Below, piece after piece: positions 1 to 64,000 of a stretch of DNA of 64,000 bases. The notes under the pieces were generated by a model. It made no database searches, was not told the DNA's origin, and saw nothing but the letters and a program-made list of their open reading frames with translations. The first letter of the stretch is position 1. Every line of letters starts with the position of its first letter. Where the stretch lies: contig CAYJPX010000004.1 in assembly GCA_964372195.1 (NCBI GenBank), positions 14,432 to 78,431 of the forward strand, in the 5' to 3' direction. The position numbers were made by a program, and so were the translations under genes. Source of the stretch: an uncultured Phycisphaeraceae bacterium. GTDB lineage: Bacteria > Planctomycetota > Phycisphaerae > Phycisphaerales > UBA1924.

Positions 1-1049
<1,049 letters not shown>

Positions 1050-1188
1050 TCGGCAGTAGGGTAGTGGGGGAGGGCGGTTGTTGCGAGGGCGCGAAGCCCG
1101 GCGCGAATGCAGCAAAACCGCCGCGCTCCACCCCACGGCCGCCTCGGCTGTGCCAGAATGGGTGGTACCACTTTCCCGGAGTGCCAGG

Positions 1189-3790
1189 TATGCCCAAGTT
1201 CCGGTCCGCCGTCCTTGCAGTTGTGCTCGCGACTTCCGCCGGCCCCGTAGCCGCCCAGCCGGTGGTCGGCCCGACGGACGGCGGCGGGACGGTCGTGCCG
1301 ACCTCCCAGTTCATTCACCCCGCCGGTGAGAGCCTCGAGATCGCCTCCCGGCCGGTCGAGATCCGGCTGACGCCCGACGGGCGGCACGCGATCGCCAAGG
1401 ACAGCGGCGGGCTGGTCGTCGTGGATACCGCCCGATGGGAGATCGTCCAGCAGCTCGCGCTCCCCACCGGGGGCGCGTCGATGACCGGGCTGGCGATCTC
1501 GCCCGACGGCAGCCGGGTCGTCGCCACCGACACGGGCAGCCGGCTGCACGAGGCCCGCTTCGGCGGGGACGGCACACTCGCGTGGGTGGGCGAGGTGGTG
1601 CTGCCCGATGCGGGCGTCGGCGGGACGCCCTACCCCTGCGGCGCGGCGTTCCTGCCCGACGGCGAGCGGGTCGTCGTCTGCCTCTCGCGCAGCAACCTGG
1701 TCGCGGTCGTGTCGCTCGACAGCGGCGAGGTGCTACGGCAGGTCGGGGTCGGCGTCGCGCCCTTCGCGGTGGTGGTATCGGCGGACGGCTCGACCGCATG
1801 GGTGACCAACCGCGGCGGGCGGCGGCCACGCGATGGCGACGACACCGCGGACTCCGCCGGCACGCCCACGGTCATCGACCAGCGCGGGATCGCGGCCAGC
1901 GGCACGGTCTCGGTCGTCGACCTGGAGGCCGGGCTCGAGACCGCGCAGATCGAGGTCGGGCTGAGCCCGGGCGGCCTGGCCCTCGGTCCCGACGGCGGGA
2001 CGCTCTTTGTCGCCAACTCCAACTCCGACACGCTCAGCGCCATCGACACCGCCTCGGGCAGCGTCCGGCGCTCGGTCGTGGTCCGGCCCGACGAGTCGCT
2101 TCCGTTCGGAAGCATGCCCAGCGCCGTCGCGGTCTCGCCCGATGGGCGGACGGTCTTTGTCGCGTGCGCGGGCAACAACGCCGTTGCGGTGCTCGACACG
2201 GCCGGCGACATGGCGATCCGGGGCTGGATCCCGACGGGGTGGTACCCCGGCGGCGTGGCGGTCGACGACGGGCGCCTCTTCATCGCCAATATCAAGGGCG
2301 TCGGCTCACGCACGCCCCGGGGCGGCAAGGCCGGCACATTCAACAGCCACGGACACCGGGGCACGCTGCAGCGGGTGGTGCTGCCGGACGCGGGAGAGCT
2401 GGCCCGCCTGACCGCGCGGGTGCTCGAGGACGCCCGTGTGCCGCAGGTGTTGCGGAGCCTCGAACGCGCGACGGCCGACGCGGTCCCCGTGCCCGTGCCC
2501 GCCGAGCTCGGGCAGCCGAGCGTGTTCGAGCATGTCGTCTATGTCATCAAGGAGAACCGTACCTACGACCAGGTCTTCGGCGACATGCCCCAGTCCAACG
2601 CCGACCCCGACCTGTGCATCTACGGCCGGGAGGTCACGCCCAACCAGCACGCGATGGCCGAGCAGTTCGTGCTGCTGGACAACTTCTACTGCAACGGGGT
2701 GCTCTCGGCCGACGGGCACTCGTGGGCGACCGAGGGCAATGTCACGCCCTACCTCGAGCGCAGCTTCGGCGGGTTCGTCCGCAGCTACACCTTCGGCGAC
2801 GACCCGCTGACCTATTCCTCGAGCGGGTTCGTGTGGGACCATGTGCTCGCCGCCGGGCTCAGCTTCCGCAACTACGGCGAGTTTGATTATGCCGGCATCG
2901 AGCCCGGGGGCGACTACTTCGCGGTGCGGGAGGACTGGCTCAACAAGGGCGGCAGGTACGCGTTCACGCAGACCATCGGCGTGGCCAATGTGCTGCGCTA
3001 CACCTGCCCGGACTACCCGGGCTGGAACATGAACATCCCCGATGTGCTCCGGGCCGAGCGGTTCCTCGCCGAGCTGGCCGGGTTCGAGCGTGAGGGCACG
3101 CTGCCGAACTTCGTCCTGATCTATCTGCCCAACGACCACACCTCGGGTTCCGGCCCGGGCAACCCCAGGCCGCGGGCGCTGGTCGCGGACAACGACCTGG
3201 CGCTCGGGCAGATCGTCGAGGGGCTCAGCCGGTCCCGGTTCTGGGCGAAGACCTGCATCTTCGTGATCGAAGACGACCCGCAGGACGGGTTCGACCATGT
3301 CGATGGCCACCGCTCGACCTGCCAGGTGATCAGCCCCTACAGCCGGCGTGGCGCGGTGGTGAGTGCGTTCTACAACCAGACCTCGGTGCTTCACACGATG
3401 GAGCGGATCCTGGGCGTGCCGCCGTACAACCAGCTCTACGCCCTGGCGCCGCTGATGACCGAGTGCTTCGCGGGCGGGGCCGACCTGACGCCGTTCGAGG
3501 CTGTCCCCAACCGGGTCCCGCTCGACGAGGCCAACCCCAGCGCCGAGTTGCTCGAGGGGGACGCCCTGCGGTACGCCCGGCAGAGCGAGGCGGTGGACTG
3601 GTCGAAGTTCGACTCGGCCGACGAGGACACGCTCAACCGCATCCTCTGGCACGCGGCCAAGGGCGTGGACACGCCCTACCCCGCGGCGTTCGCCGGGGCC
3701 CACGGCAAGGGGCTCGAGGCGCTCGGGTTGCGTCTGGCCAAGCCGGGAGAGTGGGCGGGCGAGGGGGTCAAGCTGGACGAGGACGACTAG
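1189..3790 (+). CDS. Secreted beta-propeller repeat protein fused to a phosphoesterase-family domain (phospholipase C / acid phosphatase AcpA-like)
   Basis: Signal peptide MPKFRSAVLAVVLATSAGPVAAQ. The N-terminal half has repeated SPDG/VxN propeller-like units. The C-terminal half carries YVIKENRTYDQVFGD, HSWATEGN, LPNDHTSG and VIEDDPQDGFDHVDGHRS. The start was chosen at the internal ATG at 1189 rather than the track start at 1031. Confidence 0.8.
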
Positions 3791-3807
3791 GCGGGCCGCG
3801 GGGCCGG

Positions 3808-5097
3808 CTAGCAGGCCGCTAAGGAACCGCCCACCCCCCCGCGCGTAGGGTCTCCGGAAGGAGGCCCCGGCCATGCGAGGACGCGTTGAACGGCAGCAGT
3901 CGATGTTCGTGGCGTTCGATCTGGAGCAGCACATCCCAGAGGACCACCCCCTCCGGCCCATCAAGCGGTGGTGCGACGCGCTCTTGGCCGGCATGAGCCG
4001 GGACTTCGACCGGGCCTACGGCCTGTGCGGGCGCAAGGGCATCCCGCCCGAGTCGCTGATCAAGTGCCTGCTGCTCCGCGCCCTATTCGGCATCCCCAGC
4101 GAACGCCGGCTGTGCGAGGCCTGCGAGTTCAACCTGCTCTACCGCTGGTTCATCGACCGCCCGCTGGGCGAGCCGATGTGGACCCCCGAGGCCTTCAGCA
4201 TGAACCGCGACCGCTTCGAGCTGCACGACCTGGTCCGCAAGTTCTTCGACCGGCTGGTGGCCGAGGGGATCCTCGCGGGGCTGATCGGCGACGACCGCTT
4301 CAGCGTCGACGGGACGCTCATCCGCTCGCTGGCCGGGCACAAGAGCGTCAGGCCCATCGACCACGACGACGAGCACGACGGCAACAGCTGGGGGCAGTTC
4401 AAGGGCCAGACGCGCTCCAACGCGACCCACCGCAGCGTGGTGGACCCCGAGGCCAGGCTGATGCGCAAGGGCGGCGAGGCCCACCTGCGGCACTCGATGC
4501 ACCTGCTGACCGACGCGGCGAGCGGGCTGGTGGTGGGGCTGCGGGTGGACACCGCCGACGGGCGTGCCGAGCGACGCAACGCGCTGCTGATGCTCGACCA
4601 TGCGCGCCGGCGGCACGGGCTCAGGCCGCGCGTGGTGGCGGCCGACGCGGGGTACGGGGCCGGGGAGTTCCTGTGCGCGCTGGAGTCGCGTGGGATCACG
4701 CCGCACGCGGCGTTGCCGGGGAGCAAGATCGGCGGCGACAGCGAGCAACACCGCGCGAGGCGGCGGATGCGTCGGCGGACGCGGACCAAGGGCTACCGGG
4801 TGAGCCAGAGGCTGCGTCGGATGATCGAGCCGGTGATCGGCTGGTGCAAGCAGACCGGCGGGCTGGGTCGGACACGGTTCCTCGGGCACGAGCGGATGCA
4901 GAACGACGGCCTGCTCGCGGCGGCGGCGTGGAACCTGATACGGATGACGACGTTGCGGGGCGTCACCTGACGCCCTGGCGAGCGATGACCGGGCCTCAGA
5001 CCGGCCGAGCCCAGTCACACGCCGGAGATCCCCACGACTCAGCCACCCCATCTCCGAGGCAACATCCGGTCAGAACCGTTGCTTAGCGGCCTGCTAG
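3808..5097 (+). mobile_element. IS5-family insertion sequence (complete: inverted repeats plus transposase)
   Basis: The left end CTAGCAGGCCGCTAAGGAACCG (3808-3829) and the right end CCGTTGCTTAGCGGCCTGCTAG (5076-5097) are reverse complements, about 20 of 22 positions. Both ends carry CTAG, consistent with an IS5-type YTAR target duplication. The element encloses one DDE transposase gene. Confidence 0.85.
3873..4970 (+). CDS. IS5-family DDE transposase (DUF772 N-terminal domain plus DDE_Tnp_1)
   Basis: N-terminus MFVAFDLEQHIPEDHPLRPIK...GRKGIPPESLIKCLLLRALFGIPSERRL and LYRWFI. DDE region VDGTLIRS...VAADAGYGAGEF. An AAGGAGG Shine-Dalgarno lies at about 3858-3864. Confidence 0.9.
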   Translation: MRGRVERQQSMFVAFDLEQHIPEDHPLRPIKRWCDALLAGMSRDFDRAYGLCGRKGIPPESLIKCLLLRALFGIPSERRLCEACEFNLLYRWFIDRPLGEPMWTPEAFSMNRDRFELHDLVRKFFDRLVAEGILAGLIGDDRFSVDGTLIRSLAGHKSVRPIDHDDEHDGNSWGQFKGQTRSNATHRSVVDPEARLMRKGGEAHLRHSMHLLTDAASGLVVGLRVDTADGRAERRNALLMLDHARRRHGLRPRVVAADAGYGAGEFLCALESRGITPHAALPGSKIGGDSEQHRARRRMRRRTRTKGYRVSQRLRRMIEPVIGWCKQTGGLGRTRFLGHERMQNDGLLAAAAWNLIRMTTLRGVT

Positions 5098-6227
5098 TGC
5101 CCGCCGACGGGCAGGAAGGGGAGGAGGATCGAGACGGCGATGAGCACGATGATGATGATCTCGAGGACCTCCATCCGGCGTCCGGTCTCGAACTGGCTGA
5201 GTTTCTGGTAGGTGCTCTCCGCGGTCTGGAGCTTGCGGAGGATCGCCGTGTCCCATTCGGCGAGGTGCACGCGGGCGGCGGCGAGGCCGTACACCCGGGC
5301 GAGGTGCTGGTCGCCGACGAGCTTGATGGCGTTGTCGACGCTCTCGAAGAGCATGGCCGCGTCCATCTGGGCCAGGGCGATCTCCCGCAGGCCCGCCGGC
5401 CCCGGCCCGCGAGGCCAGAAGCGACGCTGCGACTGTCGCTGCATGAGCGTGTAGGCGTGTTCGAGCACCCCGTCGAGCACGCTATCGAGCAGGCGCATCT
5501 CGGCGAGTTCCATGTTCACATGTTCGAGGACGGTCAGCACATCGGCGGCGTCGGGGTCGAGCACCACCGCGTTCTCCCAGCTGGCGAGCACCGCGTCGCC
5601 GGGGCCGAAGCTCACGCATTCGGCGAGCGACTCGCGGGTCTGCTGCTCGCTCAGGGGGCCGGTCTCGGCGCGGAGGATCCTTGCGATGCACGGGGCGTGG
5701 GCGGCGAGCAGGCCCTCGGGCGACTGGCCGCTCTCCCAGCTGCCGAGGACGAAGACGGTGTAGTCCTCGACGATCGGCGCGATCTTCGGCCTGTGGATCG
5801 CCGGCGTGAGCGTGGCGCAGAGTTGCTCGACCAGGCGGCGCGAGGCGTCGAGCAGGGCGGGGTTCTCGTAGAGCGCGTCGGCGAGGGTGGGCAGCTCGGC
5901 GAGCGGGGCGTCGAGCGGGATGCGGTAGCGCACGGACACGCCACCAAAGTCGAAGACCGTGCACTCGACCGCGGCCTCGGTGGCGAAACCGCCCAGGTCG
6001 ATGGGGTCGGCGCGGAGGGTGATGCACAGGGGGGCGGGCTCGTAGGCCAGCCACGGCGCGCCGCGCCGCCTCTGCACCGGCAACTGCTGCCGCCGGGTCG
6101 CCTCCCCGACGAAGGTCGATGCGCGGTCGAGGTCGACCGACAGACCGATGTCGTAGGCGAAGCACGCGTGGCATGTCCCGCCCACGCGGGGGGAAGCCGG
6201 GGCACGATCTGGCGGCGGGGCGGACAT
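5094..6227 (-). CDS. DUF155 / RMD1-family protein with a C-terminal transmembrane helix
   Basis: The overall pattern (A..YDIG..VDLD start, long helical C-terminal part, terminal TM helix VLEIIIIVLIAVSILLPFL) resembles the RMD1/YagE DUF155 family. The start was placed at the ATG at 6227 (MSAPPP); 6254 is an alternative. Its TAG stop lies inside the CTAG at the IS5 right end. Confidence 0.65.
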   Translation of the reverse strand: MSAPPPDRAPASPRVGGTCHACFAYDIGLSVDLDRASTFVGEATRRQQLPVQRRRGAPWLAYEPAPLCITLRADPIDLGGFATEAAVECTVFDFGGVSVRYRIPLDAPLAELPTLADALYENPALLDASRRLVEQLCATLTPAIHRPKIAPIVEDYTVFVLGSWESGQSPEGLLAAHAPCIARILRAETGPLSEQQTRESLAECVSFGPGDAVLASWENAVVLDPDAADVLTVLEHVNMELAEMRLLDSVLDGVLEHAYTLMQRQSQRRFWPRGPGPAGLREIALAQMDAAMLFESVDNAIKLVGDQHLARVYGLAAARVHLAEWDTAILRKLQTAESTYQKLSQFETGRRMEVLEIIIIVLIAVSILLPFLPVGGH

Positions 6228-6291
6228 TCGGTACTCCCGTCGGAAGAACCGCATGCAAGGACAACCGCACGAGTATAGTTCGGTTCCCAGG

Positions 6292-7062
6292 ATGGCAATC
6301 GCTATGTCCCCCGACGGCCCGCACCAATTCGATATCTTTGCCCAGCCCAACGACACCACCTGCGGGCCGACCTGCCTGCAGGCGGTCTATCGACACTTCG
6401 GCGACGACATCGGGCTCGACCAGGTCATCGAAGAGACGCGGATGCTCCGGGAGGGCGGCACGCTCTCGTCGCTCCTGGGCATCCACGCCCTCGACCGGGG
6501 GTACAAGGTGGTCATCCACCCCTACAACCTCGATATCTGGGACCCGACCTGGTTTGACCGCAAGGTCGACCTGGCCGCCAAGCTCCGCGCCCAGCTCGAA
6601 CTCGAGTCCGACGACACCTTCCGCTTTGTCAGCAACCGGTACATCGAGTTCCTCGAGCGTGGCGGGTCGATCCAGTTCAAGGAGCTGACCGCCCGGCTGC
6701 TGCGCGGGTACCTCTCCCGCGGCCTGCCGATCCTGACCATGGTCAGCGCGACCTACCTCTACATGGAGTCCCGCGAGATCTGGGCCACTGGCGCGGAGGA
6801 CGATGTCCGCGGCGAGCCGGCGGGCCACTTCATCATCCTCTTCGAGCTCAACGACAACGGCCGGCATGTCTCGATCGCCGACCCCCTCGGCCACGAGCAG
6901 CCGCTGGGCTCGCATGTGTACCATGTCCGCCTGGAGCGGTTGATCGGGGCCATCCTGCTGGGCGTCCTGACCTACGACTCCACGCTGATGGTCCTCGAGC
7001 CCCCCGAGCGCCTCGGCTGGACGGGGGGCAGGAAGGCCATCGGGCCGGAGTCGATTGCCTGA
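6292..7062 (+). CDS. Stand-alone peptidase C39-like (papain-fold) domain protein
   Basis: FAQPNDTTCGPTCLQAVYRHFG (Gln-x5-Cys catalytic arrangement), a later GHFIILFEL (His) and VSIADP (Asp). This is typical of C39-like cysteine peptidase domains. Confidence 0.6.
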   Translation: MAIAMSPDGPHQFDIFAQPNDTTCGPTCLQAVYRHFGDDIGLDQVIEETRMLREGGTLSSLLGIHALDRGYKVVIHPYNLDIWDPTWFDRKVDLAAKLRAQLELESDDTFRFVSNRYIEFLERGGSIQFKELTARLLRGYLSRGLPILTMVSATYLYMESREIWATGAEDDVRGEPAGHFIILFELNDNGRHVSIADPLGHEQPLGSHVYHVRLERLIGAILLGVLTYDSTLMVLEPPERLGWTGGRKAIGPESIA

Positions 7063-7218
7063 CGGGATGGGGGCGGCGGCGCATCGGGGTGGGGGCCCGG
7101 GCGGTTGCCCCCCGGGCGGTCGCGGGTAGTATTTCGCTCGGTCGGCGGCCGTGGGCGGCAGGTCCCGGGTTGCCGACGCCCGACGCAGGGTGCGAGACGG
7201 TTCACGCGGGAGTTCCTC

Positions 7219-8199
7219 ATGATCGAGCTTCGAGACCTCCACAAGAGCTTCGGCCCGGTCGTCGCGGTCGATGGCATCTCCATGTCGGTCGGCCGCGGCG
7301 AGGTGCTCGGCTTCCTCGGGCCCAACGGCGCGGGCAAGAGCACCACCATGAAGATGATCACCGGCTTCCTCACGCCCACCTCGGGCACGGCGGTGGTCGC
7401 CGGGCACGATGTCCGCGAGGACTCGCTGGCGGTGCGGCGGGTGCTGGGGTATCTGCCCGAGGGCGCCCCGGCGTACCCGGACATGACGCCGTCGGGCTTC
7501 CTGCGGTGGGTGGCGGAGATCCGGGGGTTCCGGGGGACCGAGCGGGCGAGGCGTGTCGGCCGGGTCGTCGAGCGGGTGCAGCTCGAGGGCGTGCTGCACC
7601 AGTCGATCGAGACGCTCAGCAAGGGGTTCAAGCGGCGGGTGGGGCTGGCCCAGGCGCTGCTGCACGACCCGGATGTGCTGATCCTCGACGAGCCGACGGA
7701 CGGGCTCGACCCGAATCAGAAGCACGAGGTCCGCGGGCTCATCCGCGACCTGGGCAGCGAGAAGGTGGTGGTGCTCAGCACGCACATCCTGGAGGAGGTC
7801 GAGGCGGTCTGCACGCGGGCGGTGATTATCGCCCGGGGCAAGATCGTCGCCGACAAGACGCCCGCCGAGCTGCAGGGCATGTCGCGCCTGCACAACGCGG
7901 TGCGGCTGCGGATCCCGCGGGGCTCGGGGGCGGTGCTCGAGGCGTTGGGCAGGCTCGCGGGCGTGGGCGCGGTCGAGCGCGAGGCGAGCGACGACGGGCA
8001 CATCGCCTGCACCATCATCCCCAAGCAGGGCGGGGCGATCGTCGGCGAGGTCAGCCGTGTGCTCCAGCAGCAGGGTGTCGAGGTCGACGGCCTGAGCGTC
8101 GAGGCCGGGCGGCTGGACGAGGTATTCCGGACGGTCACGACGGGGCCTGGCTCGGCTGGAGTTGTCTCGGCCGCGGCCTCCAAGGGAGGGGAAGCCTGA
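7219..8199 (+). CDS. ABC transporter ATP-binding protein (GldA-like, ABC-2 type)
   Basis: Walker A GPNGAGKST, signature LSKGFKRRVGLA, Walker B VLILDEPTDGLD. The ATG at 7219 gives MIELRDLHKSFG. Confidence 0.9.
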   Translation: MIELRDLHKSFGPVVAVDGISMSVGRGEVLGFLGPNGAGKSTTMKMITGFLTPTSGTAVVAGHDVREDSLAVRRVLGYLPEGAPAYPDMTPSGFLRWVAEIRGFRGTERARRVGRVVERVQLEGVLHQSIETLSKGFKRRVGLAQALLHDPDVLILDEPTDGLDPNQKHEVRGLIRDLGSEKVVVLSTHILEEVEAVCTRAVIIARGKIVADKTPAELQGMSRLHNAVRLRIPRGSGAVLEALGRLAGVGAVEREASDDGHIACTIIPKQGGAIVGEVSRVLQQQGVEVDGLSVEAGRLDEVFRTVTTGPGSAGVVSAAASKGGEA

Positions 8200-8939
8200 T
8201 GCCCGCCATGTTCTCGATCCTCAAGCGCGAGCTCACCGGCTACTTCGCCACGCCGGTGGCGTATGTGTTCATCGTCATCTTCCTGGTGCTCACCGGCGTG
8301 TTCAGCTTCGCGCAGGAGTTGGGGGGGTTCTTCGAGCGCGGCCAGGCCGACCTCCAGCCGTTCTTCGGGTTCCACCCGTGGCTCTACCTGTTCCTGATCC
8401 CCGCGCTCTCGATGCGGCTGTGGGCCGAGGAGCGCCGTGGCGGGACGATCGAGCTCCTGCTCACACTGCCGGTCCCCACCTGGGCGGCGGTCGTCGGCAA
8501 GTTCCTCGCGGCGTGGGCGTTCGCGGGGATCGCCCTGGCCCTGACCTTCCCGATCTGGATCACCGTCAATATCCTCGGCGAGCCGGACAACGGGGCGATC
8601 GTGACGGCGTACCTGGGCAGCCTGCTCATGGCGGGGGGGTTCCTGGCCGTCGGGTCGTGCATCTCGGCCATGACCAAGAGCCAGGTGATCGCCTTCGTGT
8701 GCACCGCTGTGGCGTGCTTCCTGCTCCTCCTCACGGGCTTCCCGCTGGTGCAGGGTGTCTTCAAGGGCTGGGCGCCGCCCTTTGTCGCTGAGACCGTCGC
8801 GGGGCTGAGCTTCCTGACCCGCTTTGACTCGATCTCCAACGGGGTGGTCGCGCTGCGCGACCTGGTCTACTTCTTCTCGCTGATGGCGGTCGCCCTGGCC
8901 GCCAACGGCATCATCATCGACCTCAAGAAGGCCGGCTGA
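8199..8939 (+). CDS. ABC-2 type transporter permease (GldF-like)
   Basis: The ATG overlaps the upstream TGA (ATGA). MPAMFSILKRELTGYFATPVAYVFIV... with six predicted TM segments. The ERRGGTIELLLTLPV motif is typical of this family. Confidence 0.85.
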   Translation: MPAMFSILKRELTGYFATPVAYVFIVIFLVLTGVFSFAQELGGFFERGQADLQPFFGFHPWLYLFLIPALSMRLWAEERRGGTIELLLTLPVPTWAAVVGKFLAAWAFAGIALALTFPIWITVNILGEPDNGAIVTAYLGSLLMAGGFLAVGSCISAMTKSQVIAFVCTAVACFLLLLTGFPLVQGVFKGWAPPFVAETVAGLSFLTRFDSISNGVVALRDLVYFFSLMAVALAANGIIIDLKKAG

Positions 8940-8951
8940 GGGAGCACCACC

Positions 8952-10865
8952 ATGAACACACGCAACGCCGCCCTCCTGAGCCTGCTGCTGCTCGTCGTGC
9001 TCTTCTTCGCGGTCAACATCGCCGGCGACCGCGCCCTCCGCCGGGCCCGCATCGACCTGACCGAGCACAAGCTCTACACGCTGAGCACGGGCACGCGGAA
9101 CATCCTCCGCGGGGTGGAGGAGCCGATCACCCTCACGCTGTTTTTCTCGGAGGATCTGGCTTCGGGGCAGCCCCAGCTGCAGAACCACGGCAAGCGCGTC
9201 ACCGAGCTGCTCGAGGAGTTCAGCCTGGTCTCGGGCGGCAAGGTCAGGGTCGAGTTCGTCAACCCCGAGCCCTTCAGCGAGGGCGAGGAGCGGGCGCAGC
9301 TCGCGGGCATCCAGGGCCTGAGCGCCGGGCCCGGTGGGCAGTTCTACTTCGGGCTGCTCGGGGTCAACTCGACCGACGGGCGCGAGGTCGTGCCCTTCTT
9401 TGACCCGCGGGAGGAGCGGTTCCTCGAGTACACCCTTGCCAAGCTCGTCTACACCCTCGACCACCCCGAGAAGAAGAAGGTCGGCGTGCTCAGCTCGCTG
9501 CCGATCGACGGCGGCCAGGCGATGATGCCCGGCCAGCAGCCGCCGCGCCCGTGGCAGATCATGACCGAACTGCGGTCGATGTTCGAGGTGGAGTCGATCG
9601 ACCCCGGCGCCGGGGCGATCCCCGAGGGCACCGATGTGCTGCTCATCATCCACCCCAAGATGCTCGGCGAGCCGACGCTGCGGGCGATCGACGCCTTCGT
9701 GATCGGCGGCGGGCGAGCTATCGTCTTCGTCGACCCGGTCTGCGAGGCCGACATCCCGCCGGGGGCCGAGCAGAACCCGATGGCGGCGATGCAGGCGGAT
9801 CGCTCCAGCAACCTCAACACGCTGCTCGAGGCGTGGGGCGCGATGGTCGACCCCGCGCAGGTGGCCGCGGACCGGACGCTGGCGTTGCGGGGCCAGGGCC
9901 GCGACGGGCAGCCGGTGTCGTATGTGCAGTACCTGGGCCCGGGCGCTGCGCAGTGCAACGCCGACGACGCGGTGACCGGCTCGCTGGGGCAGCTGCAGAT
10001 TGGGGTTGCCGGGGCGATCGCCCCGACGCCCGGCGCGACGACCTCGTGCACGCCGCTCCTCCAGACCACCAACGAGTCGATGCTGCTCGCGGCCCAGGCC
10101 GTCTCGTTCTTCGCCGACCCGGCGCAGCTGCTCGCCGACTTTGTGCCCCGGGGTGAGCCCCTCACGCTCGCGGCCCGCATCACCGGGACTGCGACCTCGG
10201 CCTTCCCCGACGCCACCCCCGCGGCCGATGATCCGGCCGGCCCGCCCGCGCCCGACGCGGCGCCGCCCGCCAAGTCCGGCGACATCAACATCATCGTCGT
10301 CGCCGATGTCGACATGCTCAGCGACCCGATGTGGGTCCGCGAGGTCCGCATCGGCGGGGCGGTGCTCGGCTATCAGCAGCTCACCGACAACGGGAGCTTC
10401 CTCATCAACGCCGTCGACAACATGACCGGGTCGAGCGACCTCATCAGCGTCCGCGCCCGGGGCTCGGCGACCCGGCCTTTCACCCTGGTCGACAACATCC
10501 GTCAAAAGGCCGAGGGCAAGTACCTCAAAGAACAGCAAGCCCTCGAAGCCAAGCGCCGCGAGGCCGAGCAGCGCATCGCCGAGCTGCAGCGGGCCCGGCC
10601 CGACCAGGGCGGCATGATCCTCACCCCCGAGCAGCAGGCCGAGATCGAGCGGTTCCGGGAGGAACTCGTCGGCACCAACCGCGACCTGCGGGATGTGCAG
10701 TACAACCTCAACAAGGATGTCGAGCGGCTGGGGCTCAGGCTCAAGGTCATCAATATCGCCGCGACTCCCCTCGCGGTGTTCCTCGCCGCCATCGGGCTGG
10801 CGGGGTTCCGCGCCGCCCGGCGCCGGGCGCACCGGGCCCAGCTCGCGACCGGCCGCACCGGCTGA
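8952..10865 (+). CDS. GldG-like ABC transport auxiliary component
   Basis: N- and C-terminal TM anchors around a large periplasmic domain, and its position directly after the GldA/GldF-like pair. DLTEHKLYTLS and the following repeats are typical of the family. Confidence 0.75.
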   Translation: MNTRNAALLSLLLLVVLFFAVNIAGDRALRRARIDLTEHKLYTLSTGTRNILRGVEEPITLTLFFSEDLASGQPQLQNHGKRVTELLEEFSLVSGGKVRVEFVNPEPFSEGEERAQLAGIQGLSAGPGGQFYFGLLGVNSTDGREVVPFFDPREERFLEYTLAKLVYTLDHPEKKKVGVLSSLPIDGGQAMMPGQQPPRPWQIMTELRSMFEVESIDPGAGAIPEGTDVLLIIHPKMLGEPTLRAIDAFVIGGGRAIVFVDPVCEADIPPGAEQNPMAAMQADRSSNLNTLLEAWGAMVDPAQVAADRTLALRGQGRDGQPVSYVQYLGPGAAQCNADDAVTGSLGQLQIGVAGAIAPTPGATTSCTPLLQTTNESMLLAAQAVSFFADPAQLLADFVPRGEPLTLAARITGTATSAFPDATPAADDPAGPPAPDAAPPAKSGDINIIVVADVDMLSDPMWVREVRIGGAVLGYQQLTDNGSFLINAVDNMTGSSDLISVRARGSATRPFTLVDNIRQKAEGKYLKEQQALEAKRREAEQRIAELQRARPDQGGMILTPEQQAEIERFREELVGTNRDLRDVQYNLNKDVERLGLRLKVINIAATPLAVFLAAIGLAGFRAARRRAHRAQLATGRTG

Positions 10866-10912
10866 CCGCTCTCCACACGACCCCCACTCGACCCGCCACG
10901 AGGTCACGCACG

Positions 10913-12088
10913 ATGAACGCCAAGACCCTGAGAATCCTCGTCATCGCCACGCTCGTGTGCGTGGCCGCCGCGTTCGCCTTCCAGAAGCTCGGCGCCCCGG
11001 GCTCGGGCCAGGCCGACCTGCCCGACCGCGTCGCCCCCGGGCTCGCGGCCAGGCTCAACGAAGTCGCCGCGATCGAGATCACCGGCGCCGAGGGCGCCCT
11101 CCGGCTTGCCCGCGCGGGCGAGGAGTGGACCGTCGCCAGCAAGGACGGCTACCCGGCGAAGTTCGAGATCGTCAAGCAACTGCTCGTCGCGCTCGCCGAG
11201 CTTGCCCCGCGCGAACGGAAGACCACCGACCCCGAACGCTACACCCGGCTCGGCCTCGCCGACCCCGGCGCGAGCAGCGAGTCGCTGGGCGTCACGCTCG
11301 CCGCGGCCGACGGGTCGGAGATCGCCGGGTTTATCCTCGGCGAGCAGGTCGATGCCGGCGGCAAACCGCAGCGGTTTGTCCGCACCGCCGGCGACCCCCA
11401 GAGCTGGCTGGCGGAGGGCAAGATCGACGCGCCGACCGACGCCATGCGCTGGCTCGACGCCGCCATCACCCAGATCGCCCGCGACCGCGTCACGCGGGTG
11501 ACCATCACCCACCCCGACGCCGAGGTCGTGAGCCTCGCCCGCGAGCAGGGCGGCACCAACTACACCCTCGAGACCGTGCCGGAGGGCCGCACGCCGAAGC
11601 CCGCGGGGGAGGTCGGCGCGCCGGCCAGCGCGCTGGCATACCTGCGCTTCGACGATGTCCGCGCGGGCGGGGGGACGGACGGGCAAGCCGGCGACCCGGT
11701 CGTCGCGGTGTACGAGACCGCCGACGGCCTGCGGGTGACGGTGCGCACCTGGGAGGTCGAGGGCAAGTGGTGGGCGACCTTCGATGCCGAGGCAATCGCC
11801 GAGCCGACGGCGCCCGCCGGGGAATCTCCCGAGGACGAGGCTCCGTCAGCCGATCCCGCCGCCGATCCCCAGGCCGAGGCCGACACGCTCAATGCCAAGC
11901 TCTCGGGCTGGCTCTTCTCCATCCCCGAGTACCAGGCCAAGTCCTTCCGCAAACGCCTGGCCGACCTCACCGAGGAGCCCCAGCCGACCGAGGACGCGGC
12001 AGAGGGCGATCTCCTGGCGCCTCCCCCGGACAGGCCCGCGTCTGTCCCGAGTCTCGACGCGGTCGACCCTCCCAAGGGCGGCGGCTGA
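10913..12088 (+). CDS. DUF4340-like protein (fourth gene of the GldA/F/G-type module)
   Basis: N-terminal anchor MNAKTLRILVIATLVCVAAAFAF, and EWTVASKDGYPA-type repeats as in DUF4340. The C-terminus is an acidic, Pro-rich tail. Confidence 0.6.
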   Translation: MNAKTLRILVIATLVCVAAAFAFQKLGAPGSGQADLPDRVAPGLAARLNEVAAIEITGAEGALRLARAGEEWTVASKDGYPAKFEIVKQLLVALAELAPRERKTTDPERYTRLGLADPGASSESLGVTLAAADGSEIAGFILGEQVDAGGKPQRFVRTAGDPQSWLAEGKIDAPTDAMRWLDAAITQIARDRVTRVTITHPDAEVVSLAREQGGTNYTLETVPEGRTPKPAGEVGAPASALAYLRFDDVRAGGGTDGQAGDPVVAVYETADGLRVTVRTWEVEGKWWATFDAEAIAEPTAPAGESPEDEAPSADPAADPQAEADTLNAKLSGWLFSIPEYQAKSFRKRLADLTEEPQPTEDAAEGDLLAPPPDRPASVPSLDAVDPPKGGG

Positions 12089-12159
12089 GCCGCGGGTGTT
12101 TGGGGGCTGATCCCCTCCACGCCGGATCGGCCGTACCGGCGGCGTGATATCGTCTCCGG

Positions 12160-15090
12160 ATGACTACCCGCGCCCTGACGCTCGCCGTCTGCACCCTGCT
12201 CGCCGTGGCACTGCCCGGCGTCGCCCAGCCCGACGCCGACGGCTGGAGGCCGATCACCACCCCGGCCGCGTGGGAGACCCTCGGCGAGGAGTTCGCCGGG
12301 CTCGACGGCTTCGCGTGGTACCAGACCGCCGTCACCATCCCCGAGTCCTGGCGCGGCGGTCGGCCGCTGTTCATGGTCGGCGGGATCGACGACGCGGACG
12401 AGACCTACTTCAACGGCACGCGCATTGGCGCGACCGGCGCCATGCCGCCCGATGCGAAGACTGCCTGGAGCGAGCCCCGCAACTACACCATCCCCGCCGA
12501 CCTGCTCAAGCCGGGCGAGGCCAACACCATCGCGATCCGCGTGCACGACTCCGGCGGCGCCGGGGGGCTGACGACCAGCGCCCCGATGCTGCTCGGCCCG
12601 GGCGACGACATCAGGCTGCTCACCGACTGGCGCATCCGCGCCGGGGACGATGCGGCGTGGGCCTCGCCGGCGCTCACCGCGGCGCTCGGCGGTCTGGCCG
12701 CGCGGTCGGCCGGCCAGCCGGGCGACCCCCGTATCGCCAGGGCCATCCCGCCGCGCGAGCTGACCATGTGGTTCGACCGCCCCGCGGCGGCGTGGACGCA
12801 GGCCCTGCCGGTGGGCAACGGACGCCTGGGGGCGATGGTCTTCGGCGGCACCGCCGAGGAGCGCATCCAGCTCAACGAGGAGACCATCTGGGCAGGCCCG
12901 CCGGTCCCAACCCAGCGTGAGGGCGCCGCCGAGGCCCTCGCCCGTTCGCGCGAGCTCTACTTCGCGGGCAAGCCCGACGAGGCCGAGGCGTTGCTCCAGG
13001 CCGAGGCCCTCGCCGAACACATCGACCCCCGCAGCTACCAGCCGCTGGGCGACCTGCGCCTGCACTTCGAGGGGCTCGGCGAGGTCACCGCCTACCGACG
13101 GGCGCTCAACCTCGAACACGCGCTCGCGACCACCGCCTTTGTCGCCGACGGGTCGATGCATGTCCGCCGGGTCTTCGCCAGCCACCCCGACAATGTCATC
13201 GTCGTCCAGTTGCGCACAGAGACCCCCGGCGGGATGACCCTCACCGTGGCGCTCGACCGCCCCGCTGACTTTGAGACTGTGGCACTCGGCGAGACCGGCC
13301 TGGCGATCCGGGGCCGGGCCCAGCACGATGGCGAGCACCTCGGCGTGCGGTACGAGGGACAGCTCCGCGCGGTCGTCGAGGACGGCGCCGTCGCCGCGAC
13401 CGGGGCGGGGCTGCGCATCGAGGGGGCGAGCCAGGTGGTGCTCTACCTCACCGCCGCGACCGACTACAACATGGCCGACCCATCCGCCCCGCTCGAGCGG
13501 GACCTCGCCGCGGCCTGCGCCGCGACGCTCGACGCCGCGGCCGCCAAGGAGTACCGCCAGCTCATCACCGACCATGTGCGCGACCACGCGGGCCTCATGG
13601 GCCGGGTCGAGCTCGACCTGGGCGAGGGCTCACGCAAGCTCTCGACCGACCAGCGGCTCGCGCTGGTCCGCGCCGGGCGGATTGACCCGTCCCTGGAGGC
13701 CCTCTACTTCCAGTTCGGCCGCTACCTGCTCATCGGCTCCTCGCGCGAGGGCGACATGCCCGCCAACCTCCAGGGCCTGTGGAACGAGCACATGGAGGCG
13801 CCCTGGAACGCCGACTACCACACCAACATCAACCTGCAAATGAACTACTGGCCCGCGGAGGTCGCCAACCTCGCCGAGTGTCACGAGCCCATGCTCGCCT
13901 TCGTCGACCGCCTGCGCGCCGATGGCCGCCGGACCGCGGCGGCGTTCGGCTTCGGCGGGTGGGCGGCCGGGCATGTCTCCGACGCCTGGCTCTGGACCGC
14001 CCCCTCGGGGCAGGTCGTCTGGGGCATGTGGCTCATGGGCGGCGCCTGGTGCAGCCAGCACTGCATGGAGCACTACCGCTTCACCCGCGACCGCGAGTAC
14101 CTCGCCAACCACGGCTACCCGATCATCAAGGAGTCCGCCGAGTTCCTGCTCGGGTACCTCACCACCGACCCACGCCCCGGCCCGCGACAGGGGCTGCTCG
14201 TCGGGGGTCCCTCCACCTCGCCCGAGAACGCCTACCGCGACAGCCAGGGGCGAGTGCTCCACGCCGCCATGGGCACCGCGATGGACCAGCAGATCATCTG
14301 GGACAACCTCACCAACGCCCTGGAGGCCGCGGCGGCGCTGGAGATCGAGGACGACTTCACCGCCCGCTGCCGCGATGCGCTCGCCCGCCTCGCCCCCAGC
14401 CAGATCGGCCCCGACGGGCGCATCCTCGAGTGGGACCAGCCCTACGAGGAGCCCGAGCCCGGTCACCGCCACATGTCCCACCTCTGCGGCCTGCACCCGG
14501 GTCACCAGTTCAACTCGACCGACACCCCCGAATTCATGGCCGCCGCACGGGCCACGCTCGAGGCACGCCTCGCCCAGGGCGGCGGGCACACCGGCTGGAG
14601 CCGTGCCTGGATCATCAACTTCTTCGCCCGCCTCCGCGACGGCGACACCGCCCACCACCACATCGAGCAACTCCTCGCCAAGAGCACCCACCCCAACCTC
14701 TTCGACAACCACCCGCCCTTCCAGATCGACGGCAACTTCGGCGGCACGGCGGGCATCGCCGAGATGCTCATCCAGAGCCACGAGGGCGCCGCCGCCCAGC
14801 CGCTGGTCCGCCTCCTGCCCGCGTTGCCCGCTGCCTGGCCCACCGGCGTGGTCCGCGGCCTCCGCGCCCGCGGGGCCTTCGAGGTCGACATCGTCTGGAA
14901 CGACGGCGTGCTGGCCGCGGCCGAAATCCGATCACTGCAGGGGACGAGCTGCCGTGTGTGGTGCCCCCAGCAGTCCCGGATCTTCGCCAAGGGTGGCGAG
15001 CAGCTCGCCGAGACCGACGACACCGGGTTCGCGAGCTTCGAGACCAGCGTGGGCGCGGTCTACCGCATCGTCCCGAGCCGCGATCGCTGA
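12160..15090 (+). CDS. Glycoside hydrolase family 95 (alpha-L-fucosidase-like) with an N-terminal galactose-binding-like domain
   Basis: Signal peptide, then a GH2-type sugar-binding-like segment ([12 protein letters not shown]...DETYFNG). The GH95 core follows: [27 protein letters not shown]...[36 protein letters not shown]. Confidence 0.85.
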
Positions 15091-15170
15091 GCGGCCAGGG
15101 CGGGCTGCACGCACGGTCCCGTTCGTACGGTTTCCACACCCGCGCATCGCGGTTGCTCCCTGCGCGCCTC

Positions 15171-15238
15171 GATTCGAGATTTGAGATTTGCGATTTGAGA
15201 TTCGAGATTCGAGATTTGAGATTTGAGATTTGAGATCT
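15171..15238. repeat. Heptanucleotide tandem repeat, (GATTYGA)n, about 9.5 units
   Basis: Read directly from the sequence: gattcga gatttga gatttgc gatttga gattcga gattcga gatttga gatttga gatttga gatct. The tract is about 30% GC in a roughly 70% GC genome. Confidence 0.95.
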
Positions 15239-15371
15239 GGGCTCCTTGCGTCAAGCGGCGCCCGTTCCGGATCTATCCAACGCCACCGCCGGAGCCTGCC
15301 CCCTCCGCATTCTCGCTGCCCTCCCGGGGAATACAGTCGCCCCGTCCGAGCTTCACTCGGAGGAGGCCCGC

Positions 15372-17654
15372 GTGTCGACCACTGCCACACCAACCCCCAC
15401 GGAATCGCCCGACCTCGTCCGCCTCCGGATCGAGGGCATGCACTGCGCCGGGTGCACGGGCAAGGTGGAGACCGCCCTGCGGGGCATGCCCGGCGTGACC
15501 GGCGCCGAGGTCAGCCTCACCGGCGCGATGGCGGTCGTCGAGGGAGACGCCCTCGACCCGGCGGCCCTCGTCCGAGCCGTCCGCTCCACCGGCTTCGGCG
15601 CCGAGCCGATGATCCGGCGCGAGTCCCTCGCCGAGCGCCGCGAGGCGATGGAGGCCCGACGCCAACGCACCGTCAAGCGCTGGCGCAGCCGAGTGATCGT
15701 CGGCGGCCTGATCTGGCTGCCGCTCGAAACGCTCCACTGGTTCGATGGTGCTCTGGGTATCGAAGCGCACTCGGGGGCGTGGCTCTGGGGCAGCGTCCTC
15801 GGCGCCACGATCGCGCTGGTCTGGGTCGGGAGTGCCTTCTACACCTCCGCGTTCAAGGCCGCCCTCTCGCGCTCCACCAACATGGACACGCTGGTCTCGA
15901 TCGGCGCGACCGCGGCCTTCTGCCTCTCGATCGCCAACCTCATCCGCATGCAGGCCGGCGTGCACGGCCTGCCGCTCTACTTTACCGAGGCCGCCGGGCT
16001 GCTCTGCCTGATCGCCACCGGGCACTGGCTCGAGGCCTCGATGACCGCCCGCGCCGGCGTCGCCCTGCGCGAGCTGCTCGCGCTCCAGCCCGACGAGGTC
16101 ACCCGCCTGGCCTCGCCCGACGCGGCCGAGGGCCAGACCGTGCGCACCGAGGCGGTCATGCCCGGCGACCTGGTGCTCGTCCGCCCCGGCGAGCGCGTCG
16201 CGGTCGATGGCCAGATCGTCGCCGGGGCCTCGTCGATCGACGAGTCGGTTGTCACCGGCGAGTCCATCCCCGTCGACCGCGCCGAGGGCGGGCCCGTCGT
16301 GGCCGGCAGCATGAACCTCACCGGGCGGCTGGTCGTCCGCTCGACCACCGACGGCTCGTCGACCACCCTCGCCCGCATCGCCGAGATCGTGCTCAACGCC
16401 CAGTCGGGCAAGACGCAGATCCAACGCCTCGCCGACAAGGTCTCGTCGATCTTCGTCCCGGCGGTGCTGGGGATCGCGGCGGTGACGCTGGTGCTGTGGG
16501 GCCTGCTGGCGGGCGACTGGGTGACCGGCATCCTCAGCGCGACGACCGTGCTGGTGATCTCCTGCCCGTGCGCGCTGGGTTTGGCGACGCCCACCGCCGT
16601 CATGGTCGGCTCCGGGGCCGCCAGCAAGCGGGGCATCCTTATCCGCACCGCCGAGGCGCTCGAGCGATCGGCGGGCGTGCGGGCGGTCGCCTTCGACAAG
16701 ACGGGCACCCTCACCCTCGGCACGCCCCGGGTGGTGCAGGCCGACGACGAGACGCTCGCCCGCGCCGCCGCCATCGCCGGTGGGAGCACGCACCCGCTCT
16801 CGGTGGCGATCGTCGAGGCGGCCCGCGCGCGGGGCCTCACCCCGCCCCGGGCCGGCAACATCGCCGAGACCCCAGGGGTCGGCCTCACCGGCATGGTGAT
16901 GGGCGAGCGCATCGAGATCATCTCCGCGGCCCGCGCCGCCGAGCAGGGCCTGCAACTCCCCGACACCCCCGATGACGCCAGCGTCAGCGCCGTGCTCGTG
17001 GCGGGCCGGCTCGCCGGCGTCATCGCCTTCCGCGATGAGCCCCGGCGGGAGGCGGCCGACCTGCTCAACCACCTCCGCTCCCTGGGCATCGAGGCCCACC
17101 TGCTCAGCGGCGACCGCCCGACCGTCGTCCGGGCCATCGGCGAGCGCCTCGGCCTCGACCCCGAGCACACCCACGCCGGGCTCAGCCCCACAGACAAGGT
17201 CGACCGCGTGCGCACGCTCGCGGGCGCTGCCGGCGGCGGTCCACCGAGGACCCTCGCCATGGTTGGCGACGGGATCAACGACGCGGCCGCCCTGGCCGAG
17301 GCCGGGGCCGCCGGGGGCATCGGCATCGCCATCGGCACGGGCGCCAATGTGGCCATCGAGAGTGCCGGGGTGGTCATCCCCGGTGAGAACATCGCCGCCC
17401 TGGCCGAGTTCCTCGCCATCGGCCGGCTCACCGTCCGCACCATCAAGCAGAACCTCACGCTCTCCTTCGCCTACAACACCGTCGCCATCCCCGCGGCCGC
17501 GTTCGGGCTGCTGGGCGTCCATGGCCCGATCATCGCGGCGCTGGCCATGGCCTTCAGCGATGTCTCGGTCATCGGCAACTCGCTCCGCCTGGCGGCCCGG
17601 CTTCGGCGTCCGGGGCCTATCGCCGGTCGGATTGCCGGTCGGATTGCCGGGTAG
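15372..17654 (+). CDS. copA: Copper-translocating P1B-type ATPase
   Basis: HMA domain GMHCAGCTGKVE, CPC motif SCPCALGLATP, phosphorylation site DKTGTLT, and hinge GDGINDAAAL. A GTG start at 15372 is preceded by GGAGGA. Confidence 0.9.
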   Translation: MSTTATPTPTESPDLVRLRIEGMHCAGCTGKVETALRGMPGVTGAEVSLTGAMAVVEGDALDPAALVRAVRSTGFGAEPMIRRESLAERREAMEARRQRTVKRWRSRVIVGGLIWLPLETLHWFDGALGIEAHSGAWLWGSVLGATIALVWVGSAFYTSAFKAALSRSTNMDTLVSIGATAAFCLSIANLIRMQAGVHGLPLYFTEAAGLLCLIATGHWLEASMTARAGVALRELLALQPDEVTRLASPDAAEGQTVRTEAVMPGDLVLVRPGERVAVDGQIVAGASSIDESVVTGESIPVDRAEGGPVVAGSMNLTGRLVVRSTTDGSSTTLARIAEIVLNAQSGKTQIQRLADKVSSIFVPAVLGIAAVTLVLWGLLAGDWVTGILSATTVLVISCPCALGLATPTAVMVGSGAASKRGILIRTAEALERSAGVRAVAFDKTGTLTLGTPRVVQADDETLARAAAIAGGSTHPLSVAIVEAARARGLTPPRAGNIAETPGVGLTGMVMGERIEIISAARAAEQGLQLPDTPDDASVSAVLVAGRLAGVIAFRDEPRREAADLLNHLRSLGIEAHLLSGDRPTVVRAIGERLGLDPEHTHAGLSPTDKVDRVRTLAGAAGGGPPRTLAMVGDGINDAAALAEAGAAGGIGIAIGTGANVAIESAGVVIPGENIAALAEFLAIGRLTVRTIKQNLTLSFAYNTVAIPAAAFGLLGVHGPIIAALAMAFSDVSVIGNSLRLAARLRRPGPIAGRIAGRIAG

Positions 17655-17696
17655 GCCGCGGCGCGGTAGGCTCGGGGTCCCTCCCGGAGCCCAGCC

Positions 17697-18974
17697 ATGC
17701 ACGCCCGCGTCACCACGCCGTCCGCCCGAACCATCCGAGCCAGCCGAACCACCCCAACCGCCCTCACCCTCATGGGGATCGCCATGACCGCAAGCCTTGC
17801 CGGCTGCCACGCCGGCAGCCCGAACCGCTCGTTCGGCGATGATGTCGCCTACCTCCGCCAATACACGACCTCGACAGTCGTCCTCGGCGAGGACGCTACC
17901 GGCCCACGGGTCGCGGTCGTCGCCGACTACCAGGGTCGCGTGATGACCTCCTCGGCGACCGGCGACACGGGCACGAGCTACGGCTGGCTCAACTACGACC
18001 ACATCGCCGCGGGCGAGATCGTCCCCCACATCAATGTCTACGGCGGCGAGGAGCGGTTCTGGCTCGGGCCCGAGGGTGGCCAGTTCTCGCTGTTCTTCGA
18101 GGCCGGCGACGGGTTCAACCTCGACGACTGGCAGACGCCGCCGGCGGTCGATTCCGAGCCCTTCGAGCTCGTCGAGCACGACGCGACGCGCGCCCGCTTC
18201 CGCCGGGTCGCGTCGCTGACCAACTATTCGGGCACCGTGTTCAACCTGCGGATCGACCGCGAGGTTGTGCTCCTCAGCGACTCGGAGATCGTCCAGGCCC
18301 TGGGCACGCCGATCGGCGAGGCCAACGCCGTCGCCTACGAGACCCGCAACAAGGTCACCAACATCGGCGAGCGAGGCTGGGACAAGGACACCGGCCTGGT
18401 CTCGATCTGGCTGCTGGGCATGTTCAAGCCGGGCCCGCGCACGACGGTCGTCCTGCCCTTCCGCGAGGGGCCCGAGGACCAGCTCGGCCGGATCGTCAAC
18501 GACGAGTACTTCGGCAAGGTGCCCGCCGAACGCCTGGTCGTCGGCGATGGCAGGCTCTTCTTCCGCGCCGACACCCAGTACCGCTCCAAGATCGGCCTCA
18601 GCCCCCTGCGGGCCACCCCCGTCGCCGGCTCGTGGGACCCCGACCCGGGGGTGCTGACCATCGTCCAGTTCTCCTACCCGGGCCCGGAGGTCACCGACTA
18701 TGTGAACTCCATGTGGGAGATGCAGGACCAGCCCTTCGCCGGCGACACCATCAACAGCTACAACGACGGCCCGACCACCCCCGGCGGCAAGGCCCTCGGC
18801 GGGTTCTACGAGATCGAGACCTCCAGCCCGGCCCTCGCCCTCGGGCGTGGGGAGACCGGCACCCATACCAGCCGAACGATCCACATCGAGGGCGGTCGCC
18901 GAGACCTGGACATGGTCGCCCGGCGAGTCCTCGGCGTCGGGCTCGACGAGATCGAGCGGGTGTTCGGCTCCTGA
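17697..18974 (+). CDS. Hypothetical lipoprotein (family not recognised)
   Basis: Lipobox SLAGC after a positively charged N-terminus, with coherent high-GC3 coding. I cannot name any motif. Confidence 0.55.
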   Translation: MHARVTTPSARTIRASRTTPTALTLMGIAMTASLAGCHAGSPNRSFGDDVAYLRQYTTSTVVLGEDATGPRVAVVADYQGRVMTSSATGDTGTSYGWLNYDHIAAGEIVPHINVYGGEERFWLGPEGGQFSLFFEAGDGFNLDDWQTPPAVDSEPFELVEHDATRARFRRVASLTNYSGTVFNLRIDREVVLLSDSEIVQALGTPIGEANAVAYETRNKVTNIGERGWDKDTGLVSIWLLGMFKPGPRTTVVLPFREGPEDQLGRIVNDEYFGKVPAERLVVGDGRLFFRADTQYRSKIGLSPLRATPVAGSWDPDPGVLTIVQFSYPGPEVTDYVNSMWEMQDQPFAGDTINSYNDGPTTPGGKALGGFYEIETSSPALALGRGETGTHTSRTIHIEGGRRDLDMVARRVLGVGLDEIERVFGS

Positions 18975-19045
18975 GGCTGGCGCCCGCGGAGGATCGACTC
19001 CCGGGCCGAGCGCGCATACGGTATATCCATATCCGGAGATTTTGT

Positions 19046-19417
19046 ATGCCCGCCCTCACCCACGCCATCGTCTATGTCTCCGACATGGCCCGCTCGACGG
19101 AGTTCTACCGCGACACGCTCGGCCTGGCGGTCCGCAAGGCCACGCCCGTCTGGACCGAGTTTGCCACCGGCAGCACCATCCTCGCTCTCCACGCCACCCC
19201 GCCCGACGAGAAGCCCGTCGGTGAGTCCAAGCTGCCGCCGCCCGGCGCCGGCCAGATCGGGCTGACCGTGCCGGACCTCGACGACTACCACGACCGGCTG
19301 TTCCTCGCCGGAGTGCGGGTCGTGCGGGCGCCGCGACGCGAGGAGTTCGGCACGCGGATCGCTCACTACCTCGACCCCGACGGCATGGCGATCGCGGTCA
19401 GCGAGCGTCGCCGGTAG
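19046..19417 (+). CDS. VOC-family (glyoxalase/bleomycin-resistance fold) protein
   Basis: MPALTHAIVYVSDMARSTEFYRDTLGL... and ...HYLDPDGMAIAV, typical of VOC-family beta-alpha-beta-beta-beta modules. Confidence 0.85.
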   Translation: MPALTHAIVYVSDMARSTEFYRDTLGLAVRKATPVWTEFATGSTILALHATPPDEKPVGESKLPPPGAGQIGLTVPDLDDYHDRLFLAGVRVVRAPRREEFGTRIAHYLDPDGMAIAVSERRR

Positions 19418-19429
19418 CGGCGCAAAGAG

Positions 19430-19461
19430 AACGCGAGGGCCACCGGAGCGGCCCTCGCGTT
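19430..19461. terminator. Perfect 12-bp stem hairpin between convergent genes (candidate bidirectional terminator)
   Basis: AACGCGAGGGCC-accggagc-GGCCCTCGCGTT, lying between the VOC gene stop (19417) and the PEP-CTERM gene stop (19484). Confidence 0.55.
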
Positions 19462-19483
19462 GGATCGTCGTTGAACCGGATTG

Positions 19484-20149
19484 TCAGTCGCGGCGACGCC
19501 GGACACCTCTCGCGCCGGCCAAGCCCAGCAGGCCGCAGGCGGCCAGCGCGGCGGTGCCGGGGAGCGGCACCACGGTGAGGGGGCTGTTCACAAACCCATC
19601 GCTATCCTCTTTGTCCCCGATCGACCGGATATGGAGGCCGATGCGAAGGGACCCATCCGCCAGCGCCGCAAGGGTATCGGCGTAGGTCTGCGTGCCCTGG
19701 AGGGTGAAGTTGATCTTCAGCCACTCGTCCGCCGCATCCACGCCGTCTTGGGTGTTGCCGTCTGCTTGCGTTGAAAACGCCTGCGTCGCGACGAACGCCG
19801 GATCGATGTCATTCCCGCCAGGAAGGTCGGCCGGGGTTGCGCCCCCGACATAGTCGACGCCGCCGGACGAGGTGATCTCCGCAATCTCCAGCAGCGTGCC
19901 GTCGTCGAAGTAGACCTCCGTGATCGACGAGGCGATGCCGACATTGTTGTAGAAAGTGAAATCGACTGTTCCGCCAGCGCCCGCGGTCACATCGACCGAC
20001 AACTGCGAGGCGATATCTTCGTCGGCGTTGTCCGTGATCCTGAAGAAGCTGTAGACCGGATCCGCCCATGCCGCGCTGCTCAATCCCGCGACAGCCAGCA
20101 GGCTGCACGCCAGCGTTCCCCGTGTTCTGCCCTTCTGAAGCACTCCCAT
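19484..20149 (-). CDS. PEP-CTERM-anchored secreted protein (paralog 1)
   Basis: Signal peptide MGVLQKGRTRGTLACSLLAVAGLSSAAWA. C-terminal sorting signal VVPLPGTAALAACGLLGLAGARGVRRRRD. GGGAGG Shine-Dalgarno before the ATG at 20149. Confidence 0.8.
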   Translation of the reverse strand: MGVLQKGRTRGTLACSLLAVAGLSSAAWADPVYSFFRITDNADEDIASQLSVDVTAGAGGTVDFTFYNNVGIASSITEVYFDDGTLLEIAEITSSGGVDYVGGATPADLPGGNDIDPAFVATQAFSTQADGNTQDGVDAADEWLKINFTLQGTQTYADTLAALADGSLRIGLHIRSIGDKEDSDGFVNSPLTVVPLPGTAALAACGLLGLAGARGVRRRRD

Positions 20150-20540
20150 GCTTGTCGACCTCCCTACTCGTCGGCCCGCGTACAACGACGCGCATTGTTC
20201 ACCGGCGTGGCTTTCCCCCCCCGGGAAGAGTCCACACGCACGGGCCACCAAGGAGTATCTCCGGGTGGCGGAGACCACGCAAGCACCGCTCATCCGTTTT
20301 GGAGGAAAAACTAGAGACAGCTCTTGCAACGGATACGCATCTCGCGAATGCTCTCGACGCGAGGCCACGGCTCTGGGCCTTCCGCCCGAGCGCAGATCTC
20401 CCCGTTGACCCTCTTGTCACAACCGCCGTGGGGTGTTGATGCGTGTCCCGCAGGAGCCTCCCTTTGCTGCAGCGGAGTTCGGGGTCCCCTGACGATCGCG
20501 GATGGTATTCCGGATGTGTCCGGAGGTTTCCGACAGCGGG

Positions 20541-20577
20541 GCAAAAACACGCGAGGCCCGGACTCGCCGGGCCTCGC
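20541..20577 (-). terminator. Rho-independent terminator of PEP-CTERM paralog 2
   Basis: GCGAGGCCCGG-actcg-CCGGGCCTCGC (20551-20577), followed on the minus strand by GTGTTTTTG. Confidence 0.65.
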
Positions 20578-20600
20578 CGAAAGCCGGATCGTGTCGACAC

Positions 20601-21242
20601 TCAGCGCCGGCGACGCGCCCCGAGCAGCCCGAGTCCCGCGAGCGAGAGCACGGCCGCCGACGGCAGCGGGATGACCTGCACCTCTCCGTTGCGCCCCCAG
20701 ATGCTGGATGCGCCCTCCACGCCCTGCACATGCTCCACGATGCGGAACGCCGGCGTTTCACCGGACAGCGCGTCGATGATGTCCTGGAAGCTGTAGTCGT
20801 CGTATTCGAACTCGAACACGACCTGCTCGCCCTGGTCGATCCCGTCCTTGTTCGGCCCGGACCGCTTCGCACCGGCGTCGAACAGGTTGCCCTGCCACGC
20901 CCCGCCGAAGCCGGCGATCGAGCCGGGCGGGGAGCCCGGGTGGGCGCCCTGCTCGAAGTCGACGCCCGCGGGCTGCGGGTTCTGCACCTCCCCGTCCTTG
21001 AGGGCGTCGCTCGAGAAGTCCGTCTCTTCGATGTAGATCGAGCGGACGAAGCTGGCCACGGTGGAGTCGTTGTGGAACACGAATTCGGCGTGTGTCCCCT
21101 GGTCCACCACATCGACCCAGAGGTCGAGGCCCGACACATCCGCACCGTCGGCGTTCTCAAAGACGAACAGGTCGATCCGGTCGGCGCTCGCCGCCGACAC
21201 TGCGCCCGCAACGGCTGCAATCATCGCCACACGAACAGTCAT
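20601..21242 (-). CDS. PEP-CTERM-anchored secreted protein (paralog 2)
   Basis: Signal peptide MTVRVAMIAAVAGAVSAASA. C-terminus VIPLPSAAVLSLAGLGLLGARRRR. It shares the F.F.N......S.I..(V/I)Y(F/I) core with paralog 1 (DFTFYNNVGIASSITEVYFDD versus EFVFHNDSTVASFVRSIYIEE). Confidence 0.8.
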   Translation of the reverse strand: MTVRVAMIAAVAGAVSAASADRIDLFVFENADGADVSGLDLWVDVVDQGTHAEFVFHNDSTVASFVRSIYIEETDFSSDALKDGEVQNPQPAGVDFEQGAHPGSPPGSIAGFGGAWQGNLFDAGAKRSGPNKDGIDQGEQVVFEFEYDDYSFQDIIDALSGETPAFRIVEHVQGVEGASSIWGRNGEVQVIPLPSAAVLSLAGLGLLGARRRR

Positions 21243-21433
21243 GGCTCCGCTCCTCTTTCCCACATGACGATACCGCCGCCCCTCCTGGGGCTCTCTCAGG
21301 CCAAGAGTTTACCCCGATGGGGGGCGGTGGCAAGCAAATGGCGCCCCGAGCCGGGGATTTTCCATACCCACACCGGTTGGTCCGATTCGTTCTGGGCCCG
21401 CGGGCGACGGCGCGGGCCGATTATGAGACCGCG

Positions 21434-23179
21434 CTACCCGCCGAACCGCCAGGCGGGGCGTGTGTCGGGGTGGAGTTCCTGCCCGGTGAGCCCCGCGCGG
21501 ATCAGCTCGATCGGGATCGAGTTGTGCGCCAGGACTGCGTCGTGGAACGCCCGCTCGGTCAGGCGGTCCGGGCCAACGAGTTCCCCCCGCAGCGCCCGGA
21601 TCTGCAGCCCGCCGATCATGTATGCGCACTGGTAGAGCGGCGAGTACTCCCCGCCGACGAACCGCCGGACCTCGCTGGTCGCCCCGGACCGCTCGTGCCC
21701 GACGCGGTCGACCAGGAAGTCGATCATCTCCCCGGGGGACATCTCGCGGAGGTGGAACTTGAGGCTCACGATGATGCGCGCGCAGCGGTGCATCCGCCAG
21801 AACAGCATCCCGATGCGGTCCTCCGGAGACTGCGGGAACCCCGCGTCGTAGAGCACCATCTCCCAGTAGAGGCACCACCCCTCGCCCAGGAAGGGCGTCG
21901 AGAAGGCCCGACGGTAGGGCCGCTCGCGCTGGGCGATGAACCCCTGGAGGTGGTGGCCGGGGATGAGCTCGTGGTGGACCACGGCGCGGGTGAAGTGCCG
22001 GTTGTTGCCGCGCATGCTCATGAGCTTGTCGTCGTGGCTCATCTCGTCGGTGGGGTAGGCCACGCCCACATGGTTCCCGCCGTAGAACGCGAAGGGGTAG
22101 GTGCGCTGGCTGCGGGGCGGGATCATCTCGACCCGCCAGAGCTCGGCGGCCAGCGGCGGGATGGTCACCATGTCCCGCTCGGTGACAAAGTCGATCGCCT
22201 CCTGGGCGAGGAACGCGACCAGCTCGTCCTGCTCGCCCGGGGCGACATGGTCCTGCTTGACCGCTTCGAGGGCGGCGTGCCAGTCGTCACCGTGCCCCAT
22301 CTCTTGCGAGGCCTTGAGCATCTCGGCCTCGCACCAGGCGAACTGGGCGTCGGCGATCGCCAGCAGCTCCTCGGGCGTGTAGGGGATCCACTCGGCGCGG
22401 AGGTCGGCGAGCAGCTTCTCGCGGCCGATGGGGTCGCCGATCAGCGGGTCGTCGTCGCCGCCGGTGGTCCCCGCGACGGTGCCGGAGAGGTAGTTGGCGT
22501 ACTCGTCGAGTGCGCCGCGGGCGTCGGCGAAGGGCGCATCGACCCACCAGCCGAACTCGGGCTTGTACCCGTCGTAGTAGGCGTGCCAACTGTTGAGTGT
22601 CCGCGAGAGCTCACGCACCATCCCGGCGGCCCGGTTGGCGAGCACCGGGCCGACCACGAGGCGGTCCTCCTCGGCGTTGTCCTCCTGGCGTCCCTTCTCG
22701 ATCCGGGCCCGCACCGCGGCGACCTCCTCGTCGAGCGTGTCGAGGATGGCAGCGGCGTGCTCGAAGTCGACGGGCTCGATGCCGACGCGGGCGCGTTCGA
22801 GTGCGGCGATCGTGTCGGCGAAGGGGATGAGGGGGGCCATCTCGGCCAGCCGCTGCCGCCGGAGCGTCAGGTCGGCCGCCTGGGATTCGAGCAGCGTCCG
22901 GAAGAGCAGGTAGTCGATCTTGCCCTGCTGGTCGAGGGCGGCAAAGTCGGTGGCCGCGAGGCGGGCGGCGGCGTCGGCCTCGAGGGCCGCCAGCCGGTCG
23001 AGCGAGGGCCCGTCGAAGGACATGGCGTAGAACTCGTCGATGCCGCGCCGGTCGGCTTGGTAGTCGTTGAGGAGGTCGATCAGCGCCACCGACTCGGGGC
23101 TGGTGGGGAGGTTGGCCGGCTGGGCAAGTGCCGCGGCGGTGATCGTGCAGGCGAGGATCGTCGGGAGCAGGTGGCGCAT
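21434..23179 (-). CDS. DUF885-family protein (metallopeptidase-like)
   Basis: Signal peptide MRHLLPTILACTITAAALA, then VVHHELIPGHHLQ (HExxH-like), EGWCLYWE and YQCAYMIG, all characteristic of DUF885. Confidence 0.85.
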   Translation of the reverse strand: MRHLLPTILACTITAAALAQPANLPTSPESVALIDLLNDYQADRRGIDEFYAMSFDGPSLDRLAALEADAAARLAATDFAALDQQGKIDYLLFRTLLESQAADLTLRRQRLAEMAPLIPFADTIAALERARVGIEPVDFEHAAAILDTLDEEVAAVRARIEKGRQEDNAEEDRLVVGPVLANRAAGMVRELSRTLNSWHAYYDGYKPEFGWWVDAPFADARGALDEYANYLSGTVAGTTGGDDDPLIGDPIGREKLLADLRAEWIPYTPEELLAIADAQFAWCEAEMLKASQEMGHGDDWHAALEAVKQDHVAPGEQDELVAFLAQEAIDFVTERDMVTIPPLAAELWRVEMIPPRSQRTYPFAFYGGNHVGVAYPTDEMSHDDKLMSMRGNNRHFTRAVVHHELIPGHHLQGFIAQRERPYRRAFSTPFLGEGWCLYWEMVLYDAGFPQSPEDRIGMLFWRMHRCARIIVSLKFHLREMSPGEMIDFLVDRVGHERSGATSEVRRFVGGEYSPLYQCAYMIGGLQIRALRGELVGPDRLTERAFHDAVLAHNSIPIELIRAGLTGQELHPDTRPAWRFGG

Positions 23180-23226
23180 GGGGGCCTCCGGGGTGGGGCA
23201 GGATAGCGGAGCCCGGCCTGGAGCGA

Positions 23227-23970
23227 TCATGCAGCAGGCTCGCGCTCGGCATCGCGGGGCGTGCCGCACTCGGGGCAGACCGCGCTGGCGAGGTCTCCCA
23301 CCGGGTACCCGCACGCCCGGCATTCCCCGGGACGCCAGAGGCGCACGCGCCGGCCCGCCCACGCAAGGCACTCGCCGACGAGCAGCAGGCCAAGCCAACG
23401 CAGTGCGGCGGCTGGGATGCCCGTCCGCGCCTGGCGCCGAGCACTGGCCCGCATCCCCGCCGGGTCGAGGTACCGCCCCTCGTAGACCCCCGGGCCGCGC
23501 TTGGTGACGGCGTACTCCACCTCTGTCCCGACCCACCCGGTCGCGATGAGTAACTCCGCCACCGCGTCCAGGTCCGGGGGCGGCTCCCGGGAAGGATCCG
23601 CCCACTGCACGCTGGCGATCTCGACTCGCTGGACCTCGAACACCGTGTCGCGGCCCGGCGGCTCGATCCGGGCCGAACTGGTCCTGAAGTCGATGCCCAC
23701 CGCATCGGCCGCGGGCCCATCGAGCGGGAGCAATCGGTCTTCGAGGATCTTGAACCAGATCACCGTCCCGCTGGGGGTGGGCGCGACGACCGGCCCCGTC
23801 ACGCCGCCGGGCCAGGCCATCCACACGCGGTATACCCGCACGAGTGGCATGGTGGTCGCCGCCAGGGCGACGGCGTACGCCAGCACCCGGCAGTTGCGGC
23901 GGCGTCCCCACCCGGCGAGCAGGCGAAGCAGCGCGGTGACGACCCGCCCTCTCGGTGGTGGTGGGCTCAT
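23227..23970 (-). CDS. Hypothetical membrane protein with a C-terminal zinc ribbon
   Basis: TM helix near the N-terminus. C-terminus CRACGYPVGDLASAVCPECG. Related to the motif in the 42964-43518 gene. Confidence 0.5.
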   Translation of the reverse strand: MSPPPPRGRVVTALLRLLAGWGRRRNCRVLAYAVALAATTMPLVRVYRVWMAWPGGVTGPVVAPTPSGTVIWFKILEDRLLPLDGPAADAVGIDFRTSSARIEPPGRDTVFEVQRVEIASVQWADPSREPPPDLDAVAELLIATGWVGTEVEYAVTKRGPGVYEGRYLDPAGMRASARRQARTGIPAAALRWLGLLLVGECLAWAGRRVRLWRPGECRACGYPVGDLASAVCPECGTPRDAEREPAA

Positions 23971-24117
23971 GCGTTGGAGCTTATCCGGAGGGTGCGTTGC
24001 TCGGTTGGCTGGCGACAGTGGAGATCGCGCAGGCGTGAGGCGTCGGTGCTTCCGCCGAGGGGAAGAACACTACCTCCTCCGGCTCCACAGGAGCCGGCTC
24101 GCTTTTGGGGAGTGGGG

Positions 24118-25392
24118 TCAGTTCGAGCGTTCGGGGTTCTGCACCGTTTCGAGTGCCCGCCGCCGTGCGGTCCGCACCGCGACGGCGGTGTCGTCCTTGG
24201 CTTCGAAGGGATTGACGCTCTCGAAGACCGTCGCGAACGCGAAGAGGCAGTAGCCATCGGCCGGCTCGCTCAGCCGGATCTGTTCGAGGGTCTGGGCGGC
24301 CTGGTGCTTGTAGGCCCCGATCCCGATGGTCACCGGCTTCTTGCCCGCCGCCTCGGTCCAGGCGGTCAGGTCGCGCACAAAGTCGGCGTTGTTGTCGGTG
24401 TAGATCATGGGCACGACGCGGTCGAGGGTTCCCTTCTTGAGCCAGGCGGCGGCGTCCTGGAGCTGGGTCTCGCGCCCCTGCGCCGGGTCGCGCCACACCG
24501 CCGCCGACATCTCGATCCCCGGCCTGATGCCCCGCGATTCCCGGCTGATCCGCTCGACCAGGGCTGTGATCTCGTCCCGCACCCAGGCGGCGTGGGCGCC
24601 CTTGTCCTCGGGGGTGGCGAGCGTCCGCCGTCCGGTGGCGGCGTAGAACCGCGAGATCGACTCGGGGTCGGCCGGGTAGATCTTGCCGTCGGGCAGGCTG
24701 TCGCCCACGAAGCGGACATAGTCGAGGTGCAGGCCGTCGATGGCGTACCGGCCCACGATGTCTCGGCAGACCGCCGCGATATGCCCCTGCACTGTCGGGT
24801 CGGTCGGGTTGGCGACGACATAGCTGTCGTTCTGCGGCTGGGGCTCACCGGCCTGGTCAAAGAGCCGCCACTCGGGGCGTCGGACGAAGGGGTGGCGGGC
24901 ATCCTTGGGCAGGCCCTTGCCCTTCCAGAGCGGGTAGACATTGATCCAGGCGTGGAGGCGGAGGCCCTTCTGGTGAGCGCGGGCGACGGCGACCGCGAGG
25001 GGGTCGAACCCCGGGTCTGTGGCGCCGGGCTTGTCGCGGAAGAGGTCCTCGCCCCAGGGTTCGAGGCTCGAGCGGTAGAACGCATCGGCCTGGCCCCGGA
25101 TCTGCCAGAAGAGGTCGGTAAAGCCCGCCGCCGCGGCCTCATCGACCGCCCGTTCGACATCGACCGCGGTGCGGTAGTCCCAGCGCGTGACCCAGATCCC
25201 CCGCATCTCCTCGGGCTGGCGGGAGGGGGAGAGCACGCGGAACGGGCTCTCGGAGGAGCAGCCCTGGATCATCGACCCGGTCAGCACGCCCGCCAGCACG
25301 ATGGCCACCGAGGCGACCACCGCCATCGGCGAGGGGCGGAAGTTGGCGAGCGGGGTGGCGAGCCGGGTAGCGGGGTGGCTGGTGCGAGGCAT
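24118..25392 (-). CDS. Glycosyl hydrolase-like family 10 (GHL10 / DUF187, YngK-like) lipoprotein
   Basis: Lipobox IQGC. MRGIWVTRWDY, FWQIRGQADAFYRSSLEPW, LRLHAWINVYP and IDGLHLDYVRF. Confidence 0.8.
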   Translation of the reverse strand: MPRTSHPATRLATPLANFRPSPMAVVASVAIVLAGVLTGSMIQGCSSESPFRVLSPSRQPEEMRGIWVTRWDYRTAVDVERAVDEAAAAGFTDLFWQIRGQADAFYRSSLEPWGEDLFRDKPGATDPGFDPLAVAVARAHQKGLRLHAWINVYPLWKGKGLPKDARHPFVRRPEWRLFDQAGEPQPQNDSYVVANPTDPTVQGHIAAVCRDIVGRYAIDGLHLDYVRFVGDSLPDGKIYPADPESISRFYAATGRRTLATPEDKGAHAAWVRDEITALVERISRESRGIRPGIEMSAAVWRDPAQGRETQLQDAAAWLKKGTLDRVVPMIYTDNNADFVRDLTAWTEAAGKKPVTIGIGAYKHQAAQTLEQIRLSEPADGYCLFAFATVFESVNPFEAKDDTAVAVRTARRRALETVQNPERSN

Positions 25393-25615
25393 GACGGTCT
25401 CCCGATCCGTGGGGTTCCTGTCGGTCTGGGCAAGGATACCGGGGAATCGAGCCGGGTGCGCGGGCGGGGCCCGGTGCATCGGGATTCCACAGATCTCGTC
25501 TGAGACGGTTCTGCGCCCGCCGGGCGAGACCTCCCCGCCCGATCGCTCTAGGCTTTCGGGCCGGGGCTTTCCGGCGGGATCGCGGGTTTCCTCGGCTTTG
25601 GAAGGAGCGGGCCAG

Positions 25616-27649
25616 ATGGCAGAGCACCAGTGCGTGCGGGGCGGTGTCGAGAAGATGGCGGTCACGGTCCACCCCTCGGCCGGGGCGGCCAGCGCCGCGG
25701 TCGCGGCCGAGATCGCGGCCCTTATCCGCGAGCGGGCGGCGCTCGGCGGGAGGGCGGTGCTGGGCCTCGCGACCGGCTCGACGCCCTGCGGCGTGTACGA
25801 GGAGCTAGTCCGCCTCCACCGCGAGGAGGGGCTGAGCTTCGCCAATGTCGTGTCGTTCAACCTCGACGAGTACTGGCCCATGAAGCCCGAGGAGCTGCAG
25901 AGCTACCACCGCTTCATGAACGAGTACCTCTTCGACCACATCGATATCGACCGGGCCAATGTCCATGTGCCCGACGGCACGCAGGCGTTGGAGGCGGTGG
26001 GGGAGTACTGCCGGCGCTACGAAGCGCAGATCGCGGAGGCCGGCGGGATTGATATCCAGGTGCTGGGCATCGGGCGGACGGGGCACATCGGGTTCAACGA
26101 GCCGGGCTCCGGCGACCAGAGCCGCACACGGCTCATCACGCTCGACCGCATGACCCGGATGGACGCCGCCAGCGATTTCTTCGGCGAGTGGAATGTGCCC
26201 CGCAAGGCGATCACCATGGGGGTGGGCACCATCCTCGACGCCCGGCGCGTGGTGATGCTGGCCTTCGGTGAGCACAAGGCGCCGATTGTCGCCGAGGCGG
26301 TGGAGGGGGAGATCACCGCGAGCGTCGCGGCCAGCTTCCTCCAGAACCACCCCGACGCCCGGGTCGTGCTCGATCCGGCCGCCGCGGCCGAGTTGACCCG
26401 CTTCAAGACCCCGTGGCTGGCCGGCCCCGTCGGCGACTTCGGTCTGCAATGGGACACGGCGCTGACCAAGCGGGCGGTGATCTGGCTCGCGCAGACGGTC
26501 AAGAAGTCCATCCTCAAGCTCACGGCCGAGGACTACAACCAGTGCGGGCTGCAGGAGCTCATCAGCGTCCGGGGCACCGCCTACGAGATCAATATCGAGG
26601 TGTTCAAGGCGCTCCAGAAGACCATCACCGGCTGGCCGGGCGGCAAGCCGGGGCGTCCCAGGTTTGTCGTCGGCAGGGGGATCGACCACACCCAGCCCGA
26701 CGACACCTTCCCCAAGCGGGTCATCGTCTTCAGCCCCCATCCCGACGACGATGTGATCAGCATGGGGGGCACCTTCATCCGCCTGTGCGACCAGGGTCAC
26801 GAGGTGCATGTGGCGTACCAGACCTCGGGCAATATCGCGGTCTTCGACGCCGCGGCCGAGCGGCACGCGGACTTCGTCGCGGAATTCTGCGGGGCGTTCA
26901 ACATCGGCGAGGGTGTCGAGCGGGCGGGCACGATCGCCCACGAGATCCAGGACTTCCTCAAGCACAAGCTGCAGGGCGAGGTGGACACCGCGGCCCTGCG
27001 CACGATCAAGGGCCTCATCCGCCGCACCGAGGCGCGGGCCGGGGCAAAGTTCAGCGGCGTGCGGCCCGAGAACATCCACTTCCTCGACATGCCCTTCTAC
27101 GAGACCGGGAAGGTCAAGAAGAAACCGCTGGGCGAGGAGGATATCCAGATCATCATCGACCTCATGGACCGCGTGCGGCCGCACCTGGTGTACGCCGCCG
27201 GGGATCTGTCGGACCCGCACGGCACGCACCGCACTTGCCTCGCCTCGATCACGACCGCGTTCCACCGGATGCAGGACCGGGCGTGGATGCCCGACTGCGA
27301 GCTGTGGCTCTACCGCGGCGCGTGGCAGGAGTGGGGCGCCGAGGAGATCGAGATGGCGGTGCCCCTGTCGCCCGACGAGGTGGAGCGCAAGCGGATCGCG
27401 ATCTTCAAGCACGAGAGCCAGAAGGACAAGGCGCTGTACCCGGGTTCCTGGGATACGCGGGAGTTCTGGCAGCGTGCCGAGGACCGCAACCGCAGGACCG
27501 CGGAGGTGTACGACCGGCTGGGGCTGCCGGAGTATCAGGCGATCGAGGGGTTTGTGAAGTGGACGCCGAGCGAGGCGGACGGGTCGCTCGGCGCTGCCGC
27601 CGACACGCGCGCCCGCACGGCCTCGCCCGTGGCGAAGGGGTCGGCCTGA
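25616..27649 (+). CDS. nagB: Long-form glucosamine-6-phosphate deaminase (NagB domain fused to a LmbE/PIG-L-like domain)
   Basis: The N-terminal part has GLATGSTP, FNLDEYWP and LGIGRTGHIGFNEPGS. The C-terminal part has VIVFSPHPDDDVISMGGT, the PIG-L deacetylase-fold signature. Confidence 0.85.
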   Translation: MAEHQCVRGGVEKMAVTVHPSAGAASAAVAAEIAALIRERAALGGRAVLGLATGSTPCGVYEELVRLHREEGLSFANVVSFNLDEYWPMKPEELQSYHRFMNEYLFDHIDIDRANVHVPDGTQALEAVGEYCRRYEAQIAEAGGIDIQVLGIGRTGHIGFNEPGSGDQSRTRLITLDRMTRMDAASDFFGEWNVPRKAITMGVGTILDARRVVMLAFGEHKAPIVAEAVEGEITASVAASFLQNHPDARVVLDPAAAAELTRFKTPWLAGPVGDFGLQWDTALTKRAVIWLAQTVKKSILKLTAEDYNQCGLQELISVRGTAYEINIEVFKALQKTITGWPGGKPGRPRFVVGRGIDHTQPDDTFPKRVIVFSPHPDDDVISMGGTFIRLCDQGHEVHVAYQTSGNIAVFDAAAERHADFVAEFCGAFNIGEGVERAGTIAHEIQDFLKHKLQGEVDTAALRTIKGLIRRTEARAGAKFSGVRPENIHFLDMPFYETGKVKKKPLGEEDIQIIIDLMDRVRPHLVYAAGDLSDPHGTHRTCLASITTAFHRMQDRAWMPDCELWLYRGAWQEWGAEEIEMAVPLSPDEVERKRIAIFKHESQKDKALYPGSWDTREFWQRAEDRNRRTAEVYDRLGLPEYQAIEGFVKWTPSEADGSLGAAADTRARTASPVAKGSA

Positions 27650-27900
27650 CCCACTCCCCCTTGAGTTTGTCATTGCCCGCGTCTCCGATGAGGGCAATCT
27701 GGAGATCGGAACGCGGCTGAACACGCGCACGCCAGCCCATGTGCCGGACCAGAAACGCCGTTCGCGCGAGGTGTGGGTAATGACAAGGCGGGGCGGCGGG
27801 GCAAGTGGTGGCGTCGCTTCGCTCGGCATACGGTGGGGCTGGCAGCCGGAAGGGCGAGCGCGACGCGACCCGGTGTACAGTGGTGCCGGAGATCACAGGC

Positions 27901-28917
27901 ATGAACACACTCGGGGTCGGCGTCATCGGGCTGGGCTTCATGGGGCGCACGCACATCGCGGCCTACAGGGCCGCGGCGGGGGCGGGGTTGGCCTGCACGC
28001 TCGCGGGCGTGTGCGATCGGGACGCCTCGCGGCTGACCGGTCGCGTCGAGGCGGCGGGCAACTTCGACACCGGGAGCGGGGGGGAGCGGCTCTTCGACCC
28101 CGCCGAGGTCAGGGGGTACACCGATCCCGAGGCGTTCTTCGCCGACCCGGCGGTGCAGCTGGTCAGCATCTGCACGCACACCGACACGCATGTCGATCTC
28201 GCCATCCGGGCGCTGCGGGCGGGCAAGCATGTGCTCGTCGAGAAGCCCCTCGCCCTCACCAGCAGCCAAGCGCGCCTGGTCGCCGAGGTCGCCCGCGACG
28301 CGGGCACGATCTGCATGCCGGCGATGTGCATGCGCTTCTGGCCGGCGTGGGCGTGGCTCAAGCGGGCGATCGAGTCGGGGGAGTACGGCGGCGTCCGCAG
28401 CGCCACCTTCCACCGCCTCGGCAGCACGCCCGGCTGGGCCGATTTCTACGCCGACGCCTCGCGCAGCGGCGGGGCCCTCGTCGACCTGCACACCCACGAT
28501 GCCGACTTCATCGCCTGGTGCTTCGGCAGGCCGGCCAGCGTCGTGAGCGCCGGCACGAGCAACCACCTCACCACGCTGTTCGGCTACGACAGCACGCCGC
28601 ATGTCGTCGCCGAGGGCGGCTGGGCGCAGGACCCGGCGTTCGGCTTCAAGATACGGTTTGTCGTGTGCTTCGAGCGGGCGACCGCGGACTTTGACCTGGG
28701 TCGCGAGCCGCAGCTGCTCCTCTGCCGCGAAGGCCGGGCCGAGCCCATCGAGGTCGAGTCGATCAGCGGGTACGACGGGGAGATCCGGCACCTGCTGGTC
28801 TGCATCGCCGAGGGCAGGCCCCATGCGGCGGTGACGCCCGACGACGCGGTGCTGGCGCTGGAGATCCTCGAGGCGGAGAGGGCAAGCCTGGAGTCGGGGC
28901 GCCGCGTGGGCCTGTGA
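27901..28917 (+). CDS. Gfo/Idh/MocA-family NAD(P)-dependent oxidoreductase
   Basis: MNTLGVGVIGLGFMGRTHIAAY Rossmann start and GKHVLVEKPLAL. Confidence 0.85.
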   Translation: MNTLGVGVIGLGFMGRTHIAAYRAAAGAGLACTLAGVCDRDASRLTGRVEAAGNFDTGSGGERLFDPAEVRGYTDPEAFFADPAVQLVSICTHTDTHVDLAIRALRAGKHVLVEKPLALTSSQARLVAEVARDAGTICMPAMCMRFWPAWAWLKRAIESGEYGGVRSATFHRLGSTPGWADFYADASRSGGALVDLHTHDADFIAWCFGRPASVVSAGTSNHLTTLFGYDSTPHVVAEGGWAQDPAFGFKIRFVVCFERATADFDLGREPQLLLCREGRAEPIEVESISGYDGEIRHLLVCIAEGRPHAAVTPDDAVLALEILEAERASLESGRRVGL

Positions 28918-29057
28918 ACGCACCCGGCGAGTTCGGAAACTGAGCGGGCCGCCGGTGGCCCGCCGGGGCCCCCTGCCGAATCGGCAGCCCGCTGCCGCCC
29001 GCGGCCGCGGAACCCCCCCTGATCATCGCCGAGGGCCTACAACCGGGCACCCGGATT

Positions 29058-29073
29058 TGGCACCCGGCTTGCA
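29058..29073 (+). promoter_or_regulatory. Candidate sigma-54 (RpoN) -24/-12 promoter upstream of dnaK
   Basis: TGGCACccggcTTGCA matches TGGCAC-N5-TTGCW with the correct GG/GC spacing, about 85 nt upstream of the dnaK ATG. Confidence 0.45.
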
Positions 29074-29157
29074 AATGGGGGTCATTGGAGGGGCGACCGC
29101 GCCCCGAGCGAGCGGTAGGGCTCAGCAATCACCATCCCGCATCAAGGAGACGCGGCC

Positions 29158-31074
<1,917 letters not shown>

Positions 31075-31140
31075 TCTCGAACCACAGGCCTCACCCGTCC
31101 GTATATAGGGGTGAAGCAGGACTCTCTCTCTCCTCCAGGC

Positions 31141-31175
31141 GGCTGCGTGCGAAAGTGCGCGGCCGTCTTTCGTTT
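31141..31175 (+). terminator. Rho-independent terminator after dnaK
   Basis: GGCUGCGUGC-GAAA-GUGCGCGGCC (10-bp stem including G-U pairs, GNRA loop), followed by GTCTTTCGTTT. Confidence 0.55.
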
Positions 31176-31218
31176 GGGGCGGCGATCAGCGGGCCGTGCC
31201 GGGCTGTAGCATGCGGTC

Positions 31219-32028
31219 ATGTTGAACTGGTTGCGAGACTTGTCCCGTTCCTGCTGTGGCGGCGGGGCGGCCTGGAGGCGGCTGGGTTCGACTGGAACTG
31301 CGGCGGAGGTTCTGGGGGCCGACCTCCGACTGGCGATCCAGTTCGCTGGCGAGCATCATGGTCTCGTCAAACGATGCTGGCCCGAACTCGCGGCGACCGC
31401 GGTGTGGGGCTGGCCCGGGGTCGAAGACGATGCCCAACTCATGGCGGCGGCCGCCGACCAGCTCGCGCGTCACACGACCGGGGAGGACGCTCGGGGATAC
31501 CAGCGGCTCGCGCGGCGGTTCAAGGCCGGGGACAAGCGGCATATGCGCCGGGAGGTGCGCTACCGGCTGGATTGGCCCGACTGCGCAGGGCGGATCAGGT
31601 TCGGTGTGAAGTTTCCAAGATGTCGTGACCAGTTCCCCGGGATCGACCTCCGCATCGAAGGGCCCCGGGAGCGGGTGGGGCTGACTGTCGCATTCTGGTC
31701 CTCCGCGCTCGGCGGTGGTTTCGTGCTGCGAGAGCGCGACGCCAGGTTCATTGCCCCAAGCACCGGCGACGAATCAACCCCGATTGTTGGGGTGCTGACC
31801 GGCATCCGGACTGAGCGACTTGGCGTGCTGAGTTGGTGGCAGTGGACCGAGCACGGCCACGGCGGGCCGCAGTGGCCGTCTCCCCGATCGCAGGTCGTAT
31901 CGCTGGAGGACCAGCAACTGCTGGATGAGGCGCTGGGCATTGCGCTCAGGGAGATCGAGGCGAGCGGCTCGTCGGGGGAGGTGATTCTGAACTCGTGGCG
32001 TGCGTCAGCGGATTACCGATTCCTCTAG
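31219..32028 (+). CDS. Hypothetical protein (no recognisable family)
   Basis: 269-aa ORF with an ATG start. Coding-like but with lower GC3 than its neighbours. Its TAG stop and the convergent rdgB TAG share the palindrome CTAG at 32025-32028. Confidence 0.45.
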   Translation: MLNWLRDLSRSCCGGGAAWRRLGSTGTAAEVLGADLRLAIQFAGEHHGLVKRCWPELAATAVWGWPGVEDDAQLMAAAADQLARHTTGEDARGYQRLARRFKAGDKRHMRREVRYRLDWPDCAGRIRFGVKFPRCRDQFPGIDLRIEGPRERVGLTVAFWSSALGGGFVLRERDARFIAPSTGDESTPIVGVLTGIRTERLGVLSWWQWTEHGHGGPQWPSPRSQVVSLEDQQLLDEALGIALREIEASGSSGEVILNSWRASADYRFL

Positions 32029-33311
32029 GAATGGCGGAGGAGCAAGCGCAGCGATCGCAGCATTCGCTGGGCCGCTGCGCCCCGGTGGCTCAGCCGGTTC
32101 TTCTCCTCCGGCGGCAGTTCCGCGCTGGTGCGCACAAACATGGGCGCGACAAGAAACAACGGGTCGTAGCCGAAGCCGTTGTCTCCCCGCGGCACCTCGC
32201 CCCGCAGGCCGATGCGGCCTTCGAAGGTGCCGCGGGAGGTGGCGAGGATGGGGGCTTGATTCTCCGGGGCGGGGCACTGTGGGCCCCCTCTTCTTCTACC
32301 GGGCCTCCTTTCCCCAACCCCTTCCAGACTGCCGGCCGCTTGGCTTGCCCGCTCAACTTCCTCTCCACCGGCCCACGGGTAGTCCAGCCAACGCCCGACA
32401 AGCCCGGCGCGCACCGGGTTCAGGCCTGTGTACTCCAGCTTTGCGTAGAACTCCTCTCGGTCCCGGATGATCTCGTCCCTGTACTCATCCTGCCATAGCC
32501 TCCCCGAGCGCCCTCGAAGTCGGTTGACCTCCCGGCTGGAGAACGACTTGATGCTCTGCATCAACCAGGGGAGGCTTGGCCAACGGCCGGCGCAGACCTC
32601 CACCGGAGTGAACAGCATGTGGACATGGTCCGGCATCACGACGACCAGGTGCAGTCGGATCCGCTCGGGATGCCAGTGCAGGCAGGCGTCCAGCGCGATC
32701 GTCCGCTCCGCCTCGGTGAGCGTTCCGTTCTCCAGACAGAAAGTGATGAAGTAGGTGTGGCCGCCTTTCTCCCAATGGGGGAGGAGGTCGGTGTGGCGGA
32801 TGGTGAGGTCGGGGCCGGTCAGGAAGCGTGGGGAGAGAGGAGGCTCAGTAGAAGAGGAGGGGGCCCAGAGTGCCCCGCCCCGGAGGGGGGGAGAGGCCAA
32901 GACCATCTGGCAGACGAAGCGCGCGGTCCGCTGCGCCGGCGGCACGCCCTCCAGCTCCCGCAGCAGCCTCGCGTTGTTGGCGGCATCGCGCTGGGGGCGG
33001 GTCAGGCCGGTTTCTTCGCCGTCGGTCGAGTAGTGGCTGCTGATGACGCCCGGCGCCCCGCCCAGCGCGTCGACCTCCAGCCCCGAGTCGTCGGCTAGGC
33101 AGGGCAGGCCTGTCTGCCGGGCGTAGGAGAGGGCCTTGATGGTCGCGTTGGCCTCGAAGGTCCTGCCGGTCTCCTCGGGCTCGGTGAAGTGCTCGTGGCC
33201 CGGCAGGTCTTTGAGGCCGAGGAACTCCACGCCCGGCAGGGCCAGCATGGCCCGCAGTTCCTCGACCTTGTGCGGGTTGCCGGTGGCGATGACGATCCGG
33301 TCGGGCGGCAT
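32025..33311 (-). CDS. rdgB: RdgB/HAM1-type dITP/XTP pyrophosphatase reading frame carrying an in-frame RAYT (Y1 transposase-like) insertion
   Basis: aa 1-140 are IVIATGNPHKVEEL, ETGRTFEANA, LADDSGLEVDALGGAPGV and ARFVC. aa 355-428 are FEGRI, GFGYDPLF and LSHRG. aa 141-354 are foreign (see the mobile_element entry). It is one uninterrupted 428-codon ORF. Confidence 0.75.
   Translation of the reverse strand: MPPDRIVIATGNPHKVEELRAMLALPGVEFLGLKDLPGHEHFTEPEETGRTFEANATIKALSYARQTGLPCLADDSGLEVDALGGAPGVISSHYSTDGEETGLTRPQRDAANNARLLRELEGVPPAQRTARFVCQMVLASPPLRGGALWAPSSSTEPPLSPRFLTGPDLTIRHTDLLPHWEKGGHTYFITFCLENGTLTEAERTIALDACLHWHPERIRLHLVVVMPDHVHMLFTPVEVCAGRWPSLPWLMQSIKSFSSREVNRLRGRSGRLWQDEYRDEIIRDREEFYAKLEYTGLNPVRAGLVGRWLDYPWAGGEEVERASQAAGSLEGVGERRPGRRRGGPQCPAPENQAPILATSRGTFEGRIGLRGEVPRGDNGFGYDPLFLVAPMFVRTSAELPPEEKNRLSHRGAAAQRMLRSLRLLLRHS
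32262..32315. repeat. Left inverted repeat of the RAYT cassette (REP-like)
   Basis: The core at 32266-32299, GGGGCGGGGCACTGTGGGCCCCCTCTTCTTCTAC, is the reverse complement of 32848-32881 with 2 mismatches in 34. Read on the other strand it starts GTAG. Confidence 0.9.
32830..32885. repeat. Right inverted repeat of the RAYT cassette (REP-like)
   Basis: GTAGAAGAGGAGGGGGCCCAGAGTGCCCCGCCCC (32848-32881), extended imperfectly on both sides. It contains the 16-mer CCCCGCCCCGGAGGGG (32873-32888). Confidence 0.9.
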
Positions 33312-33334
33312 GGGGCGAGTGTACGCTTCCGCCC

Positions 33335-34558
33335 ATGCACGACGACCGCTCCGCCATCGCCCACGCCGCCGCCGACTCGCTCGAACGGGCGGCGGCCGAG
33401 GGACGCCTCGCCGCCACCCCCGCCCTCGCCGGTTTCGACGGCTTCATCGACTCGATCATCCGCGTGGTGGACCGGCGGCGGAGCATGCGGATGGACGACT
33501 TCGACGCGATCTCGACAATCGCCGGGTTCGCCGGGCGCGTCGCGGCTGCCGCGGGCAAGAGCGCCAATATCGAGTTGGTGGTTGAGGAGGACCGGTTCGG
33601 CGGCAACGGGCCGTTGTACGCCGGGGCGCTGGGGCGTCTGGGGCTGCCGACGACCTACCTCGGCGCGGTCGGGCGCGACGACGCTTCGAGCGAGCTGCTG
33701 CCGATCTATGGGCCGTTCGCCGCGAGGTGCGAGGAGGTCGTGCCGCTGGCCGCCCCGGCCCACACCGATGCGCTCGAGTTCGACGATGGCAAGATCATGC
33801 TGGGCAAGACCGCGCCGGTGCAGGCGGTGACCTGGGGCCGGCTGATCGAGCGGGTGGGGCTCGACGGGCTGCGTGCCAGGTGCGAGCGCAGCCGGCTGAT
33901 CGGGATCGTGAATTGGACGCTGTGTGGGGGGGTGCAGGGGATCTGGGAGGGGCTGATCGACCAGGTGCTGCCGGCGATTGGGGAGCAAGGAGGCCGGGAG
34001 TCCGGGCCTGGAGTGCCCCGCCCCGAGGGGACGGAGAGGGGCAGGCGGGTGTTCATCGACCTGTCCGACCCGGCCAAGCGGACGGACGGGGACCTGCTGT
34101 CGGCCCTCGGCGCGCTGCGGCGGATGGACGGGCTGGCGCCGGTCACGCTGGGGCTGAATCTCGCCGAGAGCGAGCGGGTGGCGCGGGTGCTGGGTGTGGA
34201 TGCGTACGCCGACGCGTCGTCGCTGGGCGAGGGCGTGCGGATCGCGGCCGAGCGGATCCGCGAGCGGTCGGGGCTGGCGTGCATCGTCATCCACCCGCGC
34301 GAGGGGGCGGGGGCCGCCGACCGGGACGGGGGCAGCGCCTGGTTCGAAGGCCCCTTCACCGCACGCCCCCGGCTGTCGACCGGCGCGGGCGACCACTTCG
34401 GGGCGGGCTTCAGCTTCGCCCAGGTGCTGGGGCTGCCCATCGAGCAGAGCCTGGCGGTCGGGTGCGCCGTCAGCGGGGCGTATGTGCGGGACGCGGAGTC
34501 ACCGGACTTACCCAGATTGGCGGGGTTCCTTCGAGACCTGCCGCGGGCAGAGGGGTAG
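33335..34558 (+). CDS. Ribokinase-superfamily (PfkB / ADP-dependent kinase-like) sugar kinase
   Basis: The C-terminal STGAGDHFGAGF (GAGD anion-hole motif), the overall length and the glycine-rich N-terminal motif FGGNG. It carries an in-frame REP-like insertion at about 33981-34043. Confidence 0.7.
   Translation: MHDDRSAIAHAAADSLERAAAEGRLAATPALAGFDGFIDSIIRVVDRRRSMRMDDFDAISTIAGFAGRVAAAAGKSANIELVVEEDRFGGNGPLYAGALGRLGLPTTYLGAVGRDDASSELLPIYGPFAARCEEVVPLAAPAHTDALEFDDGKIMLGKTAPVQAVTWGRLIERVGLDGLRARCERSRLIGIVNWTLCGGVQGIWEGLIDQVLPAIGEQGGRESGPGVPRPEGTERGRRVFIDLSDPAKRTDGDLLSALGALRRMDGLAPVTLGLNLAESERVARVLGVDAYADASSLGEGVRIAAERIRERSGLACIVIHPREGAGAADRDGGSAWFEGPFTARPRLSTGAGDHFGAGFSFAQVLGLPIEQSLAVGCAVSGAYVRDAESPDLPRLAGFLRDLPRAEG
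33981..34043. repeat. Solo REP-like element inside the kinase coding sequence
   Basis: GGGGAGCAAGGAGGCC...GGGCCTGGAGTGCCCCGCCCCGAGGGGACGGAGAGG aligns with the right RAYT repeat (TGGGGAGAGAGGAGGCT...GGGCCCAGAGTGCCCCGCCCCGGAGGGGGGAGAGG). It encodes GEQGGRESGPGVPRPEGTERG. Confidence 0.7.
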
Positions 34559-34614
34559 GGCCACACCGGCTGGAAGCCGGTGCCACTGCGGGGGGGACCC
34601 CCCTACACTCCGCC

Positions 34615-36159
34615 ATGACCATGGACCTGCTTCGCCAGTTGGGGCTCGACAGCCACGAACGGGTGGTACTCGAGCCGGTGGGGGACGAGACGCCTGCCCG
34701 GGGCATCGTCCTGAGCGAGAACCCGGCCACGGGCCGGCCGATCGCCGGCGTGAGGCTCGACACCGCCGACTCGTATGAGAGGACCATGGCCGAGGCGATC
34801 GCCGGCTTCGACCGCTGGCGTCGCGTGCCGGCCCCGGTCCGCGGGCAGGTCGTCCGGGCGATCGGCGATGAGCTGCGGAAGAACCTCGAGCCCCTGGGCG
34901 AGTTGGTGGCCCTGGAGGTCGGCAAGATCCGGGCCGAGGGGATCGGCGAGGTGCAGGAGACCGTGGACATCGCCGACTTTGCGGTCGGCCTCAGCCGCCA
35001 GCTCTACGGCATGACCATGCCCAGCGAGCGGCCCGAGCACCGGATGTACGAGCAGTGGCTGCCGCTGGGGCCCATCGGCATCATCACCGCGTTCAACTTC
35101 CCCAACGCGGTGTGGGGCTGGAACGCGATGCTCGGCGCGGTCTGCGGCGATGTGATGATCTGGAAGCCCAGCCTGCTCGCCCCGCTCACCGCCATCGCGA
35201 CCAACGCCATCGCCGAGCGCGTGGCGGCCTCGATGGGGCACTCCGACATCTTCAAGCTGGTGATCGGGACCGACGAGGAGGTCGGCGAGCGGCTGATCCA
35301 CGACGGGCGCGTGCCGCTGATCAGCGCGACCGGCTCCTGCCGTATGGGCCGGGCGGTCGGCACGGTGGTCGCCAAGCGGCTGGGCCGCTGCCTGCTCGAG
35401 CTTGGCGGCAACAACGCGATCATCGTCGAGCCCGACGCCGACCTCGACCTGGCGTTCGAGGGGACCTTCTTCGGCGCGGTGGGCACGGCGGGCCAGCGTT
35501 GCACGACCACCCGCCGGCTCATCGTCCACGAGTCGGTCGCCGACGCGCTCACCGGGCGGCTCGTGGCGGCGTACAAGAAGGTCGCGATCGGCGACCCGCT
35601 CGACCGGGCGACCCTGGTCGGGCCACTGATCAACGAGCGTGCGGTGGACCAGTTCCTGCGGGCGGTCGCCACGGCCAAGGAGCAGGGGGGCGAGGTGCTC
35701 GTGGGTGGGGAGCGTGCGACCGGTGACGGGTTGGGCGGGCACTTCGTCCGGCCGACGATCGTCCGGGCGCCCAGGCACGGGCCGTTCCCCATCGCCCACG
35801 AGGAGACCTTCGCGCCGATCCTGTATGTTTTCACCTATAAGACGCTCGCCGAGGCGATCGCGATGCAGAACAATGTCGACCAGGGGCTCAGCTCGGCGAT
35901 CTTCACCTCGAGCCAGCGCGGGGCCGAGCAGTTCCTCAGCCCCGCCGGCACGGGCAGCGACTGCGGGCTGGCGTATGTGAACCTCGGCACCAGCGGCGCC
36001 GAGATCGGGGGGGCGTTCGGGGGCGAGAAAGACACCGGCGGCGGGCGCGAGTCGGGGAGCGACTCGTGGAAGCAGTACATGCGCCGCCAGACCATCACGA
36101 TCAACTTCGGCGCGTCCATGCGCCTGGCCCAGGGCATCGAATTCGGAGCTTCCTCATGA
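34615..36159 (+). CDS. Aldehyde dehydrogenase, ALDH7/antiquitin-like (aminoadipate-semialdehyde dehydrogenase type)
   Basis: ITAFNFPNAVWGWN, catalytic ELGGNNA and GTAGQRCTTTRR, EETFAPILYV, and the C-terminal GGEKDTGGGRESGSDSWKQYM typical of ALDH7. Confidence 0.88.
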   Translation: MTMDLLRQLGLDSHERVVLEPVGDETPARGIVLSENPATGRPIAGVRLDTADSYERTMAEAIAGFDRWRRVPAPVRGQVVRAIGDELRKNLEPLGELVALEVGKIRAEGIGEVQETVDIADFAVGLSRQLYGMTMPSERPEHRMYEQWLPLGPIGIITAFNFPNAVWGWNAMLGAVCGDVMIWKPSLLAPLTAIATNAIAERVAASMGHSDIFKLVIGTDEEVGERLIHDGRVPLISATGSCRMGRAVGTVVAKRLGRCLLELGGNNAIIVEPDADLDLAFEGTFFGAVGTAGQRCTTTRRLIVHESVADALTGRLVAAYKKVAIGDPLDRATLVGPLINERAVDQFLRAVATAKEQGGEVLVGGERATGDGLGGHFVRPTIVRAPRHGPFPIAHEETFAPILYVFTYKTLAEAIAMQNNVDQGLSSAIFTSSQRGAEQFLSPAGTGSDCGLAYVNLGTSGAEIGGAFGGEKDTGGGRESGSDSWKQYMRRQTITINFGASMRLAQGIEFGASS

Positions 36160-36845
36160 CCGAGCAACGCGTCGCCGATCCATTGGCCGAGGCCGCGGTC
36201 GCCGAGATCGTCAGCGGGATGGTCGTCGGTCTCGGCACGGGCCGCACCGCCTCGCGCGGCGTGGTCGCCCTGGCCGAGCGCATCCGCACCGAGAACCTGC
36301 AGGTCCGCTGCGTCTCCACGAGCCACGCGACCGAGACGCTCGCCCGGTTCCACGGCCTGGCGGTCATGGACTTCGCCTTGGTCGAGAAGGTCGACTACCT
36401 CTTCGACGGCGCGGACGAGGTTGACGCGGGGATGAACATGCTCAAGGGCTCGGGCGGCGCGATGACCCGCGAACGGATCGTCGCCTGGGCAAGCGAGAAG
36501 TGCCTGTACATGGTGGATGAGTCCAAGCTCGTCAGCCGGCTCGGCGAGCGGACCACCCTCCCCATCGCGGTGCTGGCCTTCGGGCTCGCCGCCGTGCGGG
36601 CCGAGCTGCGCAACCTCGGGCTCAACGGCGTCTGCCGTCGGACGATCAAGGGGGAGCTCTTCCTGACCGACAACGGCAACCTGGTCATCGATGTGGCGAT
36701 GGGGGAGCAGGACCTCTCCGAGATCGCCGCGGCGATGAACGACATCCCCGGCGTGATCGACCACGGGCTGTTCTTGACCGAGGCCGACGAGATCCTCATC
36801 GAACGCGACAGCGGGACGATCGAGCGGCGCGTGCGGGAGCGGTAG
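36156..36845 (+). CDS. rpiA: Ribose-5-phosphate isomerase A
   Basis: VVGLGTGRTA, FDGADEVD, KGSGGAMTRERI. The ATG overlaps the ALDH stop (ATGA). Confidence 0.9.
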   Translation: MTEQRVADPLAEAAVAEIVSGMVVGLGTGRTASRGVVALAERIRTENLQVRCVSTSHATETLARFHGLAVMDFALVEKVDYLFDGADEVDAGMNMLKGSGGAMTRERIVAWASEKCLYMVDESKLVSRLGERTTLPIAVLAFGLAAVRAELRNLGLNGVCRRTIKGELFLTDNGNLVIDVAMGEQDLSEIAAAMNDIPGVIDHGLFLTEADEILIERDSGTIERRVRER

Positions 36846-36995
36846 GTGGCGAACCGGGCGCACCTGCACTGGAGGCGGCTGAAGCTCGTCGCGGGGCTCG
36901 TTGGCGTCGGGTTTCTGCTCTGGAGTATCTACGACACCGCCAGGTCGGGGCGGCGGCTGGACTTCCCCTGGGGTTCGCGCATTCCGGCCCCGTAG
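36846..36995 (+). CDS. Possible small membrane protein (49 aa)
   Basis: A GTG immediately after the rpiA stop. VANRAHLHWRRLKLVAGLVGVGFLLWSIYDTARSGRRLDFPWGSRIPAP has one TM helix and high GC3 (about 43 of 49 codons). It is too short for the ORF track. Confidence 0.3.
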   Translation: MANRAHLHWRRLKLVAGLVGVGFLLWSIYDTARSGRRLDFPWGSRIPAP

Positions 36996-37024
36996 CGGCG
37001 GTACCGGAGCGGGGCAGCGTCGGT

Positions 37025-38011
37025 TCATTCCGGCTTTGTCGCGGCGGCGCGGCGGAGCCGGTCGTCGATCGCCACCCAGAGCCCCTCCGGCCGCTCGCCC
37101 TTCCACGGGATGACGACGAGGATTGCCTCGGGCCTGTCGGCGTCGGCCTGGCGCAGCGCCGCGTACAGCCGGGCGGCGTAGGCGACCGGTTCCTCGGGCA
37201 TCGGGACAAGGCTGTGAGGCGGCCTCACCTCGAGAGAGCTGGGTCCGAGGATGATCGCGGTTCCCTTGACCGTCGCGAGCCGCTCTGCGATGTCACCCCG
37301 CTCGACGAGCATCAACGGGCTGGCCGGGGCGTAATGAGACTTCATCAGACCGGGCGAGCGGGCGGGGGAGGATGGCTCGGCGCGGCGCGGCCCGGTCTCG
37401 ACGGGTCGCCCGAGCACCTCGGCGACCTGCTCGGCCGAGATCAGGCCCGGGCGGAGCACGCGCGGCGGGTCGGTGGTCAGGTCGACCACGGTCGATTCGA
37501 TCCCGCCCACGCAGGGCCCGCCGTCGAGCACGAAGACCTCGTCCTCGGTGAAGCTCTCCCGCACATGCTCGGCGCAGGTCGGCGAGACGGACCCCGACCG
37601 GTTGGCGCTCGGGCCCACCAGCGGCGTGCCGAGGGTCTCGAGCAGCGCCAGGGTCAGCGGGTGGCTGGGGCAGCGCACCGCGACCGTCGGCCCGCTGGCG
37701 GTGACCGCGTCGGGCACGAACGCGGCCTTGGGCAGCACCATAGTCAGCGGGCCCGGCCAGAATCGGGCGGCGAGCATCGAGGCGCTCGGCGGCCAGTGGT
37801 CGCACACACGCCGTGCCATCGCCTCGTCCACCACATGCACGATCAGCGGGTTGCCCGCGGGGCGGCCCTTGGCGGCGAAGACCGCCGCGACCGCCTCGGC
37901 GTTGAGCGCCTCGGCGCCGAGCCCGTAGACAGTTTCGGTCGGGAACGCCACCAGCCGCCCGCAGCGGAGCAGGGCGATCGCGATGGCGATGTCCTCGGGA
38001 CTGGCGTGCAT
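37025..38011 (-). CDS. tsaC: L-threonylcarbamoyladenylate synthase (Sua5/YwlC long form)
   Basis: VAFPTETVYGLGA, KGRPAGNPLIVH, GPSANRSG, plus a C-terminal Sua5 domain. The ATG at 38011 is 4 nt after the upstream gene's stop. Confidence 0.85.
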   Translation of the reverse strand: MHASPEDIAIAIALLRCGRLVAFPTETVYGLGAEALNAEAVAAVFAAKGRPAGNPLIVHVVDEAMARRVCDHWPPSASMLAARFWPGPLTMVLPKAAFVPDAVTASGPTVAVRCPSHPLTLALLETLGTPLVGPSANRSGSVSPTCAEHVRESFTEDEVFVLDGGPCVGGIESTVVDLTTDPPRVLRPGLISAEQVAEVLGRPVETGPRRAEPSSPARSPGLMKSHYAPASPLMLVERGDIAERLATVKGTAIILGPSSLEVRPPHSLVPMPEEPVAYAARLYAALRQADADRPEAILVVIPWKGERPEGLWVAIDDRLRRAAATKPE

Positions 38012-38015
38012 GGGT

Positions 38016-40007
38016 TCACCCGGCGTCGGGCGGCGCATCGTCGGGCGCGGGCTCGCCCGGGGCCTCGCCGGCTGGCGTCTGGCCCGCCGGCTCGTCGGGC
38101 TGCTCGCCCTCGGTGACGGTGTCGTCGGGTGCGGCGGGCTCCTGGCTCGCTTCGGCCGGCTGGGCCGACTCCCCGCCCTTGCCCCACGAGGCGTACCAGG
38201 CCGCCGAGTGCCGGCGTTGCAGGGCCTCGCCGGCGGTCGGCACGATGAGCCGGATCTGGTTTCGTTCGAGGGCGGTGCCCATGGAGGCGTAGAGCTGGGC
38301 GACCGACGAGTTGTAGTCGCTGATCGCCTGCATCTCGGTCCGCTCGGCGTTGGCGAGGGCCTCCTGGCGGTTGAACTCGAGCTCGAGGCGCTCCGACGAG
38401 CGGTCGCGGGTCTTCTCGTTCTCGACCTCCAGCGTGCGGAGCGATTCGGCCGCGGCGATCCGCGACATGCGGGCCTGCTCGATGATCTCGTAATTCCGGC
38501 TCACGGCCCGCAGCGACGCCTTCACATCGCGCACGATCTGCTGCACCGTGTTGCGGTAGGAGAGGATCGCCTGCTCGCGCTCCAGCCGGCGACGCAGGTA
38601 CCCCGACTCGGCGGCCCGGTTGCCGATGGGCTGCTCGAACGCCAGCGCCACGATGTAGTCGATGAAGCGGCCGTCGATCTCGTTGCTCAGCGCGCCCAGC
38701 GCATCGTCCATGCCCTGGAACCGGGTCTGGACCTGCAGGTTCAGCTGCGGCAGCCGCTGGTTGGCCGCGACGGTCTCGCGGATCGAGGTGTTGTCGATCG
38801 ACACGATCGCCTGGTCGACCTCGGGCCGGTGCGTGACGGCGGTGGTCAGCGAGTCGACCAGGCTGAAGGCCATCGCCTCGTCGGCGCCCTGGTCGAGCGG
38901 CAGGAGCAGGGCCTCGGACCCGACGGGGAAGTCCGGGTCGTTCATCAGCAGCTTGAGCCGGTCGCCGGCGTCGCGGACCGCGTCGCGGGCGCGGGTCACA
39001 TCCGTCTTCCGCCGCTGCACGCGGGCGACCGCGTCGGCCAGCTGCGAGGGCGGGACATCGAGCCCCGCGTCGAGGCGGGTCTGGAGCTGGTCGCGGGTCT
39101 TGAACCCGCGCTCGAGCAGCGTCTGGAGGATCGCCAGGTCGTGCTGGGCGCGGACGAGCTCCCAGTAGGTCGCCTCGGTCTGGTTGACCGTCTGCAGCAG
39201 CTGCACCCGGAGCCGTGCGATCGAATCACGCTCGGCGTTCCGGTTGATGCGCACCTGCGCCAGCGACACATCGGAGCCGAAGTTGCGAAGCAGCGGCTGG
39301 TCAAACTGGAGACTCAGCGCGGCCTGCGTCGCCGGGTCGGGCGTGAAGGTCGAGCCCCGCGTCTCGAAGTCGGTATAGATCAGCTCCTGCTGGATGGCGA
39401 ACTGTCCGCCCGTCTCGAGCTGACGCCGCAGGCCCGTGGTGCCCTGCACGACCTGGCGCTGGTTGAACCCCGAGGTCAGGCCGAGGGAGCTGGAGGGGCT
39501 GACCTGGTCCTGATCGGTCCAGTTGAGGTTGCTAAAGAGGGTCCAGTCGAAAGCGGCCTCGGCGGCGGTGACATCGGACTCGCTGATCGCCGGGGCGAGC
39601 CGCGCGAACTGCACCTCGAGGTTGTTGGCGACCGCCGATCGGATCGCCCGCTCGAGGGAGACCCCGACCGGGCGGGCGTCGATCCCCATGAGGTCGCGCC
39701 CGTAGTCCACCTCGTCGAACCGCCGTGACTTGGGCCCGGCCATCTGCTCGAGCTCGGGGTAGAACTTCTCATCGATGGGCAACTGCTCGACGGCCCGCTC
39801 GGTCTGTCTCTGGTCGGGCCTGAGCTCGGCGTCGTCGAGCTCGGTGCGGATGGCCTCGACCACCGACCGCCTCAGGGCCCGCTCGCGGTCCCCGGCCAGC
39901 GGCGAGGTCGAGCACCCCGCGATCCCCACCGCCAGCCCGGCGAGGGTGAGAAGGAGCAGGCTGCCGGGTACGCGTCGATCGGCGGTCATGGGCGGGTTCC
40001 TCGTCAT
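38016..40007 (-). CDS. TolC-family outer membrane efflux protein (lipoprotein), with an acidic Pro-rich C-terminal tail
   Basis: Lipobox IAGC and two OEP-type repeats (LERAIRSAVANNLEV..., TEATYWELVRAQHDLAI..., ESLRTLEVENE). No adjacent membrane-fusion or pump gene. Confidence 0.75.
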   Translation of the reverse strand: MTRNPPMTADRRVPGSLLLLTLAGLAVGIAGCSTSPLAGDRERALRRSVVEAIRTELDDAELRPDQRQTERAVEQLPIDEKFYPELEQMAGPKSRRFDEVDYGRDLMGIDARPVGVSLERAIRSAVANNLEVQFARLAPAISESDVTAAEAAFDWTLFSNLNWTDQDQVSPSSSLGLTSGFNQRQVVQGTTGLRRQLETGGQFAIQQELIYTDFETRGSTFTPDPATQAALSLQFDQPLLRNFGSDVSLAQVRINRNAERDSIARLRVQLLQTVNQTEATYWELVRAQHDLAILQTLLERGFKTRDQLQTRLDAGLDVPPSQLADAVARVQRRKTDVTRARDAVRDAGDRLKLLMNDPDFPVGSEALLLPLDQGADEAMAFSLVDSLTTAVTHRPEVDQAIVSIDNTSIRETVAANQRLPQLNLQVQTRFQGMDDALGALSNEIDGRFIDYIVALAFEQPIGNRAAESGYLRRRLEREQAILSYRNTVQQIVRDVKASLRAVSRNYEIIEQARMSRIAAAESLRTLEVENEKTRDRSSERLELEFNRQEALANAERTEMQAISDYNSSVAQLYASMGTALERNQIRLIVPTAGEALQRRHSAAWYASWGKGGESAQPAEASQEPAAPDDTVTEGEQPDEPAGQTPAGEAPGEPAPDDAPPDAG

Positions 40008-40179
40008 CGGGCCTGGCGTCCGCGTGCGCGGGCGGCTCTCGGGGGGCGTGACCGGCCAGCCCCTCCCCGGGTCCCCCGGGCGACGCCCACGCGTCGGGCG
40101 GTAAGGATACACTCCTCCACGACCCGGCGGGACGCACGGAGGCGCCGGCAGCAGAGCGTAGGGGTTCTGCGGGGTGACC

Positions 40180-41664
40180 ATGCGTGCGTCCTCGGGGTCG
40201 GATCGTCTGGAGGCCACGCTCATGCTCCTCTCCGCTGCTGTCCGTCGGGTTGTCCTGCCCGCCCTCCTGCTTGCCGCACTGGTCCTCCCGGGCCGGGCGT
40301 TGGCCCAGACCAACCCGGTCGAGCCCTACTACGCCGCCACGACCCGGGCCGATGTCCCGCTCAAGAGCGGCGACATGGACGGCTACTACCCAGTCGCCCT
40401 GCTCCCGGCCGGGCAGGTGCTCTGGATCGATGCCGAGGGCGCCGGGTGGGCCAGGGTTGCCTATCCCCCCGGGCTGAGCGTCTATGTCCGCGCCGACGAG
40501 GTCCGCGAGGAGCCCGGCGGCCGGTCGGTGGTGCTCACCAAGGTCAGCGCCCTCAAGAGCCGGAATGCCACCGCCGGGTTCGCCCAGAGCTGGCAGCGGG
40601 CGGTGCCCCGCAACGAGGAGCCGGCGATCGGGACCAGGCTGGTGGTGATCGAGGCGATCGTCGGGCCCGACGGCACGACCATCGGGTACGAGGTCGAGCC
40701 CCCCGCGGTGGTGCGGGGCTATGTCAAGGCCGAGGCGCTCCGCGCGGCGACCGATGCCGAGGTGCAGGCGTACCTGGCCACCGCGCCCAAGCCCGGGGAC
40801 GAGCCGGCGGCCGAGGATGAGCCGGTGGTCGAGGAGCCCGTGGTCGAAGAGCCCGTGGTGGACGAGCCGCCGGCCGACGAACCCGCCGACGAGCCCGCGG
40901 CCAATCCCGCGGACGATCAGGCCAACCCCGCCGAAGATGGCGGCGTGCTCGAGCCCATCGTCCCGCTGGGAGAAACTCCCGTGCGCACCCAGCGCGAGCC
41001 CGACTCGGGGCAACCCGAGGGCCCGGGCGACGAGAGCCCGGTCGTCATCGACCAGACGCCCGCGGACACCACCCCCGAGTCGCGACTCGTCGGCACCCTC
41101 ACCCACCTCGCCGAGCTCTTTGCCCAGGTGCAGAGCCAGAACAGCGACACCGCCGAGCTCGACGAGCTGGCCGCCGAGTTCCGCCGGGCGATCTCGGCGC
41201 AGGGGAATGATGTGATCGGCGAGCGGATCCGCACCGCACTTGGCCAGCGGCTCCAACTGGTCGAGACGCGTATCGCCGCCCGCGACCTCCGCCGCGGCCT
41301 CCGGGCCAAGCGCGAGGCCATCGACGCGACCTACGCCTCGGTCGCGGGCCGCGTCCGCGAGCTGGAGGCCACCCGGGGCTATCAGTTTGTCGGGCGGCTG
41401 GTCCGCAGCAGCGTGTACGACGGCGTGCGTCTGCCCCTGATGTACCGCATCGTCAGCGTCAACGAGAGCGTGCCCCGCACGCTCGGCTACATCGTGCCCG
41501 ACGAGTCGATGGATATCACCGGCAAGCTCGGCGAGATCGTCGGCGTGCTGGGCACCTCGCAGCTCGACACGGCCCTCAACCTGCGGCTGGTCACGCCCAC
41601 GCGCGTCGATGTCCTCGCCGCCGAGGGGCTGGGCCTGCCGACCCCCGCCGAGCCCGGCGCCTAA
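40180..41664 (+). CDS. Secreted SH3-like domain protein with an acidic (E-P-V-V)n linker and a helical C-terminal region
   Basis: Signal peptide ...LLLAALVLPGRALAQ. The SH3b-like segment is VPLKSGDMDGYYPVALLPAGQVLWIDAEGAGWARVAYP. A tandem EPVVEEPVVEEPVVDEPPADEPADEP follows. Confidence 0.55.
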   Translation: MRASSGSDRLEATLMLLSAAVRRVVLPALLLAALVLPGRALAQTNPVEPYYAATTRADVPLKSGDMDGYYPVALLPAGQVLWIDAEGAGWARVAYPPGLSVYVRADEVREEPGGRSVVLTKVSALKSRNATAGFAQSWQRAVPRNEEPAIGTRLVVIEAIVGPDGTTIGYEVEPPAVVRGYVKAEALRAATDAEVQAYLATAPKPGDEPAAEDEPVVEEPVVEEPVVDEPPADEPADEPAANPADDQANPAEDGGVLEPIVPLGETPVRTQREPDSGQPEGPGDESPVVIDQTPADTTPESRLVGTLTHLAELFAQVQSQNSDTAELDELAAEFRRAISAQGNDVIGERIRTALGQRLQLVETRIAARDLRRGLRAKREAIDATYASVAGRVRELEATRGYQFVGRLVRSSVYDGVRLPLMYRIVSVNESVPRTLGYIVPDESMDITGKLGEIVGVLGTSQLDTALNLRLVTPTRVDVLAAEGLGLPTPAEPGA

Positions 41665-41669
41665 GGCCC

Positions 41670-42953
41670 GTGCCGGCCGACGCCCCACAGCCCGCCCCGC
41701 CCGCCGGTTTGCGGTTCGCCCAGGCAGTCTCGACCTCCGCCGACGCCGCCATCGCGGTCGGTGAACTAGTCGAGCAGCTCGGGGAGCACACCGGGCCCGA
41801 TCTGCTGCTGGTCTTTCTCTCCGCCCACCACGCGGAGGAGGCCGGCTCGATCGGCGCCGCCCTCGGGCGGGCGCTCCGGCCTGGCGTGCTGCTCGGCGCG
41901 ACCACCGACGCGGTGATCGCCGGCAGCCGGGAGCTGGAGCGGACCCCCGGCGTCGGCGTGCTCGCTGGCCATCTGCCCGGCGTGCAGGTGCACCCCTACT
42001 TCAGCGAATCGCTGGAGCACTCGGCCGCCCAGGGTGAGGCGGGCACGCTCGCCATGCGGCGGTTGATCGGCGCCTCGCCCGCGCTCCGGGCCAGCATCCT
42101 CCTGGCCGACCCCTTCAGCACGCCGCTGACGCGGATGATCCCGCTGCTCAACGGCGCGAGGCTCGGCGACCGGTCGGGACGCCCCGCGGGGTCGATCATC
42201 GGCGGGCTGGCGTCGGGCGGCGCCAAGGCCGGGGAGAACGCCCTGCTGTTCAACGACCGGGTGTTCCGCTCGGGGTTTGTGGGCGTGAGCCTCTCGGGGC
42301 CGGTGCGGATCGACGCGGTCGTCAGCCAGGGCTGCCGTGCGATCGGCGAGAACATGGTCATCACCAAGGCCAAGAACAATGTCATCTACGAGCTGGGCGG
42401 CAGGCCGGCGCTCGATGTTCTCCGCGACACGCTCGACACCCTGGGCGAGCACGAACGCGAGCTGCTCAAGCGCGGGCTCTTCGTCGGGCGCGTCGTCAGC
42501 GAGTTCAAGGACCACTACGGCCGGGGCGACTACCTCATCCGCAATGTCGCGGGCGTCAACCCCAAGACCAACTTCATCGCGGTGCACGACCTGATCCGCG
42601 TGGGGCAGACGGTGTGCTTCCACATCCGCGACGCCCAGACCGCCGAGGAGGACCTCGAGCTGCTCCTCGACGCCCAGCAGCTGCACGGCCCGCCCGCCGG
42701 GGTGCTGCTCATCACCTGCACCGGGCGCGGGCGGAACCTCTTCGACCACCGCGACCACGATGCGCGGGCGATCCAGCGGGCGTTCGTGGAGGCCGAGCCC
42801 GGGGCCGAGCAGGCCAAGTACGGGCGCGTGCTCAACGCCGGCAGGCCGGGCATCCCGCTCGCGGGCTTCTTCGCCGCCGGCGAGATCGGGCCGGTGGGAG
42901 ATGCGAGCTATTTGCACGGGCACTCGGCGTGCGCGGTGATGTTCAGGGAGTAG
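41670..42953 (+). CDS. FIST_N/FIST_C domain sensory protein
   Basis: GTG start. DLLLVFLSAHH, VIGGLASG, a FIST_C-like LFVGRVVSEF...CFHIRD, and FFAAGEIGPVG at the C-terminus. Confidence 0.75.
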   Translation: MPADAPQPAPPAGLRFAQAVSTSADAAIAVGELVEQLGEHTGPDLLLVFLSAHHAEEAGSIGAALGRALRPGVLLGATTDAVIAGSRELERTPGVGVLAGHLPGVQVHPYFSESLEHSAAQGEAGTLAMRRLIGASPALRASILLADPFSTPLTRMIPLLNGARLGDRSGRPAGSIIGGLASGGAKAGENALLFNDRVFRSGFVGVSLSGPVRIDAVVSQGCRAIGENMVITKAKNNVIYELGGRPALDVLRDTLDTLGEHERELLKRGLFVGRVVSEFKDHYGRGDYLIRNVAGVNPKTNFIAVHDLIRVGQTVCFHIRDAQTAEEDLELLLDAQQLHGPPAGVLLITCTGRGRNLFDHRDHDARAIQRAFVEAEPGAEQAKYGRVLNAGRPGIPLAGFFAAGEIGPVGDASYLHGHSACAVMFRE

Positions 42954-42963
42954 TGGGACGGCG

Positions 42964-43518
42964 TCAGCCGTAGACCAGGTATGTCTGCAGGAATAGCCAG
43001 CAGACCGACGCGGTCCAGCCGAGGAGCGATCCCCAGAGCAGAGTGCGTCGAAATTGGGCGGTGCTGCCGAGCAAACAGCACGCGCTGCAGAACACCAGCG
43101 CGGCGCCGAGCGGGACAAGGGCGGACTCCCAGTCGAGGTCAAAGCCCCTGGCGCGCATGGCGTTGCCGATCACGACCGGGTCATACCGGCGCTGTTGTAG
43201 TGCGTAGGACCAACGGTGGGCCGCCTCCACGAGCCGCCAGAGCAGGGCGTGGGCGGCGAACGCGACGCCCCATACCACGGCCAGGCGGGCGAGGACCTTG
43301 CCAGGGATTACAGTGCGTGGTCGACGATTCCGCGGGGCGCCGGGATGGGCGCTGCCGCACTCGGGGCACGGGGCCGAGTCCGGAAGACCGGAGAGGTCAT
43401 AGCTGCAGCGCTGGCACCGGCCCTTGCCCCTGGGGTAGTACACCTCGGCTCGCTCCTCGCTGCTCGCCAGGATGACGAGCAGGCCGACGACGCTGAGCAC
43501 GGCGAAGATCGTGAGCAT
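42964..43518 (-). CDS. Hypothetical membrane protein with an N-proximal zinc ribbon
   Basis: A TM helix, then CQRCSYDLSGLPDSAPCPECG, then three or more further TM segments. Confidence 0.5.
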   Translation of the reverse strand: MLTIFAVLSVVGLLVILASSEERAEVYYPRGKGRCQRCSYDLSGLPDSAPCPECGSAHPGAPRNRRPRTVIPGKVLARLAVVWGVAFAAHALLWRLVEAAHRWSYALQQRRYDPVVIGNAMRARGFDLDWESALVPLGAALVFCSACCLLGSTAQFRRTLLWGSLLGWTASVCWLFLQTYLVYG

Positions 43519-43555
43519 CGTCTCGTTTACGACACGGGGCTTGTCCGGTTCGACC

Positions 43556-44224
43556 CTACTTCATAGGGTCCCAGATGCTGTCCCGGATGTCATTCTCCCA
43601 CTCGGACTCTTCCAGGTAGATCAGGAACTCGTCCTCCGTCATGTCGGCCTCGCGGGCCCACTCGCGGATGTCCTCGTCGAAGAGTCGGTTGAAGCTGAAC
43701 TCGTTGACCTTCCAGACGCCGCCTTCCCTGGTGAACTCGGCGACGAGCCCGGAATCGTCGCCGTCCCAGTCCTTGATGACGGCGTAGGCGACATCGCCCC
43801 AGACATCGATCTTGCCGATGTCGTCCTCGTAGGCGGTGTCCTCGTCGTCCCAGGCGAGGTACCAGCACTCACCGGTGGCGTGCCGCTGGTAGGCGGCGCC
43901 GTCCATGCCCTGGACCTCGCGGCGCGTCATGCGGTTGCGGATCTGAATGATCTGCCACTTGTCGGCGGGGTAGAGGGCGAGTACCTGATCGCGCGTGCCG
44001 TCGAGGGCGAGGTTGACCAGGCGGGTGTACTCGTCGAGGGCTTCGCTCGACATACACGCGACGGCCTTGGCCCCGTCGCACTCCTGGTTGGCCTGGTCGA
44101 GCTGGCGGAGGCAGGCGCGGATGGCGGCCTTGTCTTCGGCGTGCGGGTCCTCGCAGCCGGTGAGCATCAGGGCGGCGAGAACGGCGAGCGGTGCGACGAT
44201 TGTGGTGTGTGGTTTGTACCCCAT
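43556..44224 (-). CDS. Hypothetical acidic lipoprotein
   Basis: Lipobox LTGC. Coherent ORF. Family not recognised. Confidence 0.55.
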   Translation of the reverse strand: MGYKPHTTIVAPLAVLAALMLTGCEDPHAEDKAAIRACLRQLDQANQECDGAKAVACMSSEALDEYTRLVNLALDGTRDQVLALYPADKWQIIQIRNRMTRREVQGMDGAAYQRHATGECWYLAWDDEDTAYEDDIGKIDVWGDVAYAVIKDWDGDDSGLVAEFTREGGVWKVNEFSFNRLFDEDIREWAREADMTEDEFLIYLEESEWENDIRDSIWDPMK

Positions 44225-44304
44225 GCGGGGAGTGTAAAGAGGAACCTAACGGCGTGCAAGTGGGCCTGGGGCTGCCCCGGGGAGGTTGGGATCCGGGCCC
44301 GTCC

Positions 44305-45702
44305 TTAGACCGGTCGCGCCGGCTCGATGACCCCCCGGCACTCCCCGAACCCGATCCGCCGGAACCCCTCGCGCTCGCAGTAGGCCTTGATGATGACCTC
44401 ATCGCCGTCGGCGAGGAACTTGCGTTCTTCGCCGGTGGGGAGCTTGATGGGGGTGCGCTGGGCGCCGGGGACGATCTTCGGCGGGTTGGCCCAGGGGTCG
44501 CCGTCCCAGGTGAGTTCGAGGAGGCAGCCGCGGCTGTCGCGGGTGGGGCCGCTGATGGTGCCCGAGCCGAGCAGGTCGCCGGGCTGGAGGTTGCAGCCGT
44601 TGACGGTGTGGTGGGCGACGAACTGGGCGAGGGTCCAGTACATGTGGCGGAAGGAGCCCTTGGAGAGGCGGACGGGGGCCATGCCGCGTTTGCGCATGTC
44701 GGCGGAGGCGAGGTAGGCCTCGCAGGTGATGTCGATGCCGCCGCGGGCGCGGTTGGATTCGCTGTCGAGGTAGGGGAGGGGCTGCGGGTCGCCGGGGGGG
44801 CGCTCGAAGGCGGGTGTGCGGAAGGGGGCGAGGGCCTCCATAGTGACGATGTAGGGGCTGACGGTGGAGGCGAAGTTCTTGGCGAGGAAGGGGCCGAGGG
44901 GCTGGTACTCCCACTTCTGGATGTCGCGGGCGGACCAGTCGTTGAGGATGCACATGCCGAAGATGTGGTCCTCGGCCTGGTCGAGGGGGATGGGAGTGCC
45001 CAGCTCGTTGCCGCGGCCGATGATGGCGCCGAGTTCGAGCTCGTAGTCGAGGAGCTTGCAGGGGCCGAAGGCTGGCTGCGCTCCGGGCTCCGGCGGCTCG
45101 GTCTGCCCGACGGGCCTGCGGATCGGCGTGCCGCTGGGGACGATGGAGGATGCGCGGCCGTGGTAGCCGATGGGGATGTGCTTGTAGTTGGGGAGGATGG
45201 GGTTGTCGGGGCGGAACATGGAGCCGACATTGGTGGCGTGGTGGAGTGAGGCGTAGAAGTCGGTGTAGTCGTGGATGGTGATTGGGACCAGGCAATCAAC
45301 CGCTTCGATCGGATGAAGCAATGCGTCTCGGTGCTTGTGATCTCGGAGTTCGCTGGTCTCGCTTCTCAGCAACATCGAGAGACGCGCGCGGAGCGCGTGG
45401 TGGTTGGCCGTGGTTCCTTGACGGAGCAAGACATTCGCAGATTCGCGATGGATACCGAAAAAGTCTTCACCGATGACTGATTCGAGCATGCTGAAAGGCG
45501 GCTCCGACAGGCGATGAACATCGAGAATCTCGTCGCCGATTCGGACGCCCAGGTTCGGTCCATTGGGTTCGCCGTCACCCATTGCGCGGGTGAATGCGCA
45601 AAGTGGCAGGTTCTGAATCGGGAAGTCCGTCTCCGGGTCGTTCGCCGACTCGACCCAGCTCTCGAGCTTGGGGTCGTGGGTCTCGTTGATGTCGTAGGGC
45701 AT
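44305..45702 (-). CDS. fahA: Fumarylacetoacetase
   Basis: DFPIQNLP in the N-terminal domain, then ITIHDYTDFYAS, IGYHGRASS, LDYELELG and NDWSARDIQKWEYQPLGPF. Confidence 0.9.
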   Translation of the reverse strand: MPYDINETHDPKLESWVESANDPETDFPIQNLPLCAFTRAMGDGEPNGPNLGVRIGDEILDVHRLSEPPFSMLESVIGEDFFGIHRESANVLLRQGTTANHHALRARLSMLLRSETSELRDHKHRDALLHPIEAVDCLVPITIHDYTDFYASLHHATNVGSMFRPDNPILPNYKHIPIGYHGRASSIVPSGTPIRRPVGQTEPPEPGAQPAFGPCKLLDYELELGAIIGRGNELGTPIPLDQAEDHIFGMCILNDWSARDIQKWEYQPLGPFLAKNFASTVSPYIVTMEALAPFRTPAFERPPGDPQPLPYLDSESNRARGGIDITCEAYLASADMRKRGMAPVRLSKGSFRHMYWTLAQFVAHHTVNGCNLQPGDLLGSGTISGPTRDSRGCLLELTWDGDPWANPPKIVPGAQRTPIKLPTGEERKFLADGDEVIIKAYCEREGFRRIGFGECRGVIEPARPV

Positions 45703-45760
45703 GGATGCTCCTTGCTAGTGCGTGCTGAGACGGGATTCATGCAGCGATGTTCCGTTCTGC

Positions 45761-45866
45761 AGCCCCGGAGGGGCGACCGGAATGTAGCCACGGGTGGAGT
45801 CCGCCGCAGGCGGACGGAACCCGTGGTTGAGTGTGGCATACAGGCAGAGCCCCGGAGGGGCGAGGG
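45761..45866 (+). repeat. Structured palindromic element, copy A (REP-like: GTAG plus hairpin, flanked by GCCCCGGAGGGGCG)
   Basis: AGCCCCGGAGGGGCG-n8-TGTAG-CCACGGGTggagTCCGCCgcaGGCGGAcggaACCCGTGG-n-AGCCCCGGAGGGGCGA. Confidence 0.85.
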
Positions 45867-45914
45867 AATCGCTCTCGCCGTGCTGAGACCCGAGTTCCCG
45901 CTCCCACGATTCCT

Positions 45915-46030
45915 TCGCCCCTCCGGGGCTTATATCGAGGGCAGAGGCTATCCACGGGTTGCGCTTCGTCCGCCGTCGGCGGACTTCGCTCCACCCGTGG
46001 CTACAGCCTTGCGCCCCTCCGGGGCGGGGA
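45915..46030 (-). repeat. Structured palindromic element, copy B (inverted relative to copy A)
   Basis: The reverse complement reads CCCCGCCCCGGAGGGGCG-n-TGTAG-CCACGGGTggagcgaagTCCGCCgacGGCGGAcgaagcgcaACCCGTGG-n-AGCCCCGGAGGGGCGA. Confidence 0.85.
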
Positions 46031-46079
46031 GGCAGCGGATCGCATGTGGCGGAAGAAGCAGGGAATCTCGCACCGCCCA

Positions 46080-47018
46080 TCACAGCCACCCCAGCTTCTG
46101 CAAATCCGCCACCGGCTCCTCAAACGAGCACGAGCCGATCGAGATCGCGAAGGTCTCGCGGGTGTGGGCCAGGTCGAGCGCGTCGAGTGACTGGCGACGC
46201 CACCGGGCGGTGTCTTCCTCGAACGCGAACTGCCCCGGGTCGCGCTCTTCGAGCAGGTCGATGACCATCTCCCGCGAGGCATCGCGCGTGCGCACAAAGG
46301 CGGCCGCCAGGAAGAGGTTGACAAACCCGTGCATCGTCCCGGTCGGGCTGTCGGCCTCGTAGGTGAGCCTCTGCTCGGCCCGTAGCGGGTGGTGCAGGCC
46401 GGCGGTGGCCTTGAACGCCACGCCCGCCCCACGGCAGGCCAGCAGGAAGTCGGCGACCTGCTCGCTGGTGGGGAAGGCATCCGGTGTGACCCCGCCGCAG
46501 CGGATCTTGGCGCACGCCTCACCCCCGGCAAGGGCCGCGATGAACCCGCGGGGGTCGGTGTTGCTCGGCACTTCGAAGAACGGCGTCATATCGTCGGGGA
46601 CCAGGTCGATCGCGTCGTCGATCATGCCCGGGCTGGTGGCCCGCAGCTCGATGGAGTCGACGCGGGCCAGGCCGTGGTCCTCCTCGCCGTGGTGCTCGTC
46701 GAAGGCGTCGATGAGTTCGAGGGCCTCCTCCAGGTCGACATCGACGACCGCCGAGATGCTCCAGGGGTCGAGGATGTCGGCGTGCTCGCGGTAGCCGCTG
46801 GTGGCGTAGGTGCCGGGCATGAGCACCGCGGCGGCCTCGGAGAGCTTGTGGAGCGAGCTTGCGGGGCAGACGATACGCCCGAGCATCGGGGCGTGGGGGC
46901 CCATGCGGGCGCGGGCGTAGTGCTCGCTGGCGTGCGCCATGTCGAGCCGGGCGGGGGGGAAGAGCCCGGCGTAGTCGAAGAGGCCGGTGGTGAGGTTCGT
47001 GAGGGTGCGGGTGGGCAT
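46080..47018 (-). CDS. Conserved hypothetical protein (family not recognised)
   Basis: 312-aa ORF with an ATG start and high GC3. I cannot assign any motif. Confidence 0.6.
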   Translation of the reverse strand: MPTRTLTNLTTGLFDYAGLFPPARLDMAHASEHYARARMGPHAPMLGRIVCPASSLHKLSEAAAVLMPGTYATSGYREHADILDPWSISAVVDVDLEEALELIDAFDEHHGEEDHGLARVDSIELRATSPGMIDDAIDLVPDDMTPFFEVPSNTDPRGFIAALAGGEACAKIRCGGVTPDAFPTSEQVADFLLACRGAGVAFKATAGLHHPLRAEQRLTYEADSPTGTMHGFVNLFLAAAFVRTRDASREMVIDLLEERDPGQFAFEEDTARWRRQSLDALDLAHTRETFAISIGSCSFEEPVADLQKLGWL

Positions 47019-47058
47019 GGGGGGAGGATAGTGCCACCGCCCAGCCGAGTCCGCGTGC

Positions 47059-47202
47059 TCAGCGGGTCTTGACCAGCTTCGCTCTGCGGAGGGTCTCCGC
47101 CCTGAACGCGGCGCTACGGGCCAGCTTGGTGGCCACTTGCTTGGTCCGTACGGCCATCGGCGTGCGATTGGCCTGCTGCGGTGTCACGGTCCTAGAGGCC
47201 AT
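47059..47202 (-). CDS. Possible small basic protein (47 aa) overlapping the end of the ART-like gene
   Basis: The ATG at 47202 overlaps the upstream TAG stop (ATGGCCTCTAG). MASRTVTPQQANRTPMAVRTKQVATKLARSAAFRAETLRRAKLVKTR. GC3 is about 85%. Too short for the ORF track. Confidence 0.35.
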   Translation of the reverse strand: MASRTVTPQQANRTPMAVRTKQVATKLARSAAFRAETLRRAKLVKTR

Positions 47203-47779
47203 CCTCGATCTCCTTGGGCTTCACGAGCCAACAGCCAAGTATACACTCCACATTCCGCACACACAACTGAATATGGGTCTGGTGATACAGCCAACTCCGC
47301 TGCCAGAGCCGCTCCTTGCCGCTGGTCGGCACATAGACGGCCCGACAGGTGTCGATGGGCTCTCCCTCGGCTTCGAGGGCCGTGTAGGCGTACTGGAGTG
47401 TGGCACAATCGAGGTACTTGTCCGCATTTCGGTTGCGGGGGGCGGTCTCGCCGGACTCCTCGAACGCCTTGAGCATCTGTTTGTGGATCGTCACCACCCG
47501 TTTGGAATTGTCGGGATCCAGAAGATCCAAGCACGCCCCCAAGCGGATCATCGCGCCAATGACCGCGATTGGTCGTCGCTGTTTCTTGTACCGATGCGCA
47601 GCCCACTGCCAGGCCTGTTGGGGCGCGTACTCCCAGAAGTAGACTCCATGTCCAAGCCAGTCATTGTTGTTCCTGGAGTACTTGAATGTCCTGTCACCCG
47701 CCACGATCTCCAGCGCGGTGGACTTCAGTGTCCCGTGATACCCAATAACCGTGCGGTGGTAGTCCCTGAATACCGGCAT
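47192..47779 (-). CDS. Putative ADP-ribosyltransferase-fold protein (PARP-like / DUF3990-like)
   Basis: N-terminal VIGYHGT...(28 aa)...LGHGVYFWEYAPQQAWQWA reproduces the H-G-[ST] ... G-x-G-x-Y-F ... A..WA spacing of PARP-type ART and DUF3990 proteins. GC is clearly lower than in the neighbours. Confidence 0.55.
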   Translation of the reverse strand: MPVFRDYHRTVIGYHGTLKSTALEIVAGDRTFKYSRNNNDWLGHGVYFWEYAPQQAWQWAAHRYKKQRRPIAVIGAMIRLGACLDLLDPDNSKRVVTIHKQMLKAFEESGETAPRNRNADKYLDCATLQYAYTALEAEGEPIDTCRAVYVPTSGKERLWQRSWLYHQTHIQLCVRNVECILGCWLVKPKEIEDGL

Positions 47780-47799
47780 TCACGGAGTGTACCAGGGCT

Positions 47800-50640
<2,841 letters not shown>

Positions 50641-50769
50641 GGATCCTCCTTCTTTGGGCCCCGGCGTTGCGGCCGGGCCACAGGTGGGTGAACTTGCCAG
50701 GGGACACCCGTGCCTGGATCGGCTTGCCGCGGTCCGGGCAGCATCGATGTCCACAGCAAATGTAGCCCG

Positions 50770-51774
50770 CTACCCGCCCGCTTTGGCGTCTGTTGGTGTG
50801 GCGTTCGTGACTTCTGCCCCCCGGATCGCACCCAAAAGCACCAGGCTCGCCCGGATGGTCGGATCGGAAGAGTTCACCAGCTCGCCCGACACCACCCCGC
50901 CGCACAGCCCCAGCGGCGCGTAGGTCGGCACCACCACCACCCGCCCGCTCAACGCCTCGCTCCTGCCGATCGAGATCCGGACCTCGCTGTCGAACGCCTC
51001 GCCCATCACCAGCCCGGGCACCGGCTCGGCCCCGGCCGCCAGGCGCTCGACCCCGCCGAAGCGGATCTCAAACCGCCCCCAGGTCAGCAGCAGGTTCATC
51101 TTCTGCCCCAGCGTGAAGGCCTGCTCGATGAGCTTGGCGAGGGTCGGGTTGTCGCTGGCCCCGTCGCCGAAGGCCAGCAGCGCCATCATGCCGTAGACCC
51201 CGGGTCTCAGGCTGTCGAGCGAGACCTCCGGGTGCGGATTCTCCCTCGGCGAGTCGTCGGCTCCCGTGGCGATGGCGTACCCGCCGCCGATCCGAGCCAC
51301 CTCGATCGGGCCGTAGTCCAGGAAGATCTCCGCCAGTTGCCCACGCCGGTCGGAGAGCTCCTCGCCGGCGGCATCAAACAGCCGGAGCCGGGTGGCCCGC
51401 GTGGGCGATTCGATCTCGATCTCGTCACCGAACACCCCGACCTTGCGCCGGAACTTCGACCGCTTGCCCGGCCCTTCGAGCAACTCCACCAGCAGCATCC
51501 GGTCGGTCCGCTCGGCCCCCCGCGAGAACGACAGCCCGAGCAGCACCTGGTCCCCCGTCCGCCACGCCGAGATTGAATCGGCCGTCTCGACCCCCGCCAG
51601 CAGCCCCGCAGCCCCGGGGAACCGTGTTGCCAGCCCGGGGGCGGTGGGGGCCTTCAAGGCGGCCGCGACCGCCCCGGTCACATGCGGCGTCGTGCCGCAG
51701 CCGGGCTGGAGGCCGAGCAACAACACCACCCCCGCCCCGACCAATCCGGCCCAGAGTCGCATCACCGCCAGCAT
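50770..51774 (-). CDS. Hypothetical lipoprotein
   Basis: MLAVMRLWAGLVGAGVVLLLGLQPGC lipobox. Family not recognised. Confidence 0.55.
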   Translation of the reverse strand: MLAVMRLWAGLVGAGVVLLLGLQPGCGTTPHVTGAVAAALKAPTAPGLATRFPGAAGLLAGVETADSISAWRTGDQVLLGLSFSRGAERTDRMLLVELLEGPGKRSKFRRKVGVFGDEIEIESPTRATRLRLFDAAGEELSDRRGQLAEIFLDYGPIEVARIGGGYAIATGADDSPRENPHPEVSLDSLRPGVYGMMALLAFGDGASDNPTLAKLIEQAFTLGQKMNLLLTWGRFEIRFGGVERLAAGAEPVPGLVMGEAFDSEVRISIGRSEALSGRVVVVPTYAPLGLCGGVVSGELVNSSDPTIRASLVLLGAIRGAEVTNATPTDAKAGG

Positions 51775-51887
51775 CGCCGGGCTTGGGGCATATGTCAATG
51801 GAGCATTCGGACAACAAGGGTGCGCCGGCCGGCGCCATGGCCTCGCGCCGGCGCGGCCGGGGCCGGGCGTCCCGGTACACTCCGTTT

Positions 51888-52454
51888 ATGGCAAGGCTCC
51901 TCCACCAGTCGTTCTCCTCCCCCCTCGGCCCGCTCACCGCCATGGTGCTCGACGATGCCGGGCGCGAGGCCTTGTGCATGCTCGAGTTCGGCAGCACCGG
52001 GCGCGTGAGCCGCGAGCGGGGTGAGCTGGCACGCCATTTCGCCTGCGAGCCCCACGCCGGGCGGGCCGGGCTGCACGACGAGGTCGAACGCCAGCTGAGC
52101 GCCTACTTCGCCGGCGACCTTTCCGAGTTCACCCTCCCGCTCGAAACGCCGGGCACCGAGTTCCAGCAGCGCGTCTGGAACGCCCTGCTCGACATCCCCC
52201 TCGGCCAGACCTGCTCCTATGGCGAGCTCGCCACCCGCATCGACTCCCCCGGTGGGCAGCGGGCCGTCGGCGCGGCCAACGGGGCCAACCGCCTCGCCAT
52301 CGTCGTCCCCTGCCACCGCGTCATCGAGTCCACCGGCAAGCTCCGCGGGTACGGCGGGGGGCTCGAACGCAAGCAGTGGCTCCTCGCCCATGAGGGCGCG
52401 TGGCCCACCACGCCCACCCTCTTCGATGCCGCCACGGCCGCGAGCGCCCCATGA
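51888..52454 (+). CDS. ogt: Methylated-DNA--protein-cysteine methyltransferase
   Basis: TEFQQRVWNALLDIPLGQTCSYGELA and the active-site IVVPCHRVI. Confidence 0.9.
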   Translation: MARLLHQSFSSPLGPLTAMVLDDAGREALCMLEFGSTGRVSRERGELARHFACEPHAGRAGLHDEVERQLSAYFAGDLSEFTLPLETPGTEFQQRVWNALLDIPLGQTCSYGELATRIDSPGGQRAVGAANGANRLAIVVPCHRVIESTGKLRGYGGGLERKQWLLAHEGAWPTTPTLFDAATAASAP

Positions 52455-53488
52455 CCGAGATCATCGACCTGCGTTCCGACACCATCACCCGCCCCACCGA
52501 CGCCATGCGCCGCGCCATGGCCGAGGCCGAGGTCGGCGATGACATGTTCGGCGAGGACCCCACCGTCCGCCGGCTCGAGGAGCGGTTCTGCGAGCTCACG
52601 GGGATGGCCGCGGCCGTCTTCGTCCCCAGCGGCACCATGGCCAACCAGCTCGCGATCCGCGCCCAGACCGAGCCGGGCGACGAGGTCATTACCCACCCCG
52701 AGAGCCACATCATCCACTACGAGTCGGGCGCCCCCGCGGCGCTCTCGGGCGTGATGCCCCGCTTCGCCCAAGGCCCGCGGGGCATGTTCACCGCGAACGA
52801 TGTCCGCGCCCTCGTGCGGGCCGACGACCCGCACTGCTGCGTCAGCAAGCTCGTCACCCTCGAGAACACCCACAACCGGGGCGGCGGCAAGGTCTGGCCC
52901 ATCGACCAACTCCAGGAGGTCATCGACACCGCCCACGACCTGGGCATGCGCGCCCACATCGACGGCGCCCGGATCTGGAACGCCAGCGTCGCCTCGGGCC
53001 AGACCGTCCGCGCCATCGTCGCCAACGCCGACACCGTCAGCGCCTGCTTCAGCAAGGGCCTGGGCGCGCCCGTCGGCTCGGCGCTCGCGGGCGATGCGGC
53101 CACCATCAAGCGGGCCCGCCGGTTCCGCAAGCAGTTCGGCGGCTCGATGCGCCAGGCGGGCATCCTCGCCGCCGCGGCCCTCCACGCCCTCGACCACCAC
53201 CTCGAACGCCTCGCCGACGACCACGCCAACGCCCGCGCGCTGGCCGACCGCCTCGCCGAGACTCCGGGCGTGCTCCTCGATCCCGCCGAGGTCGAGACCA
53301 ACATCGTCTTCTTCGACCTCGACCCCCGGGTTGGTCACGCCGCCGCGGTCTGCGAGCGGTGCGCCGCGGCGGGGGTGCGGATGTTCAGCGAGGGGCCCAG
53401 CCGCATCCGGGCGGTGACCAACCTGCATGTCTCGGCCGCCCAGGCGATCGACGCGGCCGGCCGCATCGCCGGTGTTCTCGGACACTAA
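52451..53488 (+). CDS. ltaE: Low-specificity L-threonine aldolase
   Basis: IDLRSDTITRPT, GDDMFGEDPTV, SGTMANQLA, DGARIWNA, FSKGLGAPVGS (PLP lysine). The ATG overlaps the ogt stop. Confidence 0.9.
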   Translation: MTEIIDLRSDTITRPTDAMRRAMAEAEVGDDMFGEDPTVRRLEERFCELTGMAAAVFVPSGTMANQLAIRAQTEPGDEVITHPESHIIHYESGAPAALSGVMPRFAQGPRGMFTANDVRALVRADDPHCCVSKLVTLENTHNRGGGKVWPIDQLQEVIDTAHDLGMRAHIDGARIWNASVASGQTVRAIVANADTVSACFSKGLGAPVGSALAGDAATIKRARRFRKQFGGSMRQAGILAAAALHALDHHLERLADDHANARALADRLAETPGVLLDPAEVETNIVFFDLDPRVGHAAAVCERCAAAGVRMFSEGPSRIRAVTNLHVSAAQAIDAAGRIAGVLGH

Positions 53489-53654
53489 GCCCCGCGCTCG
53501 GCCCGGTTCCCGGGCCCCCCACCGGCTCCACCGTTACAGGCGGTCTGCTTTCCCCGACCCCCGGGGCCCTCGGGCTGGCGCTCGCGCCGCGCGCAACCGA
53601 TTGCCAACGCGGGCGCATCAGTCTTGCGCCCGATCCACCAGGGAGGAAGGCGCC

Positions 53655-55049
53655 ATGGACCCCCACCCCAACCAGGCCGAACTCAAGCCGACCACGACGA
53701 CTCTGGAATTCGGGGGCCCCGATTCCGTCGAGGACGACCTGCTCGAGATGATCACCTCGCTGGAGGCGAGGCTGGGGGATGTCCGCGAGCTGCACCGCGA
53801 GCAGCAGAGCCTCGAGGACGAGCTCGACGACCTGCACGCGGACCTCGACGCCCGGGCCGCCGAGCTCGACGAGCGCGAGCAGTTGCTCGGCGAGTCCTCC
53901 ACCGAGATCGCCTCGGAGCGCGAGGCGATCGAGTCGGCCCGCGCGACCCTGGCCGCCCAGCAGGCCGAGATCGAACGACGCCGCGCCGAGCTCGAGGCCA
54001 AGGAGCGCGAGGTCAGCGACCGCATCGGCAGTGTCGACGAGATGCAGGCCAAGCTCGAGGCCGCCGAGGCCGCCCTCCGCGCTGAGCGAGAGACCCGCCA
54101 GGCCGAGGCCGAGGCGTTCCGCCGCGAGCACGAGGAGCTCGCCAAGCGCGAGACCGACCTGGCCGCCAAGGCCGCCGAGCACGGCGGCCAGTCGCCCGAG
54201 ATCGCCGAGCTCGCCGCCCAGCTCGCCGAGGCCCAGAAGTTCGCCAACGAGCGGGCCATCGAGGCCGAGAAGCGGGCCAACGAGGCCCACCGCCGGACGC
54301 TCGAACTCGAGTCCCGCTGCAAGGAACTCGCCGGCGAGTGCGACATCGTCCGCAAGGAGCTCAAGGGCAGCCGCGAAGAGGTCAAGCGCGTCGAGCACGA
54401 GCTCCCCCAACGCCTCGTCAAGCAGCAACTCAAGGCCCGACGCACCGAGACCGTCCAGCACACCATCGTCACGGCCCTGACCTGGCTGTGCGTCGCGGTG
54501 ACCATGGGGGCCGCCGGGCTCACCGGCATCAACGGCGCCACGGGGGAGGCGGTGCTCATGCTCGGGTTTGCCTTCGCCGCGTTCTTCTTCGGTTCGCAGA
54601 CCATCGCCGGGCGGCTCTTCGACGCCCCGACCATCGTCATCGGGCTCATCGGCGGGTCGTTCGGCTGGTGGTTCCCCATGTGGACCGACGCGGTCGTCCA
54701 GGCCATGGCGACCTGGTCGCTGCCGACCGGTTCGCTGCCGGCCTCGGTCGTCGCCGAGCTGCCCCTGGCCGTCGCCGTCGCGACTGCCGCGCTCACGCTC
54801 ACCGTCGGGATCTTCGCCCTGACCTGGTCGGGCTCGCTGCTCTTCCTCAGCGGGTTTGTGTCCCTCCTGTCCGGGGGGCTGGCGTTGCTCCCGGATCGCT
54901 CGGGGTTTGCCCTTGGCGCGGCGGCGGTGCTGTGGATCGCGGTGACCGGGACGGGGCTCGCACGCTGGGCCTCCCGAATCGCTTCGGAGTCCGGCACCGG
55001 CGGCATCAAGCCGGTCGCCGGCGGCGCCATGCCGCGCAGAATGCTCTGA
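53655..55049 (+). CDS. Coiled-coil protein with a C-terminal polytopic membrane domain
   Basis: About 270 aa of E/A/R-rich heptad-like sequence, followed by six or more hydrophobic segments. GGAGGAAGG Shine-Dalgarno before the ATG. Confidence 0.6.
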
Positions 55050-55086
55050 ATTCTGACGAAAGCCGCCGCGGACGGACCCGGCATTC

Positions 55087-55096
55087 TGCTATAAAT
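55087..55096 (+). promoter_or_regulatory. Extended -10 promoter element (TGcTATAAAT) abutting the pseudopilin-like gene
   Basis: TG-n-TATAAA ends 7 nt before the ATG at 55103, and no Shine-Dalgarno lies between them. This suggests a leaderless transcript. Confidence 0.35.
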
Positions 55097-55102
55097 GGGC
55101 GC

Positions 55103-55801
55103 ATGAGGCGCTCGGCATTCACGCTCATCGAGTTGTTGGTGGTCATCGCCATCATCGCGCTGCTCATCGGGATCCTGCTCCCGGCACTCGGTAAATCGCG
55201 GGCGGCCGCCCAGAAGATCGTCTGCGAGGCCAACCACAAGCAGTTGATCACCGCCGTCGGCATGTACTGCAATGCCGAGCAGGATTGGCTCCCCCGACCC
55301 AACTGGGCCGTGGGGAACCGGTCCTACCGCGAGCCGGGTTGGCTCTACACCCCCCCCGAGCCCAGCCAGAACAACTGGAAATGGGAGACCCACCGCGAGG
55401 GCAGCATCTGGCCCTATCTCGAGAACGACGAGGTCTACCGCTGCCCCGCGCACAAAGGGGACTTCGTCGGGTCGGGCAAGACCACCAGCTACCTGCTCAA
55501 CGGCGCCGTGGTCGCCTACGGCCGGGCCCCGCCCCGCAAGAACTCCAAGCTCTACCAGACCTATTTCATCGATCGCTTCGACATCAAGGCCGTGATGTTC
55601 TGGGAAACCGAGGGCGACGGCTGGAACGACGGCTCGAGCTACCCCTATGAGGGTCTCAACGAACGCCACGGCCGGGGGGCGACCATCACCTGCCCCGACG
55701 GGCACGCCGAGTGGATGGAGCGGACCGACTACGAGCGCGAACTCCGCCTCAAGCCCAGCCGCCTCTGGTGCGTCCCCGACAACCCCCGCGGTGATCGCTG
55801 A
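55103..55801 (+). CDS. Prepilin-type N-terminal cleavage/methylation domain protein (pseudopilin-like, planctomycete DUF1559-type)
   Basis: [33 protein letters not shown]. Confidence 0.85.
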
Positions 55802-55971
55802 GCGACGCCCGCGTGCGCGCCTTCAGGCACGCCGCGCCCGTGCGAGCCGCGTGCGGCCCCTCGCCGACCCCGCCCCGACACCCGCGCGCGGAGGGGGGAG
55901 GAGCGAGCAACAGCCCACCGCCGCGTGCCCGAAAGCCAACATGACGATCAGCGTCAGGCGGGCTCCCACTC

Positions 55972-56012
55972 GAAAAGAACAGCACGCCCGCTCCGGTCGG
56001 GAACGGGCGTGC
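55972..56012 (-). terminator. Rho-independent terminator-like hairpin about 340 nt downstream of mraZ
   Basis: Minus strand: GCACGCCCG-13 nt-CGGGCGTGC followed by TGTTCTTTTC. Confidence 0.4.
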
Positions 56013-56349
56013 ATGCCTCGGCGACGGCTGGGAGGCGGATGGTGGGTCGCCCCGTCGCCTGGTGGTGGGAGAGCGTCGACGCCACACATCCCGGCGTCCA
56101 GAAGGCCCCGTGCGGGTGTTGCCCCGCCCCGGGACCGCATGACCGTGAGCCAAAGAGCCGTCGGCCGTGCGTCCGCATCCTTGCGTGCATCGGACCGAGC
56201 GGTTGAGTCCCTTCAGTTTCCGGCTCCGTGGCTCATCCGGCGGCTATCCGCCGGAACATCCATGTCGAGACCGGGGTTTGGCGCCCCCCCGGCTGGTCCT
56301 GCCCCCCATCGTCCATGACAGGGCTTCACTTCCGTCCTGGCCCACCGGC

Positions 56350-56805
56350 TCATCCTTGAGTCCGACGGGCCGACATCTTCGCGATCAGCGTCGGCAACTG
56401 GGCGAGGCGTTCCTTCTCCTTGGCCAGCCAGCCTGCCCGGTCGTGAATCTCCAAGTGGCTCATCGCCCCGACCACCGCGACCTCCCCATCCAGCCCGGTC
56501 AGTTCCAGGTGCCTGCGGGGCAGCGTGACCCGCCCGGTCGCGTCCATATCGACCTTCTCCGACGACCCGAAGAGCATCCGCTGCAGGGCCGCCGTGTCCT
56601 CGTCGGGGATCAACGAATCGCCCCAGCCGGCCGAGAGCTTGGCGAACCCCGCCTCGGGGATCAGCCAGAGCATCCCGTCGCCCCGGGGCATGCTGATCCA
56701 GCCCGGCCCCAAGTTGCCGCTCTCCAGGGCCGTCCGGAACTTCGCCGGGACCGCGAGTCGCGACTTCTTGTCGATGGTGACCTCGGCCTGCCCGATGAAG
56801 CTCAC
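56350..56805 (-). CDS. mraZ: Transcriptional regulator MraZ
   Basis: Two SpoVT/AbrB-like halves (DKKSRLAVPAKFR and DATGRVTLPRRH). GTG start with GGAGG 9 nt upstream. Confidence 0.85.
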   Translation of the reverse strand: MSFIGQAEVTIDKKSRLAVPAKFRTALESGNLGPGWISMPRGDGMLWLIPEAGFAKLSAGWGDSLIPDEDTAALQRMLFGSSEKVDMDATGRVTLPRRHLELTGLDGEVAVVGAMSHLEIHDRAGWLAKEKERLAQLPTLIAKMSARRTQG

Positions 56806-56833
56806 GAGTGGGTGCCTCCAGGTGCATGGGTGG

Positions 56834-56862
56834 GATAATGCCCCACTTTGCCCCTCCTGTCA
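56834..56862 (-). promoter_or_regulatory. Sigma-70-like promoter of mraZ
   Basis: Minus strand: TTGACA-17 nt-CATTAT, about 30 nt upstream of the start codon. The spacer contains a GTGGGG box. Confidence 0.45.
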
Positions 56863-57062
56863 ACACCATTCGGCTCAGCCTGTGCGAAAGTTGTGCAATC
56901 CCGGGGATTCCCCGTTAGACCAGCGCAATTCCAGCGCTACGGCGTCCTCCCGAGAACCTGGGTAAGCAGGGCAGCCCCGGGGGTATCGCCCAAGGCGCGA
57001 GCCCGCCCAGTCGATAGACTCGCCGAGTCCTCTCGGAGCGGGATTTCGGAGGCACGCGGCGT

Positions 57063-57518
57063 ATGTCCTGGAGCACCGATCTCAAACTGGCCTTGGGCCA
57101 ACTGCCCGCCGGGCGGTTCCTCATGGCGTCGGCCTTTGAGGACGACCGCGCCGGGCTGATCGTGCGTTCGGTCCAACCCTGCAGCAGCGACCCACCGCTC
57201 CTTTGCGTCGCGGTCCGCACCGGGCACCGCATCGAGCCGCTCATCCGCGACAGCCGCTGCTTTGCACTCTCGCGCGTGGGCGAGGAGGACCGGCTGGTCC
57301 GTCACAAGTTCGCGGCGACCCCTGCTCCCGACTCTCCGGACGGGGCGGACCCATTCGCCGCGATCGCGGTCGAGACCCTGACGACCGGCTCTCCGGTGCT
57401 CCGGGGCTCGCCGTTGGTGTTCGACTGTGAGGTTGTCCGGCACTTCGATCTCGAGGCCGACTGCGAGCTCTACATCGGTCAGGTGATCGCGTCGCGTGTC
57501 CTGCAGGGCGTGGCTTGA
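57063..57518 (+). CDS. Flavin reductase-like FMN-binding domain protein
   Basis: The size and the pattern G.F.MASAFEDDRAGLIVRSV...CVA...F.L..., resembling the flavin reductase / split-barrel family. Weak motif support. Confidence 0.55.
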   Translation: MSWSTDLKLALGQLPAGRFLMASAFEDDRAGLIVRSVQPCSSDPPLLCVAVRTGHRIEPLIRDSRCFALSRVGEEDRLVRHKFAATPAPDSPDGADPFAAIAVETLTTGSPVLRGSPLVFDCEVVRHFDLEADCELYIGQVIASRVLQGVA

Positions 57519-57541
57519 TTCCCGAGTCAACGATCAGGGCG

Positions 57542-58003
57542 ATGCCCCGCACCCCCTCCCATCTCGGACTGCTCGCCTGGCTGCTCTGGCTGCTCGCGCT
57601 TCCGGGCTGCGTGAACAGCGGCGACGCCTACCGCCCGGTGCAGCTCGCCCGCGGCGAGTCGGTGGTCTATGTCTATCGACCCCGGTCGCTGCTGAGCCCC
57701 GGCCCGGTCGAGGTCGTCATCGACCAGACGCCCGCGGGGACCCTGCGGCGGAACACCTTCCTCGCGGTGATCGTGGGGCCGGGCGAGCACCTCGTCCGCG
57801 TCCAACGCCGCAGCGACGCGACCCGGCGCGTCCTGGTCGGCGAGGGCGAGGGTGTTCTGCTCGAAGCGGGGGCGTCGCTCCTGGGCGGGTTCGTCTCGCT
57901 CGACGACCCGGGCGAGGCACTCGCCCGCGAACGCATCGCCCGCACGAAGCAGGCGAGCCCGCCGGTGCATATCCACCCAGGCGCACCTTCCGAGTCAGAT
58001 TGA
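57542..58003 (+). CDS. Hypothetical lipoprotein (DUF2846-like)
   Basis: Lipobox LALPGC, then VVYVYRP...G...V.IDQ..., similar to DUF2846. Low certainty. Confidence 0.45.
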   Translation: MPRTPSHLGLLAWLLWLLALPGCVNSGDAYRPVQLARGESVVYVYRPRSLLSPGPVEVVIDQTPAGTLRRNTFLAVIVGPGEHLVRVQRRSDATRRVLVGEGEGVLLEAGASLLGGFVSLDDPGEALARERIARTKQASPPVHIHPGAPSESD

Positions 58004-58046
58004 CTACTTTCGCCGGGAATGAGCGGATCTTCGAGCGATCCCGGAG

Positions 58047-59231
58047 TCAGCACCCGAGTATTTCTCGAATCGCGGCGGATATCTTCTCGTCGAACACGGG
58101 CTCCGAGAAGCGTTCTGCGTTCGCCCTGCACGCCGCGGGATTGTCCGGGCACTCTCGGGCCGCGGCCGCGGCCTGCTCGGGCGAATCACCATCGAAGAAC
58201 GCGCCCGTTTCTCCCTCGACCACGGTGTCCAGCGCGCCTGCCCCCCGCCTGGCGACGACCGGGCACCCGCACGACTGGGCCTCGACGGCGGTGATGCCGA
58301 AGTCTTCGAGTTGGGGGAAGACCAGGAGCCGGGCCCGGCGGTAGAGGTTGCGCAGCTCGCCGTCGGACACCCGGCCCAGGAATTCCACACCCGTGCCCGC
58401 GAACTCGCCGCGGAGCGCCGCTGCGATCGAGCCCTGTCCGACGACTTTGATCGGCGCCCCGGCGTGGCGTGCCGCCCGGATCGCCAGGTCCGCGCGCTTG
58501 TAGGGCTCGAGCGCCGCGACAAAGAGCCAGAACTCTTCGCGCCGCACCGACGCGTCGGGCGTGTAGAAGTCGGTGCGCACCGGCGGGTGCACGACCGTCG
58601 CCTCGCGCCCGAAGCACCGCCCGACCTCGCGGGCCGTGTGCGTCGAGTTGGCGAGGAATGCGGTGACATTCGCCGCGGTTTTGCGGTCCCACTCGGCGAA
58701 CCGCCCGGCGAAGGCCCCGAGCCCGGCCGCCCGCAGGCGTGCCCCGAAACCCCGGCCCGCCGTGTACTCGCCGCGGATCGACCAGATGTACCGGGCGGGG
58801 GCGTGGCAGTAGCAGAGGTGGGGGATGCCCGCGGGCGTGCGCATGCCCTTGATCGCCGCCGAACTGGTCGAGATGAGCAGGTCGATCGGCGCCGTCCGAT
58901 GGCGTCGGCCGAGCGACCGGGACAGCGACCCGACCGCGGCGGGGTAGAGCGGGAGCAGCCACCGGCGGGCCGCGCTCGGGAAGAGCCGCAGCGGCGAGAC
59001 GGTGTGCGGGAGGGCGTCGACCGTCGGCGCGAGCGGTCGGCGGTCGTCGAACATGGTGTAGAGGCGATCCACACGCCCGATCTGCCCTGCGGTCCGCGCG
59101 ATGCGTTCGAGTACCGCCTCCCCGCCGCGGAAGCCGCACAGCCAGTCGTGCGCCAGCGCAATGGTCGGCCGCGTCGCCCCGCGCTCGCGTGGGTCGGGCG
59201 GGCTCTCGGGGTTTGGAGGCGTGTCTATCAT
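58047..59231 (-). CDS. Glycosyltransferase family 4 (GT-B, Glycos_transf_1)
   Basis: C-terminal domain LVFPQLEDFGITAVEAQSCGCPVVA...G...V..G.TG, the EX7E-type motif. Confidence 0.85.
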   Translation of the reverse strand: MIDTPPNPESPPDPRERGATRPTIALAHDWLCGFRGGEAVLERIARTAGQIGRVDRLYTMFDDRRPLAPTVDALPHTVSPLRLFPSAARRWLLPLYPAAVGSLSRSLGRRHRTAPIDLLISTSSAAIKGMRTPAGIPHLCYCHAPARYIWSIRGEYTAGRGFGARLRAAGLGAFAGRFAEWDRKTAANVTAFLANSTHTAREVGRCFGREATVVHPPVRTDFYTPDASVRREEFWLFVAALEPYKRADLAIRAARHAGAPIKVVGQGSIAAALRGEFAGTGVEFLGRVSDGELRNLYRRARLLVFPQLEDFGITAVEAQSCGCPVVARRGAGALDTVVEGETGAFFDGDSPEQAAAAARECPDNPAACRANAERFSEPVFDEKISAAIREILGC

Positions 59232-59237
59232 CGGCCG

Positions 59238-60359
59238 ATGTCGGGCACAGTCGGATCAACGCGCGATGGGGCCTTTCGTCACGACGCCAACCGCTTCGGG
59301 CTTGATTATGGCACCGAGGCGGCGCTCCTGGGGGCGCCCCCCGTCCCGATCATCGACGCCCACACGCACCTCAACGGCACGCGGGCCGCGGGGGTCTGGG
59401 CCAGGGCGGCCGATCTCTACGGCATAGACCGCGCCTACTCGATGAGCCGCCTCGCCGAGGTCCAGCCGGTGCGCGACGCCCTGGGCGACCGGGTCCGGTT
59501 CATCGCCTTCCCCGATTGGTCCAACCCCGACACCCAGGCGGTCCATCGGGGGGGGTACCTGCCGGTCATCGAGCAGTACCGCGAGCGGTTCGACGCTCGG
59601 ATCGTCAAGTTCTGGTCGGGCCCGGCGCTGGTGGATTATGCCGGGGGCGACCCGGCCGACCTGGTCCCCTTCGACAGCCCGTGGCGGGTCCGCCAGGCCG
59701 AGCTGGCGACAGAGCTGGGCATGATGTTCATGGTCCACATCGCCGACCCGGACACCTGGTTCGCCACGCGGTACACCGATACCGCCCGCTACCGCACCAA
59801 GGCCGCACAATACGAGTCGTTCGAGCGGATGCTCGAGCGGTTCACCCAGCCGTGGATCGCGGCGCACATGGGCGGCTGGCCCGAGGACCTGGGCTTCCTC
59901 GGCGGGCTGCTCGAGCGGCACGCGAACCTCTTCCTCGACTGCAGCGCGACCAAGTGGATCGTGCGGGAGCTGTGCGCGCAGCCCCGCGAGCGCGTCGCCG
60001 CGTTCTTCACCCGCTGGCGCGGCCGGCTCCTCTTCGGGTCGGACATCGTGGCGATGGACGCCCACCTCACGCCCGACAAGCGCGGCGCCACGAGCATCAA
60101 GAGCGAGCAGGCCAGCACCGAGGCCGAGGCGTTCGATCTGTACGCCAGCCGGTACTGGGCCCTGCGCACCATGCTCGAGACGGGCTATCAGGGGGAGAGC
60201 CCGATCGTGGACCCCGATTTGGCGATGGTCGACCCGGACCGATTCGGAGCGCGTGATGCACCGGCGCTGCGGGGGGTCGGTCTCGATCAGGCGGTGCTCG
60301 CCGATCTGTACCGCCACACCGCGATGGCGGTCGTCGAGCGGTGGTGCGAGGAGCACTGA
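59238..60359 (+). CDS. Amidohydrolase-family (TIM-barrel metal-dependent hydrolase) protein
   Basis: IIDAHTHLNG near the N-terminus, MVHIADP, AAHMGGWP and LFGSDI. Confidence 0.75.
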   Translation: MSGTVGSTRDGAFRHDANRFGLDYGTEAALLGAPPVPIIDAHTHLNGTRAAGVWARAADLYGIDRAYSMSRLAEVQPVRDALGDRVRFIAFPDWSNPDTQAVHRGGYLPVIEQYRERFDARIVKFWSGPALVDYAGGDPADLVPFDSPWRVRQAELATELGMMFMVHIADPDTWFATRYTDTARYRTKAAQYESFERMLERFTQPWIAAHMGGWPEDLGFLGGLLERHANLFLDCSATKWIVRELCAQPRERVAAFFTRWRGRLLFGSDIVAMDAHLTPDKRGATSIKSEQASTEAEAFDLYASRYWALRTMLETGYQGESPIVDPDLAMVDPDRFGARDAPALRGVGLDQAVLADLYRHTAMAVVERWCEEH

Positions 60360-60396
60360 CCGGGAGGCCGTCAGCGACGGCGTGCGCGGCGTTGTG

Positions 60397-61023
60397 CTAC
60401 CTATCGGCCGCGGTCGGCTCCCCCCGCGCCACGCGCCCCGCCTGTTCAAAGAGGTGGGCCATAATGCCCGTGGCGGCGTCGTCACGGGGGGCGCTCACGC
60501 CCGCCGTCAGGCTCGCGGCCCCCAGCCGATCGGCAAAGCCCGGTGTTGCGGAGAGCAGTTTGACCGATCCGCCCCGGATCGACCCGCCGAGCGTGTCGTC
60601 GCCCGGCGTGCCCGAGGGCAGCATGAACCCGCCGCCACCATAGAGCCCGACCTCGCCGCGTGAGAGCACCACCGCCTGGACGGTCGCGCTGGAGGCGGTC
60701 GGTTCGATCGGCGTCTTGCCCGGCTTGGGGCGGATGAACAGGTGGATGTGGATGATCGTGCCGACCAGGTCGTCGAAGGACTCGGCCTGGGAGAGCTGGC
60801 GCAGCGGGATGTCCGACAGATAGAACTCGGCGGTCGAGGTGTCGGCGGTCCTGTAGCCCGCCGAGACCATCGCCGGCGAGAGCACCACCCCCTGATCGAT
60901 CGACTCGAACCGAACGCCCGACGCGGTGAACACCCGCCCGCACCCCCCGATCGGGGCGGGCAGGACGCCCGCCAGAACGCCGAGGAGGCAGAAAAAACAG
61001 CGGGTGGGGGGCCTTGGGAGCAT
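60397..61023 (-). CDS. Hypothetical lipoprotein
   Basis: MLPRPPTRCFFCLLGVLAGVLPAPIGGC lipobox. Family not recognised. Confidence 0.5.
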   Translation of the reverse strand: MLPRPPTRCFFCLLGVLAGVLPAPIGGCGRVFTASGVRFESIDQGVVLSPAMVSAGYRTADTSTAEFYLSDIPLRQLSQAESFDDLVGTIIHIHLFIRPKPGKTPIEPTASSATVQAVVLSRGEVGLYGGGGFMLPSGTPGDDTLGGSIRGGSVKLLSATPGFADRLGAASLTAGVSAPRDDAATGIMAHLFEQAGRVARGEPTAADR

Positions 61024-61186
61024 GGCCAGAGGGTATCGCGCAGGATCATCGCGTGTTTTTGGGATCCAATCGCCCGCCGATCGATACAATAGAGGTGGAA
61101 CCGTGGAGGTTCGCCGGGCGCACCGACCGGTGGCCGGGGCCCACGCGAGGGGCACAGCCCCGGGGGATGCATCAAGGAGGTGGCCG

Positions 61187-62254
61187 ATGTTCCAGCAGAC
61201 CGGGAATCGGGATCGCAGGCAGCGCACACTCGCCTGGGGCGTCGTGTGCAGCGCCCTGCTCACCGCGTCGGTGGGGGCCCAGCAGGTCACCACGACCATC
61301 CAAACCGTCCAGCCCTCATCCCGGGGAGGGCTGCTCGGACAGCCCGCGGTGTTGCCCAATGTGCTCGGGTGGAACCGCTCGCTGCCCATCGAGCGGCAGA
61401 TCACCCTGCCCGGGTTGCCCGCGGGCACGCCGACGGTGTACCAGCCGGGGACGGTCGGCATCCCGGCTGTCGTGGGCGGGCGGCACTATTACTACGATGA
61501 CGGGGTGCGGGTCGATGGCTCGTACGACGGCGACGACCTGAGGCTCAGGTTCCACCTCGGGACCGGGGCGGACCTGCTCCGCCGCGGGCGGTACTCCTAC
61601 TACCCGGTGGGGTACACCAACCGGGGCTACTACTACCGTGATGGGCGGCTCTGCTACGACCCGAGCTGGTACTACTACCGCACGGGTGTGTCGCTCTCGA
61701 CCGGGCCGATCGACGGCGTGCTGACCACCCGGGTGGACAACTCGCTGCGCTCCACGCCGGTCGCCGCGCAGCCGCCGGCGCCACTCCCCGAGGTCGAGTT
61801 GACCGCGATCGAGCGGGCACGCCTGCTCATGGCCGCCGACGAGGTCGACGACGCGATCGAGTCGTTCCGCGACCACCTGGACGAGGACCCGGAGGATGTC
61901 GAGGCGATGCGTGACCTGGGCGTGGCGCTGGTCGAGGCCGGCCGCACCGAGGACGGCGTCGCCGCGATCGCCCTGGCGTACCGCACCGACCCACTGCTCG
62001 CCCGCTCGGTGTTCGATCTCGCGGGCCTGGGCCTCGAGGGGCGGCGGTACGACAACCTGCTCTCCCGCGTGCTGCTGCTCGCCCGCAAGGTTGATTCGGG
62101 CTCGGCCCACCTGGCGGGGGCGATGCTGCTGCAGGCCGACGGCAAGGTGGCGGGCGCGGCCCGGGTGCTCGATCGGGCCGAGCGCGCGGGGTTGGGCGAC
62201 GAGGTCGTAGGCCCGCTCCGCAGGGAGTTGGGAATCCCGGCACAGAAGCCCTGA
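61187..62254 (+). CDS. Secreted protein with a Tyr/Gly/Arg-rich middle region and a TPR-like C-terminal domain
   Basis: AAGGAGG Shine-Dalgarno and a signal peptide. YYYDD/YYYRDG/WYYYR repeats, and C-terminal helical repeats (DDAIESFRDHLDEDPEDVEAMRDLGVALVEAGR). Confidence 0.55.
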   Translation: MFQQTGNRDRRQRTLAWGVVCSALLTASVGAQQVTTTIQTVQPSSRGGLLGQPAVLPNVLGWNRSLPIERQITLPGLPAGTPTVYQPGTVGIPAVVGGRHYYYDDGVRVDGSYDGDDLRLRFHLGTGADLLRRGRYSYYPVGYTNRGYYYRDGRLCYDPSWYYYRTGVSLSTGPIDGVLTTRVDNSLRSTPVAAQPPAPLPEVELTAIERARLLMAADEVDDAIESFRDHLDEDPEDVEAMRDLGVALVEAGRTEDGVAAIALAYRTDPLLARSVFDLAGLGLEGRRYDNLLSRVLLLARKVDSGSAHLAGAMLLQADGKVAGAARVLDRAERAGLGDEVVGPLRRELGIPAQKP

Positions 62255-62526
62255 CAGGGCGGGCGGCGCGCCGCCTGGGGGTTGATCCCGCTCGAACCGA
62301 GAGGGTGCGTCATCGCCGACGCCAGGCAAATGTTCGGCTATCGGTCTGCCCGGGCATCGTCGTTGGGGTGCTTGCCAAGCCGCCGGGCGCGCCTAGTGTT
62401 CGAGCCCTGCGCGGTGTGCGTGGGGAGACAACGGGAACCGTAAGCACCACCAAGCCGACCGTCACCCTTGGCCGGGCCGGTCTGACCGGGGTTCAACCCC
62501 GGGGCAAGCGTGGGAGGTGGAGACCG

Positions 62527-62955
62527 ATGGCCAAGAAAGAAATTGTCAAGCAGTTCAAGCTGATGGCCCCGGGTGGGACCGCGACGCCCGCGCCGCCGTT
62601 GGGACCGGTGCTGGGCGCCAACCAGGTGAACCCCGGGCAGTTCATCCAGCAGTTCAACGCCGCCACGGGTCACCTGAACGGCAAGCTGGTGGGCGTGATC
62701 GTGACGACCTTCTCCGACCGCTCGTTCAGCTTCGAGATCAAGAGCTCGCCCGCGTCGGTCCTCATCAAGGAGGCCGCCGGCGTGGAGAAGGGCTCGGGCG
62801 TGCCCAACAAGGACAAGGTCGGGAAGATCAACAGCGACCAGGTCCGGAAGATCGCGCAGGAGAAGATGGCCGACCTCAACGCCGGGAGCGTCGAGGCCGC
62901 CATGCGGATCATCGCAGGCACCGCCCGTTCCATGGGCATTCTGGTGGAGGGCTGA
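62527..62955 (+). CDS. rplK: 50S ribosomal protein L11
   Basis: [30 protein letters not shown]... Confidence 0.97.
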
Positions 62956-62958
62956 TCC

Positions 62959-63657
62959 ATGGCGACCAAGTTCAGCAAGCGTGCGAAGGCCAACGAGGCT
63001 CTCGTCCCGACCGGCGCGATGACGGCCGCCGAGGCGATCGCCGCGATCAAGCGGTTCAAGGGCCCCAAGTTCGACCAGACCGTCGAGGTCGCGATGTTCC
63101 TCGGCCTTGACACCCGCCAGGCCGACCAGAACCTGCGGGGTTCGGTCAGCCTGCCCAACGGGATCGGCAAGGCCAAGCGGGTGGTGGCGTTCTGCGGCAG
63201 CGATATCGCGAAGGCCGCGATGGAGGCCGGGGCGATCAAGGCCGGCGCCGAGGAACTCGTCGACGAGATCGCGGCGGGGTGGATGGACTTCGATGTCGCG
63301 GTGGCCAGCCCGGACATGATGCGGGTGGCGTCGAAGCTGGGCAAGGTGCTCGGGCCCAAGGGGCTGATGCCCTCGCCCAAGAACGGCACCGTGACGCCCC
63401 GCGTGGTCGAGGCTGTCAGGGAGTTCGCCGCCGGCAAGGTCGAGTTCCGGGCCGACAAGGCCGGCAATATCCACGCGGTGATCGGCAAGATGAGCTTCGC
63501 CGACAAGCACCTGGTGGAGAACCTCGAGCATTTCATCACGACCATCGAGAAGGCCAAGCCCTCGACGGTGAGGGGTGTGTACATCAAGAAGATCGCTGTG
63601 AGCGGCACGATGACGCCCGGCGTGCTGGTCGCCTACTCCAACGCGGTGACCGCGTAG
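62959..63657 (+). CDS. rplA: 50S ribosomal protein L1
   Basis: [41 protein letters not shown]. Confidence 0.97.
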
Positions 63658-63676
63658 AGCCACGGGAGCAAACGCC

Positions 63677-64000
63677 ATGTCGAAAACAGTCAAGCAGATG
63701 ATCCTCCACGACTACGCCGACCGCTTCGGTGAGGAATCCGATGTCGCGGTGATCAGCATCCGGGGTGTCGGCGCCAACGACAACAACGCCCTGCGATCAA
63801 GCCTCCGCACCAAGGACATCAAGGTCACCGTCATCCGAAACTCGCTGGCCAAGCGGCAGTTCGCCGGGGGCGCCCTCGAGGGGTTGGCCCCGCTGCTCAC
63901 CGGTCCCTCGGCGCTCGCCTACGGCGGGGCGTCGGTGGTCGAGGTCGCCCGCGAGCTGGTCGAGCTGGTCAAGAAGTTCCCCGAGCTCCAGCTCAGGGGA
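63677..64000 (+). CDS. rplJ: 50S ribosomal protein L10 (partial, runs off the window end)
   Basis: An ATG at 63677 gives MSKTVKQMILHDYADRF...VIRNSLAKRQF, and the gene sits after rplK-rplA. Confidence 0.9.
   Translation, partial: MSKTVKQMILHDYADRFGEESDVAVISIRGVGANDNNALRSSLRTKDIKVTVIRNSLAKRQFAGGALEGLAPLLTGPSALAYGGASVVEVARELVELVKKFPELQLRG

Follow-up and report, generated by a model that had tools for sequence, protein, structure and literature searches.

The window (the whole 64-kb stretch of DNA that was analysed) contains, at positions 32025-33311 on the minus strand, a single open reading frame of 428 codons that runs from an ATG. Its 428-residue product is an RdgB/HAM1 protein split into residues 1-140 and 355-428, with the gap between them occupied by a RAYT, which is itself flanked by inverted REP-like arms. 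The features are given below in the order in which the gene is read, followed by a further repeat copy in the neighbouring gene.

32892..33311, minus strand: rdgB N-terminal part, codons 1-140 (Ham1p_like aa 6-141; AF2 pLDDT >90), with the motifs ATGNPHK, EPxETGxTFxxNA, ADDSGLxVDALGGxPGV and ARFVC, the last element being β-strand 129-139
32818..32885, no strand: 5' (gene-proximal) REP-like arm, with its core at 32848-32883 reading GTAGAAGAGGAGGGGGCCCAGAGTGCCCCGCCCCGG on the plus strand; translated in the gene as ...RGGALWAPSSSTEPP..., a disordered linker (AF2 pLDDT <50, residues 145-155)
32370..32786, minus strand: predicted RAYT core (TnpA-REP-like Y1 HUH nuclease; NF047646, 4er8_A), codons 176-314, with the motifs LPHW...TYFITF, HUH (HVH, 32619-32627), WQ, and Y294 (32430-32432) in EYTGLNP
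32262..32329, no strand: 3' REP-like arm, an inverted copy of the 5' arm, core 32264-32299 with 2 mismatches; translated in the gene as ...RRPGRRRGGPQCPAPE..., a disordered linker (AF2 pLDDT <50, residues 332-350)
32025..32249, minus strand: rdgB C-terminal part, codons 355-428 plus stop (second Ham1p_like stretch), with the return β-strand ILATSRGTFEGRI (AF2 355-367), then GFGYDPLF and EKNRLSHRG
34002..34039, no strand: solo degenerate repeat copy (matches the core at 19/23 positions; 83% over 36 nt); it sits in-frame within the Khk/PfkB-like ORF next door (33335-34558, plus strand), in a variable loop, where it encodes ...GPGVPRPEG...

Pfam Ham1p_like (PF01725) matches the protein in two stretches with 175.6 bits against a cut-off of 22.5, the best stretch being aa 6-141. 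Scores from the NCBIfam RdgB models, again over two stretches, stay below their cut-offs (TIGR00042, 131 against 145.35; NF011397, 176.8 against 234), the match being split by the 214-aa insert. The motifs for substrate and metal binding are intact, and are ~100% conserved among the 107 homologues described below. The uninterrupted frame and the two RdgB segments that had been read from the sequence are thus both confirmed. The neighbours Khk/PfkB-rdgB-dnaK are common to the window, to L081 (which has no insert), L083 and L085, and on this gene order the ORF is the organism's orthologous rdgB, in the same synteny as in its relatives. The genome may possibly hold a second, uninterrupted rdgB elsewhere.

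The identical 428-aa protein is found on 9 contigs, and the three places displayed come from three different ENA assemblies, which makes an assembly artefact or a sequencing frameshift unlikely. Merged gene calls in high-GC DNA were also rejected, because parts of the host protein lie on both sides of the insert.

The insert was identified as a RAYT, as had been proposed, by NCBIfam NF047646 (REP_Tyr_transpos), which matches aa 180-313 over model positions 5-145/146 with 88 bits against a cut-off of 80. A phmmer match to 4er8_A aligns H229-V-H231, Y294 and N298. The HUH motif is the HVH that had been suggested. The catalytic tyrosine had been placed in LWQDEYRDEIIRD, but this is the 'WQ' motif, and the tyrosine is instead Y294, within LEYTGLNPV, which corresponds in the alignment to Y115 of E. 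coli TnpA-REP; N298 is the counterpart of N119 in helix D of that protein. A codon listing shows no in-frame ATG, GTG or TTG between the 5' arm and LPHW, and no stop, so that the RAYT has indeed neither a start nor a stop of its own.

The AlphaFold2 model has a mean pLDDT of 90.3, with disorder limited to the two REP-encoded linkers. In the model the RdgB fold is closed around the RAYT insert, and Foldseek matches it across the insert to the RdgB structures 2pyu, 1k7k and 3tqu (TMt 0.84-0.88), which answers the earlier call for a structure prediction. The insert itself matches 4er8_A (TnpA-REP; TMt 0.73, rmsd 3.4). The insertion point is the turn of a β-hairpin formed by strands 129-139 and 355-367, at the surface position expected by the sequence-only reading.

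The arms at 32262-32329 and 32818-32885 are inverted repeats of 68 nt that are 84% complementary. In the 64-kb window their 36-nt core is found at exactly two places, in opposite orientations and with 0 and 2 mismatches, and it recurred in 0/100 shuffles. The insert is bounded by GTAG-tagged inverted repeats, as first noted, although these are longer than had been seen. The GTAG tag lies 7 nt away from a 5-bp stem in each arm. When either arm is folded alone as single-stranded DNA it forms a weak 5-bp hairpin, whose stability is not above that of shuffles. Compared with L001, the two arms taken together have 96% nucleotide identity and a dS of 0.08, against 0.4-0.6 elsewhere, and on this comparison the arms are conserved at synonymous sites in this lineage.

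A dispersed REP/REPIN population was looked for with this repeat, and did not appear: the 64-kb window holds the two flanking copies and the one degenerate copy, L001 likewise has only one further degenerate copy, and a metagenome scan with the repeat core returned only three contigs with one unrelated chance match. Targets for the RAYT may therefore be few.

The same arrangement is widespread. At least 107 protein clusters, with 45-88% identity and from Phycisphaerales/Planctomycetota MAGs, have a RAYT at the same RdgB hairpin; these 107, among the best 120 matches, carry an insert of 181-359 aa at the same alignment position, and all are single in-frame ORFs. The insert is absent from about as many close Phycisphaerales RdgBs as have it, but the protein search seems to favour matches of query length, so that these counts may not reflect the true ratio of filled to empty sites. 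A scan of a genome collection with the single protein, which matched mostly the generic GFGYD motif, picked up 2 loci with the insert alongside 78 ordinary rdgB genes. H229, H231 and Y294 are all present in 101 of the 107 homologues, and the 6 that lack a catalytic residue indicate some decay. Against L001, dN/dS is 0.18 for RdgB and 0.14 for the RAYT; by this measure both parts are under purifying selection in this lineage, which shows that RdgB and RAYT are both maintained.

The cassette and the host gene do not share a history. The identities of RdgB and RAYT parts are decoupled (Spearman 0.14): the 428-aa protein is 88/88% identical (RdgB/RAYT) to P0003 and 88/53% identical to P0004. For P0005 and P0015, the RdgB parts are 98% identical and the RAYTs 45%, and the DNA around the cassettes is near-identical, mostly with 29-30 matches in each 30 nt, as far as the exact cassette boundaries. 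The RdgB tree requires at least 38 changes of presence and absence among 225 sequences, with the two states interleaved; the trees are neighbour-joining trees on 144-204 columns and of low resolution, so the counts of gain, loss and host switching are rough. REP scars were found at the empty sites of L081/P0084 and P0387, while most empty sites are clean. In the 6 homologous loci for which GC3 was measured, the RAYT core lies 5-17 points below the host gene; in the 428-codon ORF its GC3 is 0.85, against 0.94 and 0.87 in the RdgB parts.

All five other insert-bearing rdgB loci have their own lineage-specific inverted repeat, and so does valS. In contrast to the weak hairpins described above, those of sister cassettes are clear, 8 bp long and tagged with GTGG or GGAG, and their stems covary. 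In five hairpin types every stem pair is Watson-Crick, with compensatory changes at 5/8 stem positions; stem pairs were counted by script, as MAFFT misregistered one hairpin with a loop one base longer. Depending on the lineage, the REP hairpin lies 9 to 48 nt from the RdgB strand, which is unlike strict tetranucleotide-targeted insertion. The question whether the segment is a mobile cassette or a fixed domain thus has a divided answer. The segment is present at the same site in orthologues across the order, and is old rather than a one-off; the lineage-specific repeats, the many gains and losses and the cassette swaps nevertheless point to a mobile or exchangeable cassette rather than a fixed domain.

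Nesting is also not confined to rdgB. An exhaustive search of representative sequences was the informative one, and found RAYT relatives (45-55% identity) nested in ValRS, PriA, PurH, DnaK, RecG, BirA, ThiE, DNA methyltransferases and others. These are flanked on both sides by pairs of REP-encoded peptides, and one valS case was verified in the DNA, with inverted repeats of 27 nt. The RAYT lineages group by host gene: their tree needs 35 host changes, and shuffling raises this to 102. A protein search with the RAYT core alone gave only stand-alone RAYTs of 97-241 aa, with its own source protein absent. A full-text literature search found no paper on a RAYT inside another gene, only intragenic REPs, and one survey threw out long fusion proteins. 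A RAYT way of life nested in housekeeping genes was found described in no paper.

The profiles, fold, repeats, frame and site all agree with the original proposal of a REP-RAYT-REP cassette lying in-frame in the rdgB surface hairpin. We consider the most probable explanation (about 0.7) to be a selfish cassette of this kind (a 'REPtron') that occupies the hairpin turn as a tolerated domain insertion, in a niche like that of an intein. The cassette has no start, stop or promoter of its own, so ribosomes reading through rdgB would most likely produce the RAYT as part of a two-domain protein of ~46 kDa; translation as a fusion is also what we infer from the conservation of frame. The two RdgB halves would re-associate into a normal HAM1 fold, with the RAYT domain hung on two disordered linkers that are the translated REP arms. 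Both enzymes are probably active, the RdgB part as a dITP/XTP pyrophosphatase and the RAYT part as a HUH/Tyr single-strand DNA nuclease-transferase that would recognise the hairpins on either side of its gene.

In this explanation, the cassettes would form an old family, resident at the exact rdgB site in Phycisphaerales and not a fixed accessory domain, whose members have been lost repeatedly (cleanly or leaving REP scars) and repeatedly gained or exchanged between alleles, and sister lineages would follow the same lifestyle inside valS, purH, priA, recG, dnaK and other genes. A conserved, constitutively expressed host gene would provide transcription and translation to any in-frame cassette, and would protect it, since an imprecise deletion or a frameshift destroys the host gene. 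Cassettes may enter the rdgB site through the action of the RAYT, or else by homologous recombination, which would take place in the conserved flanks of rdgB. A stronger proposal, to which we give slightly less than an even chance, is that this REP-RAYT-REP lineage is a loop-nested element without start or stop and with a length that is a multiple of three, which resembles an intein without splicing and, by the RAYT working on its own REP arms, is actively excised from and re-inserted into one and the same site ('homing'). If so, the unit mobilised by the RAYT in Phycisphaerales includes the RAYT gene itself, and nesting replaces the promoter, the ribosome-binding site and the deletion protection of a free-standing gene.

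An unlikely alternative is that the ORF is only a carrier, with the RAYT made or released separately through internal initiation, proteolysis of the linkers or mRNA processing at the arm stem, and RdgB function coming from complementation by two fragments or from rare excised alleles. This would fit with the predicted disorder of the REP-encoded linkers and with the arms, which are predicted to pair with each other in the mRNA (~70 bp, z = -3.9). It would also fit with a Met ~20 aa upstream of LPHW that is conserved in one sub-clade (P0004, P0009-P0011, P0015, P0019; DMS/T..N), but no Met common to the whole family was found among the homologues, and the 428-codon ORF has no start codon from the arm to the RAYT core. 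Moreover, the frame is kept despite very different linker lengths (P0014 and P0040 even have REP arrays in tandem), which is expected only if ribosomes must reach the C-terminal part of RdgB.

It is a little less likely still that the RAYT has been co-opted as a functional accessory domain of RdgB and is kept for the benefit of the host, for example by tethering the sanitation of the nucleotide pool to hairpins of single-stranded DNA at forks, or by letting two otherwise monomeric RAYTs pair on the RdgB dimer as their scaffold. E. coli RdgB is a homodimer. TnpA-REP of E. coli is monomeric, with the coordination of its two cleavages an unresolved point (PMC3479197), which suits the scaffold idea. 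Purifying selection on both parts, the conserved catalytic residues of the RAYT and the age and wide occurrence of the nested arrangement are also in keeping with co-option. Against this, the same RAYT group is found in the unrelated hosts ValRS, PriA, DnaK, PurH, BirA, ThiE and DNA methyltransferases, close relatives do without the insert about as often as they have it, the cassette has been replaced by one of 45% identity in near-identical strains, and the GC3 of the RAYT is below that of the host gene. Some of these host enzymes are monomeric.

The fallback of the sequence-only reading was a pseudogene in the making, in which a transposon had recently inactivated rdgB and the frame had survived by chance. 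In a window of 70% GC with many long spurious ORFs an open frame alone is weak evidence; this fallback is nevertheless excluded for practical purposes by the same in-frame architecture in at least 107 diverged clusters, the dN/dS of both halves, the intact RdgB motifs and closed fold in the model, and the identical copies in several assemblies.

RAYT/REPIN systems are reportedly known from Pseudomonas, through Bertels and Rainey. The precedent for a REPtron is E. coli tnpA-REP (yafM), which is flanked by REP/BIME (Ton-Hoang 2012, PMC3333891) and for which there is a structure (PDB 4ER8; Messing 2012, PMC3479197). The RAYT studied here is of the same Y1 HUH nuclease type by profile, fold, HUH motif and the tyrosine equivalent to Y115; like REPtrons it has short inverted hairpin-forming repeats with a G-rich or GTAG-like 5' tag on both sides, and is single copy in the sequence at hand. 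Known RAYTs are, however, stand-alone and intergenic, with their own start and stop, and serve dispersed REP/REPIN populations, while this one is nested in a housekeeping ORF and its repeat has no sizeable population that we could find. RAYTs are further described, in one account (10.1101/2021.07.10.451892), as vertically inherited for long periods; the nested RAYT differs in its decoupling from the host gene and in the cassette swap.

The likeness to inteins with homing endonucleases is that of an in-frame selfish insert at conserved sites of conserved genes, co-translated with its host, sporadic among close relatives, reusing its site and found in several host genes, including classic intein hosts (enzymes of DNA and nucleotide metabolism). 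An intein as such was rejected: Pfam finds no Hint/intein family, and there are no splicing motifs at the junctions, where neither a Cys/Ser/Thr N-terminal nucleophile nor a C-terminal His-Asn plus nucleophile occurs and the residues vary across 45 listed homologues. The RAYT insert presumably stays in the mature protein, and its enzyme is a single-strand DNA transposase of the HUH type, not a homing endonuclease of the LAGLIDADG or HNH type.

With IS200/IS605 elements (IS608, ISDra2) the cassette shares a Y1 transposase and subterminal hairpins, and the seamless excision known for that family would fit the clean empty sites. Like IStrons it minimises damage to the host gene, by staying in-frame where IStrons use RNA splicing. 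An IS200/IS605 insertion sequence was rejected, since the profiles are sub-threshold in the 428-aa protein (Pfam Y1_Tnp, 20.8 against 23; NF033573, 14.3 against 55) and tblastn finds a single RAYT in the 64-kb window; no multicopy identical elements were seen, and there is no tnpB.

RAYTs have been described as domesticated, vertically inherited and stand-alone, and their role in the cell and how a monomer moves DNA are open questions. The RdgB clusters, with ValRS, PurH, PriA, RecG, DnaK and others, make up a large natural collection of RAYTs that would owe their expression to a host ORF. Their turnover resembles that of homing elements, they co-vary with the hairpins that flank them, and they offer many matched filled, empty and scarred alleles for probing RAYT activity. 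They suggest that inteins are not the only way for selfish DNA to reside within essential proteins, and mark natural sites in well-known enzymes that are permissive for domain insertion. The annotation of nested proteins is at present mixed ('transposase', 'hypothetical', 'pyrophosphatase').

Intragenic REPs and the Rickettsia palindromic elements (RPEs), which lie in-frame in ORFs (Di Nocera 2013, PMC3733652, and references therein), are similar in that palindromic repeats are translated as extra surface peptides of functional proteins. The REP-encoded linkers are the same phenomenon, but those elements consist of the non-coding repeat only, while the rdgB insert includes the transposase gene itself. 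The solo copy in the Khk-like gene is exactly the intragenic REP case; it is also present at the orthologous place in L001 (2 mismatches), and the loop is different in L081, L083 and L085.

The rdgB gene of the window is, as the sequence-only reading described, a single uninterrupted ORF. Pfam Ham1p_like matches the 428-aa product in two stretches (175.6 bits, the best being aa 6-141), as do the NCBIfam RdgB models, and aa 180-313 match NCBIfam NF047646, 'REP-associated tyrosine transposase', at 88 bits against a cut-off of 80, which bears out the RAYT identity proposed for the insert. The inverted repeats reported around the foreign segment are likewise present.

The nested gene and its arms
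32025-33311, minus strand: rdgB-RAYT fusion, a single 428-codon ORF
32818-32885 (5' arm) and 32262-32329 (3' arm): inverted repeats of 68 nt, 84% complementary, bracketing the RAYT segment

The arms share a 36-nt core, GTAGAAGAGGAGGGGGCCCAGAGTGCCCCGCCCCGG. The 64-kb window contains exactly two copies of it (0 and 2 mismatches), and it appeared in none of 100 shuffles. The RAYT was also said to lack its own start and stop: the stretch from the 5' arm to the first RAYT motif has no in-frame ATG, GTG or TTG, and there is no stop codon anywhere in the 428 codons. Nine contigs encode exactly this protein, and the three locations listed belong to three different ENA assemblies, so a frameshift masked by assembly error is unlikely.

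AlphaFold2, run with a 120-sequence alignment, gave a model of mean pLDDT 90.3 in which both domains are confident; pLDDT falls below 50 only at residues 145-155 and 332-350, which are the peptides encoded by the two arms. Strands 129-139 and 355-367 form a hairpin that holds the insert in its turn, in agreement with the surface location previously suggested. In a Foldseek search of the PDB, the RdgB/HAM1 structures 2pyu, 1k7k and 3tqu aligned over the whole chain (TMt 0.84-0.88), and the match for the insert was 4er8_A, TnpA-REP bound to REP (TMt 0.73, rmsd 3.4 Å), which ranks above the IS608 and ISDra2 transposases. The catalytic tyrosine had been placed in LWQDEY. This is incorrect: LWQDEY is the 'WQ' motif, and the catalytic residue, equivalent by alignment to Y115 of E. 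coli TnpA-REP, is Y294 of the LEYTGLNPV motif. The HVH of the window protein aligns with H59-M60-H61 of the same enzyme.

As judged from its homologues, the insert in rdgB is old and widespread, and not a one-off. The best 120 hits of the first protein search came from Phycisphaerales/Planctomycetota MAGs, and in 107 of them the alignment shows 181-359 extra residues at one shared position, where the other 13 have only 9-37. Among the 107, the RdgB motifs are essentially invariant, H229, H231 and Y294 are all kept in 101, and N298 is kept in 104. The gene order Khk/PfkB-like gene, rdgB, dnaK is common to the window, to the insert-less locus L081 and to the insert-bearing loci L083 and L085, and the window gene is therefore the orthologous rdgB. 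Both parts of the protein are under purifying selection: in the comparison with the 86%-identical locus L001, dN/dS is 0.18 in RdgB and 0.14 in the RAYT core. Three RdgB-RAYT fusions of Phycisphaerales type are filed elsewhere: P0028 (eukprot g6047.t1) under a eukaryote, and P0049 (labelled Nodularia spumigena) and P0088 (labelled Leptolyngbya sp. PLA3) under cyanobacterial names. These labels are probably due to contamination or mis-binning of the source records.

Every insert-bearing rdgB locus that was read has its own inverted repeat around the RAYT.

Repeats bracketing the RAYT in rdgB loci
Window and L001: CCGGGGCGGGGCACTCTGGGCCCCCTCCTCTTCTAC
L002: GGGGGGGGCTTCCAGCCCCCCC
L083: CAGGGGGGCGGGCTTTCCAGCCCGCC
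L084 and L085: (C)AGTGGCACCGGCTTCCAGCCGGTG

In the L002, L083 and L084/L085 types each arm forms a hairpin of 8 bp around a constant centre. Of the 8 stem positions, 5 have changed in a compensatory way between these lineages, with pairing complete. The flanks are hairpins of the REP type, and they covary with the cassette that they bracket. The window arms are the weakest hairpin example among the insert-bearing loci read: each folds into a 5-bp stem no more stable than shuffled sequence, with the GTAG lying 7 nt off the stem. They are conserved at the nucleotide level. In the arm codons (a small sample, n=32), window and L001 are 96% identical in nucleotides, and dS is 0.08 compared to 0.4-0.6 elsewhere, which indicates constraint on the DNA sequence itself. 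The predicted fold of the mRNA (32240-32905, minus strand) has one arm base-paired to the other along about 70 bp, with the entire RAYT coding sequence enclosed; z is -3.9 relative to 20 shuffles, and the MFE and centroid structures are concordant. This predicted stem is a possible candidate for an RNase III or translation-control site.

Homologues indicate turnover at the rdgB site. Among the 107, the identities of RdgB and RAYT parts are decoupled (Spearman 0.14): P0003 shares 88/88% identity (RdgB/RAYT) with the window protein, and P0004 shares 88/53%. At least one clean cassette replacement is evident in the comparison of P0005, which is encoded in the complete Phycisphaerales genome CP053450.1, with P0015. 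Their flanking DNA hardly differs (29-30 matches in most 30-nt windows over about 1 kb each side) and their gene order is identical, and the sources are, on this comparison, effectively one species. The RdgB parts are 98% identical, the RAYTs only 45%, and the REPs are different; divergence begins directly after ...TTGGCGGGG and stops directly before ATCCTCTCCACC....

A query from which the insert had been deleted found 120 further short RdgBs (199-248 aa, 65-84% identity), the named members being from Phycisphaerales or Phycisphaeraceae MAGs. The word-indexed search returns hits of about the query length each time (the fusion gave only long proteins, the RAYT core only short RAYTs, and the insert-deleted query only short RdgBs), and filled-to-empty ratios are thus unreadable from the hit lists. 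In a neighbour-joining tree built from 102 filled and 123 empty RdgBs, at least 38 changes between presence and absence of the insert are needed, compared to 75 after shuffling, and the closest filled-empty pair is 95.6% identical. The majority of empty sites are clean minimal turns, and a few have scars: half of an L083-type REP is left in L081/P0084, and the outer linker residues of a P0003-type cassette in P0387. Many changes of presence or absence, as well as scars, are apparent from the sequences. The RAYT core has a GC3 5-17 points lower than its host gene in the six homologous loci for which this was measured; the window values are 0.85 for the core and 0.94 and 0.87 for the RdgB parts.

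The same nested design is found, by sequence comparison, in genes other than rdgB. An exhaustive search with the RAYT core gave 9617 relatives, and 59 of the 150 best representatives have at least 90 extra residues on at least one side. The host genes were identified by Pfam and BLAST on the RAYT flanks.

Host genes of other nested RAYTs
Host halves on both sides: valyl-tRNA synthetase (about ten, all at one site); PurH (about eight); PriA, RecG, DnaK; BirA, several DNA methyltransferases; a SAM methyltransferase
Host domain recognised on one side only: ThiE, LOG-family protein, hydantoinase, Fe-S protein

These nested relatives (P0121-P0257) are 45-55% identical to the window RAYT, and the named ones come from Phycisphaerales or Phycisphaeraceae MAGs. 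The residues adjoining the RAYT are typical translated REP pairs (GVSPA/GRDARP, GVPPV/RRDACPT, GFQPV/RLEAGAT), and at the DNA level one valS case (L091 3001-6909, Phycisphaeraceae MAG) has 27-nt inverted repeats, TCT(A/G)GTGGGGCGGGCGTCTCGCCCGCC, around the RAYT. When 234 RAYT domains are placed on a neighbour-joining tree, the host labels are strongly clustered (35 changes, 102 after shuffling), the RdgB-nested RAYTs forming several large pure clades and the PurH-nested ones a single clade. RAYT lineages therefore mostly keep one host gene, with occasional switches.

These comparisons show the nested architecture and its conservation. The RAYT would be translated as part of RdgB, in a fusion of about 46 kDa, and both activities probably persist; alternatively, but less probably, the RAYT may be produced separately from RdgB. 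The element would be selfish, its in-frame position yielding expression and protection from deletion, a logic like that of an intein without the splicing. Its entry into the rdgB site may be catalysed by the RAYT or may rely on recombination within conserved flanking sequence. The distance from the RdgB strand to the hairpin varies from 9 to 48 nt between lineages, which argues against a rigid target rule for entry. Long recombination tracts from a diverged donor fit poorly with the exact boundaries in the near-identical strain pair L083/L085. On the earlier question of mobile cassette or fixed domain, the shared site in relatives speaks for an old insertion, and the separate flanking repeats of each lineage and the turnover speak for a mobile or exchangeable cassette. 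That the RAYT is a co-opted accessory domain of RdgB is disfavoured by this turnover and by the presence of RAYTs in unrelated hosts. A chance in-frame disruption, the alternative originally offered, is excluded by the recurrence of the in-frame design in the 107 homologues and by the selection on both parts.

TnpA-REP/RAYT, the REPtron layout and intragenic in-frame REPs and RPEs are already known (PMC3333891, PMC3479197, PMC3733652). The literature searched gave no account of a RAYT gene that itself lies in-frame within a host ORF. Some database entries have double names from automatic annotation ('DnaK/REP element-mobilizing transposase RayT' is an example); nested RAYT proteins are on record but without interpretation.

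Two further repeats lie close to rdgB.

Repeats outside the cassette
About 34002-34039: solo degenerate copy, in-frame in a variable loop of the Khk/PfkB-like ORF 33335-34558 (plus strand), encoding GPGVPRPEG
34555-34588: second REP, of L084/L085 type, GTAG-GGC-CACACCGGCTGGAAGCCGGTG-CCACTG, at the end of the Khk-like ORF

The solo copy, matching 19 of 23 core positions, is the only one in the 64-kb window beyond the two arms, where no REPIN-like population of this repeat was seen; a metagenome scan for the repeat gave nothing relevant. It is kept in L001 (at about 9288); L081, L083 and L085 have shorter or different loops that lack it. The Khk-like ORF takes its TAG stop from the GTAG of the second REP. 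This REP may be left over from an earlier type of cassette, or it may be the repeat of another RAYT elsewhere in the genome. REPs also appear to amplify within the host ORF with the frame unbroken. In the homologues P0014, P0040, P0010, P0019 and P0029, the linker on one side of the RAYT, or on each side, contains two to eight tandem REP-encoded peptide units, still in-frame in every case (for example GGLSSPRTTQE..., GWKARPP...KARPP...). A different tandem array, of the 7-nt unit GATTTGA/GATTCGA, is found at 15171-15250 of the window and is conspicuous against the 70% GC.

What the first reader, a model, noticed from the sequence alone, without database searches (positions are those of the whole stretch)
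47059..47779. Lower-GC two-gene islet after acnA: a PARP/DUF3990-like ART-fold protein plus an overlapping small basic ORF (toxin-antitoxin- or defence-like)
Hand counts of 60-nt blocks across about 47220-47760 give roughly 48-67% GC, averaging in the high 50s, against about 70% in the flanking genes. That points to foreign origin.

The 195-aa protein starts with VIGYHGT, followed 28 residues later by LGHGVYFWEYAPQQAWQWA. This is the His ... Gly-x-Gly-x-Tyr-Phe spacing of H-Y-[EDQ] ADP-ribosyltransferases (PARP-like), and it matches my recollection of the uncharacterised DUF3990 family.

Its stop is overlapped (ATGGCCTCTAG) by a 47-codon ORF encoding a very basic peptide, MASRTVTPQQANRTPMAVRTKQVATKLARSAAFRAETLRRAKLVKTR, with host-like GC3.

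The pair is squeezed in 20 nt after the acnA stop and about 40 nt before the next gene. It has no promoter space of its own, so it may be read through from acnA. A compact enzyme-plus-small-partner module with atypical composition fits a toxin-antitoxin or anti-phage effector pair, but no function is established.
Basis: inference. Interest (0 to 1): 0.65.

Follow-up and report, generated by a model that had tools for sequence, protein, structure and literature searches.

The report
CmdT-like ADP-ribosyltransferase with small partner
Right after the aconitase gene sits a conserved two-gene module: a probable toxic ADP-ribosyltransferase distantly related to the anti-phage toxin CmdT, plus a tiny helical partner protein. 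The pair belongs to a large, unnamed family found in many bacterial phyla and on plasmids, and it most likely works as a toxin-antitoxin or defence pair.

Summary
On the minus strand, acnA is followed after 20 nt by a 195-aa ORF (47192-47779). Its stop overlaps by 11 nt a 47-codon ORF (47059-47202). The ART gene has 58.7% GC against 70% for the window.

The 195-aa protein has an ADP-ribosyltransferase fold (AlphaFold pLDDT 88; Foldseek hits PARP2, exotoxin A, AcrIF11). It carries invariant His15 and Tyr47, and Gln171 is the probable third catalytic residue. It is not DUF3990. Its only specific relative is CmdT, the mRNA-ADP-ribosylating toxin of CmdTAC.

The small ORF is real. A homologous small protein lies next to the enzyme on the same strand in 86 of 90 related loci. 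It is downstream in Planctomycetota and Myxococcota, and upstream in Proteobacteria, Bacteroidota and on plasmids. dN/dS is 0.19 in its own frame.

No SecB chaperone or CmdA-like antitoxin is present.

The "foreign islet" reading is only partly right. A syntenic relative lacks the pair, yet seven lineages carry it directly after acnA. Low GC is a trait of the whole family.

Best reading: a chaperone-independent, CmdT-like toxin-antitoxin or abortive-infection module. Toxicity, target and neutralisation are untested.

The parts
47800..50754 (-). acnA (aconitate hydratase). This is context only: the upstream gene from which the module is probably co-transcribed. Gene callers start it at 50640.
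   Evidence: Pfam Aconitase E=1e-164 and Aconitase_C E=4e-34. Gene call of 946 aa in L001. The same gene lies directly upstream of the ART in L092, L093, L040 and L014 and in L182 and L183.
47780..47799 (-). 20-nt spacer between the acnA stop and the ART start. There is no room for a separate promoter.
   Evidence: Sequence. No sigma-70-like promoter or intrinsic terminator on the minus strand in 46700-48300.
47192..47779 (-). 195-aa ADP-ribosyltransferase-fold protein, distantly related to CmdT. It is the presumed toxin or effector.
   Evidence: AF2 pLDDT 87.8, pTM 0.83. Foldseek PDB top hits are PARP2, exotoxin A, AcrIF11, PARP4 and NatT. BFVD hits are ART-PolyVal-like domains. PADLOC PD-T4-9_A (CmdT) E=3e-7, with 34/34 family members hitting and a best E of 6e-11. 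PHROG 14664 E=4e-18. 730 homologues. dN/dS 0.12 against L091.
47735..47737 (-). His15 codon (YHGT). This is the NAD-binding histidine of the H-Y-[EDQ] triad.
   Evidence: Invariant in alignment A1. The profile alignment places it on the HGS histidine of PARP2 and on the exotoxin GYHGT.
47639..47641 (-). Tyr47 codon (GVYFWE). This is the triad tyrosine, at the position equivalent to CmdT Tyr41.
   Evidence: Invariant. It aligns to GKGIYFAD of PARP2. The PADLOC alignment offset (protein residues 10-63 to profile positions 5-58) puts it at about profile position 42. CmdT Y41A abolishes toxicity and defence (PMC11618068).
47267..47269 (-). Gln171 codon (THIQLCV). This is the candidate third triad residue, giving H-Y-Q.
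   Evidence: Invariant in A1, together with His169, and kept in distant members (for example THTQIAV in pRL8). It lies in predicted strand 169-174. Its assignment to the catalytic position is inferred from the strand pattern and was not tested.
47059..47202 (-). 47-aa basic partner protein (pI about 12). It is a short member of the conserved small helical partner family and the presumed antitoxin or neutraliser.
   Evidence: It aligns to the partner of the 76%-identical ART in L091 with score 105, against 29.5 +/- 5.4 for shuffles (z = 14). It is in register with the family profile, though weakly (8.6 bits, about the 99th percentile of shuffles). dN/dS is 0.19 in this frame against 0.77 and 2.3 in the other frames. 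A partner ORF is adjacent on the same strand in 86/90 loci. It is called as a gene in six contigs of the same species.
47192..47202 (-). 11-nt overlap (ATGGCCTCTAG) of the ART stop with the partner start. This suggests translational coupling.
   Evidence: Sequence. Overlapping or near-abutting junctions are the rule in related loci.
47019..47058 (-). 40-nt spacer before the next gene (312-aa hypothetical, 46080-47018). That gene is not part of the module.
   Evidence: The 312-aa gene is syntenic with acnA and FAA hydrolase in L103, which lacks the module. It has no Pfam, NCBIfam or PADLOC hit.

Best explanation
This is a two-gene toxin-antitoxin-like module, possibly with an abortive-infection or defence role.

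The 195-aa protein is an NAD+-dependent ADP-ribosyltransferase of the H-Y-[EDQ] clade. Here the triad is His15, Tyr47 and probably Gln171. It is a remote relative of CmdT, the toxin of the CmdTAC system, which ADP-ribosylates adenines in GA dinucleotides of single-stranded mRNA and so blocks translation.

The 47-aa basic helical protein is encoded from an overlapping start. It is the enzyme's cognate partner and most likely binds it directly and keeps it inactive. As with CmdA, it may also help the enzyme fold. If the partner is lost through proteolysis or a stop in translation (for example during phage infection or loss of the genes), the freed enzyme would modify nucleic acid, most likely RNA, and arrest growth.

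In this organism the pair has no promoter of its own and is probably transcribed from acnA.

Shown here:
- the ART fold and conserved His and Tyr
- remote homology to CmdT
- a conserved, selected, adjacent partner whose gene order varies between lineages
- carriage on plasmids
- presence/absence variation at this site

Inferred:
- toxicity
- neutralisation by direct binding
- RNA as the target
- the trigger
For: Fold and catalytic residues:
- AF2 model pLDDT 87.8.
- All top Foldseek PDB hits are ARTs: PARP2 E=2.8e-4, exotoxin A, AcrIF11, PARP4, NatT, KptA.
- Viral hits are ART-PolyVal-like domains.
- A profile search of PDB aligns YHGT and GxGVYFWE to the PARP2 HGS and GKGIYFAD motifs.
- 21/34 members hit Pfam PARP and 13/34 hit Exotox-A at E<=1, with best E-values of 3e-6 and 3.1e-6.

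Relation to CmdT:
- Both PADLOC PD-T4-9_A profiles are hit by 34/34 close members (best E 6e-11) and by 5/5 distant members.
- One alignment spans residues 27-176 against profile positions 29-166 of 187.
- CmdT function is taken from PMC11618068 and bioRxiv 10.1101/2024.02.24.581848.

Partner:
- A profile built here finds a small ORF adjacent on the same strand in 86/90 loci.
- It is downstream in 60 loci and upstream in 28.
- None of the 4,110 candidate ORFs on the opposite strand or elsewhere scored.
- The window peptide is homologous to the L091 partner (z = 14).
- dN/dS is 0.19 in frame.
- The partner fold is three short helices, pLDDT 80.

Mobility:
- 69 plasmids carry a homologue, including 8.5-kb and 13-kb Acinetobacter plasmids and pRL8 of Rhizobium johnstonii. 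The three plasmids examined each have a small ORF just upstream.
- At least 548 species-representative genomes across many phyla carry a homologue.
- There is a PHROG family match.
- The gene is GC-poor relative to its flanks in 43/43 loci.
- None of the 80 metagenome loci recovered with the AcnA C-terminus (52-84% identical) carries an ART, and one syntenic empty site exists.
Against: - No experiment exists on any member of this family.
- Similarity to CmdT is remote and often covers only the N-terminal half.
- The partner shows no detectable similarity to CmdA or to any known antitoxin.
- The partner is strongly basic in 67/77 cases. This is unusual for something that masks a nucleic-acid-binding enzyme.
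- The window's partner is the shortest variant seen. It lacks the third helix and scores weakly against the family profile.
- There is no own promoter or autoregulatory operator space.
- The stable position behind a housekeeping gene in seven lineages is atypical for a selfish TA module.
- The third catalytic residue is Gln rather than Glu, and its role is unverified.
- An AlphaFold prediction of the ART-partner complex could not be run.
Confidence: 0.55

Rival explanations
1. The module is a domesticated regulatory enzyme, not a toxin. In the aconitase-linked Phycisphaerae clade, the ART and its small partner form a physiological switch expressed together with acnA. The partner acts as an obligate folding or targeting subunit. 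The enzyme ADP-ribosylates a specific cellular substrate (a protein or an RNA) in step with TCA-cycle, NAD+ or iron status.
For: - The ART lies 12-132 nt after aconitase in seven lineages: the window, L092, L093, L040, L014, L182 and L183. Downstream genes differ in every case examined.
- Six sequences (window, L091, L092, L093, P0010, P0012) form one clade in the NJ tree.
- No promoter-like site of its own was found.
- CmdA is needed for CmdT to accumulate in soluble form, so a helper role for a small partner has precedent.
- The partner is basic, as expected for a nucleic-acid-binding adaptor.
Against: - The acnA linkage is confined to part of one class. Most of the roughly 90 loci sit in unrelated neighbourhoods or on plasmids.
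- None of the 80 metagenome loci recovered with the AcnA C-terminus carries the module, and one syntenic relative lacks it. It is therefore dispensable.
- Persistent low GC3 and multi-copy genomes fit an accessory element better.
Confidence: 0.2
2. The architecture is the same, but the target is not RNA. The enzyme modifies DNA (as DarT does) or a protein (as exotoxin A or ParT do). The partner still acts as the antitoxin.
For: - Structural neighbours include protein-modifying ARTs (exotoxin A, PARPs, AcrIF11) as well as nucleic-acid ARTs (KptA).
- Similarity to CmdT is remote, so substrate specificity need not be conserved.
Against: - CmdT is the only specific sequence relative.
- There is no Pfam DarT or RES hit.
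- No macrodomain or NADAR reversal enzyme is adjacent.
Confidence: 0.2
3. The pair is a secreted polymorphic toxin with a downstream immunity protein, of the T6SS, CDI or Rhs type.
For: An ART toxin followed by a small downstream gene is the layout of many effector-immunity pairs. RhsP2/RhsI2 is one example.
Against: - The protein is only 195 aa. The ART core starts at about residue 9, which leaves no delivery, PAAR, Rhs or signal domain.
- The gene order is inverted in 28 loci.
- No secretion genes appear in any neighbourhood inspected.
Confidence: 0.03
4. The 47-codon ORF is a chance open frame in GC-rich DNA, and only the ART is a gene.
For: - High-GC DNA has many spurious ORFs.
- The peptide scores only 8.6 bits against the family profile.
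Against: - Homology to the L091 partner has z = 14.
- dN/dS is 0.19 in this frame against 0.77 and 2.3 in the other frames.
- The position and register are the same as in 86/90 loci.
Confidence: 0.02

Closest known systems
CmdTAC (PD-T4-9) toxin-antitoxin-chaperone anti-phage system of E. coli. [quoted passage not shown]
   Same: - The toxin is a protein of about 190 aa consisting of an ART domain only, with an H-Y-[EDQ] triad. All 34 close and 5 distant members tested hit the CmdT profiles.
- The toxin-first gene order matches the order in this window.
- The second gene encodes a small helical protein whose sequence varies widely between homologous systems.
   Different: - There is no SecB-like chaperone gene. 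The PADLOC scan of the next gene was negative, and tblastn with SecB over 102 loci found nothing.
- The partner does not hit PD-T4-9_B or any other model.
- The partner is 43-99 aa and lacks a long chaperone-addiction tail. The window version is 47 aa, against 121 aa for CmdA.
- The gene order is inverted in about a third of loci.
- Similarity to CmdT is remote (E 1e-5 to 6e-11, often partial).
DarTG (ART toxin that ADP-ribosylates DNA, with a macrodomain or NADAR antitoxin)
   Same: It is a two-gene module with an ART toxin of the PARP-like clade, a role in phage defence, and toxin and antitoxin encoded side by side.
   Different: - No DarT (DUF4433) Pfam hit was found.
- The partner is a helical peptide of about 50 aa with no enzymatic domain. 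Neutralisation would therefore be by binding, not by reversing the modification.
Pfam DUF3990
   Same: It belongs to the same Pfam ART clan according to PMC7955679. It is a small bacterial protein.
   Different: No member scanned matches PF13151 at E<=1. This covers the window protein, 33 close relatives and 5 distant relatives.
PARP catalytic domain and exotoxin A / diphtheria-toxin catalytic domain
   Same: - The fold is shared, as are the His (H-G-[ST]) and Tyr (G-x-Y-F) NAD-binding motifs and the following 'h-h-h-L-G-x-C' strand.
   Different: - TM-scores are only about 0.4.
- A helical insert of about 50 residues (89-137) is present.
- Gln occupies the position expected for the catalytic Glu.
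- Pfam scores are below the gathering cut-offs.

Membership tests
H-Y-[EDQ] ADP-ribosyltransferase superfamily (PARP / diphtheria-toxin clade) | Split beta-sheet ART fold | tested here: met
   AF2 pLDDT 87.8. The top 9 Foldseek PDB hits are all ARTs, with probabilities 0.82-1.0 and TM about 0.4. BFVD hits are ART-PolyVal-like domains.
H-Y-[EDQ] ADP-ribosyltransferase superfamily (PARP / diphtheria-toxin clade) | His in an H-G-[ST] motif on strand 1, and Tyr in a G-x-Y-[FY] motif on strand 3 | tested here: met
   H15-G-T and G45-V-Y47-F are invariant in 34 sequences. They align to the PARP2 and exotoxin motifs.
H-Y-[EDQ] ADP-ribosyltransferase superfamily (PARP / diphtheria-toxin clade) | Third catalytic residue (Glu, Asp or Gln) at the start of the fifth core strand | tested here: inconclusive
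   Gln171 (HIQLCV) is invariant and lies in predicted strand 169-174. No alignment obtained here reaches this strand in a solved ART, so the assignment is an inference.
H-Y-[EDQ] ADP-ribosyltransferase superfamily (PARP / diphtheria-toxin clade) | NAD+-dependent ADP-ribose transfer | not testable with these tools
   This needs a biochemical assay.
CmdTAC / PD-T4-9 | CmdT-type ART toxin | tested here: met
   Both PADLOC PD-T4-9_A profiles are hit by 34/34 members at E<=0.001 (best 6e-11) and by 5/5 distant members. This shows remote homology, not close membership.
CmdTAC / PD-T4-9 | CmdA-type antitoxin with a C-terminal chaperone-addiction extension | tested here: not met
   The window peptide and five other partners give no PADLOC hit at E<=1. 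The window partner is 47 aa and ends right after helix 2.
CmdTAC / PD-T4-9 | [quoted passage not shown] | tested here: not met
   The next gene (312 aa) has no PADLOC or Pfam hit. tblastn with E. coli SecB finds nothing below E=1 in 102 ART loci.
Pfam DUF3990 (PF13151) | Match to the family HMM | tested here: not met
   No hit at E<=1 for the window protein, 33 relatives in A1 or 5 distant members.
Type II toxin-antitoxin module | Two small adjacent co-oriented genes kept together across lineages | tested here: met
   86/90 loci have the partner adjacent on the same strand, in either order. Junctions overlap or abut.
Type II toxin-antitoxin module | Patchy distribution linked to mobile elements | tested here: met
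   69 plasmids, 46 of them conjugative or mobilizable. There is a PHROG match. Many phyla are represented. Empty syntenic sites exist.
Type II toxin-antitoxin module | Toxin arrests growth and the partner neutralises it by binding | not testable with these tools
   No experiment is available.
Type II toxin-antitoxin module | Own autoregulated promoter | tested here: inconclusive
   The spacer after acnA is 20 nt, and no sigma-70-like site was found. The scan does not cover planctomycete promoter types.
DarTG | DarT (DUF4433) toxin with a macrodomain or NADAR antitoxin | tested here: not met
   No such Pfam hits were found in the ART, the partner or the neighbouring genes.

The most novel reading that the evidence does not exclude
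In the aconitase-linked Phycisphaerae clade the module may not be a selfish toxin-antitoxin pair. It may instead be a host-integrated switch transcribed with acnA. The partner-controlled ART would ADP-ribosylate RNA, or aconitase or its transcript, and so tie translation or TCA-cycle output to NAD+, iron or oxidative status. This would be a physiological use of CmdT-type nucleic-acid ADP-ribosylation outside phage defence.
Probability: 0.1. Interest if true: 0.8.

Novelty: new variant of a known kind. Interest (0 to 1): 0.6.

Why it matters
ART toxins that modify nucleic acids (DarT, CmdT, RhsP2) have only recently been recognised as agents of bacterial immunity and competition. CmdT is so far known only as part of a three-gene, chaperone-dependent system in enterobacteria.

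This locus leads to a much larger family, which is unnamed:
- at least 730 protein clusters (at 90% identity)
- at least 548 species
- 69 plasmids
- no Pfam or NCBIfam model, and every named record inspected is annotated 'hypothetical protein'

In this family a CmdT-like enzyme is paired with a different, very small helical partner and has no chaperone.

If the family is a toxin-antitoxin or defence system, it adds a widespread type that current defence-finding tools miss. It would also offer a simpler two-component setting for studying how RNA-targeting ARTs are held in check.

The stable placement behind aconitase in one planctomycete clade is unusual and could indicate host co-option.

Tried and rejected
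- **DUF3990 membership.** Rejected by hmmscan.
- **Sequence search of PDB with the single protein.** It gave only noise. The profile search gave weak but consistent PARP2 and exotoxin alignments limited to the N-terminal half.
- **AlphaFold prediction of the ART-partner complex.** I built a linker fusion with a paired alignment (A2).
- **Obtaining a CmdT sequence for a profile-profile comparison.** I looked for SecB-like genes in the phage collection. The only distant SecB hit was a bacterial housekeeping secB on a mislabelled contig. The CmdT link therefore rests on the PADLOC profiles alone.
- **Phage-collection tblastn with the ART.** Only 5 weak partial hits were found. The two neighbourhoods inspected were uninformative.
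- **Partner profile search of the 5.8-billion-protein database.** It returned only 16 short, unnamed proteins with no domains. This gave no functional clue and no fusions.
- **MAFFT alignment of the window peptide with those hits.** The peptide was misaligned, so the partner structure was predicted for a representative (P0121) instead.
- **Rfam scan of the whole window.** No hits.
- **Literature searches.** Searches for DUF3990, DUF3791, NetFlax with ART, and two-gene CmdT-like systems found no description of this family.
- **The 312-aa downstream gene as a third component.** Rejected, because it is syntenic in a relative that lacks the module.
Full report
**1. The observation**

All genes are on the minus strand.
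- acnA (Pfam Aconitase E=1e-164) stops at 47800.
- After a 20-nt spacer, a 195-codon ORF runs from 47779 to 47192.
- Its end (…GAT GGC CTC TAG) overlaps by 11 nt the start (ATG GCC TCT AGG) of a 47-codon ORF that ends at 47059.
- The next gene starts 40 nt further on, at 47018.

Composition:
- The 195-aa gene has 58.7% GC and GC3 76.5%.
- acnA has 67.7% GC and GC3 95.1%.
- The downstream 312-aa gene has 70.1% GC and GC3 93.0%.
- The whole window has 70.0% GC.
- The small ORF is intermediate, with GC3 83%.

Gene callers annotated both ORFs in six contigs of the same species.

**2. The 195-aa protein**

No curated family claims it:
- Pfam gives only a sub-threshold Exotox-A_cataly match (E=0.094).
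- NCBIfam gives nothing.
- DUF3990 is not hit at E<=1 by this protein, by 33 relatives or by 5 distant members.

The database holds 730 relatives at E<=0.001. Most of the best 120 are about 190 aa, and every one that carries a name is called hypothetical.

An alignment of 34 relatives (A1) shows these invariant residues or motifs:
- H15-G-T
- W41-L-G-x-G-x-Y47-F-W-E50
- R79-L-G-x-C-x-D-L
- N116, K121, D124-C, R146
- H169-x-Q171-x-C173
- W184

The fold evidence:
- An AlphaFold model built on A1 is confident (pLDDT 87.8, pTM 0.83).
- Its best PDB neighbours are all ADP-ribosyltransferases: PARP2 (E=2.8e-4), exotoxin A, the ART anti-CRISPR AcrIF11, PARP4, NatT and KptA. TM-scores are only about 0.4.
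- Against viral models it hits ART-PolyVal-like domains.
- A profile search of PDB sequences aligns YHGT to the PARP2 HGS motif. It also aligns GHGVYFWE to GKGIYFAD, and AVLGSMIRLGNC to LLLSEVALGQC.
- 21 of 34 members touch Pfam PARP and 13 touch Exotox-A at E<=1, with best E-values of 3e-6 and 3.1e-6.

The ART-fold, H-Y-[EDQ] reading is therefore correct.

I assign the third triad position to Gln171. It is invariant, lies in predicted strand 169-174, and follows the pattern hydrophobic-Q-hydrophobic. It is also kept in distant members, for example THTQIAV in pRL8. This is an inference, because no alignment reached that strand.

**3. The closest specific relative**

- PADLOC's two PD-T4-9_A profiles are hit by the window protein (E=3e-7).
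- They are hit by all 34 members of A1 (best 6e-11).
- They are hit by five distant members from Rhizobium, Acinetobacter, Segatella, a Clostridia MAG and Psychromonas.
- One of those alignments spans almost the whole protein.

PD-T4-9 is CmdTAC, and its first gene is CmdT. CmdT is an ART-only toxin of the diphtheria-toxin type with an H-Y-[E,D,Q] triad.
- It ADP-ribosylates N6 of adenine in GA dinucleotides of single-stranded RNA and blocks translation.
- Y41A inactivates it (PMC11618068; bioRxiv 10.1101/2024.02.24.581848).
- The offset of the PADLOC alignment puts Tyr47 of the window protein at the position of CmdT Tyr41.

PHROG 14664 (function unknown) is also matched at E=4e-18.

**4. The small ORF is a real, conserved partner**

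I fetched 80 loci from species-representative genomes and added loci from contig look-ups and plasmids. I then built a profile of the small neighbouring ORFs and searched every open frame of at least 25 codons within about 700 nt, on both strands.
- 86 of 90 loci have a match immediately adjacent on the same strand.
- The match is downstream in 60 loci, mainly Planctomycetota and Myxococcota.
- It is upstream in 28 loci: Proteobacteria, Bacteroidota, Verrucomicrobiota and plasmids.
- None of the 4,110 candidate frames on the opposite strand or elsewhere matched.

The shared core reads roughly "M-[ST]-x-E-E-R-h-x-L-L-h-K-A-G-h-h-T". In another branch it reads "A-[RK]-x-x-L-h-x-A-G-I-h-x-x-x-G-K-L-T-x-x-Y".

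The window's peptide, taken alone, scores weakly against this profile (8.6 bits, about the 99th percentile of shuffles). Other evidence supports it:
- It aligns unambiguously to the partner of the 76%-identical enzyme in L091. The score is 105, against 29.5 ± 5.4 for shuffles (z = 14).
- It sits in the family register.
- Between the window and L091, dN/dS is 0.12 for the enzyme. For the small ORF it is 0.19 in its own frame, against 0.77 and 2.3 in the other two frames.

A representative partner is predicted to form three short helices (pLDDT 80). The window version keeps the first two and stops. It is the shortest partner seen.

Partners are basic in 67 of 77 cases (median pI 10.4), but a few are acidic. 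They have no Pfam or PADLOC match. A profile search of 5.8 billion proteins finds only short, unnamed, stand-alone proteins.

**5. What is absent**

- No SecB-like chaperone is present. The next gene has no PADLOC or Pfam hit, and tblastn with E. coli SecB finds nothing in 102 ART loci.
- No CmdA-like antitoxin is present.
- No macrodomain or NADAR gene is present.
- The 312-aa downstream gene is not part of the module. It stays syntenic with acnA and FAA hydrolase in L103, which lacks the pair.

**6. Distribution and origin**

The family is widespread:
- It occurs in at least 548 species-representative genomes from many phyla.
- It occurs on 69 plasmids. These include 8.5-kb and 13-kb Acinetobacter plasmids and the conjugative pRL8 of Rhizobium johnstonii 3841. 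In the three plasmids examined a small ORF lies just upstream.
- Some genomes carry two or three copies.

At this particular site the picture is mixed.

Evidence against a recent arrival:
- The enzyme lies directly after aconitase in the window, L092, L093, L040 and L014, and in L182 and L183.
- That makes seven lineages. AcnA is 60-73% identical to the window's in the four compared, and the downstream genes differ in the cases examined.
- The window, L091, L092, L093, P0010 and P0012 form one clade in an NJ tree.

Evidence that the module is dispensable:
- None of 80 metagenome loci recovered with the AcnA C-terminus (52-84% identical) has the enzyme.
- L103 has the order acnA, p291, p312, FAA hydrolase without it.
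- L102 has a different small gene in that position.

The 3′ side of acnA is therefore a variable site, and the module is accessory. In one clade, though, it has been retained there for a long time, or less likely has been inserted there repeatedly.

The low GC is not a sign of recent arrival. The enzyme gene is GC-poorer than its flanks in 43 of 43 loci (mean −7.3 points). This includes all the acnA-linked loci.

**7. Mechanism**

The most likely reading is a chaperone-independent, CmdT-like toxin-antitoxin or abortive-infection pair.
- The ART is the effector and uses NAD+ to modify a nucleic acid, most likely RNA.
- The small helical partner is made by coupled translation. It binds the enzyme and holds it inactive, and may help it fold as CmdA does for CmdT.
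- Loss of the partner frees the enzyme.

In this organism expression probably rides on acnA transcription. The spacer is 20 nt, and no promoter-like or terminator-like site lies on that strand. That scan is weak evidence for a planctomycete.

Confidence by level:
- ART fold: about 0.95.
- The two genes form a functional unit: about 0.9.
- Toxin plus neutralising partner: about 0.55.
- RNA as the target: about 0.35.

Points against the TA reading:
- The partner is basic.
- The module has no promoter of its own.
- It has stayed behind a housekeeping gene for a long time.

These points keep alive the rival view that, in this clade, the pair has been co-opted for a host function.

**8. Novelty**

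The kind of system (an ART toxin with a cognate partner) is known from DarTG, ParST and CmdTAC. This family has no Pfam or NCBIfam model, and I found no description of it in the searchable literature. It differs from its closest known relative in several ways:
- The partner is unrelated and much smaller.
- There is no chaperone.
- The gene order is interchangeable.

I rate it a new variant of a known kind. It is of moderate to high interest to people working on toxin-antitoxin systems, phage defence and ADP-ribosylation.

Noticed in passing
L013, L015, L016, L018 (ART stop versus partner start); also proteins P0038-P0040, P0092, P0111: In several Gemmataceae and Planctomycetaceae loci the ART reading frame continues 40-60 codons past the conserved domain. 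It overlaps the partner ORF out of frame by 136-163 nt. This gives the enzymes long acidic, Gly-rich tails that look like the alternative-frame reading of the basic partner gene.
   Followed up: partly
L007 5576-5800 and 5985-6209; L073 (two upstream copies): Tandem duplicate copies of the small partner gene lie next to a single ART gene.
   Followed up: no
L028/L029 (one contig, 8.1 kb apart); L015, L018, L047 (one MAG): Some genomes carry two or three copies of the ART-partner module. This fits a mobile or selfish element.
   Followed up: no
L102 1214-1844; L103 4403-5366; window 47019-47799: The region just 3' of acnA is a variable site among close relatives. It holds the ART pair in the window, a zinc-ribbon membrane protein (p291) in L103, and another small putative secreted protein in L102.
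   Followed up: partly
window 46080-47018 (minus strand): A 312-aa conserved hypothetical protein has no Pfam, NCBIfam, PADLOC or PHROG match. It is syntenic with acnA and fumarylacetoacetate hydrolase in a relative (L103).
   Followed up: partly
window 45703-46079: A 377-nt intergenic stretch lies between the FAA hydrolase gene and the 312-aa gene. Its GC is lower (0.57-0.62), and it has no Rfam match.
   Followed up: no
L095 528-1556; L096 3122-4350: An Xre-type HTH gene and an ImmA/IrrE (Peptidase_M78) gene sit next to the ART module in a metagenome contig and on an Acinetobacter pittii plasmid.
   Followed up: no
L099 1989-2342 (Synechococcus phage S-B28): A 117-aa phage protein (labelled DUF6321 in BFVD) resembles only residues 4-67 of the ART, which cover the His and Tyr motifs. 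It may be a truncated or decoy version.
   Followed up: no
window 50641-50754: The longest acnA ORF (984 aa, GTG start) extends 38 codons upstream of the start chosen by gene callers (946 aa). The true start is uncertain.
   Followed up: no
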